Shown here: positions 1-32,000 of the stretch, piece after piece
How the letters are laid out: every line of letters starts with the position of its first letter
How positions within the stretch are numbered: the stretch's first letter is position 1
NCBI GenBank assembly: GCA_021789895.1
Contig: JAJYIU010000005.1
Location: 43,239 to 75,238 of the forward strand
Direction: 5' to 3'
Length of the DNA: 32,000 nucleotides
Origin: Acidobacteriota bacterium
Lineage (GTDB): Bacteria; Acidobacteriota; Terriglobia; Terriglobales; SCQP01
Notes under the pieces: generated by a model
Told to the model about the DNA's origin: nothing
Database searches by the model: none
What the model saw: the letters and a program-made list of their open reading frames with translations, nothing else
Position numbers and translations under genes: made by a program

Positions 1-633
1 CAGGCTGTCGTCGAGCGATTGGAGCAGCGTTTCGGGCGTCAGCCGCCCGGGGCGATCGCCCCAGCAGAATGCGAAGCCGCACCGCTCTCCCGCGCGCAGC
101 CGAAAGCTCCCCGCCAGTGCGCCTTCCCGCAGTTGCAGGCGCTCCGGCGATTGCAGCCAGAGGCCTTGTCCGCAGCGCCAGATGCCGGCATTGTCTTCCC
201 CGGCGCGCCCCGGCAGCCATTCCCATCTCGCCTTCCCGCCATAGCCGGGCGCGGGCGCGCACTGGCATTCGATCTCTCCCTCGCCCTCGATCATTTCCAC
301 CAGGCGGAAGACGGCGCCCTGATCGAGTTGCGGCGGGCTGGGAACGAAGCGGGGCGGCATCCAATCGGTCAACCGCACCCGCATCCCCGGGCGGCGAAAT
401 TCCGTGACCAGCACGTTCGTGCGGGCGCGGTATCGCTGCTTGCCCGGTCCGGTTCCACGCGGATGCAGGCTCCAGGCTCCGCCTTTTTTCGTATCCAGCA
501 GGGCGGCAAATACCGAATCGCTGTCGAAGCGCGGCAGGCATAGCCATACCAGATCGCCGCTGCGGCTGACCAGGCCGGCGGTATGCCCGTCGGCAATCAA
601 GCCTAAATCTGCAATCGTGGGCGAAATGTCCAC
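1..633 (-). CDS. Glycoside hydrolase family 15 / trehalase-like protein, N-terminal part; gene runs off the left edge
   Basis: The reverse-strand frame is fully open from GTG (633-631) to position 1. It reads (M)DISPTIADLGLIADGHTAGLVSRSGDLVWLCLPRFDSDSVFAALLDTKKGGAWSLHP..., the typical N-terminus of GH15/trehalase-like proteins (xIxDyxLIGDxHTAALVSRxGSIDWLCLPRFDS). The supplied ORF track misses it because both ATG and stop are absent. Confidence 0.85.
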   Translation of the reverse strand, partial: MDISPTIADLGLIADGHTAGLVSRSGDLVWLCLPRFDSDSVFAALLDTKKGGAWSLHPRGTGPGKQRYRARTNVLVTEFRRPGMRVRLTDWMPPRFVPSPPQLDQGAVFRLVEMIEGEGEIECQCAPAPGYGGKARWEWLPGRAGEDNAGIWRCGQGLWLQSPERLQLREGALAGSFRLRAGERCGFAFCWGDRPGRLTPETLLQSLDDSL

Positions 634-907
634 TCTGAAATTATGATGAGCGAAAAACGGCGAGGGGACTTGCTGAAAAATTTTTGGGCGGATCGAATTC
701 GCGTTTTTAGGGAACTTCCGTTCAACTTGCGTTGTCTGGTATCCCCAAAAAGCGTTTTTAATCCGCCCATCCATTGGGATACCGCCCGCCGCCCGCGGGT
801 TGCCAACCCTGCCCGGCAGCTTCCGCCTTGTGAAGCCAAGGGGTAATTTTCTCCATTCAACTCATTCCGGCGGGCCGCTCTCCAGCCGCCGATTGTATTC
901 TGCTTCC

Positions 908-1852
908 ATGCGGATCGGTATTGTCACGCCGGCGCCGCCGGGCAGCTTGAAAGGCAATCGCGTCACGGCGCTGCGCTGGGCGCGCCGGCTGCGCGAGCTG
1001 CGCCAACGCGTGGAAATCGTCGAAGACTATTCCGGCGAAGATTACCAATTGCTGATCGGCCTGCATCTCCGCCACAGCGCGGCGGCGGCGCTGCGCTTCC
1101 ACCGCCGGCATCCGCAACGCCCCTTGTTGATGGCCTTGACCGGCACCGATATCTATGGCTGGCGCTTGGTTGCCGGCGCCGGCGGCGTGCTGCGCGCGGC
1201 CAGCGCGCTGATCGCCTTGCAGCCGCTCGCCCGGCGGCGCCTGCCTGCCTGGGCGCGCGCAAAAACCCGCGTCATTTATCAAGCGGCGCCGGCGTACCGC
1301 CGGCTGCCGCCTCGGCGCAACAGCTTCGATATTTGCGTGTTGAGCCACCTGCGCGCAATCAAAGATCCGCTGCTGGCGGCGCAGGCGGCGCGCAGCCTGC
1401 CCGCCGGTTCGCGGGTGCGCATTCTGCACGCCGGAGCGGCGTTGGAGCCTGGCTTGGAAGCAGCCGCGCAGGCGGAAATGCGTCGCAATCCACGCTACCG
1501 CTGGCTGGGGCCGCTGCCGCCGCCGCGCGCCCGCGTGCTGCTGCGCCGCTCGCGCGCGCTGGTCGTCAGCTCGCTTGCCGAAGGCGGCGCCAACGTCGTC
1601 TCCGAAGCCTTGCGCGCGGGCATTCCGGTCCTGGCCACACGGATTGCAGGCAATCTGGGCCTGCTGGGCGGCGATTACGCCGGCTACTTCCCTGCCCGCC
1701 ATCTGCGGCAGCTCGGACGCCTGCTGGCGCGGGTGGAGAGCGAGCCGCAATTCCTCCGCCGCCTGCAGCGGCAGGTCCGCCGCCTGGCTCCGCAATTCAG
1801 CCCGGAACGCGAGCGCCAGGCATGGCAACGCTTATTGCGCGAATGTTCATAA
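908..1852 (+). CDS. senB: Glycosyltransferase of the SenB / TIGR04348 type (selenosugar synthase family, selenoneine pathway)
   Basis: MRIGIVTPAPPGSLKGNRVTALRWARRLRELRQRVEIVEDYSGEDYQLLIGLHLRHSAAAALRFHRRHPQRPLLMALTGTDIY... and ...EGGANVVSEALRAGIPVLATRIAGNLGLLGGDYAGYFP match the family pattern I recall. The internal ATG at 908 is preferred over the 800 start given by the ORF track. Confidence 0.75.
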   Translation: MRIGIVTPAPPGSLKGNRVTALRWARRLRELRQRVEIVEDYSGEDYQLLIGLHLRHSAAAALRFHRRHPQRPLLMALTGTDIYGWRLVAGAGGVLRAASALIALQPLARRRLPAWARAKTRVIYQAAPAYRRLPPRRNSFDICVLSHLRAIKDPLLAAQAARSLPAGSRVRILHAGAALEPGLEAAAQAEMRRNPRYRWLGPLPPPRARVLLRRSRALVVSSLAEGGANVVSEALRAGIPVLATRIAGNLGLLGGDYAGYFPARHLRQLGRLLARVESEPQFLRRLQRQVRRLAPQFSPERERQAWQRLLRECS

Positions 1853-1918
1853 CCATTCGCGCCCTGGGGCAACGCTGCCGCCATGTCCTCAGAACATGCT
1901 TGCGCGCGGCCTTACCGA

Positions 1919-4900
1919 TTAATTCACATTCAGCGTCAGCGCCTGCGATTGGCTAACCGAGCCGGACGTGGCCGTAACCGTCAGCGTATAGCTGCCGGAG
2001 GGCGTGCCGGGCACGGAATTCGATCCGGAACTGCTGCTGCTGCTGCATCCCGCCATTCCGAGCGCGACCAAGGCGATGCCGGTCCAACCCAGGCGGCGCA
2101 GCCAGCCACCGGCTGCGGCCATGCGGCGGCGTCGGCTGGCCAGCAGCAGGCTGAGTGCGCCCGCCAGCCACAATCCCCATTGCGCCGCCAACGGCCAGGG
2201 TAGCCGCGGAGCGCGGGGCGGGGCGATGGGCAAGGCCGTCGGCGCGGTGGTCGCTACGGAAACGGTGGCCTGCACCGCGCTTGCATTATTAATGCTCACC
2301 GATGCCGGGCTGACGCTGCAGGTCGCCTTCGATGGCGCGCCCGAGCAGCTCAGGTTCACCGTGCCGGTAAAGCCGCCCGTCGGCGTGATCGAAAGTACGT
2401 AGGAAGCGGTCTGGCCGGCATTCACCGTGGCGCTGGCGGGCGTGGCTGTAAGCGTGAATGCAGCCGGCGTATTCAGCGCCGGTATGATCCAGGCGCCGCG
2501 GCCGTGAGTGGCGGCGATGACGTAATTGGCGCCGGCCTGGGTGAAGTTCAGTTGCAGAATCGCCGCTGCGGGCAGGCCGCTGCCCAACTGCTGCCATTGT
2601 TCGGTCGCCCCGCCGGCCCCGCCGTCCTGGGTAACGAAGACGCCAACGTCGGTTGCAACGTAGATGTTTTTCGGCGCATTGGGATCGATCAGGATCCAGT
2701 TCAGCGGACTGTCGGGCAGATTGCCGGTGATGTCGGTCCAGGCGGTGCCCGCGTTGGTGCTCATGAAAATGTGTTGCCCGCCGCTGCCCGTTCCTTCATT
2801 AACGCCGAAATCCATCACCCCCACGAAAATGGTTTTCGAATCGGTGGGCGAAATCGCAATCGAGCTGAGCGGGCGCTGGTATTTGGTGGCCACTAGCGGC
2901 AGCGGAGAGGCGACTTGCCAGGTGGGCAGTGTGCCGGTGGCGCAATTGGCGCTGCTGATGCAGGTGGCATTGGTGGTGTAGGCGACCTGGCCATCGTCGG
3001 TGACTGCATACAGCGTCGCGGAATCACTGGGCGCTTGCGCCAGCGCGGTTATGTAATACCCGTTGTTGGCGCAGGTGCCGGTGCCGCTGCCGCCGCTGGT
3101 CAGATCGGGGCTGATCGCCACCCAGCCCTGGCCGTCGCTGCTCGGCATGCTGGGCCCTTCCCAGACCCGGCAGGTGCCGAGGATGATCTGCGTGTTTTCA
3201 TTGGGCAGAATCTGATAGGGAACGTAAAAATCCGCGGCGTCTGTGATGAAATTGTTGTCCACGACTACGTTCGGATTGCCTGCATTGTTATAGAAGCTGT
3301 CGGCGCCGGTCGAAATGTTGATCTGGCCGCCTTGGTCGGAACGGGTCAGCGATACGCCGTTATTCTCGGAGAAATACTGATCGGTCATCACCCCGTTGAC
3401 CGACGCCAGCGTGGTGGCGGAAAAACCGCCATCGCCGAAAAAGTCCGCTGTCCATTGCAGCGGAGACGACGGTGCTTGCGGCGGATTGAACCCGTCGCCG
3501 CTGATGGCGGCGTCGTTATCCTGCGATCCGCCGAAATAAACCCCCGCGGTGACCGGATCGCCGACGACGCTGTAGAACTGGATCGTGCCCAGTCCGGTGT
3601 TGAGGTCGGTCCAGTTCGTGCCGGCATCGCTGGTGCCCCAGATGCCGCCATCGCAGCCGATATACCAGGTGTTCGCATTCACCGCCGCCAGGGCGTGCTG
3701 ATCCGCATGCACGCTGCCGTTTCCGTAGGCATTGGTGAGATCGGTCCAGGTGGTGGTCATGCCATTGACCGTGGTCGCCTGCCAAAGATCGATCCCGCCT
3801 ACGACCAGCGCATTCGAGCCCGGCGGCGCGAAGATTGGCTGATCGTAATCGCCTTGAGGGCCGGCGCCGGCGTCGAATAGCGTTTCGCCGCTGGTGCAGT
3901 TTTGCGCTGTGGTCGAAGTGCAGGTCGGCGCCGTGATGGGCGTCCATGAGCCGCCGTCATTGATGGATTCCACCAGGCCCGTATCGCAGCCGCTGGTCTG
4001 GCCGGCCGCGCAGGCATTGGGAGCCGAAAGCGCCCCATTCGAGTCGGCAATGACGGCAAAAATCGCCCCGGAGCGGGCCGCCATCGAAACGCGATAAAAA
4101 TTATCGTAGGTGCTGCTGTTGATGCCGGGCGGGACTTTTGCGAATGGACTGGCCGTCAGCGCCGTCCAACTGGCGCCCTGGTTGGTGGATTTATAAAACC
4201 CGGCGCCGCGGAATGCGGCCAGATAGGCTTTGGTCGTGGCATCGTAAACCAGATCGGTGCAGGAATAGTTGTTGCCCGAAGTATCGAGCACTTCCTCAAC
4301 CAGCGACCAGGTATCGCCGCCGTCGGTGGAACGGTAAATGCCGCGCACGTAGGGCGTGTTGTAGGCGACCGCGGTGGTCGCCACCGCCGCCAGCAGGATC
4401 TGTGGATTCTGCGGGTCCACCAGGATGCGGGAAAAGCCCGCGCCCATGAATTTTTCCAATCCACCGTCGGCCGAGCTGACCAGCTTCCAGGTGGCGCCGC
4501 CGTCGTGCGATACCAGCAGCCCCATGCCGTAATAACTGTCGCCGGCGTTATCCGGCTCGCCCGTGCCGGCCACGATCGTGGGTTTGCCGGCGACCGTGCT
4601 GCCGGCGGAAGTCAGGGCGATGGCGCCCACGGACAAGGTGGCTTGGCCGTCGGTGAGCGGCTTCCAGGTGGCGCTGGCCGACTGCGCATTGGTGGAGACC
4701 CAGATTCCGCCATAGGCGGCGCCGAGATAAACCGTATTCCCGCTGGCATCGTCGTTCAAATCGACCGCCAGCGCGGTCACGCGCCCGGAAACATTGTTAA
4801 AAAAGTAATCATATTCGGGGCTGGGCCCAAGTTCCGTCCAACTGCCGCCGGTCGGGGAGGGGCCGTATGGCCGCTTCATGCTGGAAATGTGGCGGTTCCA

Positions 4901-5149
4901 ACCGCTGCCCACATAAGGCATACGCCGGGCATGCGCCCAGGCCAGGCGCTGGTGCTCGGCGGCGGGCATCGCATCCAGGCTGCGCCGGCCGCGCATAAAA
5001 AACGCCTGCCGCTGGCTGCGCAGGTCCTGGTCCGGCTTCGGCCGCTTCAAGTTCCCGCTTGGAGTGGATTGCGCCGCCATCGCGCCGAACAGCCCTACTC
5101 CTAATAAAACCCGGGGAACTGCCGAATGAAGCCAGGTGGATCTATTCAT
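1919..5149 (-). CDS. Large secreted BNR/sortilin-like beta-propeller protein with Ig-like domain, C-terminal transmembrane segment and internal lipobox-like motif
   Basis: 1076 aa. Signal peptide MNRSTWLHSAVPRVLLGVGLFGAMAAQS; repeated propeller segments (GAAYGGIWVSTNAQSASATWKPLTDG, YRSTDGGDTW, YKSTNQGASWTAL, FMSTNAGTAWTDITGNLP); an Ig-like segment FTLTATPASATVNAGQTASYVLSITP; then WLAGALSLLLASRRRR. Confidence 0.8.
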   Translation of the reverse strand: MNRSTWLHSAVPRVLLGVGLFGAMAAQSTPSGNLKRPKPDQDLRSQRQAFFMRGRRSLDAMPAAEHQRLAWAHARRMPYVGSGWNRHISSMKRPYGPSPTGGSWTELGPSPEYDYFFNNVSGRVTALAVDLNDDASGNTVYLGAAYGGIWVSTNAQSASATWKPLTDGQATLSVGAIALTSAGSTVAGKPTIVAGTGEPDNAGDSYYGMGLLVSHDGGATWKLVSSADGGLEKFMGAGFSRILVDPQNPQILLAAVATTAVAYNTPYVRGIYRSTDGGDTWSLVEEVLDTSGNNYSCTDLVYDATTKAYLAAFRGAGFYKSTNQGASWTALTASPFAKVPPGINSSTYDNFYRVSMAARSGAIFAVIADSNGALSAPNACAAGQTSGCDTGLVESINDGGSWTPITAPTCTSTTAQNCTSGETLFDAGAGPQGDYDQPIFAPPGSNALVVGGIDLWQATTVNGMTTTWTDLTNAYGNGSVHADQHALAAVNANTWYIGCDGGIWGTSDAGTNWTDLNTGLGTIQFYSVVGDPVTAGVYFGGSQDNDAAISGDGFNPPQAPSSPLQWTADFFGDGGFSATTLASVNGVMTDQYFSENNGVSLTRSDQGGQINISTGADSFYNNAGNPNVVVDNNFITDAADFYVPYQILPNENTQIILGTCRVWEGPSMPSSDGQGWVAISPDLTSGGSGTGTCANNGYYITALAQAPSDSATLYAVTDDGQVAYTTNATCISSANCATGTLPTWQVASPLPLVATKYQRPLSSIAISPTDSKTIFVGVMDFGVNEGTGSGGQHIFMSTNAGTAWTDITGNLPDSPLNWILIDPNAPKNIYVATDVGVFVTQDGGAGGATEQWQQLGSGLPAAAILQLNFTQAGANYVIAATHGRGAWIIPALNTPAAFTLTATPASATVNAGQTASYVLSITPTGGFTGTVNLSCSGAPSKATCSVSPASVSINNASAVQATVSVATTAPTALPIAPPRAPRLPWPLAAQWGLWLAGALSLLLASRRRRMAAAGGWLRRLGWTGIALVALGMAGCSSSSSSGSNSVPGTPSGSYTLTVTATSGSVSQSQALTLNVN

Positions 5150-5370
5150 CGCTTTCCTTTCGAGCCCTCCCGCGAAAAGTCACCTTGAACAGCGCCGCCT
5201 GCATGCCGGCCGCTACTCTGGATGTCTTTACGCTAGCACCACTTGGCGGGCGGGTAAATACAGCTTGGATTTGTGTTCAGCCGGATTCAGCCAAGTCGGG
5301 AAGCACAGCATCTAAGTGAACGTGCCACGGCCGTTTCTGGCCGAAATTATTTTCTGGCACGGGAGGATCT

Positions 5371-5625
5371 ATGTTTCTGATTTGGTGGATCATCGTCGGC
5401 TTGATTGCCGGTTGGGCCACGGGCAAGATCATGCGCGGCGCCGGTTATGGCCCGCTAATGGATATCGTGGTCGGCATCATTGGAGCGGTCATCGGCGGCT
5501 GGATCATGAGCGCTTTGGGCGGCCCTGCCGCCGGCGGCCTGATCTACACTATCCTGGTCGCTATTCTGGGGGGCGTCATATTGACTGTTATTGTCCGCGC
5601 GATTAGCGGCCGGCGAACGGTCTGA
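5371..5625 (+). CDS. GlsB/YeaQ/YmgE family (transglycosylase-associated) small membrane protein
   Basis: 84 aa, MFLIWWIIVGLIAGWATGKIMRGAGYGPLMDIVVGIIGAVIGGWIMSALG; GGGAGG Shine-Dalgarno-like sequence just upstream (cacgggaggatctATG). Confidence 0.88.
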   Translation: MFLIWWIIVGLIAGWATGKIMRGAGYGPLMDIVVGIIGAVIGGWIMSALGGPAAGGLIYTILVAILGGVILTVIVRAISGRRTV

Positions 5626-5659
5626 GCGCGCCCGAACCTAAATCACAGGAGGCATTTCC

Positions 5660-6271
5660 ATGCCTATTGCCTGGCAAGCATCCCTGGCCGAAGCCCGCCG
5701 CCAGGCGGCGCAGATCCATCGCCCGGTCCTGCTCGATATCAGCGCCGCGCCGCGTTGAGGCGGCTGCGTTCAGATGGATACCGGGTCGTATCCACCGCCA
5801 TCCGTCAGCCGCTTCATCGAACAAGAGTTTGTGCCCGCGCGCGTCAACCTGATCAGCGGCGATCCGAGCCAGGCTGCCGGCTTCCACGTCCTTTGGACGC
5901 CTTGTTTTCTGGTCCTCGAAGGCGAGCGTGAATGCTATCGCAATTACGGCTTTCTGCCGGCAGAAGATCTTTCGGCCCTGCTCAGGATTGCCTTGGGAAT
6001 GCGGGCGCTGGGCTTGGGACGCTACGATGAAGCCGCCGCCTGGCACCACGAGGCCGCCGACGGCTTTTCTCAGAGCCCATTCCGCCCCCAGGCCCTCTAT
6101 TGGGAAGGTGTAGCGCGCTATAAGCAGAGCGGGGATTTCACCGCCGCCCGTGACATTTGGGAACGCTTGGCGCGCGAGGCCCCGGCCAGTACCTGGGCCC
6201 GCCGCGCCAGCTTCGCCTTGCGCCCGCACGAAGCCGTCTCCCAAACCGCCACCAATCCCGATAACCAATGA
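5660..6271 (+). CDS. Thioredoxin-like protein with TPR-like C-terminus; candidate selenoprotein with Sec at in-frame TGA 5756-5758 (redox motif UGGC)
   Basis: Consensus AGGAGG precedes ATG 5660. The frame reads MPIAWQASLAEARRQAAQIHRPVLLDISAAPR-[TGA]-GGCVQMDTGSYPPPSVSRFIEQEFVPARVNL...TPCFLVLEGE...YWEGVARYKQSGDF... to the stop at 6269-6271. The ATG and the post-TGA ORF (5774..6271) are in the same frame, so no frameshift is needed. The TGA takes the place of the first Cys of CxxC. Confidence 0.8.
5756..5799 (+). promoter_or_regulatory. Candidate bacterial SECIS element directly downstream of the in-frame TGA
   Basis: TGA (5756-5758), 16-nt spacer, then perfect 7-bp stem TGGATAC (5775-5781) / GTATCCA (5788-5794) with 6-nt loop CGGGTC (5782-5787). 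A second helix is possible: GGCGG (5759-5763) with CCGCC (5795-5799). The loop begins 23 nt after the TGA and has G at its second position. Confidence 0.7.
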
Positions 6272-6552
6272 CCCTGGCTGCCTTCTTCGTGCTCCTGGTG
6301 ATTGCCGGAGTCTGCGGCGCCCTGGGCGCCGGATTGGGCGGCTATTCCCACGCCGGCTGCCTGGGATCCATCCTGCTGGGTTTTATCGGCGCCGTGCTCG
6401 GCTCGTGGCTGGCCACGACCCTGCGCTTGCCGGCGGTGCTGGTGGTCGCCGTCGGCGGCGTGCCGTTTCCCGTCTTTTGGGCGGTGGTCGGCGCAGCGCT
6501 GTTCGTCTTCGCGCTGGGCCTGCTGCGCATCGGCGCCGCGCGCCGTAGTTGA
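6268..6552 (+). CDS. Small GlsB/YeaQ-like multi-pass membrane protein
   Basis: 94 aa, MTLAAFFVLLVIAGVCGALGAGLGGYSHAGCLGSILLGFIGAVLGSWLATTLRLPAVLVVAVGGVPFPVFWAVVGAALFVFALGLL; start overlaps the upstream stop (ATGA). Confidence 0.8.
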   Translation: MTLAAFFVLLVIAGVCGALGAGLGGYSHAGCLGSILLGFIGAVLGSWLATTLRLPAVLVVAVGGVPFPVFWAVVGAALFVFALGLLRIGAARRS

Positions 6553-6598
6553 TGCGCTGCTGGCCCTCCGGGCGTCGGCAAGCATTGTCAAAATGTCT

Positions 6599-6632
6599 CC
6601 GCCCACCCTACGTTTCAAAGTAGGGCGGGCGG
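6599..6632 (-). terminator. Hairpin between convergent genes, possible terminator of the OmpA-family gene
   Basis: CCGCCCACCCTAC (6599-6611) pairs with GTAGGGCGGGCGG (6620-6632) with one A.C mismatch and an 8-nt loop. On the minus strand it is followed by GGAGACATTTTGAC, a weak T-run. Confidence 0.45.
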
Positions 6633-6680
6633 ATCTGCTTGCCGGCGAGCCTTCCGTTCTTAGTTCTCTATTGTCCCTCG

Positions 6681-8240
6681 CTACGGCTGCGGCGTCCCGA
6701 TGGCGGCGCCGCTGATGACCAGCTCCACCCGCCGGTTCTGCTGCCGCCCGGCGGCAGTTTCATTGCCGGCGATCGGGTTGGCCTCGCCGAAGCCCTGCGC
6801 CACAATGCTGTCCGGCGCCACTCCCTGCGCGGTCAGAAACGTCCGTACCGCATCGGCGCGCTCATGGGAAAGCTGCAGGTTATAGCCCGGAGTGCCAGTG
6901 TTATCGGTATAGCCGTTGACCGCCACTTGCAGCCCCGGATACGCGGCCAGCACCCCGGCTACCTTGGCCAGTTTGATCTTGGCCCCGGGCGTCATCATGT
7001 AGGAGTTGGTGGCAAACAGCACGTTGGGCATGTTCATGATCAGCCCCGCGGCGGTGTTGCGCGTGGCCAGAATGCGGTTCAGTTGATCTTCCAGCCGGGC
7101 GCGTTCCGCGGCCTGTTGCTGGGTTAGCGCCGACATCTGCTGGCGCGCCGCCTGCGCTTCCGCCTGGGCCTGGGCCGCCTGCGCCTGGGCCTGGGCGGTT
7201 TGTGCCTGTTCCGCCAGCGCCTGTTGCCGCGCCAGCGCCGCCTTTTCCCGGGCCTGGTTGGCTTCGGCCTGGGCCGCGATCGCGCCCGCTTCGGCCGCCG
7301 CCCCTCGGGCGCGCGCCCGCCGCGCCGCCGCCTTCGCCGCCAGCATGGCTTCCTGCTCTTGCCGGCGGTGCTCGATTCGCTGCCGCCGCAAGCTCAGAAT
7401 GCGCGCGTCTTCCGCCGTCTGCGCCGCCGCCCGCGCCATCATGGCGATCGGCTTGCGCCCGGCGTGCCGCTCCAAATACAACTGCGCCTGCTGGTATTTC
7501 CGCTGCGCCTGCGCCCACAAGCCGGGCGCGTATGCCGGCGCGCCGCTCCAGCGCGCGATGCGCAGCGCGTTTTGGGCTTCGTAGTAATCTAGCGGCACTT
7601 TCCTGGTCATCGCAAGCGCGGTCAATTCGCCCGCCGGAGCATTCCGCGTGTAATTGCTCTTCCGCAGCAGCAAGTAGCGCGCTTGCACCTGGCTGGCCTC
7701 GCCGGTAGTCGAAGGCCGCAGATGGTTTTCGAGCACCACGATGTTACTCGGCCGCGTCACCGCGAAATACGGCTCGGCGGTCACGATCAGGCCGAAGGCC
7801 TGCAGGTTCGTGGAAGTGTTGAGCTGCGCCTGGTGGTCTTTCAGCCCGACCTCGCCCAGGTTCACCGGACGCCCGGCGGGCGTGATCGCCCACAGTACAT
7901 AGGTGGTGTACGGGGGGCCGAATTTCGTCGCGGCCGTCATCTTCTTGAACCGCGCCTGAATGTGAGTGGCGCCGTTGCTCATTCGGATTTTGGCGTTCCC
8001 CTTGGCAAACGGCTCCAGCGGCGTGCCGCGAAAGTCGATCTTGGTTTTATCGCCGCGAACGCGGTAATTGACCGCTGTGATCGTGCGCGCCACCACTTCG
8101 ACGTGATATACCGGCACGTTGCCATGGTGGCTGACGGCGACCGGCGCTGACAGCGTGCCCGCCGGCTGCTGGGCGTACGCGGGCGCAACCCCCAGCCCCA
8201 GTAAACCCGCCCCGAGCAGTGCAACATATTTCATGCGCAC
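6681..8240 (-). CDS. OmpA-family protein with signal peptide and Ala/Gln-rich coiled-coil
   Basis: 519 aa. MRMKYVALLGAGLLGLGVAPAYAQ signal peptide; EAGAIAAQAEANQAREKAALARQQALAEQAQTAQAQAQAAQAQAEA coiled coil; C-terminal OmpA motif VAVNGYTDNTGTPGYNLQLSHERADAVRTFLTAQGV...GFGEANPIAGNETAAGRQQNRRVEL. Confidence 0.9.
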   Translation of the reverse strand: MRMKYVALLGAGLLGLGVAPAYAQQPAGTLSAPVAVSHHGNVPVYHVEVVARTITAVNYRVRGDKTKIDFRGTPLEPFAKGNAKIRMSNGATHIQARFKKMTAATKFGPPYTTYVLWAITPAGRPVNLGEVGLKDHQAQLNTSTNLQAFGLIVTAEPYFAVTRPSNIVVLENHLRPSTTGEASQVQARYLLLRKSNYTRNAPAGELTALAMTRKVPLDYYEAQNALRIARWSGAPAYAPGLWAQAQRKYQQAQLYLERHAGRKPIAMMARAAAQTAEDARILSLRRQRIEHRRQEQEAMLAAKAAARRARARGAAAEAGAIAAQAEANQAREKAALARQQALAEQAQTAQAQAQAAQAQAEAQAARQQMSALTQQQAAERARLEDQLNRILATRNTAAGLIMNMPNVLFATNSYMMTPGAKIKLAKVAGVLAAYPGLQVAVNGYTDNTGTPGYNLQLSHERADAVRTFLTAQGVAPDSIVAQGFGEANPIAGNETAAGRQQNRRVELVISGAAIGTPQP

Positions 8241-8420
8241 CTCCTCTCGCTTTGAGATGCTGCAAGGCCTGGGCCAAGTCTAGTAATCCCTTTATACATC
8301 AGCCATTTACGCCAAAACTGCCGTAGATGGAAGAAGCCGGTCGGGAAGGTATTTTCTGCCGGATGGAAAAGAGAAAACGGCCTGCATTTTTCTGCAGCCC
8401 GCCTGCCGAGTCTCGAGGAT

Positions 8421-9302
8421 TCAGAATCGCCGGGTGCCCGAAGTGTTCACAAATGTGCCGCTTGGCGTCTGGTGAGTGTCTTGATTGTTGGCCGCTGGAG
8501 CCAGCAGAAAATTTACAAAGCCGGCCTGGCGTATCTCCCAACCGCCCCATGCTTCCTTGATGGCCGCCTCCAGCGCCGCCGAGCAGCCGGGTTCCAGACG
8601 TTCGTGCAGCTCGATCAGCAGGGCGCGCGTCCGCCGCAGCCAGCCGCCCGCTTGCAGCACGCGGCGCTCCGCCCCTTCGATATCCATCTTCACCAGGTCC
8701 ACGGTTTCCCAGCCTAATTCGTCCAGCAACTCGGGAAGCGTGGCGGCTTGCACCTCCGGGCCGGCGCCGTCTTCACCCACCGTGGCGGCCCACGAAGCGG
8801 CGTGCGGGTCGCGAATACGAACCCGGCCCGGGCGGTCCCAAATTGCCAACTGGCGGCAGATGACGTTGGGCAGTTCGCCCACGTTATCCAGCAGCGCCTG
8901 GTAATTGGCGGGCGCCGGTTCGATCGCCACGATTTTCGCGCCCGGGTAGAGATCGGCAAGGAAGAAGGTGGCCAATCCGGTGCATGCGCCCAGATCGAGA
9001 ATTCGCCGCGCGTCCGCCAGCGGCGGATGCTGGTAATCCCGGCGCACAAAAACTTCCTCGAAAACGGCAAAATCGCTGCTGCGCGCGCGCAGATGCACCT
9101 GGCGTCCATTGGCCAGCGGCACGTTCCCGGTGCGGTGGCTGAGTTTCAGCAGTACGAAACTCCAGCGGGCGCGCCATCCCAAGCCGGCTCTCCGGCACGC
9201 CGCGAGAAGATTGGGAACTCGCCACAGACGGCGGGGCGCGCGGCGCAATCGCTGCCAGCGCGTTGCACGCGCATCTCCGGACGGTATGGAAGTTGTTTGC
9301 AA
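8421..9302 (-). CDS. FkbM family methyltransferase
   Basis: 293 aa, RRILDLGACTGLATFFLADLYPGAKIVAIEPAPANYQALLDNV...VDLVKMDIEGAERRVLQAGGWLRRTRALLIELHE is characteristic of FkbM-type SAM methyltransferases. Confidence 0.88.
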   Translation of the reverse strand: MQTTSIPSGDARATRWQRLRRAPRRLWRVPNLLAACRRAGLGWRARWSFVLLKLSHRTGNVPLANGRQVHLRARSSDFAVFEEVFVRRDYQHPPLADARRILDLGACTGLATFFLADLYPGAKIVAIEPAPANYQALLDNVGELPNVICRQLAIWDRPGRVRIRDPHAASWAATVGEDGAGPEVQAATLPELLDELGWETVDLVKMDIEGAERRVLQAGGWLRRTRALLIELHERLEPGCSAALEAAIKEAWGGWEIRQAGFVNFLLAPAANNQDTHQTPSGTFVNTSGTRRF

Positions 9303-9384
9303 ATGCCCGCCCCGGCTAGCTTAATCCGGTCGCCGGCAAAATAGAATGCCGGTAAACGAAAGCCGCTCCACGGGATGCGAAAAT

Positions 9385-9400
9385 AACGCCGCCGGCGGAG
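9385..9400 (-). terminator. Possible weak terminator downstream of tRNA-Ala
   Basis: GC-rich palindrome CCGCCGGCGG followed on the minus strand by CGTTATTTTCGC. Confidence 0.3.
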
Positions 9401-9431
9401 ATATCGAACTGGAATTTTAAAAGCGGAGGAT

Positions 9432-9507
9432 TGGTGGAGCTGGCGGGAGTCGAACCCGCGACCTCTTCAATGCCATTGAAGCGCGCTCCCAACTGCGCCA
9501 CAGCCCC
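9432..9507 (-). tRNA. tRNA-Ala (anticodon GGC), 76 nt including encoded CCA
   Basis: Reverse complement GGGGCTGTGGCGCAGTTGGGAGCGCGCTTCAATGGCATTGAAGAGGTCGCGGGTTCGACTCCCGCCAGCTCCACCA. The acceptor stem pairs (GGGGCTG/CAGCTCC), the anticodon stem is CTTCA/TGAAG with loop ATGGCAT, and the T-loop is GTTCGACTC. Confidence 0.97.
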
Positions 9508-9807
9508 ACTTGGATGGCAACTCACCTATTCTGACGGAAATCGCGCTCGGGCGCAATGCTGCCGGCGTTCGGTTTGCCCGCCGCGATCGCCTCCGCCGCG
9601 CACGTCTTGCGCCGCGCGCGGGGCCTGCTTTGCGGCGGCCGACTTCGGTATAATAGGCCGTGCCCTGGAGCCGAGGCCGCTCTCTTACCCCATCTCCTGT
9701 CCCGCACGGGAGCCCGGGCCATCGGCGTCTCCTTCGAATCCGTTTCCCATTCCCCCGCGTTTTCTGCCAACCTGCGCGCGCCCGGCCGCGGCCGGAGGAG
9801 GCGGCGA

Positions 9808-11472
9808 ATGAGCTGTAAATTTATCTTCATCACCGGCGGGGTGGTCTCCTCGCTGGGCAAGGGACTGGCGGCCGCTTCCATCGGCGCGCTGCTGGAAAGC
9901 CGCAAACTCAAAGTTTCGCTGCTCAAGCTGGATCCTTACCTCAACGTGGATCCCGGCACCATGAGTCCCTTCCAGCACGGCGAGGTCTTCGTCACCGACG
10001 ACGGCGCCGAAACCGATCTCGATCTCGGCCATTACGAACGCTTCACCCACGCCAAGCTGACCCGCGCCAACAATCTCACCGCCGGCCGCGTTTATGAACA
10101 GATTCTGGCCAAGGAGCGGCGCGGCGATTACCTCGGCAAGACCGTCCAGGTGATTCCGCACGTCACCGATGAAATCAAAGCCGCCATCCGCAAGGTCACC
10201 GAGGACGTGGACATCGCCATTGTCGAGATTGGCGGCACTGTCGGCGACATTGAATCGCTCCCTTTCCTCGAAGCCATCCGCCAGTTGCGCCAGGAAGTCG
10301 GCCGCGAAAACGCCATCTTCGTGCACGCCACCCTGGTGCCCTACATCGCCACCGCCGGCGAGCTGAAAACCAAGCCCACCCAGCATTCCGTCCGCGAGCT
10401 GCGCGAGATCGGCATCCAGGCCGATATCCTGCTGGCGCGCAGCGACCGCGAATTGAGCCGGGACCTGAAATCCAAAATCGCGCTCTTCTGCAACGTCGCC
10501 GAAGACGCGGTCATCACCGCGCGCGACGCCGAGAGCATCTATGAGGTCCCGCTGCTGTTCGCGCGCCAGTCGCTGGATGAGTTGATTTTGCGCTACCTGC
10601 ACCTCCAGGCCCCGGCGCGCGACCTCGCCGCCTGGGAAAGCCTGATCTGGCGCATGCGCCATCCCCAGGGCGAAGTGGCCATCGGCGTCGTCGGCAAATA
10701 TATCGAGTACGAAGACTCCTATAAGAGCCTCAAGGAAGCGCTGGTGCACGGCGCCCTGGCGCATTCGCTGCGCCTGCGCCTGGAGTGGATCGAGGCCGAA
10801 GACATCCAGCCCGCCTCCGCCGCCGCCCGCCTCGCCGGCGTGGATGGCGTGCTGGTTCCCGGCGGCTTCGGCAAGCGCGGCATTGCCGGCATGCTGCATG
10901 CCATCACCCATGCCCGCACCCGCGGCGTTCCTTATTTCGGCATCTGCCTGGGTATGCAGTGCGCCGTCATCGAGTTCGCCCGCAACGCCTGCGGCCTGGC
11001 CGACGCCGACAGCTCCGAATTCAATCCCGCCACCCCGCACCGCGTCATCTACAAATTGCGCGAGCTGCGCGGGGTCGAGGAAATGGGCGGCACCATGCGC
11101 CTCGGCGCCTGGCCCTGCCGGCTCCAGTCCGGCTCGCTGGCGGCGCTGGCCTACGGCGGCACTGAAATCAGCGAGCGCCACCGCCATCGCTACGAGTACA
11201 ACCGCGAATACGAACCCCTGCTCACCGGCGCCGGCCTGAAAATCACCGGCTCCAGCCCCGACCAGACCTACGTCGAAGTGGTCGAGCTCGAGGGCCATCC
11301 CTGGTTCCTCGGCTGCCAATTCCATCCCGAGTTCAAATCCCGCAGCCTGGAACCTCACCCCTTGTTCCGCGATTTCGTCGGCGCCGCGCATGCCTGGCGC
11401 CGCGCCCATCGCCCCGCCGCCGCTGCCAATGCTCTGCCGCCGCACGCCGCCGTGCTGGCCAGAGAACCCTGA
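9808..11472 (+). CDS. pyrG: CTP synthase
   Basis: [79 protein letters not shown]...; C-terminal glutaminase [19 protein letters not shown]. Start reassigned from 9556 to ATG 9808 after GGAGGAGG. Confidence 0.97.
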
Positions 11473-11478
11473 AGCCGC

Positions 11479-12315
11479 ATGCCGACCGCCGTTGCGCCCG
11501 CCGCCAACTTTGCCGTCGCCGGCCTCGAATTAGGCCGCCCGGCGCCGCTCTTCCTCATCGCCGGCCCCTGCGTCATCGAAAGCCAGGAGCATGCCCTCAT
11601 GCTCGCCGGCGAACTCAGCCGCCAGGCTCAGGCCGCCGCCATTCCCTTCATCTTCAAAGCCTCCTTCGACAAGGCCAACCGCAGCAGCCCGCGCGGCTTT
11701 CGCGGACCCGGCATGCGCGATGGATTGCGCGTGCTCACCCGCGTCAAGGCGGAATTCGCCTTGCCCATCCTCACCGATATACATCTCCCCGAGCAGGCAT
11801 CGCCGGTGGCCGAAGTCGCCGACATCCTCCAAATCCCCGCTTTCCTCTGCCGCCAGACCGACCTGCTCGCCGCCGCCGCCCGCACCGCCCGCCCAGTGAA
11901 CCTGAAAAAAGGACAGTTCCTCGCCCCCTGGGACATGCGCGGCGCGGTCGAAAAGCTCCTGGCCGAAGGCAATAACCGCATGCTGCTGACCGAACGCGGC
12001 TCCAGCTTCGGCTACAACAATCTCGTGGTGGATTTCCGCTCCTTCGCGCTGCTGCGCGAACTCGGCGCCCCGGTCGTCTTCGACGTGACCCACAGCCTGC
12101 AATTGCCCGGCGCCGCCGGCGACCATAGCGGCGGTCAGCCCCAATTCATCGAATTGCTCGCCCGCGCCGCCGTCGCCGCCGGCGTGGATGGATTGTTTAT
12201 GGAAGTTCATGAACAACCCGAACGCGCCCTCTCCGATGGCGCCAATGCCCTGCCGCTGGCGCGTTTTTCCAGCTTGTTGAAAGACCTCCAGCGCCTCCAA
12301 ACCGCCCTGCGCTGA
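11479..12315 (+). CDS. kdsA: 3-deoxy-8-phosphooctulonate synthase (KDO-8-P synthase)
   Basis: 278 aa, LFLIAGPCVIESQEHALMLAGELSRQAQ...FIFKASFDKANRSSPRGFRGPGM...LPILTDIHLPEQASPVAEVADILQIPAFLCRQTDLL. Confidence 0.95.
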   Translation: MPTAVAPAANFAVAGLELGRPAPLFLIAGPCVIESQEHALMLAGELSRQAQAAAIPFIFKASFDKANRSSPRGFRGPGMRDGLRVLTRVKAEFALPILTDIHLPEQASPVAEVADILQIPAFLCRQTDLLAAAARTARPVNLKKGQFLAPWDMRGAVEKLLAEGNNRMLLTERGSSFGYNNLVVDFRSFALLRELGAPVVFDVTHSLQLPGAAGDHSGGQPQFIELLARAAVAAGVDGLFMEVHEQPERALSDGANALPLARFSSLLKDLQRLQTALR

Positions 12316-12450
12316 TTCTTCCACTCGAATAGTAAAACTCCGAATATGCAACGACTTACATGCTTGCATGCAATGCTTTACATTGACTTGACTTGAACTT
12401 GGCTTTTGCCTCCGGCATCGAATGACTATAGACGCATCCGCCGCTACACC

Positions 12451-12485
12451 ACGGAGCGTAAAATTGCACTACGGAGCATAAAATT
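12451..12485 (+). repeat. Imperfect direct repeat, 15 nt at 20-nt period, abutting the M48 protease start codon
   Basis: ACGGAGCGTAAAATT (12451-12465) and ACGGAGCATAAAATT (12471-12485), 14/15 identical; ATG at 12486. Confidence 0.85.
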
Positions 12486-14066
12486 ATGGGAGGCTATTTA
12501 GGATCAAATTTCATGCTGCGATTTCGATCTGCCATCCTTTGTCTGGGCTGCAGCGGTTTGCTGGCAATGTACGGCTGTACCCCCGCCGGCGCGGCGCCCG
12601 GGCCGCCTACTGCTCAAGCCAGCCAGATCGGCCTGAGCGGCCCCACCCTGCCCAACCCCGGTAATCCCGGCATCAATCGCCAACAGCAGATTCAAGCCGG
12701 GGTAAAGGCCGCGCAGCAGGTATACCAGCAGATGCCGATCCTGCCCGCCGGCAACCCGGTCTCGCAGTATGTAAGCCAACTTGGCGCGCGGTTGGTCGCG
12801 CAAATTCCATCGCAATACTCCTGGCCCTACCAATTCCATGTAGTGGCGCAGAAAGAAATCAACGCCTTTGCGCTGCCCGGCGGCCAGGTCTTCATCAACC
12901 TGGGCGCGATTAACGCCGCCTCGAATACCGCCGAACTGGCCGGCGTTATGGCGCACGAGATGTCGCACGTGTATCTGCAGCATTCCGCCAAAATGGCTGT
13001 CCAGGCGCAGCGCACCCAGGGTCTCGCCGCCGTCGGCGCCGGCATTCTGGGCGCCATTCTCGGCAACGGCGCCGCCGGCCAAATCGCCACCACGGCGATT
13101 GGCGTCGGCGCCAATCTCTACGAGTTGAAGTATTCCCGCGAGGACGAAGCCCAGGCTGACGCCACCGGCGCGATCATCATGTACAAGGCCGGTTACGATC
13201 CCCGCGCCATGGCGCAGTTCTTCCAGAAACTGGAAAGCCAGGGTGGCCCGGGCGCGCCCCAGTTCCTCAGCGACCATCCCAATCCCGGCAACCGAGTCGC
13301 CTCGGTGGATCGCGAAATCGCCAACTGGCCGCCGGAGAATTATCGCAGCGACAACCGGCAGTTTCTGGCGGCCCGCAGTCAGTCCCAGCATTTGCAAGCC
13401 TACACCGCACAGCAGATTGCGGCCAACGCGAAATCCGGCTACTGGGGGCGCTTGAACCAAAAAAACGGCGCCGTCTTCTCGTATCAGCCGATCGGCTCCA
13501 ACGCCTCCTCCTCCGTTCCGGCCGGCAATGCCGCTCCCGCCGCCGCCACTCCCACGGCTTTGTCCCATGTCTCTTATCGCCAGGTCCGGCCCAGCAGCCG
13601 GATGCAGCCATTGCAGAACAGCGTGTTTAGCCTCAATTACCCCGCCAACTGGCAGGCTGCCACCGACCCGAATACCGGCGCGGCTACACTGGCCCCGCCC
13701 GCGGGCACGGCGGGCAGCACCGTGGCTTATGGCGTGGTCATCGGCGGCAGCGACGGCAATTCCACTTCGCTGTCGCAATCCACGCAGGCGCTGGTCCAGT
13801 CGCTGGAACAATCCAACGCCGGCATGAGTGCCCTCTCCAATCCCTCGCCGGTTTCCGTCTCCGGCATGGCGGGTGAATCGGTCATGCTGCGCAGCCAATC
13901 GCCGGTGATGAAGAATGGACGCCCGGTAGCCGAGCGCGACTGGCTGGTCACGGTGCCTCGCCCCGCGGGCGGGTTGCTTTATCTGATCTTCATCGCGCCG
14001 GAATCGAATTTTGGCAAGCTGCGGCCGACGTATCAGGCCATGCTGCGCAGCCTGCAAGTGCGCTAG
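12486..14066 (+). CDS. M48 family metalloprotease, predicted lipoprotein
   Basis: 526 aa; start may instead be ATG 12513. LLAMYGCTP lipobox, ELAGVMAHEMSHVYLQHSAKM (HExxH), SREDEAQADATGAIIMYKAGYDPRAMAQFFQKLE, SDHPNPGNRVA. Confidence 0.9.
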   Translation: MGGYLGSNFMLRFRSAILCLGCSGLLAMYGCTPAGAAPGPPTAQASQIGLSGPTLPNPGNPGINRQQQIQAGVKAAQQVYQQMPILPAGNPVSQYVSQLGARLVAQIPSQYSWPYQFHVVAQKEINAFALPGGQVFINLGAINAASNTAELAGVMAHEMSHVYLQHSAKMAVQAQRTQGLAAVGAGILGAILGNGAAGQIATTAIGVGANLYELKYSREDEAQADATGAIIMYKAGYDPRAMAQFFQKLESQGGPGAPQFLSDHPNPGNRVASVDREIANWPPENYRSDNRQFLAARSQSQHLQAYTAQQIAANAKSGYWGRLNQKNGAVFSYQPIGSNASSSVPAGNAAPAAATPTALSHVSYRQVRPSSRMQPLQNSVFSLNYPANWQAATDPNTGAATLAPPAGTAGSTVAYGVVIGGSDGNSTSLSQSTQALVQSLEQSNAGMSALSNPSPVSVSGMAGESVMLRSQSPVMKNGRPVAERDWLVTVPRPAGGLLYLIFIAPESNFGKLRPTYQAMLRSLQVR

Positions 14067-14075
14067 GCCGGGCCG

Positions 14076-15182
14076 CTATCCGGTCTGCTGGCTGATGCTC
14101 AGCAATAGGCCGATCGCCGCCAGCGTAAACCAGAGCGATGAGCCGCCGTAGCTGATGAATGGCAGCGGGATGCCTTTATTCGGCAACAGCGAGGTGGCCA
14201 CGCTCATGTTGATCAGCGCCTGCGCCAGCACCAGCGTGGTGATCCCCACTGCGAGCTGGCGCCCGAAAATCTCGGGAGCGCGCCGCGCCAGTCGCAGCCC
14301 GCGGCTCAGCACGATGACAAACGCCAGCAGCACCAGCGTCGCGCCCGCCAGCCCCCATTCCTCGCCAATGATGGAAAAAATGAAGTCCGTATGCGGATCC
14401 GGCAGAAAAAAAAGCTTTTGCCTGCCGTTCATGTATCCCAGCCCGGTGAACCCGCCGGTGCCAATGGCGATCAGCGATTGCACGATCTGGAAGCCGTAAC
14501 TGCGGGCATGGGCCCAGGGATGGAGAAAGGCGAGGATGCGGTCGCGCCGGTAGGCGATGTGGAACACCTGCCAGTACAGGACCGGCAGGCTCGCGGTCAA
14601 GGCGGCGGCAAAAAAGCGCAGCCGCAGGCCGGCGGCGTACAGCATCGCGGCGGCTGTCAGCGTCAGCGCCAACGGCGTGCCCAGGTCGCGCTCGAACAGC
14701 ACCAGCAGCACGATCGGCCCCGCCACCGCCGCCGCCTGGCGCAGCCCGTAATAGCCATCGCGCCAGCCGTGCAGCTTGTCCAGCCCCGGATGCCGGTCCA
14801 GCCAGAAGGCGAGAAACAGGATCAGCACCAGCTTGGCCAATTCGGAAGGCTCGAACGACAACCCGCGCCAGTAAATCCACCGGTGCGTATGCGCCCGCTC
14901 CGGCAGGGCCAGCGCCAGCGCCAGCAGCAGCAGGGTGATGCAGACGGCTGGATAAACCACCAGCGGCGAGCGCAGCCGGCGGTAATCCAGCCGCAGCGCG
15001 CCCAGCAGCGTTAGCAGTCCGCCGGCGGCATAGAGCAACTGCCGCAGCAAGTAATGATAGGGGGTCTGATAGTGTTCCAGCGAAAGCATCGCCGAGGCGG
15101 AAAACACCATCGCCAGCCCGACGATAACCAGGAACAGCGTGGCGCCCAGCAGGTAACGGTCGTATTGCAGCCGTTTGGCCAT
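14076..15182 (-). CDS. ftsW: FtsW/RodA/SpoVE family peptidoglycan polymerase
   Basis: 368 aa, multi-pass: LVIVGLAMVFSASAM, RGLSFEPSELAKLVLILFLAFWLD, HTDFIFSIIGEEWGLAGATLVLLAF, LPNKGIPLPFISYGGSSLW. Located next to murD and mraY. Confidence 0.92.
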   Translation of the reverse strand: MAKRLQYDRYLLGATLFLVIVGLAMVFSASAMLSLEHYQTPYHYLLRQLLYAAGGLLTLLGALRLDYRRLRSPLVVYPAVCITLLLLALALALPERAHTHRWIYWRGLSFEPSELAKLVLILFLAFWLDRHPGLDKLHGWRDGYYGLRQAAAVAGPIVLLVLFERDLGTPLALTLTAAAMLYAAGLRLRFFAAALTASLPVLYWQVFHIAYRRDRILAFLHPWAHARSYGFQIVQSLIAIGTGGFTGLGYMNGRQKLFFLPDPHTDFIFSIIGEEWGLAGATLVLLAFVIVLSRGLRLARRAPEIFGRQLAVGITTLVLAQALINMSVATSLLPNKGIPLPFISYGGSSLWFTLAAIGLLLSISQQTG

Positions 15183-15197
15183 GGTGCCGGCGGCGCG

Positions 15198-16631
15198 TTA
15201 GCGCGCGCCCGATTCCGCCTCGGCCGCCAGCAGGCGCGCCACCTGGGTCTTGAATTCCCGGCCGCGGTGCTCGTAATTTTCGAACTGGTCGAAGCTGGCG
15301 CAGGCGGGCGCCAGCAGCACGGTCTCGCCCGGTCGCGCTTCGGCGGCGGCGATCTCCAGCGCCTGTGCCAGCGTCCCGGCCATGCGCGGTGTCAGGCCGG
15401 CGGGCTCGAGGTGCGCCGCGATTTTTTCCGCCGCCGCCCCGATCAGCAGCACCCCCCGGGCGCGTTCCCGCAGCGGCGCCGCCAGCGGCGCATAATCGCT
15501 GTTCTTGTCTTTGCCGCCGAGAATCACCCACAGCCCGCCCTCGAACGCTTCCAGCGCCTTTAGCGTGGCGTCCACATTCGTGGCTTTCGAATCGTTGTAA
15601 TAATCCACTCCCCGGATGCGGGCCACGAATTCCAGCCGGTGCTCGACCGCCTTGAAGCTGGCCACTCCCTGCGCCAGCGCCGCCCGCCGCGCCGCCCCGC
15701 CTTGCTCCGGCGGCAGCAGCGCGCTGGCTGCGGCCAGCGCCGCCAGCGCGTTTTCCAGATTGTGCTTTCCTTTCAGCCGCAGCTCGCCGGCCTGCATTAA
15801 TTCCACCTCCGGCGCTCCCGCCCGCGGCCGCCAGACGATGGTGTCGCCGCGCAGGCTGACCCCGGCCTCGACCTCGGCGCCGGAGGCGTCGAACCACAGC
15901 ACGCGGCTGTTGATCTCGCCCGCGTAGGCGCGGCAGTAGGCGTCGCGGGCGTTGAGCACCGCCCAATCCTCGCCCATCTGCCGCAGGAAGATGCGCCGCT
16001 TCGCGGCCACATAATTTTCCATCGTGCCGTGGCGGTCCAGATGATCCGGAGTGAGATTGAGCACCACCGCGACCTGGGGATGAAATCCCCGGTCGGTGGT
16101 TTCCAATTGAAAACTCGACAGCTCGGCCACCGCGATCGTGTCGGGCCTGGAGCGCTCGACCATGTCAATCAACGGCGCGCCGATGTTGCCCCCCACCAGC
16201 ACTTCCTCGCCCAGGGTCGCCAGCAGGTGGCCGGTCAGGCTGGTGGTGGTGGTCTTGCCGTTCGAGCCGGTAATCGCGATCAGCCGCCCTTCGAGATAGC
16301 GCGCCGCCAGTTCGATCTCGCCCCAGACCGGAATCTGCTGCGCCCGCGCATCGGCCAGCAGCGGCAGGTCGGAAGGCACTCCGGGCGAAACGATGATGAA
16401 ATCCGAATCCAGGAACGTGCGCTTGCGGTGGCCGCCGGTTTCGATCGCCGCCCCGGCGGCCAGCAGGCGCTCGATTTCCGGCCTCAATTGCTGCGCCGGG
16501 CGCAGGTCGCTGACGATTACCCGCGCCCCCTGGCGCCGCAGAAACAGCGCCGCCGCCAGCCCGCTGCGCGCCATCCCCACCACCAGCGCTTGTTTGCCTG
16601 CCAGCTCCTCACGCATCGCCTGCTTGGCCAT
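15198..16631 (-). CDS. murD: UDP-N-acetylmuramoylalanine--D-glutamate ligase
   Basis: 477 aa, LVVGMARSGLAAALFLRRQGARVIVSD, ITGSNGKTTTTSLTGHLLA, LNLTPDHLDRHGTMENYVAAKRRIF, NDSKATNVDATLKALEAF. Confidence 0.96.
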   Translation of the reverse strand: MAKQAMREELAGKQALVVGMARSGLAAALFLRRQGARVIVSDLRPAQQLRPEIERLLAAGAAIETGGHRKRTFLDSDFIIVSPGVPSDLPLLADARAQQIPVWGEIELAARYLEGRLIAITGSNGKTTTTSLTGHLLATLGEEVLVGGNIGAPLIDMVERSRPDTIAVAELSSFQLETTDRGFHPQVAVVLNLTPDHLDRHGTMENYVAAKRRIFLRQMGEDWAVLNARDAYCRAYAGEINSRVLWFDASGAEVEAGVSLRGDTIVWRPRAGAPEVELMQAGELRLKGKHNLENALAALAAASALLPPEQGGAARRAALAQGVASFKAVEHRLEFVARIRGVDYYNDSKATNVDATLKALEAFEGGLWVILGGKDKNSDYAPLAAPLRERARGVLLIGAAAEKIAAHLEPAGLTPRMAGTLAQALEIAAAEARPGETVLLAPACASFDQFENYEHRGREFKTQVARLLAAEAESGAR

Positions 16632-16643
16632 TGCAAGCGCTCC

Positions 16644-17777
16644 TTAACGCAGCTTGAGCGTGGTCAGCGAAAACATCGCGAAGACCAGCGCCAGAATCCA
16701 GAACCGGGTGATGATCTTCGATTCGCTCCAGCCCAGTTGCTCGAAATGGTGATGCAGCGGCGCCATTTTGAAGATTCGCCGGCGGCGCAGCTTGTAGCTG
16801 CCCACTTGCAGAATCACCGACAGCGCCTCAACCACGAAAATGCCGCCGATGAACGGCAGCAGCAGTTCCTGCTTGATGATCACCGCCATCGTCGCCAGCG
16901 CCCCGCCCAGCGAGAGCGAGCCGACGTCGCCCATGAATATTTCCGCCGGATGCGCGTTGTACCAGAGAAAGCCGATGCAAGCGCCCACCATCGAGCCGCC
17001 GAAGACGGTCAGCTCGCCCACCAGCGGCATGCGCTGCAGTTGCAGGTAGGAGGCGATGATGGCGTGCCCGGAAATGTAGGTCAGCACCGTCAGCGCGCCG
17101 GCGGCAACGATGGTGCAGCCGATCGCCAGCCCGTCGAGCCCGTCGGTTAGGTTCACCGCGTTGCTCGAACCAACCAGCACCAGCACCACGAACCCCAGAA
17201 ACGGCAGAAACGCCGCCACCATCAGTTGCCGGTAGTGCAGCAGCGCGGGAATGCTCAGCTCGGGCCGGAACTGCTTCAGGAAGGGCACCACCAGCCGGGT
17301 GGAATACAGGCCCCAGGCATGCAGCGCCAGCAGCGCCACCGCGATCAGCAGCGCCGCCACGATCTGCAGCATCATCTTCTGCCCCGAGCGCAGCCCCAGA
17401 TTCTGCCGCCGCCGCAGCTTGAGGGTGTCGTCCAGCAGCCCGATGCCGCCAAACGCCACCAGCGCGAAAACTGCCAGCCAGACGAACGGGTTCGACAGAT
17501 CGGCCCACAACAGCGTGGGAATCACGATCGCGATGATGATCAGCACCCCGCCCATGGTCGGCGTGCCGGCCTTCATCTGGTGCGTGCTCGGCCCTTCTTC
17601 CCGGATGTATTGCCCGATCTGGAATTCCCGCAGCCGCTGGATCAGCCAAGGCCCCACCAGCAGCGAGATTGCCAGCGCCGTCAGGCCCGCAAACGCCGTC
17701 CGAAACGTCAGATACCGGAAAAGCCGAAGGGTATGGTTATACGGGTAAAGCTTGAGATACAGGAGCCAATACAGCAT
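16644..17777 (-). CDS. mraY: Phospho-N-acetylmuramoyl-pentapeptide-transferase
   Basis: 377 aa, GPSTHQMKAGTPTMGGVLIIIAI, SSNAVNLTDGLDGLAIG, WYNAHPAEIFMGDVGSLSLGGALA, FKMAPLHHHFEQLGWSESKIITRFWIL. Confidence 0.97.
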   Translation of the reverse strand: MLYWLLYLKLYPYNHTLRLFRYLTFRTAFAGLTALAISLLVGPWLIQRLREFQIGQYIREEGPSTHQMKAGTPTMGGVLIIIAIVIPTLLWADLSNPFVWLAVFALVAFGGIGLLDDTLKLRRRQNLGLRSGQKMMLQIVAALLIAVALLALHAWGLYSTRLVVPFLKQFRPELSIPALLHYRQLMVAAFLPFLGFVVLVLVGSSNAVNLTDGLDGLAIGCTIVAAGALTVLTYISGHAIIASYLQLQRMPLVGELTVFGGSMVGACIGFLWYNAHPAEIFMGDVGSLSLGGALATMAVIIKQELLLPFIGGIFVVEALSVILQVGSYKLRRRRIFKMAPLHHHFEQLGWSESKIITRFWILALVFAMFSLTTLKLR

Positions 17778-17871
17778 GCGCGCGCGCCGTAACCGTCAGC
17801 GAAACCTCCGGAAAACCATGCTGCCGCATTTGGCCTGCGATTACAAGCGCGCCGGGCGTGGCGCCGGAGGT

Positions 17872-18473
<602 letters not shown>

Positions 18474-18477
<4 letters not shown>

Positions 18478-18968
18478 ATGCCGTTCCCCTGTGCCCGCGC
18501 CGCACCGCCGCCGTAAAACTGCTGCAGCGCCTGGCGCAGCGGCTCGAAGCCGGAAAACACCTGCGTGGCGCAGCCCAGCACCCAGCCGCTGGTCCGCTCC
18601 ACCGGCTGTCCCAGCACCATCCACACCGGCAGCCCCCGCCGGTGCGCCAGCGTCAGCTCCGCCTGCGTGCCCGCTCCCCGCGCCGCGTACTCGTCCCAGT
18701 ACGCGATCAGGTAATCGCTGCGCTGCTCGATCCAGTCGAGATCATAAGCGATGATTTTGCGCATCACCGCCTGAAAACGCTCCAGGTCGCTGGTCTTCCA
18801 GCCGCGAAACTGCCGCCGCTCCTCCTCGGTCAGGTTCTTGCGCTCGTCTTGGGCCGGATCGTACACCTCGTGTCCCAGCGATAGCAGAAACGGTGTCAGC
18901 GCGCCGCGCCAGGCGCGCCCGTGATCGGGCGCGTACTCGATCGCCCCCGATAAATAAGCGCGTGGCAT
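18474..18968 (-). CDS. Nucleoside 2-deoxyribosyltransferase-like protein
   Basis: 164 aa, [42 protein letters not shown]...[50 protein letters not shown], a nucleoside-deoxyribosyltransferase-like pattern; ATGA overlap with tdk. Confidence 0.6.
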
Positions 18969-18969
18969 C

Positions 18970-19413
18970 TCAGTCCCGGCCCCCGCGCCGGCCCGGCCGC
19001 GGCCAGACGGCGGTGATGCGGCTGCTCAACCCCCCGCGCGGGCGAAACTCGCCCTCTACCCGCGCCCAGACCGGACGGCAGCTCCGCACCAGGTCCTCCA
19101 GCACCCGGTTGACCGCGTTCTCGTAAAAAATGCCCAGGTTGCGGTAGGCCAGCAGGTATTCTTTCAGCGATTTCAGCTCCACGCATTCCCGGCCGGGCAT
19201 GTAGGTGATCGTCAGCGTGGCGAAATCCGGCAGCCCGGTCTTGGGGCAGACGGAAGTGTACTCCGGAACCTCTATGCGGATTTCATAGCCGTGATACTGG
19301 TTGGGCCAGGTTTCCAGCGCCGGCAGCGGAGCTTTCAGCCCGGCCCGGGCGTGCTCCTCGCTGTAGCCGTGCGCGCTGGCCTTGGACATGCTCCCCAGCA
19401 TAGCAGCAGCCAT
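18970..19413 (-). CDS. queF: NADPH-dependent 7-cyano-7-deazaguanine reductase (start uncertain: ATG 19413, 19401 or 19389, or TTG 19425)
   Basis: EYTSVCPKTGLPDFATLTITYMPGRECVELKSLKEYLLAYRNLGIFYENAVNRVLEDLVRSCRPVWARVEGEFRPRGGLSSRI. Confidence 0.93.
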   Translation of the reverse strand: MAAAMLGSMSKASAHGYSEEHARAGLKAPLPALETWPNQYHGYEIRIEVPEYTSVCPKTGLPDFATLTITYMPGRECVELKSLKEYLLAYRNLGIFYENAVNRVLEDLVRSCRPVWARVEGEFRPRGGLSSRITAVWPRPGRRGGRD

Positions 19414-19429
19414 CGCTCCGGCCAAACCG

Positions 19430-20311
19430 CTAGGCTGCCCGCGTCGGCTGTGGCGCCGCCTCGCGCGCGCGTGTCTTCGGCTGCAGTTGAATGCCGCGCG
19501 CCTTCAGCATCTCCGAATGCACTTCGGCGCCCACCAATATCGCCAGCGCGGCGAAATAAAACCACAGCATCAGCGCGATCACCGCCCCCAGCGAGCCGTA
19601 AAACACCGAGTAGTTGCTCAAATGATTGATGTAGAACGCCAGCCCTGCCGAGATCAGTCCCCAGATGATCAGCGCCGTCACCGCCGCCGGCAGCAGGCTC
19701 ACCTGCGTGCGCCCGACGTTGGGCGCGAAGCGGTAAAGCAGCAGCACCGCCAGTACCAGGCAGACGCCGATCAGTCCCCACTGCAGCAGCGGCCAGAGCA
19801 GCCGCAGCAGCAGCCCCGGGTGAGTTCCCGTGAACAGGAGCAGCAGTTTTTTGCCCAGCAGCAGCGCCGCCAGGGCAATGGCCATAAAGATGCCCGCGCT
19901 GCTGGCCAGCCCCAGCGAGAGCAGCAGCCGCTTCCAGTAAGGACGCGTCTCTTTGATCTCGTAGGCGACGTCCAGCGCCCAGGTCAGCCCTGAAAACCCC
20001 TGCGAGGCGGTATACATCAATAAAAGCGTGCTCACGCTCAAGAGCGTGGAATGCTGTGTCTGCACCAGGTGCCAGAGCTGATCGGCGACCAGTTGCGCCG
20101 CATTCCAGGGCAGCGCGCGGCCGAGATATTGGATCGCATTCTGCGCCAGCCAGCGCGCGTGGAAAGCGCCCAGCAGCGCGGCCAGGAGCAGCATGAGTGG
20201 AAAAAGCGAAAACAGGAAGTAATAGCTGAGCGCCGCCGCCCAATCCAGCAGATCGTCGGCCATGGATTCCTGCAGCACTTTTTTTGCCAGCTGCAGTCTG
20301 CCCATCTTCAA
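19430..20311 (-). CDS. YihY/virulence factor BrkB family membrane protein
   Basis: 293 aa, DDLLDWAAALSYYFLFSLFPLMLLLAALLG...SLLLMYTASQGFSGLTWALDVAYEIKETRPYWKRLLLSLGLA...NYSVFYGSLGAVIALMLWFYFAALAILVGAEVHSEM. Confidence 0.92.
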   Translation of the reverse strand: MKMGRLQLAKKVLQESMADDLLDWAAALSYYFLFSLFPLMLLLAALLGAFHARWLAQNAIQYLGRALPWNAAQLVADQLWHLVQTQHSTLLSVSTLLLMYTASQGFSGLTWALDVAYEIKETRPYWKRLLLSLGLASSAGIFMAIALAALLLGKKLLLLFTGTHPGLLLRLLWPLLQWGLIGVCLVLAVLLLYRFAPNVGRTQVSLLPAAVTALIIWGLISAGLAFYINHLSNYSVFYGSLGAVIALMLWFYFAALAILVGAEVHSEMLKARGIQLQPKTRAREAAPQPTRAA

Positions 20312-20391
20312 GCAGATGGGGTAAAAAGAGCGTCAGGTGGTCTCGGTCCGGCCATCTTGGCTGCGCCTCGCCGGCGCGCCGGAAATTTCCA

Positions 20392-20943
20392 TTACGGGCG
20401 CGCCCGCCGGGCAGGATGCTGTGTCCTGCCGGCCAGCAGCTCGAGCGCGTGCGGCAGCAGCGGCCCGATCGCCTGCAGGCATTCTTTCACCGCCCGCGGG
20501 CTCCCTGGCAGATTGACGATCAGGCAGCGCCCGCGCACCCCGGCCGTCCCCCGGCTCAGCCATGCCAGCGGCGTTTTGCGCGCCGTGGCCGCGCGCATGT
20601 GCTCCGCCAGCCCCGGCGCCAGCCGGTCGCAGACCGCAAGCGTGGCTTCCGGAGTAATGTCGCGCGCTGCCAGGCCTGTTCCGCCCGTGGTCACCAGCAG
20701 CTCGACTGCGCCCGCGAGCCGCGACAATGCCCGGCGAATCCTGGCCGCTTCGTCCGGCGCCGCTTCGCTGGCCGCGACCTTCGCCCCCGCCGCCCGCAGC
20801 CAGGCTGCCGCGGCCGGGCCGGAAAGGTCGGCTCGCGTCCCTGCCGCTACGCCATCGCTGACCGTCAACACCGCCGCCCGCGTGCCCGGCGGCAGCCGCG
20901 GCGTTCGCGCCCGGCGCCGGCTCGCGCTTGCTCGTGCGCTCAT
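20392..20943 (-). CDS. mog: MogA/MoaB family molybdenum cofactor biosynthesis protein
   Basis: 183 aa, [31 protein letters not shown]...[37 protein letters not shown]...[22 protein letters not shown]. Confidence 0.88.
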
Positions 20944-21473
20944 TTCCCCCGCCCTGGCCCGCGGCGGCGCCAGTGGCCGCTCTTGCCGCCGCTTTTTTCC
21001 ACTAAGCGCAGCCGCTCGATCTGCATCCCCGGCGCGGTCGCCTTCAGCATGTCGTACACCGTCAGCGCGGCGGCGCTGGCTGCCACCAGCGCCTCCATTT
21101 CCACTCCCGTCACCGCCGTCGCCGCCGCCGTCGCGATAATCTCCAGCCCCTCCCGACGCCGTCGGAACTCGATCGCCACATGCTCCAGCGGCAGCGCATG
21201 GCAGAGCGGCACCAGCTCCGGCGTGCGCTTCGCCGCCTGTATGCCGGCTATCCTCGCAACCTCCAACGGATCCCCCTTGGGATTACGCGGCATCTCCTTC
21301 CATACCCGCGCCGGAAATTTCAGCCGCGCCTCCGCCCTCGCCACCCGCCGCGTCGGCGCCTTCCCGCCCACGTCCACCATCCGTACTTCCCCGCCGCGCC
21401 AATAATGCGTTAGCTGTTTCACGGCTGTTATTGTAGCTTGCGGCGCCCTGCCGCCGTCAGCCGCCGGCGTCAT
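20940..21473 (-). CDS. moaC: Cyclic pyranopterin monophosphate synthase
   Basis: 177 aa, [23 protein letters not shown]...[39 protein letters not shown]...[24 protein letters not shown]; ATGA overlap with mog. Confidence 0.95.
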
Positions 21474-21592
21474 TCCGTCCGTCGCCGCGATTCATCCCGG
21501 CTCAACTCTGGCTTTCAGCCTCTGGATGCTTTCAGCCTGCGCCTCTGGCCTTCGGCTTTCCGCCGGCGCGGATTTCTTCTACACTTATCGCC

Positions 21593-23494
21593 ATGCCGCG
21601 ACCTGTCTTCCGCCTCTCCGGCGCCCGCCCATGGCTCGTGATTGCCCTCTGCGCGCCCTGGCTGTGGTCCATTTCTGCCGCCGCGCAGGCATCCTCCGCC
21701 GCGCCCCCATGGAAACCCTGGCATCCCGATTTCCGCCATTGGTTCCGGCGCGAGGCGGTGTACATTCCCATGCGCGACGGCGTCAGGCTGTACACCGAAA
21801 TCTATATCCCCATCAACCGCCCCGGCCCGTTTCCCATCCTGCTCAATCGCACCCCTTACGGCGTCACCGACAACCGGCAGGGCTTCTGCCGCTCGCTCCG
21901 CCTCTACCGCGCCCTGGCGCGCGATGGCTACATCTTCGCCTTTCAGGATATCCGCGGGCGCTTTCGTTCCGGCGGCCATTTCATCATGAACCGCCCGCCC
22001 CGCGCCGCCGGCGAGCGAACCGACGAAAGCACCGACGCCTACGACACCATCCAATGGCTCGTCCGCCACGTCCCCGGCAATAACGAGCGCGCCGGCATCT
22101 TTGGCATCTCCTATGGCGGCTGGCTCAGCGCCATGGCCCTGCTCGATCCGCCGCCCGCGCTCAAGGCTGTTTCCGAGCAAGCTTCGCCCGGCGACATGTT
22201 TTTGGGCGACGACTTTCACCATAACGGCGCCTTCCGCCTCAGCTACGGGTTCGAATACGCGGCGATGATGGAAACCAATAAGACCAATTTCCATTTCCGG
22301 TTCAACCGCTACGACACCTTCGAATGGTATTGGCGCCTCGGCCCGCTCGCGAACGTCAACCGCTTATTCCTGCACGGCTCGCTGCCTTCCTGGAACCATT
22401 TCGTCGAGCACCCCAACTACGACGCCTTTTGGAAAACCCAGGCCATCTGGCGCTACCTGCAGCGCTTGCCGCGCGTTCCGGTGCCGACCCTCAACGTCGC
22501 CGGTTGGTGGGACCAGGAAGATTTCTATGGCCCGCAAAAAATCTATTCCACCCTTGAGCGGCTCCCCGGCCATAACCGCAATTTCCTCGTCGTCGGACCG
22601 TGGAACCATGGCGGCTGGGCCGCCGGCCCCGGCGATCATCTCGGCCCCGTTCGCTTCCATAGCAGCACCGGCGCGTATTTCCGCGAGCGCATTGAAGCCC
22701 CCTGGTTTGCCTATTGGCTGAAAGGACGCGGCCGGCTGCCCTTCCCTAAGGCCGCCGCCTTTGAAACCGGCCTCAATCGCTGGCGCCGTTATTCCGCCTG
22801 GCCGCCGCGGCGTTCCCGCGTCCGCCGCCTCTATCTGCGCGCCGGCATGCGGCTCAGCTTTTCCCCGCCCGCCGCCGCCTCCGCCTTCGATCGCTACTTG
22901 AGCAATCCGCAAACCCCGGTCCCCTATTACCCGCGCCCGATTCGCCCTACTTATCCCGGGCCGAAGTGGCCGGTCTGGCTGGTGCGCGACCAGCGCTTTG
23001 CCAATCTCCGCCCCGATGTGCTGAGCTGGGAAACTCCCGCGCTCTCCCATCCGCTCGCCATCGCCGGCGATATTCGCGCCCATCTCTTCGCCTCCACCAG
23101 CGGCAGCGATAGCGATTGGGTGGTCAAGCTGATTGACGTCTATCCCCAGCGCCTCCCCGCCCATCCCGCCATGGGCGGATACGAGCTGATGATCGCCGAT
23201 GAAATCTTCCGCGGCCGCTTTCTCCACAGCTTCCGCCATCCCCAGCCGCTCGTTCCCGGACGCATCAATCGGTTCGTTATCGATCTCCATGGCAACGATC
23301 ATGTCTTCCTGCCCGGCCATCGCATCATGGTCCAGGTGCAGAGCACGCTGTTCCCGCTCTACGACCGCAATCCGCAAAAGTTCGTGCCCAATATCTTTCT
23401 CGCCCGTCCGCAGGATTTCATCACCGCCCGGCAAAAGATCTGGCGTAGCCGCCGCCACGCCTCTTATATCGAACTGCCGGTCGCGGCGCAGTGA
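21593..23494 (+). CDS. CocE/NonD family hydrolase (X-Pro dipeptidyl-peptidase-like), secreted
   Basis: 633 aa, signal peptide then EAVYIPMRDGVRLYTEIYIPINRPGPFPILLNRTPYG...DGYIFAFQDIRGRFRSGG...DTIQWLVRHVPGNNERAGIFGISYGGWLSAMALLDPPPALKAV...LNVAGWWDQEDFYG. Confidence 0.92.
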   Translation: MPRPVFRLSGARPWLVIALCAPWLWSISAAAQASSAAPPWKPWHPDFRHWFRREAVYIPMRDGVRLYTEIYIPINRPGPFPILLNRTPYGVTDNRQGFCRSLRLYRALARDGYIFAFQDIRGRFRSGGHFIMNRPPRAAGERTDESTDAYDTIQWLVRHVPGNNERAGIFGISYGGWLSAMALLDPPPALKAVSEQASPGDMFLGDDFHHNGAFRLSYGFEYAAMMETNKTNFHFRFNRYDTFEWYWRLGPLANVNRLFLHGSLPSWNHFVEHPNYDAFWKTQAIWRYLQRLPRVPVPTLNVAGWWDQEDFYGPQKIYSTLERLPGHNRNFLVVGPWNHGGWAAGPGDHLGPVRFHSSTGAYFRERIEAPWFAYWLKGRGRLPFPKAAAFETGLNRWRRYSAWPPRRSRVRRLYLRAGMRLSFSPPAAASAFDRYLSNPQTPVPYYPRPIRPTYPGPKWPVWLVRDQRFANLRPDVLSWETPALSHPLAIAGDIRAHLFASTSGSDSDWVVKLIDVYPQRLPAHPAMGGYELMIADEIFRGRFLHSFRHPQPLVPGRINRFVIDLHGNDHVFLPGHRIMVQVQSTLFPLYDRNPQKFVPNIFLARPQDFITARQKIWRSRRHASYIELPVAAQ

Positions 23495-23543
23495 TGGCGC
23501 TCTCCTGTTGGTCTATGGCTCTCTTCACCCGGTAAAAACACGA

Positions 23544-23571
23544 CGGGGCGGGCAATCGCTTGCCCGCCCCG
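23544..23571 (-). terminator. Strong perfect hairpin between convergent genes, possible terminator
   Basis: CGGGGCGGGCAA (23544-23555) / TTGCCCGCCCCG (23560-23571), 12 bp perfect, loop TCGC; followed on the minus strand by TCGTGTTTTTACC. Confidence 0.6.
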
Positions 23572-23603
23572 CGTGCACGGCTGCTTGCGCCCCAAGCCTG
23601 CGC

Positions 23604-24443
23604 TTAGTGGCTGGCTTGCGCCGAAGTGCTCGATGCGGCCGAAGCCGACGCCGGACCGGTAACCAGCACCATATTCGTGCCCGAGTTCAATACCAGGTTG
23701 CCGTGCGGCGCCACCAGCAGCGACGACTGCGAGTTGCCCTCGGCCCGGACCGGCAGCACGTGAAACGCCGCCCCATTCGAGGCCCGTAGCATCCCGCCGG
23801 TCATCGCGGAGGTTTGCGCCCCCAACCCGGCGCCAACGTTGCCCGCAATTTGCGTGCCGGAATTCACCGCGCCGCCCAGCGCCCCGCCGGCGCCGCCTAC
23901 CAGCCCGCCGCCGGCGCTCATCGCGCCGCCGCCGCCCACGCCCATCGGCTGCGCCATCGGCGGAGGCGTGAACCCGGCCTGCATCTCCGAGCTGCCCGCC
24001 AATACCTGCATAATGCTGGCGTGAATCGGAATCCGCCGGCCCTGGCGCGTAACCGCTTCGCTGAACAGCACTCCCAGCGACGAGCGTGCATGGCTGTTCG
24101 CCGCCGCCTGGACTTGCGTGATCCGCCCGTACAGTCGCGTTCCCTTCGGCAGCACCACCCGCCCCTGGCTCTTCACCGAGCTGGTCGTCACCGCCTGCAC
24201 CTGCTGGCCGACGCGCGCATGCCGCGTGTCCAGGCGCGATTTCAACTTGGCTTGAATCTTCGTCTGGCTGGAAAGGCTCCAGCCGGCCGCCGCGGGCGCT
24301 GCTCCATTATTGGAAGCCGGCGATGCCGATCCGGTATTGCCGTGCTGCGACGGCCGCGGGGGATGGTTCGGGGGCGTGGATTGCGCCAGGCCCAGGAATG
24401 GCAGCCCTAATATTAAACTGGCCAACACGAGTTTGTTTTTCAT
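23604..24443 (-). CDS. Secreted hypothetical protein with Gly-rich C-terminal part
   Basis: MKNKLVLASLILGLPFLGLAQ signal peptide; LKSRLDTRHARVGQQVQAVTTSSVKSQGRVVLPKGTRLYGRITQVQAA...; GGGGAMSAGGGLVGGAGGALGGAVNSG. Start reassigned from 24581. Confidence 0.75.
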   Translation of the reverse strand: MKNKLVLASLILGLPFLGLAQSTPPNHPPRPSQHGNTGSASPASNNGAAPAAAGWSLSSQTKIQAKLKSRLDTRHARVGQQVQAVTTSSVKSQGRVVLPKGTRLYGRITQVQAAANSHARSSLGVLFSEAVTRQGRRIPIHASIMQVLAGSSEMQAGFTPPPMAQPMGVGGGGAMSAGGGLVGGAGGALGGAVNSGTQIAGNVGAGLGAQTSAMTGGMLRASNGAAFHVLPVRAEGNSQSSLLVAPHGNLVLNSGTNMVLVTGPASASAASSTSAQASH

Positions 24444-24694
24444 GCTTCTGAGTCCTCCGTAAAAGCCCAGCCGGCATTTCAATATGCAAATAGTTTGCCA
24501 TCCTAAGCCAAAAGTTAAACCCTTCAAAATCAAGGAGTTGCCAAGATTTGCCGCCCGCAGTGCATAGTTATGTCCTGGCATGTCTGACGCTTCACAGTCA
24601 TAGCACTATGCAATTTCATCCTCGCTTAAGCTTGGCCCCCATCCTTCCCGCCACGCCGCTTCGCATCCTTTCCCGCGCAAGGTAAAATCTGTCT

Positions 24695-25318
24695 ATGCCT
24701 GCTTTAAAACCGTTCCGGGCAGCCGGCTTGGCTGCGCTTGCGTTCCTCTTCACCTTTGCTGCCGGGGCCGCGCGCCCCGCCGCTACCCGGCCCCTGCCCG
24801 CGCGTCCCCCGCTCGGCAATCCCCATGCCCGGGTCAAGGTCTATATCTTTGAGGACCTCGAATGCCCGGATTGCGCCTTGTGGCATAAATATCTGCGATC
24901 CACCATCCTGCCCCGCTACGGCAGCCGGGTGGCATTTTATCTGCGCGACTATCCCCTGCCACAACATAACTGGTCCTACAACGCTGCCGTGCTGGAACGC
25001 TTCTTCGCCGCGCATAACTCCCGCCTGTACTTTGCCTGGATTGATTATTGTTACGATCATCAGGCCGAAATCACCCCCGAAAACCTGATGAACCGCGCTG
25101 CTGCCCTCGCCGCCCCTTACGGCTTGACTCTGGACCGGTTGCAGCAAGCGTTTTCCAATGAACGCTACTTTCAGGCGGTGCAAAAAGACCAGTCTTTAGG
25201 CAACCGGATCGGGATTGATCACACCCCAACCATCTTTCTCGATCGGCCGGGTGGTGCGCAGGTCACTACCTTCGCCCAGTTCCAGCAAGCGCTCGCCCGC
25301 CAACTGCATGCGCGCTAG
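24695..25318 (+). CDS. DsbA-like / thioredoxin-fold secreted protein
   Basis: 207 aa, signal peptide, VKVYIFEDLECPDCALWHKYLRSTILPRYGSRVAFYLRDYPLPQHNWSYNAA...GIDHTPTIFLDRPGGAQ; CPDC motif. Confidence 0.87.
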   Translation: MPALKPFRAAGLAALAFLFTFAAGAARPAATRPLPARPPLGNPHARVKVYIFEDLECPDCALWHKYLRSTILPRYGSRVAFYLRDYPLPQHNWSYNAAVLERFFAAHNSRLYFAWIDYCYDHQAEITPENLMNRAAALAAPYGLTLDRLQQAFSNERYFQAVQKDQSLGNRIGIDHTPTIFLDRPGGAQVTTFAQFQQALARQLHAR

Positions 25319-25528
25319 CCTCCTCCCGGCTTGGGAGTGAGTGCTGATTTGAAACCGGGGCATTTTCCACGGTGTCGGTGTGGGCCGGTGCGGTTCCGGA
25401 ATTGTAAAAGATGGGTGACTCGCGCGCCGTCTGTTCCTTCTAACTCAGCATTGGGCTAGGCAACCAGGCACCCGCGCCCGGCGCGACGGCCGGCCAGCTC
25501 AGGCGGAACACAGAAAGAACCTCAGGCT

Positions 25529-26224
25529 ATGCGGGAAAATTCCAAATTGCGCAGCGCCGTCCTCGATACCCTATGGAATAACCCAGTCATCGGGATGGCT
25601 ATCTACGATGGCGAAACCGGCGTCTTGAAAGACGCCAACGCCGCCTTTCTCGACCTGCTCGACAGCCGCTTTCGCACCAAAAAAACCCTCGGCCTGCCCA
25701 TCGAACAGTGCCTGCCGGAAATGGATTTGAGCGGGTTGAAGGATATCTTTCATCGCACCCTGAGCTCCAATCTCCCCTTCCACTCCGACCTGATCCGCTT
25801 GAATCGCCCGCAGATGGGCCCAATCCAGATCGCGATGACGGTGCTCGCTCTCAACCTCGACGCCGGCAGCCCTCGCTACCTCTTGATGGTCGCCTCCGAA
25901 CGCAAGCCCGGCCCCGCTTTGCCCCAGTTCTGGAACATCCTCGATAACCAAACACGCCATCTCCTGGCCCGCCACTTCCACCTCAGCGCCCGCGAGCTCG
26001 ATATCATCGCCGAGTGCCTGCAGGGTAAAAAAAATCGCCAGATCGCCGACGATCTCCACATCGGCATCTCCACCGTCAAACGCCACCTGGAAAGCGCCTA
26101 CCGCAAAATGGGCATTACCAGCTCACGTTCGCTGCCGCTCTCCATCCTGGCCGTGCTGCAGCAGATGGCCCCTGCCCCCGCCGAACTCACCGTCATGCCC
26201 AACAGCAACTCGCAAGTGGCCTGA
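25529..26224 (+). CDS. PAS-like domain plus LuxR-type HTH transcriptional regulator
   Basis: 231 aa, NPVIGMAIYDGETGVLKDANAAFLDLLDS (PAS-like); LSARELDIIAECLQGKKNRQIADDLHIGISTVKRHLESAYRKMGITSS (LuxR HTH). Confidence 0.88.
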   Translation: MRENSKLRSAVLDTLWNNPVIGMAIYDGETGVLKDANAAFLDLLDSRFRTKKTLGLPIEQCLPEMDLSGLKDIFHRTLSSNLPFHSDLIRLNRPQMGPIQIAMTVLALNLDAGSPRYLLMVASERKPGPALPQFWNILDNQTRHLLARHFHLSARELDIIAECLQGKKNRQIADDLHIGISTVKRHLESAYRKMGITSSRSLPLSILAVLQQMAPAPAELTVMPNSNSQVA

Positions 26225-26255
26225 TCCCCCGCTGGCCGCCCCCGGCGTTTCCCGC

Positions 26256-27908
26256 TTAGCGGCCTGCCTCCAGCTCATACGGCATCGCCGTCCCCATCGC
26301 CGCGCGCCGCAGCGCCGCCGGCAGCGCCGTGAGCAGATCCGTCGCCAGCAGCGCCCGCTGCCCCCATTGCCGCATTGCCAGATCGCCCGCCAGCCCGTGC
26401 AGATAGACCGCCGCCGCCGCCGTTTGGAAGCTGTCGCCCGACGCCTGCTGCGCCCATAATCCCGCCATCAACCCGGTCAATATATCGCCCGTCCCCGCGG
26501 TCGCCATGCCGGGATTGCCGCTGGTGTTGATCGCCATGCGCCCGTCCGGCGCAACCGTCAGGCTGCGATGTCCCTTCAACACCACCACCGCGCCCGTCGC
26601 CTGCGCCAGGCGCCGCGCGCATCCGGCGCGGTCGGACAGGATCGCCTTCGTTTCCACTCCCAGTAGCCGGCTCATTTCACCCGGATGCGGCGTCAGTATC
26701 ACGGCCGTACGCCCCAACCGCCTCTCGGCTGCCGACGCCAGCCCGGCCAGCGCCTCCAAATCGCCGGCAAAGGCATTCAGCCCATCCGCATCCAGCACCC
26801 AGGGAACCGGAGCCCCGGCCAGCACTCGTTTCAAGGCCGCTACCGTCACTGCTTCCTGGCCCAGCCCGGGGCCGGCTGCGAGTATGTTTTTCCCCGCCCA
26901 CAGCCCGCCTTCTTCAAACTCCGCCGCCGCCGCCAGCGCCAGCGCTCCGCCTGCGGTTTCCGGTAAAGGATGCGTCATCAGCTCCGGCCGGTAGCCGGCG
27001 ACGATTGGCAATATCCCCGCCGGCACCGCGGCGGTCGCTAATCCCGCGCCCATGCGCAAGGCCGCGGTGGCAGCCATCGCCGCCGCGCCCGATTTGCCTC
27101 GCGATCCGGCCAGCACCAGCACGTGACCGAAACTCCCCTTGTGCGACGCCGCCGGACGCGGCTTCAGCAGCGGGCGCGCCAGGTCCGCGTCACCTACCCA
27201 GACGTTGTACTCGGAACTTTCCAGCTCCGCCGCCGGGGTGCCGATGGATTCGATCCGCACCCTCCCCGCCCGGCGCGCATACGGGCCCAGCAGTTGCCCC
27301 AGCTTCGGCGCCGTGAAGGTAATCGTCCAATCGGCCTTCACGATCGGAATTTCCTTGTCCTCCGGCGGCGCTTCGCGGGTATATGCGCCATCGGCAGGCA
27401 GGCCGGAGGGCATGTCAATTGCGACTAGCGGCACGTCCGCGCGGCGTTGGTTCAACCATGCAATCATTTCCGCGCCAATGCCCTGCGGCGGACGGTCCAG
27501 CCCGGTGCCGTAAATGGCATCCACCAACAGCTTGCTGCCTTCCAAAAGAGCTTGCGCCTCGCCGGCGCGCTCGGCCACCACCGCCGCCGGCTCCGGCGCC
27601 TCGATCTGCAGCCGGTTCCATGCCTGCAGCGCCTCGCCCTGATAGGCTTCGGGTTTCGCCAGCAGGATCACGCGCGCGGCGCAGCCCTGATTCCGCAGCA
27701 GCCGCGCCGTTACCAACCCATCCCCGCCGTTGTTGCCCTTGCCGCACACCACGGACACCGGACCGCGGCTGCGTTCCGGCCAGGCGCGGCGCAGAAATCG
27801 CGCCACCGCCGCCCCGGCATTTTCCATCAACTCCGGTCCCGAAATGCCGTGTTCGCTCGCGGTGCGGTGATCCACCTGCCGCATCTGCGCCGCCGACAGC
27901 ACCTTCAT
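26256..27908 (-). CDS. nnr: Bifunctional NAD(P)H-hydrate epimerase / ADP-dependent NAD(P)H-hydrate dehydratase
   Basis: 550 aa, MKVLSAAQMRQVDHRTASEHGISGPELMENAGAAVARFL...VVCGKGNNGGDGLVTARLLRNQG; C-terminal VILTPHPGEMSRLLG...GHRSLTVAPDGRMAINTSGNPGMATAGTGDILTGLMAGLWAQ. Confidence 0.95.
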   Translation of the reverse strand: MKVLSAAQMRQVDHRTASEHGISGPELMENAGAAVARFLRRAWPERSRGPVSVVCGKGNNGGDGLVTARLLRNQGCAARVILLAKPEAYQGEALQAWNRLQIEAPEPAAVVAERAGEAQALLEGSKLLVDAIYGTGLDRPPQGIGAEMIAWLNQRRADVPLVAIDMPSGLPADGAYTREAPPEDKEIPIVKADWTITFTAPKLGQLLGPYARRAGRVRIESIGTPAAELESSEYNVWVGDADLARPLLKPRPAASHKGSFGHVLVLAGSRGKSGAAAMAATAALRMGAGLATAAVPAGILPIVAGYRPELMTHPLPETAGGALALAAAAEFEEGGLWAGKNILAAGPGLGQEAVTVAALKRVLAGAPVPWVLDADGLNAFAGDLEALAGLASAAERRLGRTAVILTPHPGEMSRLLGVETKAILSDRAGCARRLAQATGAVVVLKGHRSLTVAPDGRMAINTSGNPGMATAGTGDILTGLMAGLWAQQASGDSFQTAAAAVYLHGLAGDLAMRQWGQRALLATDLLTALPAALRRAAMGTAMPYELEAGR

Positions 27909-28214
27909 CGCTCTGTGCCTTTCATCCAGGTTGAATTCGAATTTAGTTTACTCTTGGAGCTTATTACATCCCGTTTCATTCTGTTGGAGCCTGGCAAGCG
28001 CCATGGGCGAATTCTGCAACATTGAACGAGGGGCCACGCTCGCCAGCTCCGGCCGTGATTTTGCCGCTTCCCGGGGTTGTGTATCCTGAATCCTTGCGCA
28101 GTTTAATTCTCCCCGGCCATCGGCCTCGCCAACCCCGCCATGCTGCCGCCGGCCGCTGCCCTCCCGCATCGCCGCGTCCTTATCTAATGCTCCTTTATAA
28201 TTGAGAATTAAGCT

Positions 28215-29054
28215 ATGCCCGGCTTATCTCTTTTCTGGGACCGTGTCGCCCTTAGCTTTTATACTCTTGGACTTTTAGCCACGATCGGCGTCCTTTTTTG
28301 GCATCAGGAGCGGTTTTTCTCTTTGGTGCGGCGCCTGATCGGATTGGGATTTTTGTTCCAACTGGTCAGCGTGGTCGAAACCGGATACCTCGCCCACCAT
28401 TTCCCCGCGACCCAATATAGCGAGACTGCCAACCTGCTTTCATTATTGATCGCAGGCATATTTTTGCTGGCCTGGCGGCTCTATTCGCCCCGCGGCCTGC
28501 CGCTGGTGATTGAGCCGCTGCTGTTTTTGCTGACCTTCAGCTCGATCTATGGTCCGGTTGGCAGCGCGCGTATCGGAATCCAGCCGGCCGCCCAGGGCCT
28601 CCACAATCCCTGGATTTACTGGCACATCATCCTGAGTCTTTTAGGAATCGCGGGCCTGGCGCTGGCGGTGGCCGGCTCGCTGCTCTATCTCTGGACCGAG
28701 CGCCAGTTGAAGCGCAAGCCGCTGCGCGCCAGCTTGGCGCGTGCCCTTCCGCCGCTGGAAACCCTCGACCGCATGACCTATCTCTCATTGTTGTTCGGTT
28801 TTCCCCTGCTGACCCTGGGGCTGGTCATCGGCTTCTATCGCGCCGGTTTGCAGTGGGGCGTTGCCGGCCTGCACGATCCTAAAATTCTGATTTCGGTCCT
28901 CACCTGGGCGCTGTTTTTAATCTTACTTTTCGTGCGCTGGTCGTCTGGCTGGCGGGGCCGGCGTTCGGCGTTATTCATCCTGGTTTGCTTCCTGGTCGCA
29001 GTGGCCGGCTGGCTTTCCAACAGCTTCAGCCATCTGCACGATTTTGTCCGATGA
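28215..29054 (+). CDS. CcsA/HemX/YpjD-like cytochrome c assembly-type membrane protein
   Basis: 279 aa multi-pass, LNPWIYWHIILSLLGIAGLALAVAGSLLYLWTERQLKRK (actual: LHNPWIYWHIILSLLGIAGLALAVAGSLLYLWTERQLKRK), LDRMTYLSLLFGFPLLTLGLVIGFYRAG; directly upstream of hemA. Confidence 0.85.
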   Translation: MPGLSLFWDRVALSFYTLGLLATIGVLFWHQERFFSLVRRLIGLGFLFQLVSVVETGYLAHHFPATQYSETANLLSLLIAGIFLLAWRLYSPRGLPLVIEPLLFLLTFSSIYGPVGSARIGIQPAAQGLHNPWIYWHIILSLLGIAGLALAVAGSLLYLWTERQLKRKPLRASLARALPPLETLDRMTYLSLLFGFPLLTLGLVIGFYRAGLQWGVAGLHDPKILISVLTWALFLILLFVRWSSGWRGRRSALFILVCFLVAVAGWLSNSFSHLHDFVR

Positions 29055-30499
29055 CGCTACAGGTTTACGGACTCAGCCACCACACTGCCCCGCTCGAGGT
29101 GCGTGAGCGCCTGGCGCTGGCGCCCGAAGCCGTGCCGGCGGCGGTGGAGCGGCTGCGCCGTCAGGAGCACGTCGTCGAAGCCCTGGTGCTTTCCACCTGC
29201 AACCGTTTCGAAATCTGGCTGGAAACGAATGACGGCCAGCCCGACCTCTTCGCCTGCCTGCAATCGGCCAGCGGCCATAGCCTTCCCGTCGCCACCGCCG
29301 CCAATTGTTATAACCACGCCGGGCGCGACGCCGTGCGCCATATCTTCCGCGTCTGCGCCAGCCTCGATTCCATGCTGGTCGGCGAGCCGCAAATTTTAGG
29401 CCAGGTGAAGCAGGCTTACCGCTCCTCGCGCCAGGCCGGCGGCCTCGGCCCCAGCCTGGAATTGGCCTTGAGCCGCGCCTTTTCTTCGGCCAAGCGCATA
29501 CGCTCCGACACCGCCCTGGTGGGCGCCTCGGCGTCGCTCAGCCATGCCGCGGTTAAGATCGCGCGCGGCATTTTCGGATCGCTTGCCTCGCGCACCGTGC
29601 TGCTGCTCGGCGCCGGCAAGATCGGCGCCGCCGCCGCCCGCGATCTGCATCTGCAAGGCGCCGGCCGCCTGCTGCTGGCCAATCGCACCGCCGAACGCGC
29701 TGCGCTGCTCGCGGCTGAGATCCAGGCGGAAGCGCTGCCTTGGGATCGCTGGCGCCAGGCCGGGCCTCAAGCCGACATCCTGCTCAATAGCATTCCCGGC
29801 CCCGATTTGGGGCTGGCTCGCGGCGAGGTGGAACACTGGCTGCGCGAACGCCGCCAGCGCCCCATCCTGCTGCTCGATTTGGCCGTGCCGCGCGCCCTCG
29901 ATCCCGCCATTCATCAGCTCGAACAAGCCTTCCTCTATAACCTCGACGATTTGCAGGACGCCCTGGCCGAAAATAAGGCCGAGCGCAGCCGCGCCGCCGC
30001 CGCCGCTGAAAAGCTGATCGAACATGAAGTGGATAAATTCCTCCAGCGGCTCGAGCGGCGCGACGCCGCGCCCCTGCTGCGCGCGCTTCAGGCCGAGGCG
30101 GAACGCTTGCGCCAGCTCGAACTGGACCGCCTGCGGCATAAATTCGGCCAGCTTACCCCCGCCCAGATCGCGCTGCTCGACGAGCTGACCCGCGGGCTCA
30201 TGCGGAAATGGCTGCACCGCCCCCTGGTCGAACTGAAAATGGCCGCCGCCGAAGCCGATGGCGAGTTGCTCTCGGAGCTGGCGCAGCGGCTTTTCGGCTT
30301 GTCGCCCGATGCCGCCGATGCTGCAGAACCGCCCGAACCATTGGGCGCCGATGCCGCCGCTCCGCTCCCCGCTCGATCCCCCGCCGGCCCATCCCCGGCC
30401 GGCAAATCCTCCTCCATCCCTGCGGCTCCGGCCCCCGATGGCGTCCGCTCCTCCTTTTCCATGCCGCCCGCGCCCGGCGCCGCGGTGGTGAAATCCTGA
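29051..30499 (+). CDS. hemA: Glutamyl-tRNA reductase
   Basis: MTLQVYGLSHHTAPLEVRERLALAPEAVPAAVERLRRQEHVVEALVLSTCNRFEIWLE...VRHIFRVCASLDSMLVGEPQILGQVKQAYR. Start reassigned to ATG 29051, ATGA overlap with the upstream gene. Confidence 0.96.
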   Translation: MTLQVYGLSHHTAPLEVRERLALAPEAVPAAVERLRRQEHVVEALVLSTCNRFEIWLETNDGQPDLFACLQSASGHSLPVATAANCYNHAGRDAVRHIFRVCASLDSMLVGEPQILGQVKQAYRSSRQAGGLGPSLELALSRAFSSAKRIRSDTALVGASASLSHAAVKIARGIFGSLASRTVLLLGAGKIGAAAARDLHLQGAGRLLLANRTAERAALLAAEIQAEALPWDRWRQAGPQADILLNSIPGPDLGLARGEVEHWLRERRQRPILLLDLAVPRALDPAIHQLEQAFLYNLDDLQDALAENKAERSRAAAAAEKLIEHEVDKFLQRLERRDAAPLLRALQAEAERLRQLELDRLRHKFGQLTPAQIALLDELTRGLMRKWLHRPLVELKMAAAEADGELLSELAQRLFGLSPDAADAAEPPEPLGADAAAPLPARSPAGPSPAGKSSSIPAAPAPDGVRSSFSMPPAPGAAVVKS

Positions 30500-30500
30500 C

Positions 30501-31451
30501 GTGGCGCCCGCCGCTTCCAGCTCTTCCCTGCCGCCGCTGCGCATTGGCACGCGCGGCTCGGCCTTGGCGCTCTGGCAAGCCAACTACGTCCGCGCCGAGT
30601 TGGAGCGCCGCGGCTGGCCCGCGCGCCTGGAAATCATCGCCACCAGCGGCGACCGCTATTCCGCCCGCCTCAGCTCGATGGGCGGCAAAGGCTTGTTCAC
30701 CCGTGAAATCGAGCAAGCCCTGCTCGCTGCCCGCGTTGATCTGGCTGTGCATAGCCTAAAAGACGTCCCCGCCGAGTTGCCGCCGGGCTTGGCGCTTGGC
30801 GCAATTCCCGAGCGCGCCGACCCGCGCGACGTGCTCCTCGCCGCCGGCGGCAAAACCCTGGCCCAACTCCCTCCCGGCGCCCGCGTCGGCACCAGCAGCC
30901 TCCGCCGCCGGGCGCAGTTGCTCGCCCTCCGCCCCGAGCTCGAAATCGTTCCTCTCAGCGGCAATATTGATACCCGCCTGCGCAAATGGCGCGCTGGCGA
31001 AGCCGCGGCCATCGTGCTCGCTGCCGCCGGCCTGCTCCGCCTGGATTCGCAGCAGGGCATCAGCGAATGGTTCGATCCGGGCGTCTTTCTTCCTGCCGCC
31101 GGACAAGGCGCGCTCGCCATCGAATGCCGCGCCGATGATGCGGCCCTGCTTGAACGCCTGCGCGCCTTGCATCATGCCCCCTCCGCCGCGGCAGCCGGCG
31201 CCGAGCGCCGTGTCCTCCAGGCGCTCGGCGCCGGCTGCCAATCTGCCCTCGCCGTTCATGCCGATTCCATGGCTGAAGGGCTGCGCCTGCGCGCCCGCCT
31301 GTTTTCTCCCGATGGACGCGAATGCCTCAAGGCGGAAGCCCGCGGCCCCGCGCCCTTGGCCCTGGGCGCGGAAGTGGCGCGGCAGCTCCAGCTTCAGGGC
31401 GCCGCGCGCCTGCTGCAGTTAGGCGCCCGCCCCGCCCCTAGCTTGCCGTGA
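30501..31451 (+). CDS. hemC: Hydroxymethylbilane synthase (porphobilinogen deaminase)
   Basis: GTG start at 30501; LRIGTRGSALALWQANYVRAELE...GGKGLFTREIEQALLAARVDLAVHSLKDVPAELPPGL...RVGTSSLRRRAQLLALRP...GNIDTRLRKW. Confidence 0.96.
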   Translation: MAPAASSSSLPPLRIGTRGSALALWQANYVRAELERRGWPARLEIIATSGDRYSARLSSMGGKGLFTREIEQALLAARVDLAVHSLKDVPAELPPGLALGAIPERADPRDVLLAAGGKTLAQLPPGARVGTSSLRRRAQLLALRPELEIVPLSGNIDTRLRKWRAGEAAAIVLAAAGLLRLDSQQGISEWFDPGVFLPAAGQGALAIECRADDAALLERLRALHHAPSAAAAGAERRVLQALGAGCQSALAVHADSMAEGLRLRARLFSPDGRECLKAEARGPAPLALGAEVARQLQLQGAARLLQLGARPAPSLP

Positions 31452-32000
31452 GCATTGCCTTGAGCGCCCCTGCCACCCCGCTCGCCGGACGCCGCATCGT
31501 GGTCACCCGCCCGCGCCGCCAGGCCGGCGCTCTGCTCGATGCGCTGGCGCAGCTCGGCGCCGAGGCCGTCCCGCTGCCGCTGATTGAAACCGTTCCCCCC
31601 GAGGATCCCCGCCCGCTCGATGCCGCCCTGCGGCGGCTTGATCAATATCAGGGCATTATATTTACTAGTGCCAACGGCGTCGAGGCGTTTTTCGAGCGCG
31701 CCGCCGCCCTCGGCTTCTCCCCGTCGCCCCCCGCCGGCTGGCTCTGCGCCATTGGCCCGGAAACCGCCCGCCAACTCGAGCGCCGTGGCTGGCCTCCCGC
31801 CATCCTGCCGCAGCGTTATGTCGCCGAGGGCATTCTGGATGCGCTCGCCGGGCGCAGCCTGCAGAACGCCCGCATCCTCATCCCGCGCGCCGCCGAGGCG
31901 CGTGACGTTTTGCCGCGCGAGCTCGCCCGCGCCGGCGCCCTTCCCGAAATCGTCGCCGCTTACCGCACTCGCATCCCCGCCGGGGCCGCCGCGCTCGCCC
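31448..32000 (+). CDS. hemD: Uroporphyrinogen-III synthase, 5' part; gene runs off the right edge
   Basis: GTG start overlapping hemC stop (GTGA). Translation (M)SIALSAPATPLAGRRIVVTRPRRQAGALLDALAQLGAEAVPLPLIETVPPEDPRPLDAALRRLDQYQGIIFTSANGVEAFFERA; position after hemC. Confidence 0.9.
   Translation, partial: MSIALSAPATPLAGRRIVVTRPRRQAGALLDALAQLGAEAVPLPLIETVPPEDPRPLDAALRRLDQYQGIIFTSANGVEAFFERAAALGFSPSPPAGWLCAIGPETARQLERRGWPPAILPQRYVAEGILDALAGRSLQNARILIPRAAEARDVLPRELARAGALPEIVAAYRTRIPAGAAALA

Follow-up and report, generated by a model that had tools for sequence, protein, structure and literature searches.

Positions 5660-6271 of the 32,000-nt stretch of acidobacterial DNA analysed here (the window) very probably encode one 203-residue cytoplasmic selenoprotein, rather than a 32-residue peptide followed by a 165-residue fragment. 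On comparative sequence evidence we give this reading a probability of ~0.87. The decoding of the in-frame UGA as selenocysteine (Sec) is argued from the conservation of the TGA, the exchange of Sec and Cys at the same site, the predicted fold, a hairpin under constraint at the RNA level, selection on the codons upstream of the TGA, and the presence of the same TGA in an independent assembly.

Gene layout and conservation of the UGA

All features described below lie on the + strand. An AGGAGG Shine-Dalgarno sequence (5647-5652), read off the sequence, precedes the start codon ATG 5660-5662 with a 7-nt spacer. Translation of 5660-6271 from this ATG gives 203 codons, including Sec33, plus a terminal TGA (6269-6271). 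The N-terminal 32 codons (5660-5755), overlooked by gene callers, encode strand beta1 and the segment PVLLD(I/F)SAAP leading up to the active site, and include W5, a residue invariant in 20 diverse family members. They are followed by the in-frame UGA (5756-5758), the predicted codon for U33 at the first position of a U-G-G-C redox motif; the codon for the resolving Cys36 of U-x-x-C is located at 5765-5767. Between this UGA and the terminal stop, the frame stays open for 170 sense codons. The first-pass annotation had described this layout, from AGGAGG-ATG to position 6271, and all of it was recovered when the sequence was re-read. Its placement of the TGA at the first Cys of C-G-G-C likewise agrees with the junction, which reads ...HRPVLLDISAAPR*GGCVQMDTGSYP....

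The publicly called ORF (P0001; 165 aa; 5774-6271) covers only the C-terminal part of the gene. As had been remarked earlier, the supplied track calls nothing else here: ATG 5774 is the start in the mechanically made ORF list as well as in the public gene call, so that the first 38 residues are missing from the annotated product. The 165-aa ORF is an artefact of the UGA being taken for a stop. At other loci, the upstream stretch was called as a separate 32-aa ORF. These 32 codons are evidently under purifying selection, with a pN/pS of 0.41 compared to 0.32 downstream of the TGA. TGA is otherwise an ordinary stop here, closing 13 of 24 genes of the window.

A scan of the whole window (65% GC) returned ~75 in-frame TGAs with long open flanks, and none besides the one at 5756-5758 was associated with a redox motif. 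The geometry alone is therefore within chance expectation, and it is conservation that sets this TGA apart. A TGA at the identical codon was found in 9/9 distinct close orthologues (42-100% identity) and at 78 of 80 genome loci from species-representative genomes of ~8 phyla, the loci having been collected in a locus search with a narrower alignment (A4). The full-length architecture recurs in these 9 orthologues and 80 loci. Carriers of the TGA form belong to the Acidobacteriota, Gemmatimonadota, Eisenbacteria, Planctomycetota (Brocadia, Jettenia), Verrucomicrobiota, Myxococcota, Binatia and Thermodesulfobacteriota. An independent Logan assembly contains the same TGA, with 60/60 of the nucleotides checked being identical.

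In alignment A3, full-length Cys forms have the invariant first Cys of their C-x-G-C opposite the TGA codon. Approximately 25 full-length forms, mostly with Cys, were present among the top 150 cluster representatives. Whether homologues carry Cys or an aligned TGA at position 33 had been named earlier as the check to make. They carry TGA (the 78 loci above) or Cys, the latter in the proteins P0012 (SPTCGGC) and P0036 (KDGCGGC) and at loci L087 and L099, where the codon is TGT. Two further loci have TCA (Ser; L100) and CGA (Arg; L055) at the Sec site; the CGA may be an assembly error. Positions U/C33, G35, C36 and P81 are invariant in alignment A3, and the motif across loci is AAP(R/M/T)-U-(G/S/A/T)-(G/A)-C. 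Published criteria for selenoprotein prediction (PMC1088965) call for a TGA conserved in at least two sequences, for two or more homologues with Cys, and for a stem-loop further downstream whose small apical loop includes a G; the family of the 5660-6271 gene displays all three.

The hairpin downstream of the UGA

A predicted bacterial SECIS hairpin, a feature absent from the first-pass annotation, is located at 5775-5794, its stem beginning 17 nt past the UGA. It consists of a 5' arm (5775-5781, UGGAUAC), an apical loop (5782-5787, CGGGUC) and a 3' arm (5788-5794, GUAUCCA). The window hairpin has a folding z-score of -3.6 to -3.9, and the RNAalifold consensus is the same 5775-5794 hairpin. 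Across the family we found two hairpin classes, offset by 6 nt, at the same codon of one protein family; the class B stem is interrupted by a bulged base. Pairing was preserved to 94% in class A (19 distinct sequences) and 91% in class B (60 sequences), as compared to 24-47% in slid controls. Compensatory pairs occur at columns 23-36 (A-U/G-C) and 9-36 (AU 20, CG 13, GC 5), the class A hairpin including an A-U to G-C exchange; note that this covariation involves no more than one or two pairs in each class, and that most of the stem is invariant and thus uninformative for pairing.

In class A, the codons GAT and TAT within the hairpin are invariant, whereas outside it only 1 of 35 columns with an invariant residue has an invariant codon. 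In class B, 60-61 of 61 sequences share each of the stem codons CGG, CTG, GCC and GAG, whereas codon entropy is 0.35-2.03 at all 42 conserved residues outside the stem. Synonymous sites that are frozen in the hairpin and variable elsewhere in the gene are the mark of RNA-level constraint, as judged from these alignments.

An extended lower stem (5757-5815), in which 5757-5768 pairs with 5803-5815 (MFE -28 kcal/mol), is found in the window and its nearest relative (L001), with no wider conservation beyond these two. A lower helix considered for class A (columns 7-11 with 40-44) was rejected, being 64% paired. The distant Cys form L087 is without the hairpin. The close variants L099 (TGT), L100 (TCA) and L055 (CGA) retain it, and hence the hairpin alone does not tell Sec from non-Sec forms and the Cys forms serve as a partial hairpin-free control only. 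Scanning the window at Rfam gathering thresholds returned only a tRNA-Ala, and thus no curated RNA family fits the hairpin.

The E. coli fdhF-type SECIS hairpin likewise lies inside the ORF, begins no more than ~20 nt from the UGA and has G and U in a small apical loop, but the window hairpin is unrelated to it in sequence. G and U residues in the apical loop are typical of bacterial SECIS elements. The window loop CGGGUC also contains GGUC, as does the fdhF loop.

Domains, relatives and genomic context

Residues 4-84 (5669-5911) correspond to a thioredoxin-fold domain of the Thioredoxin_7/DsbD-gamma type. With U read as C, the Pfam models Thioredoxin_7 (PF13899) and PF03190 scored 29.3 and 27.3 bits, respectively (cut-off 27 for both), and a PDB profile search returned 2kuc, 2lst and DsbD-gamma at E-values of 1e-16 to 1e-15. 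A W79-T80-P81 cis-proline motif, with the invariant P81, is encoded at 5894-5902. The C-terminal part (residues ~111-183; 5990-6208) is a TPR-like helical domain resembling YbgF/CpoB. YbgF (2xev) was matched by profile at 1.8e-11, 6g5s matched as well, and Foldseek aligned the 2xev TPR with an rmsd of 1.2-1.4 Å over 82 columns. The Pfam TPR models remained below their cut-offs (TPR_16, 26.9 vs 32.7 bits, E = 6.6e-06; TPR_6, 24.1 vs 26.3 bits), as did the NCBIfam model tol_pal_ybgF (25.8-42.6 bits; cut-off 90). For the Cys homologue P0170, AlphaFold gave a model with a pLDDT of 91 (helices 106-191 above 95), from which Foldseek recovered the same folds as the PDB profile search; the active-site stretch of the model is coil of low confidence (residues 36-42, pLDDT <50). 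Both domain assignments made earlier from the letters alone, a thioredoxin fold and a TPR-type C-terminal half, are thus borne out, the second in the sense of a TPR-like domain of the YbgF/CpoB kind.

The nearest solved structures, by profile and by fold alike, are the DsbD gamma domain and small Trx7 proteins (2fwe, 1vrs, 1uc7, 2kuc, 2lst), which share the fold (target-normalised Foldseek TM ~0.66-0.70) and have CxxC at the same position. In contrast to the predicted selenoprotein, these are Cys proteins, and DsbD-gamma is periplasmic and tethered to a membrane domain, whereas the window protein lacks both a signal peptide and membrane segments and carries a TPR tail. The CnoX/YbbN chaperedoxins (3qdn, Salmonella) resemble it in being cytoplasmic and in having a thioredoxin fold followed by TPRs. 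Foldseek aligned 3qdn with E = 1.8e-05 over 207 columns; identity was only 14% and the rmsd 10.7 Å, so that the domain arrangement differs from that of CnoX/YbbN, and no match of the window protein to a CnoX/YbbN family model was found. E. coli CnoX has SxxC instead of CxxC and a longer TPR domain. The likeness is probably one of functional analogy, not of whole-protein homology.

Among known selenoproteins, the 'thiol:disulfide interchange protein' family (PF13098, UxxC; Geobacter representative WP_011366075.1) is similar in having a thioredoxin fold with Sec in place of the attacking N-terminal Cys of CxxC, an in-coding SECIS hairpin just past the UGA, and Cys homologues. The window protein differs in combining a Thioredoxin_7/DsbD-gamma domain with a YbgF-like TPR domain and in its U-x-G-C following AAP(M/R/T); the published description of the PF13098 family does not mention a TPR domain, this comparison being one of descriptions rather than of alignments. 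PF13098 scored 25.0 bits on the window protein (cut-off 27), and many homologues have a precomputed PF13098 match. No Geobacter protein and no entry named "selenoprotein" was among the matches listed in the homologue searches.

No NCBIfam model matches the family. The best matches there were weak, limited to the N-terminal 60-110 residues, and fell on (seleno)protein families with a Trx7-like domain; NF041383/NF041382, NF041199 and NF045694 have the DsbD-gamma-like thioredoxin domain in common with the window protein. Each was rejected as its family: VPGUxxT (NF041383/NF041382) for scores of 24.5-43.8 bits against cut-offs of 275/350 and a different motif; Trx7/PDZ (NF041199) for 16.7-26.2 bits against 300, its CxxU as opposed to Sec in first position here, and the lack of a PDZ domain; and TsoB (NF045694) for 17.6-66.7 bits against 805, its UxxxxU motif and rhodanese partner, with only the Trx domain matched. 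DsbD (NF001419) was also rejected (29-56 bits against 330), just the C-terminal Trx domain of the model being matched.

Thioredoxin-fold UxxC selenoproteins are a well-known class, within which the present family appears to be new. An inventory of prokaryotic selenoproteins from 2026 (119 families) has no TPR-containing, PF13899 or PF03190 entry, and the family was not described in the literature searched on selenoproteins with TPR, thioredoxin, Acidobacteria and Gemmatimonadota (subscription-only papers lay outside this search). In the databases, its members go under the names "hypothetical", "TPR" or "thioredoxin fold" protein and measure ~150 aa. All matches in the homologue searches (9/9 and 57/57) were shortened in the same way as P0001, and a query with a Gemmatimonadales member returned 3933 clusters at E <= 1e-10, with ~113 of the best 120 being ~150-aa fragments. 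The chances are about even that we are dealing with a very abundant selenoprotein family as yet missing from the catalogues, a Thioredoxin_7-TPR fusion with the motif AAPx-U-x-G-C that has the TGA in ~97% of carrier species-representative genomes, occurs in at least 8 phyla, especially in soil Acidobacteriota and Gemmatimonadota, and uses two SECIS designs.

The gene is preceded by an 84-aa Transgly_assoc membrane protein of the GlsB/YeaQ/YmgE type (PF04226; 5371-5625) and followed by a 94-aa hydrophobic protein without a Pfam match (6268-6552), whose ATG overlaps the stop of the candidate selenoprotein gene (ATGA), an overlap also found in L001. When the neighbouring ORFs (76 downstream, 73 upstream) were scanned with Pfam, no family was common to more than 4 loci, and hence there was no operon clue to function; by these scans the Transgly_assoc neighbour does not appear as a conserved partner. 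Pfam annotation of 28 window ORFs yielded housekeeping genes only. selA, selB, selD and tRNA-Sec were not found within the 32-kb window or the fetched flanks, and ARAGORN detected no tRNA-Sec in the window or 87 related loci. Selenoproteins are known from Acidobacteria (PMC1794560). At a related locus (L013), a peroxiredoxin gene has a TGA at the peroxidatic Cys (TxxU), 0.9 kb from that locus's own orthologue of the 5660-6271 gene, and is a candidate for a second selenoprotein, in a relative.

Alternative readings, proposed mechanism and significance

The public annotation might be correct, with the UGA acting as a stop, the 32 codons encoding a leader, a separate 165-residue TPR protein starting at ATG 5774, perhaps translationally coupled, and the hairpin functioning as a regulatory element or attenuator. 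Every gene caller makes this same call, an ATG is present 5 codons past the UGA in the clade of the window, and no other stop codon is as frequent in the window as TGA. However, the thioredoxin fold would then be split at its active site, with neither piece forming a complete fold with U-x-x-C, and the invariant G35 and C36 would fall between the UGA and the ATG (GGC...). Moreover, Cys forms occur as single full-length ORFs, and class B (61 sequences) has CTG (Leu) instead of ATG at the supposed restart. We consider this reading highly improbable. Hardly more probable is decoding of the UGA without SelB and Sec, either as Cys by a selC*-type tRNACys(UCA) or by an allo-tRNA suppressor, generating a full-length protein without selenium. 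Mukai et al. (2016, PMC5389517) reported allo-tRNAs, possible missense or nonsense suppressors, from Acidobacteria, and from other anaerobes selC* tRNACys(UCA), which a second SelB copy possibly uses; in addition, natural loci tolerate the change of one base in this codon to give Cys, Ser or Arg. Yet the reports of selC* concern Firmicutes, Thermodesulfobacteria, Nitrospirae and Proteobacteria and include neither Acidobacteria nor Gemmatimonadota (PMC5389517), and the maintenance of TGA plus hairpin over ~8 phyla better matches the universal SelB than lineage-specific suppressors. If Cys were to be inserted, TGT or TGC would be simpler, and nevertheless TGA prevails in the genomes surveyed.

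A sequencing or assembly error, or a recently inactivated pseudogene, is the least probable explanation of all. One window by itself cannot exclude an error, and MAG assemblies contain errors, the CGA of L055 perhaps being one. Against this, the same TGA recurs in the independent assembly, the close orthologues and nearly all genome loci, purifying selection is seen on both sides of the codon, and ~113 of the best 120 clusters of the Gemmatimonadales query are shortened. The comparative data thus effectively refute this explanation.

Under the preferred selenoprotein reading, the UGA at 5756-5758 would be decoded as Sec by the known bacterial mechanism, with the 5775-5794 hairpin in the mRNA bringing SelB·GTP·Sec-tRNASec to the ribosome. 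The N-terminal two-fifths of the product would form a DsbD-gamma/Thioredoxin_7-type thioredoxin fold with the redox centre U33-G-G-C36, and the C-terminal half a YbgF/CpoB-type TPR domain made up of three hairpins. Fold and motif suggest that the protein functions as a thiol/selenol oxidoreductase: the U33 selenolate would attack a disulfide or oxidised thiol of a client, C36 would resolve the intermediate to give an internal selenenylsulfide, and this bond would be recycled by a cellular reductant. By analogy with the Trx-TPR chaperedoxins CnoX/YbbN, the TPR domain most likely holds a partner or client protein.

If this reading is true, the gene in the window and thousands of similar database entries are cut at the active site and misnamed, and one profile model together with a SECIS rule would mend such entries. 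If, beyond this, the family is indeed uncatalogued and very abundant, Sec would be used far more often in largely aerobic soil lineages than current inventories suggest. The occurrence of two unrelated hairpins at the same codon of one family provides a natural experiment on the SECIS requirements of SelB, and also on the co-evolution of protein sequence and RNA structure. A Trx-TPR selenoprotein is, moreover, a candidate selenium-dependent 'chaperedoxin'; to our knowledge, none has been described so far. Being mostly in the Sec form in soil Acidobacteriota, Gemmatimonadota, Eisenbacteria and anammox Planctomycetota, the family offers a convenient marker for the use of Sec in lineages little studied for selenium, and it may connect the availability of selenium in soil with defence against redox stress.

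The in-frame TGA and its conservation

The gene under study lies on the forward strand, where a Shine-Dalgarno sequence (AGGAGG, 5647-5652) is followed, after a 7-nt spacer, by an ATG at 5660. This start opens a stretch of 32 sense codons ending at an in-frame TGA (5756-5758), after which 170 sense codons continue in the same frame to the stop at 6269-6271; the junction reads HRPVLLDISAAPR*GGCVQMDTGSYP, with the TGA at the asterisk. This layout, proposed in the first-pass annotation, was confirmed in the sequence, and the ATG at 5774 that it gave as the start of the supplied ORF is used both by the mechanical ORF list and by the public gene call (P0001, 165 aa). By itself, such geometry is unremarkable, since the window (65% GC) contains ~75 in-frame TGAs with long open stretches on either side. 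The case was therefore built on comparative evidence. Note that 13 of the 24 Pfam-supported genes in the window use TGA as stop, indicating that the codon is not reassigned in this genome.

An initial homology search yielded 9 proteins (151-165 aa), each starting at the same internal Met, and a separate ORF of 32-37 codons, ending 15 nt upstream, was called at most loci with a gene table. Translation through the gap recovered the same layout in 9/9 distinct sequences (42-100% identity), with the motifs APR*GGC, APT*GGC, APR*GAC, APR*AAC and SPT*AGC at the TGA. Among 1.84 billion cluster representatives, a profile search identified 1179 relatives at E <= 1e-10. Among the best 150 of these, about 109 were ~150-aa products starting at profile position 1, about 25 were proteins of 186-215 aa (one of 368 aa) with ~40 extra N-terminal residues, and about 16 were unrelated long TPR proteins. 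Most full-length forms have Cys at the aligned site (e.g. SPTCGGC, KDGCGGC, SPECVGC). Homologues display both states sought at this position, TGA in all nine orthologues and Cys in most full-length forms. Invariant in a 20-sequence alignment were W5, C/U33, G35, C36 and P81, the cis-Pro of WTP.

Searching one genome for each GTDB species gave 186 relatives; the counts below cover the best 80. TGA occupied the site in 78 of these 80; the others were a single TGT in a Blastocatellia genome (L087) and a single CGA in a Vicinamibacteria genome (L055). Carriers in the Acidobacteriota belong to Terriglobia, Vicinamibacteria, Thermoanaerobaculia and Polarisedimenticolia, and further carriers to Gemmatimonadota (many), Eisenbacteria, anammox Planctomycetota, Verrucomicrobiota, Myxococcota, Binatia, Thermodesulfobacteriota and others. 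One-base derivatives of the Sec codon were found at three related loci, encoding Arg (CGA, L055:~3090), Cys (TGT, L099:19-618) and Ser (TCA, L100:501-1115). These look like recent Sec-to-other conversions or consensus errors.

The sequence is coding on both sides of the TGA, and the TGA is no error. pN/pS was 0.41 for the 32 codons 5' of the TGA, compared to 0.32 for downstream codons 39-148, and an independent Logan assembly (L098, run SRR13170411) was identical over the 60 nt checked, TGA included.

Hairpins downstream of the UGA

The 60-80 nt 3' of the UGA in the window fold far better than shuffled sequences (z = -3.6 to -3.9), and RNAalifold recovers as consensus the conserved hairpin core UGGAUAC-CGGGUC-GUAUCCA at 5775-5794 (forward strand). 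Comparing the first 48 nt after the UGA in 81 distinct TGA-bearing sequences (the window and loci L001-L097) revealed two hairpin designs in one reading register. They are unrelated and offset by 6 nt after the same UGA, with stems GGAUAC/GUAUCC in class A and CUCGGC/GCCGAG in class B, and constrain the peptides MDTVTYP and ARLDAEVYP, respectively.

Class A takes in the clade of the window, Brocadia and some others (19 distinct sequences). Its 7-bp stem (positions 20-26/33-39, counted from the U of UGA; loop CGUGAC) pairs at 94%, versus 24-47% with the partners slid. Pair 23-36 changes from A-U to G-C in six sequences, in which an Asp-to-Gly replacement (GAU>GGU) is matched by a synonymous UAU>UAC. 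A lower helix considered for this class was dropped, as its pairing was just 64%. In class B (60-61 sequences), a stem of 13 bp with a single bulge (positions 7-19/25-38) carries the loop UGGAU or UGGAA and pairs at 91%, versus 30-47% in slid controls. Pair 9-36 is A-U in 20 sequences, C-G in 13 and G-C in 5, and one member (L022) has AACGGC/GCCGUU in place of CUCGGC/GCCGAG.

The strongest RNA-level signal for the hairpin comes from synonymous sites. Of the 35 columns with an invariant residue that lie outside the class A hairpin, only one has an invariant codon; within the hairpin, GAT is used throughout for Asp and TAT for Tyr, unusual choices at this GC content. The class B stem uses GCT for Ala (52/61), CGG for Arg (61/61), CTG for Leu (61/61), GCC for Ala (61/61) and GAG for Glu (60/60), while codon entropy is 0.35-2.03 at all 42 conserved residues elsewhere. 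These hairpin features agree with the definition of a bacterial SECIS in use in the field (PMC1088965): a small, G-containing apical loop on a stem right after the UGA. As a caveat, the close TGT (L099), TCA (L100) and CGA (L055) variants retain the class B hairpin; the distant Cys form L087 is the only variant without one.

Protein fold and relation to known families

When U is read as C, the full 203-aa protein scored 29.3 bits for Thioredoxin_7 and 27.3 bits for Thioredox_DsbH (Pfam cut-off 27 for both), and residues 111-183 gave TPR matches, all sub-threshold. A profile of 20 members matched small Trx7 proteins and DsbD gamma domain structures with the N-terminal half (2kuc, 2lst, 2fwe, 1vrs; E 1e-16 to 1e-15), and YbgF and CpoB TPR structures with the C-terminal half (2xev, 1.8e-11; 6g5s). 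The thioredoxin-like reading made from the sequence alone was supported, and the C-terminal half is TPR-like, as also suggested there. The AlphaFold model of a Cys-containing homologue (P0170; pLDDT 91, pTM 0.87) is of low confidence solely in the active-site loop (residues 36-42), and a Foldseek search with this model again pointed to thioredoxin and YbgF folds. A further match, the Trx-TPR protein YbbN/CnoX of Salmonella (3qdn; E = 1.8e-05), differs in domain arrangement.

Neither a signal peptide nor a membrane segment was found in the window protein. Anammox orthologues (Brocadia, Jettenia; L036:2911-3564, also L047, L048 and L057-L059) carry a signal-peptide-like N-terminal extension (MVMLKYVLSCLMLLVTPLAVTLAAD...) that is absent from the window protein and most others. 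Judging from these N-termini, the compartment of the family may differ between lineages.

Redox proteins of the Trx fold with UxxC or CxxU make up the majority of prokaryotic selenoproteins (PMC13188914). The product weakly resembles the NCBIfam selenoprotein families VPGUxxT, Trx7/PDZ and TsoB, but membership was rejected: it scores 17-67 bits where the cut-offs are 275-805, and both the motifs and the partner domains are different. The 2026 inventory of 119 prokaryotic selenoprotein families has no TPR, PF13899 or PF03190 entry. This is probably a new family within a well-known class, although it may be a TPR-bearing branch of the inventory's PF13098 UxxC family (representative WP_011366075.1), whose published description mentions no TPR domain. 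Database members are named 'hypothetical', 'tetratricopeptide repeat protein', 'thioredoxin fold domain-containing protein' or 'TolA-binding protein'; none of those matched is named 'selenoprotein'. Three 'full-length' JGI calls (P0159, P0209, P0248) have Trp at the Sec position (AAPMWSGC), the expected outcome of reading TGA with genetic code 4, which suggests an annotation artefact of short contigs translated with that code. Such translation is another way in which selenoproteins get hidden.

Decoding of the UGA and possible function

No selA, selB, selD or tRNA-Sec was found in the 32-kb window or the scanned flanks of related loci. Support for a Sec system is indirect: the TGA and hairpin persist under purifying selection in 78 genomes, and Acidobacteria have been published as selenoprotein-encoding (PMC1794560). 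In addition, 0.9 kb downstream of the orthologue at L013, an AhpC/TSA peroxiredoxin (L013:4026-4601, forward strand), called as products of 77 and 88 aa, has an in-frame TGA at its peroxidatic Cys (FTPG-U-KQE; AFYVLAFTPG*KQELQAY), marking it as a further selenoprotein candidate, one that belongs to the known Prx TxxU type. Decoding of the UGA by a non-Sec route, for which allo-tRNA suppressors in Acidobacteria and selC* tRNACys in other anaerobes are candidates (PMC5389517), is less likely and fits less well with the multi-phylum pattern of TGA plus hairpin. The conserved TGA, aligned Cys forms, hairpin and fold support the selenoprotein interpretation of the first-pass annotation, and we consider it highly probable (about 0.87) that the gene encodes a genuine SelB/SECIS-decoded selenoprotein.

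Observed here were the fold with its cis-Pro motif, a U-x-G-C centre where CxxC canonically lies, the C-terminal TPR tail and the signals for recoding. The hairpin would recruit SelB·Sec-tRNASec. In the protein, U33 would attack as a selenolate and C36 would serve as its resolving thiol, forming a selenenylsulfide that a cellular reductant would recycle. By analogy with the Trx-TPR chaperedoxin CnoX/YbbN, the TPR domain may bind a partner or client protein.

The gene neighbourhood was no help on function, as no family recurred in more than 4 loci among 76 downstream and 73 upstream neighbours. The gene is flanked by small hydrophobic (membrane) proteins, an 84-aa Transgly_assoc/YeaQ-type protein upstream (5371-5625) and a 94-aa protein without Pfam hit downstream (6268-6552), whose ATG overlaps the selenoprotein stop (ATGA). 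This flanking is common to the nearest relatives (L001, L002), but not to more distant ones. Elsewhere in the window, at a distance of 18 kb, lies the gene for a DsbA-like Thioredoxin_4 protein (207 aa, 24695-25318), an ordinary Cys protein for which no link to the selenoprotein was seen. For the CTP synthase (9556-11472), the longest ORF spans 638 aa, but Pfam matches it from residue 88 onwards and the call for the L001 orthologue has 555 aa; translation probably begins ~80 codons further downstream.

In conclusion, the finding is a useful one and would come as something of a surprise to a selenium specialist, but involves no new principle. What stands out about the family is how large it is (3933 clusters at 90% identity matched one member), that Sec forms predominate over Cys forms, how it is distributed across soil phyla, and that it has two alternative SECIS designs.

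Follow-up and report, generated by a model that had tools for sequence, protein, structure and literature searches.

The stretch of DNA analysed here (the window, 32,000 nt of contig JAJYIU010000005.1 from an Acidobacteriota bacterium) carries on its forward strand a gene of 203 codons (5660-6271) with an in-frame TGA at 5756-5758, which by alignment with homologous proteins would be read as selenocysteine (Sec) at the first position of a CxxC redox motif. The start codon, ATG at 5660, lies 7 nt downstream of a Shine-Dalgarno sequence, AGGAGG (5647-5652), and an AGGAGG or GGAGG-like motif was found at the equivalent place in all the orthologues. From this ATG, which is in frame with the TGA, the reading frame is open as far as the stop codon, TGA 6269-6271. 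The database version of the protein covers only 5774-6271 (P0001, 165 aa, 100% identical). Directly upstream there is a gene for an 84-aa transglycosylase-associated membrane protein of the GlsB/YeaQ type (5371-5625, forward strand). The neighbour before it, on the reverse strand, encodes a protein of about 1000 aa with Sortilin/Vps10 repeats (1919-5149); both are conserved as neighbours in the closest relative (L001/L020). Downstream, the ATG of a 94-aa ORF without Pfam match (6268-6552, forward strand) overlaps the stop codon of the gene (ATGA), and in L001, too, a small ORF (95 aa, 3524-3811 of that sequence) comes after the orthologue; the two genes may be co-translated partners. Further along, a tRNA-Ala(GGC) at 9432-9507 (reverse strand) is found just upstream of a CTP synthase ORF (9556-11472, forward strand), whose Pfam domain starts no earlier than residue 88; the true start is thus probably further downstream.

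The encoded protein has an N-terminal thioredoxin fold with the putative redox centre U-G-G-C, followed by a C-terminal tetratricopeptide (TPR) domain. When Cys was substituted for the TGA, Pfam Thioredoxin_7 (PF13899) matched residues 4-84, across the TGA, with 29.3 bits against a cutoff of 27, and PF13098 remained slightly under its cutoff (25 vs 27). TPR_16 covers residues 111-176 and the TPR models together residues 111-183. The best PDB match was the thioredoxin 2lst, whose CPYC aligns onto U-G-G-C, so that by this alignment the TGA occupies the position of the nucleophilic Cys of the CxxC redox centre, the classical site of bacterial selenocysteine. The resolving Cys of the UxxC motif (TGC, 5765-5767) is invariant in the alignment. 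The NCBIfam models for thioredoxin-like selenoproteins NF041383, NF041199 and NF045694 all scored far below their cutoffs (24.5, 16.7 and 17.6 bits against 275, 300 and 805, respectively). As side observations on the codon context, the Arg codon preceding the UGA (5753-5755 in the window) is CGT in all eight orthologues with Arg at this place, despite the G+C-rich genes, and a purine follows the UGA without exception (G in 11 sequences and A in two). Both features may reflect a context requirement for recoding.

A search with the full-length protein matched nine proteins, and all nine are database entries of 153-165 aa that begin at the Met after the TGA; in the contigs of these entries a separate "32-aa gene" has been called immediately upstream. 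Genome and metagenome scans added further Acidobacteria/Terriglobales MAGs, a Gemmatimonadaceae MAG (36% identity) and metagenome contigs with 34-43% identity. Among distinct relatives with DNA available for reading, 19 of 19 have TGA at the aligned codon, even at a protein identity as low as 34%, and in all the orthologues an ATG with a Shine-Dalgarno sequence precedes it by 32 codons. The only exception to the TGA in the scans was L025, a distant DsbD-like Cys protein. A search with P0009 gave 82 clusters, nearly all of about 151 aa and beginning with MDTVTYP, and the TGA was present in the two members of this set for which the DNA was read (L034 and L035). The conservation of the TGA across clades rules out a pseudogene. 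A reassigned genetic code was also considered and is ruled out because the same gene terminates at TGA; among the orthologues, the stop codon is TGA in half and TAG or TAA in the remainder.

Full-length homologues have Cys at this position. A HMMER search with one of them, P0055, retrieved 462 clusters at E<=1e-10, and among the best 150 of these 462 there were 67 truncated forms and 70 full-length proteins (180-225 aa). The first Cys of CxxC is located at the TGA position in 50 full-length homologues. No relative turned up in a scan of viral contigs, and tblastn against plasmids gave no match. P0055 itself (C-E-G-C) is the sole full-length Cys form that retains the heptapeptide of the Sec forms, MDTVTYP, and may represent a recent Sec-to-Cys conversion with a relic of the selenocysteine insertion sequence (SECIS).

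A short distance after the TGA the gene contains a perfect 7-bp stem, in which TGGATAC (5775-5781) is complementary to GTATCCA (5788-5794); the loop between the two arms is CGGGTC (5782-5787). In the mRNA, the 5' arm UGGAUAC corresponds to the codons AUG-GAU-AC and the 3' arm GUAUCCA to (UC)G-UAU-CCA, with conserved cores at 5776-5781 and 5788-5793, respectively. Counted from the UGA, the stem starts after 16 nt and the loop after 23 nt (5759-5781). The loop has G at position 2, followed in the family by G or U, and is the presumed contact of SelB. A previous sequence-only reading had described the TGA, the stem, the loop with G at its second position and the 23-nt spacing, and all these coordinates are correct. 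Folding of 5750-5815 with RNAfold, which that reading had proposed as a check, kept the 7-bp hairpin in both the MFE (-28 kcal/mol) and the centroid structures, and this fold is more stable than expected (z = -2.54; 2 of 200 shuffles were equally stable). The isolated 20-nt hairpin has -7.6 kcal/mol and the segment from the UGA through 5799 has -15.7 kcal/mol.

The same reading considered a perfect heptamer repeat at this place unlikely to be incidental. For the repeat alone this does not stand, since there are 54 perfect 7-bp hairpins with loops of 3-10 nt in the window and nine of its 284 TGAs (3.2%) have one with the loop 16-37 nt downstream. By itself the hairpin is only mildly unlikely and therefore weak evidence. 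With similar hairpins after about 3% of the window TGAs, the case must rest on context and comparison, and it is from the comparative data described below that the claim is recovered.

The geometry can be compared with the consensus model of bSECISearch, reportedly that of Zhang and Gladyshev in 2005. As quoted in PMC13188914, the bacterial SECIS consensus combines a loop of 3-9 nt with an upper stem of 4-16 bp; the first or second loop base, or both, is G, usually with G or U as the next base, the spacing between UGA and loop is 16-37 nt, and the MFE is -7.5 kcal/mol or lower. The window hairpin agrees with all four of these quoted points, of which the sequence-only reading had named the short loop, its G and the spacing: its loop of 6 nt and stem of 7 bp (6 bp in the conserved core) are within range, the G at loop position 2 is followed by another G, and the spacing of 23 nt falls inside the interval, with the energy (-7.6 kcal/mol) only just under the limit. 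It departs from the model in that the common pairing between the loop bases N1 and N2 is not evident (C...U in the window and C...A in the consensus) and in that the present family has no conserved lower helix. No match to the Rfam SECIS families was found, either in 5600-5950 at E<=10 or in the whole window at the gathering threshold, where only chance hits appeared. The lack of a match is no surprise, given that bacterial SECIS elements are heterogeneous (PMC12013277), and their models are described as incomplete in that paper and in PMC13188914.

The relatives preserve this arrangement with little variation. The 23-nt spacing between UGA and loop is identical across the 13 aligned relatives, and 13 of 13 sequences have G at loop position 2. 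The relatives have the loop CGUGAC, which is the family consensus, or CGUGUC; the window, with CGGGUC, departs from this consensus at two positions. Six pairs (5776-5781 with 5788-5793) form in 100% of the 13 sequences (12 distinct), and RNAalifold returns as consensus exactly this 6-bp core hairpin. The outer U-A pair, 5775/5794, forms in only eight of the 12 distinct sequences, so that of the 7-bp stem originally described six pairs belong to the conserved element and the seventh does not. Within the core, an A-U pair at alignment columns 31/40 becomes G·U in four of the 12 distinct sequences (5/13 of all) by a Thr-to-Ala change. At columns 29/42 an A-U pair is replaced by G-C in one sequence, L031, where GAT has changed to GGT (Asp to Gly) together with a silent change of TAT to TAC, a double change that in the alignment is compensatory. 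Thus the comparison of orthologues that had been suggested as a test of stem pairing gave a core paired in all of them, with one compensatory pair and G·U wobbles, but the formal signal is weak: 34-39 of 500 shuffles reach the observed values, and true covariation for the hairpin type of the window comes from one sequence (L031) plus the wobble changes. The modest statistics follow from a stem that hardly varies.

Codon usage is more informative in this respect. In a codon alignment of 12 orthologues we compared all pairs sharing an amino acid and found synonymous differences in 47.9% of 6427 comparisons gene-wide. Over the five hairpin codons D-T-G-S-Y (GAT RCC GKG WCG TAT) there were none in 264 comparisons. 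Only three of 173 five-codon segments had a score of zero and all three lie over the hairpin; likewise, the whole gene has seven columns with an invariant codon, and five of them are these consecutive hairpin codons. Outside the hairpin these genes use GAT for 31% of their Asp residues and TAT for 41% of their Tyr residues; inside it both codons are used in 12 of 12 sequences. Pairing accounts for the fixation of GAT and TAT, since in the stem the third base of each is paired with the second base of the other. L034 and L035, whose proteins are only 38-45% identical to the others, nevertheless have an identical 20-nt element, ATGGATACCGTGACGTATCC.

The Cys forms provide the contrast at the protein level. 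Among the forms truncated at the TGA, 108 of 149 read M[D/G][T/A]VTYP. The aligned heptapeptide appears in 50 different versions in 50 CxxC proteins, and at its position 2 Glu is as frequent as Asp, although Glu codons (GAR) would break the stem. Sec forms do accept two substitutions, Asp to Gly and Thr to Ala; each exchanges an A that faces U for G, so that the position still pairs, as G·U. The argument for selection on the RNA is carried by two lines, the suppressed synonymous change and the difference from the Cys forms, and as read from these alignments they show that the hairpin is selected at the RNA level and that UGA and hairpin are conserved together. The conserved core of the putative SECIS is accordingly delimited as the 6 bp GGAUAC/GUAUCC with a 6-nt loop and G at position 2.

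The sequence-only reading had taken the hairpin for a SECIS-type element correctly spaced from its TGA, and this is upheld by the position of the TGA at the catalytic Cys, the synonymous suppression, the compensatory and wobble changes, the peptide variation of the Cys forms and the agreement with the four points of the quoted consensus. The hairpin 5775-5794 is thus very probably the bacterial SECIS of a thioredoxin-fold/TPR selenoprotein gene (5660-6271). It might be objected that it lies wholly within conserved codons, that T, Y and P are also common residues in the Cys forms, and that a hairpin of similar quality follows about 3% of TGAs by chance, all of which would fit a mere by-product of a needed peptide motif, MDTVTYP, with no function at the RNA level. 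Such a by-product is very unlikely, because it would leave unexplained the absence of synonymous differences over the hairpin (0/264 against 0.48 elsewhere), the fixation of the disfavoured codons GAT and TAT, and a heptapeptide that varies freely once Cys is present (50 versions in 50 proteins); moreover, the tolerated residues are just those that allow G·U pairs, and L031 couples its D-to-G change with the silent TAT to TAC. Another explanation would treat the TGA as a true stop of a 32-codon upstream ORF, with re-initiation at AUG 5774 regulated by the hairpin to give the 165-aa product. Gene callers do start about 100 database entries at this AUG, which lies within the stem and has a G-rich stretch 10-15 nt upstream. 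However, the 32 upstream codons are homologous to the thioredoxin strand beta-1 and active site, are conserved as protein while free at synonymous sites, and end at a TGA located exactly at the catalytic Cys of the homologues; a product beginning at 5774 would be devoid of the catalytic residue, and a second clade of relatives has Leu for this Met and no conserved start at this point. Re-initiation therefore appears extremely improbable.

It could also be that the functional SECIS is larger and that the small hairpin is insufficient alone. Two extensions can be drawn. In one, GGCGG immediately after the UGA (5759-5763) pairs with CCGCC (5795-5799), a candidate lower stem noted by the sequence-only reading as a bulged extension; in the other, a long-range helix joins 5757-5768 with 5802-5815 (CG.UCAGCCGCUUC). 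Energies speak for both, since the structure with the bulged extension evaluates to -15.2 kcal/mol, compared with only -7.6 for the 20-nt hairpin, and the MFE fold of 5750-5815 (-28 kcal/mol) pairs the UGA region with 5802-5815, as the closest relative, L001, is able to do likewise. Conservation speaks against them. The GGCGG/CCGCC register can pair in the window but is complete only there, and across the relatives it is paired in 53% of cells. Most relatives have CAGCC at the 3' strand, and their GGCUG/CAGCC register (three bases further 3' on the 5' side) is paired in 78% of cells without covariation. Only the window and L001 have the long-range helix, and RNAalifold retains the 6-bp core only. 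A larger element is therefore very unlikely, and the 6-bp core hairpin is the preferred description of the SECIS.

By analogy with the established bacterial pathway, SelB carrying GTP and Sec-tRNA(Sec) would bind the apical loop and upper stem. When the UGA at 5756-5758 enters the A site, the hairpin would stand at the mRNA entrance and hold SelB there, so that Sec-tRNA(Sec) could out-compete release factor 2, and translation would continue to the stop codon at 6269-6271, giving a 203-aa protein with the redox centre U-G-G-C. SelB binding, insertion of Sec and the presence of selA, selB, selD and selC in the genome are what this pathway predicts. Neither selA, selB, selD nor a tRNA-Sec was found within the 32-kb window by ARAGORN and Pfam scans of 20 ORFs, which gave tRNA-Ala only and housekeeping genes only, respectively. 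Acidobacteria are documented users of Sec (PMC1794560, PMC12013277).

A known element of this kind is the SECIS of E. coli fdhF, a 17-nt minihelix bound by SelB. Its apical hairpin, which has G and U among the loop bases and a fixed position relative to the upstream UGA, serves as the tether for SelB. The element described here would share the same working principle of a loop hairpin downstream of the UGA, but its stem begins about 16 nt after the UGA (about 11 nt in fdhF), the two sequences are not similar, and no bulged U is predicted. The protein itself resembles the bacterial UxxC selenoproteins with thioredoxin fold, in which Sec replaces the N-terminal Cys of CxxC; the relatives match PF13098, and a broad "PF13098 UxxC" family is already in the literature. 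It differs from them by the TPR domain that follows the thioredoxin domain, and in the literature searched no bacterial thioredoxin-like selenoprotein with a tetratricopeptide domain was found. The JGI annotation of P0061 points to the "chaperedoxin" CnoX/YbbN, which may be similar in architecture, with an N-terminal thioredoxin fold and then TPR repeats. With 203 aa the present protein is much shorter than CnoX/YbbN; its UxxC is intact, and the two sequences do not match significantly.

The second clade is Gemmatimonadaceae-like (L024, L026-L029 and L032, with the TGA at L024:3091, L026:1412, L027:1597, L028:1597, L029:1229 and L032:25) and encodes C-A-R-L-[E/D]-A-E-V-Y-P instead. Its predicted hairpin has an upper stem CUCGGC/GCCGAG and a loop UGGAW starting 16 nt after the UGA, with a lower stem that begins directly after the UGA. 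Pairs form in 92% of cells among five distinct sequences. In the lower stem, two pairs show compensatory changes from G-C to C-G, through AGC/UCG Ser codons and changes in the downstream codons. Of 500 shuffles, only 2-5 perform equally well. The only part in common with the hairpin of the window is the 3' strand, formed by the Tyr-Pro codons UAUCC. The same 3' strand with different 5' partners indicates that the partner strand would have been exchanged during evolution.

Another gene with an in-frame TGA was noticed in L014, 1.1 kb from its orthologue of the thioredoxin-TPR gene. This AhpC/TSA peroxiredoxin gene (L014:3356-3931) has been called as two ORFs of 77 and 88 aa and is actually a single frame, with the TGA (at 3587) at the position of the peroxidatic Cys (FTPG-U-K). 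It is followed by a potential hairpin GGCC.AUCA-GUC-UGAU..GGCC, with a loop, GUC, that here too begins 23 nt downstream of the UGA. Judging from this arrangement the gene is probably a second misannotated selenoprotein, and L014 would then have a minimum of two candidate selenoproteins that share this geometry.

For the locus studied here, the annotation would be corrected from a 165-aa hypothetical protein to a 203-aa selenoprotein, and roughly a hundred more clusters in the databases show the same truncation. The mechanism is that of the textbook pathway and opens no new mechanistic question, but a well-supported SECIS example is added from the Acidobacteriota. Given that there is no curated NCBIfam selenoprotein model for it and that the literature searched contains no thioredoxin-TPR bacterial selenoprotein, the family may be uncatalogued. 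We tentatively put forward, as a plausible but far from settled proposal, a new family of cytoplasmic selenoproteins with thioredoxin fold, UxxC and TPR domain, widespread in soil Acidobacteriota and Gemmatimonadota and systematically annotated as truncated "TPR proteins" of about 150 aa. In the same tentative proposal its SECIS would have been rebuilt in evolution, one clade having recruited the M-D-T codons as 5' partner of the 3' arm UAUCC and the other clade, for the same 3' arm, the G-C codons beside the UGA, with the loop moved from 23 to 16 nt after the UGA. Together, the Sec and Cys forms provide a natural experiment in which an RNA signal freezes both codons and amino acids.
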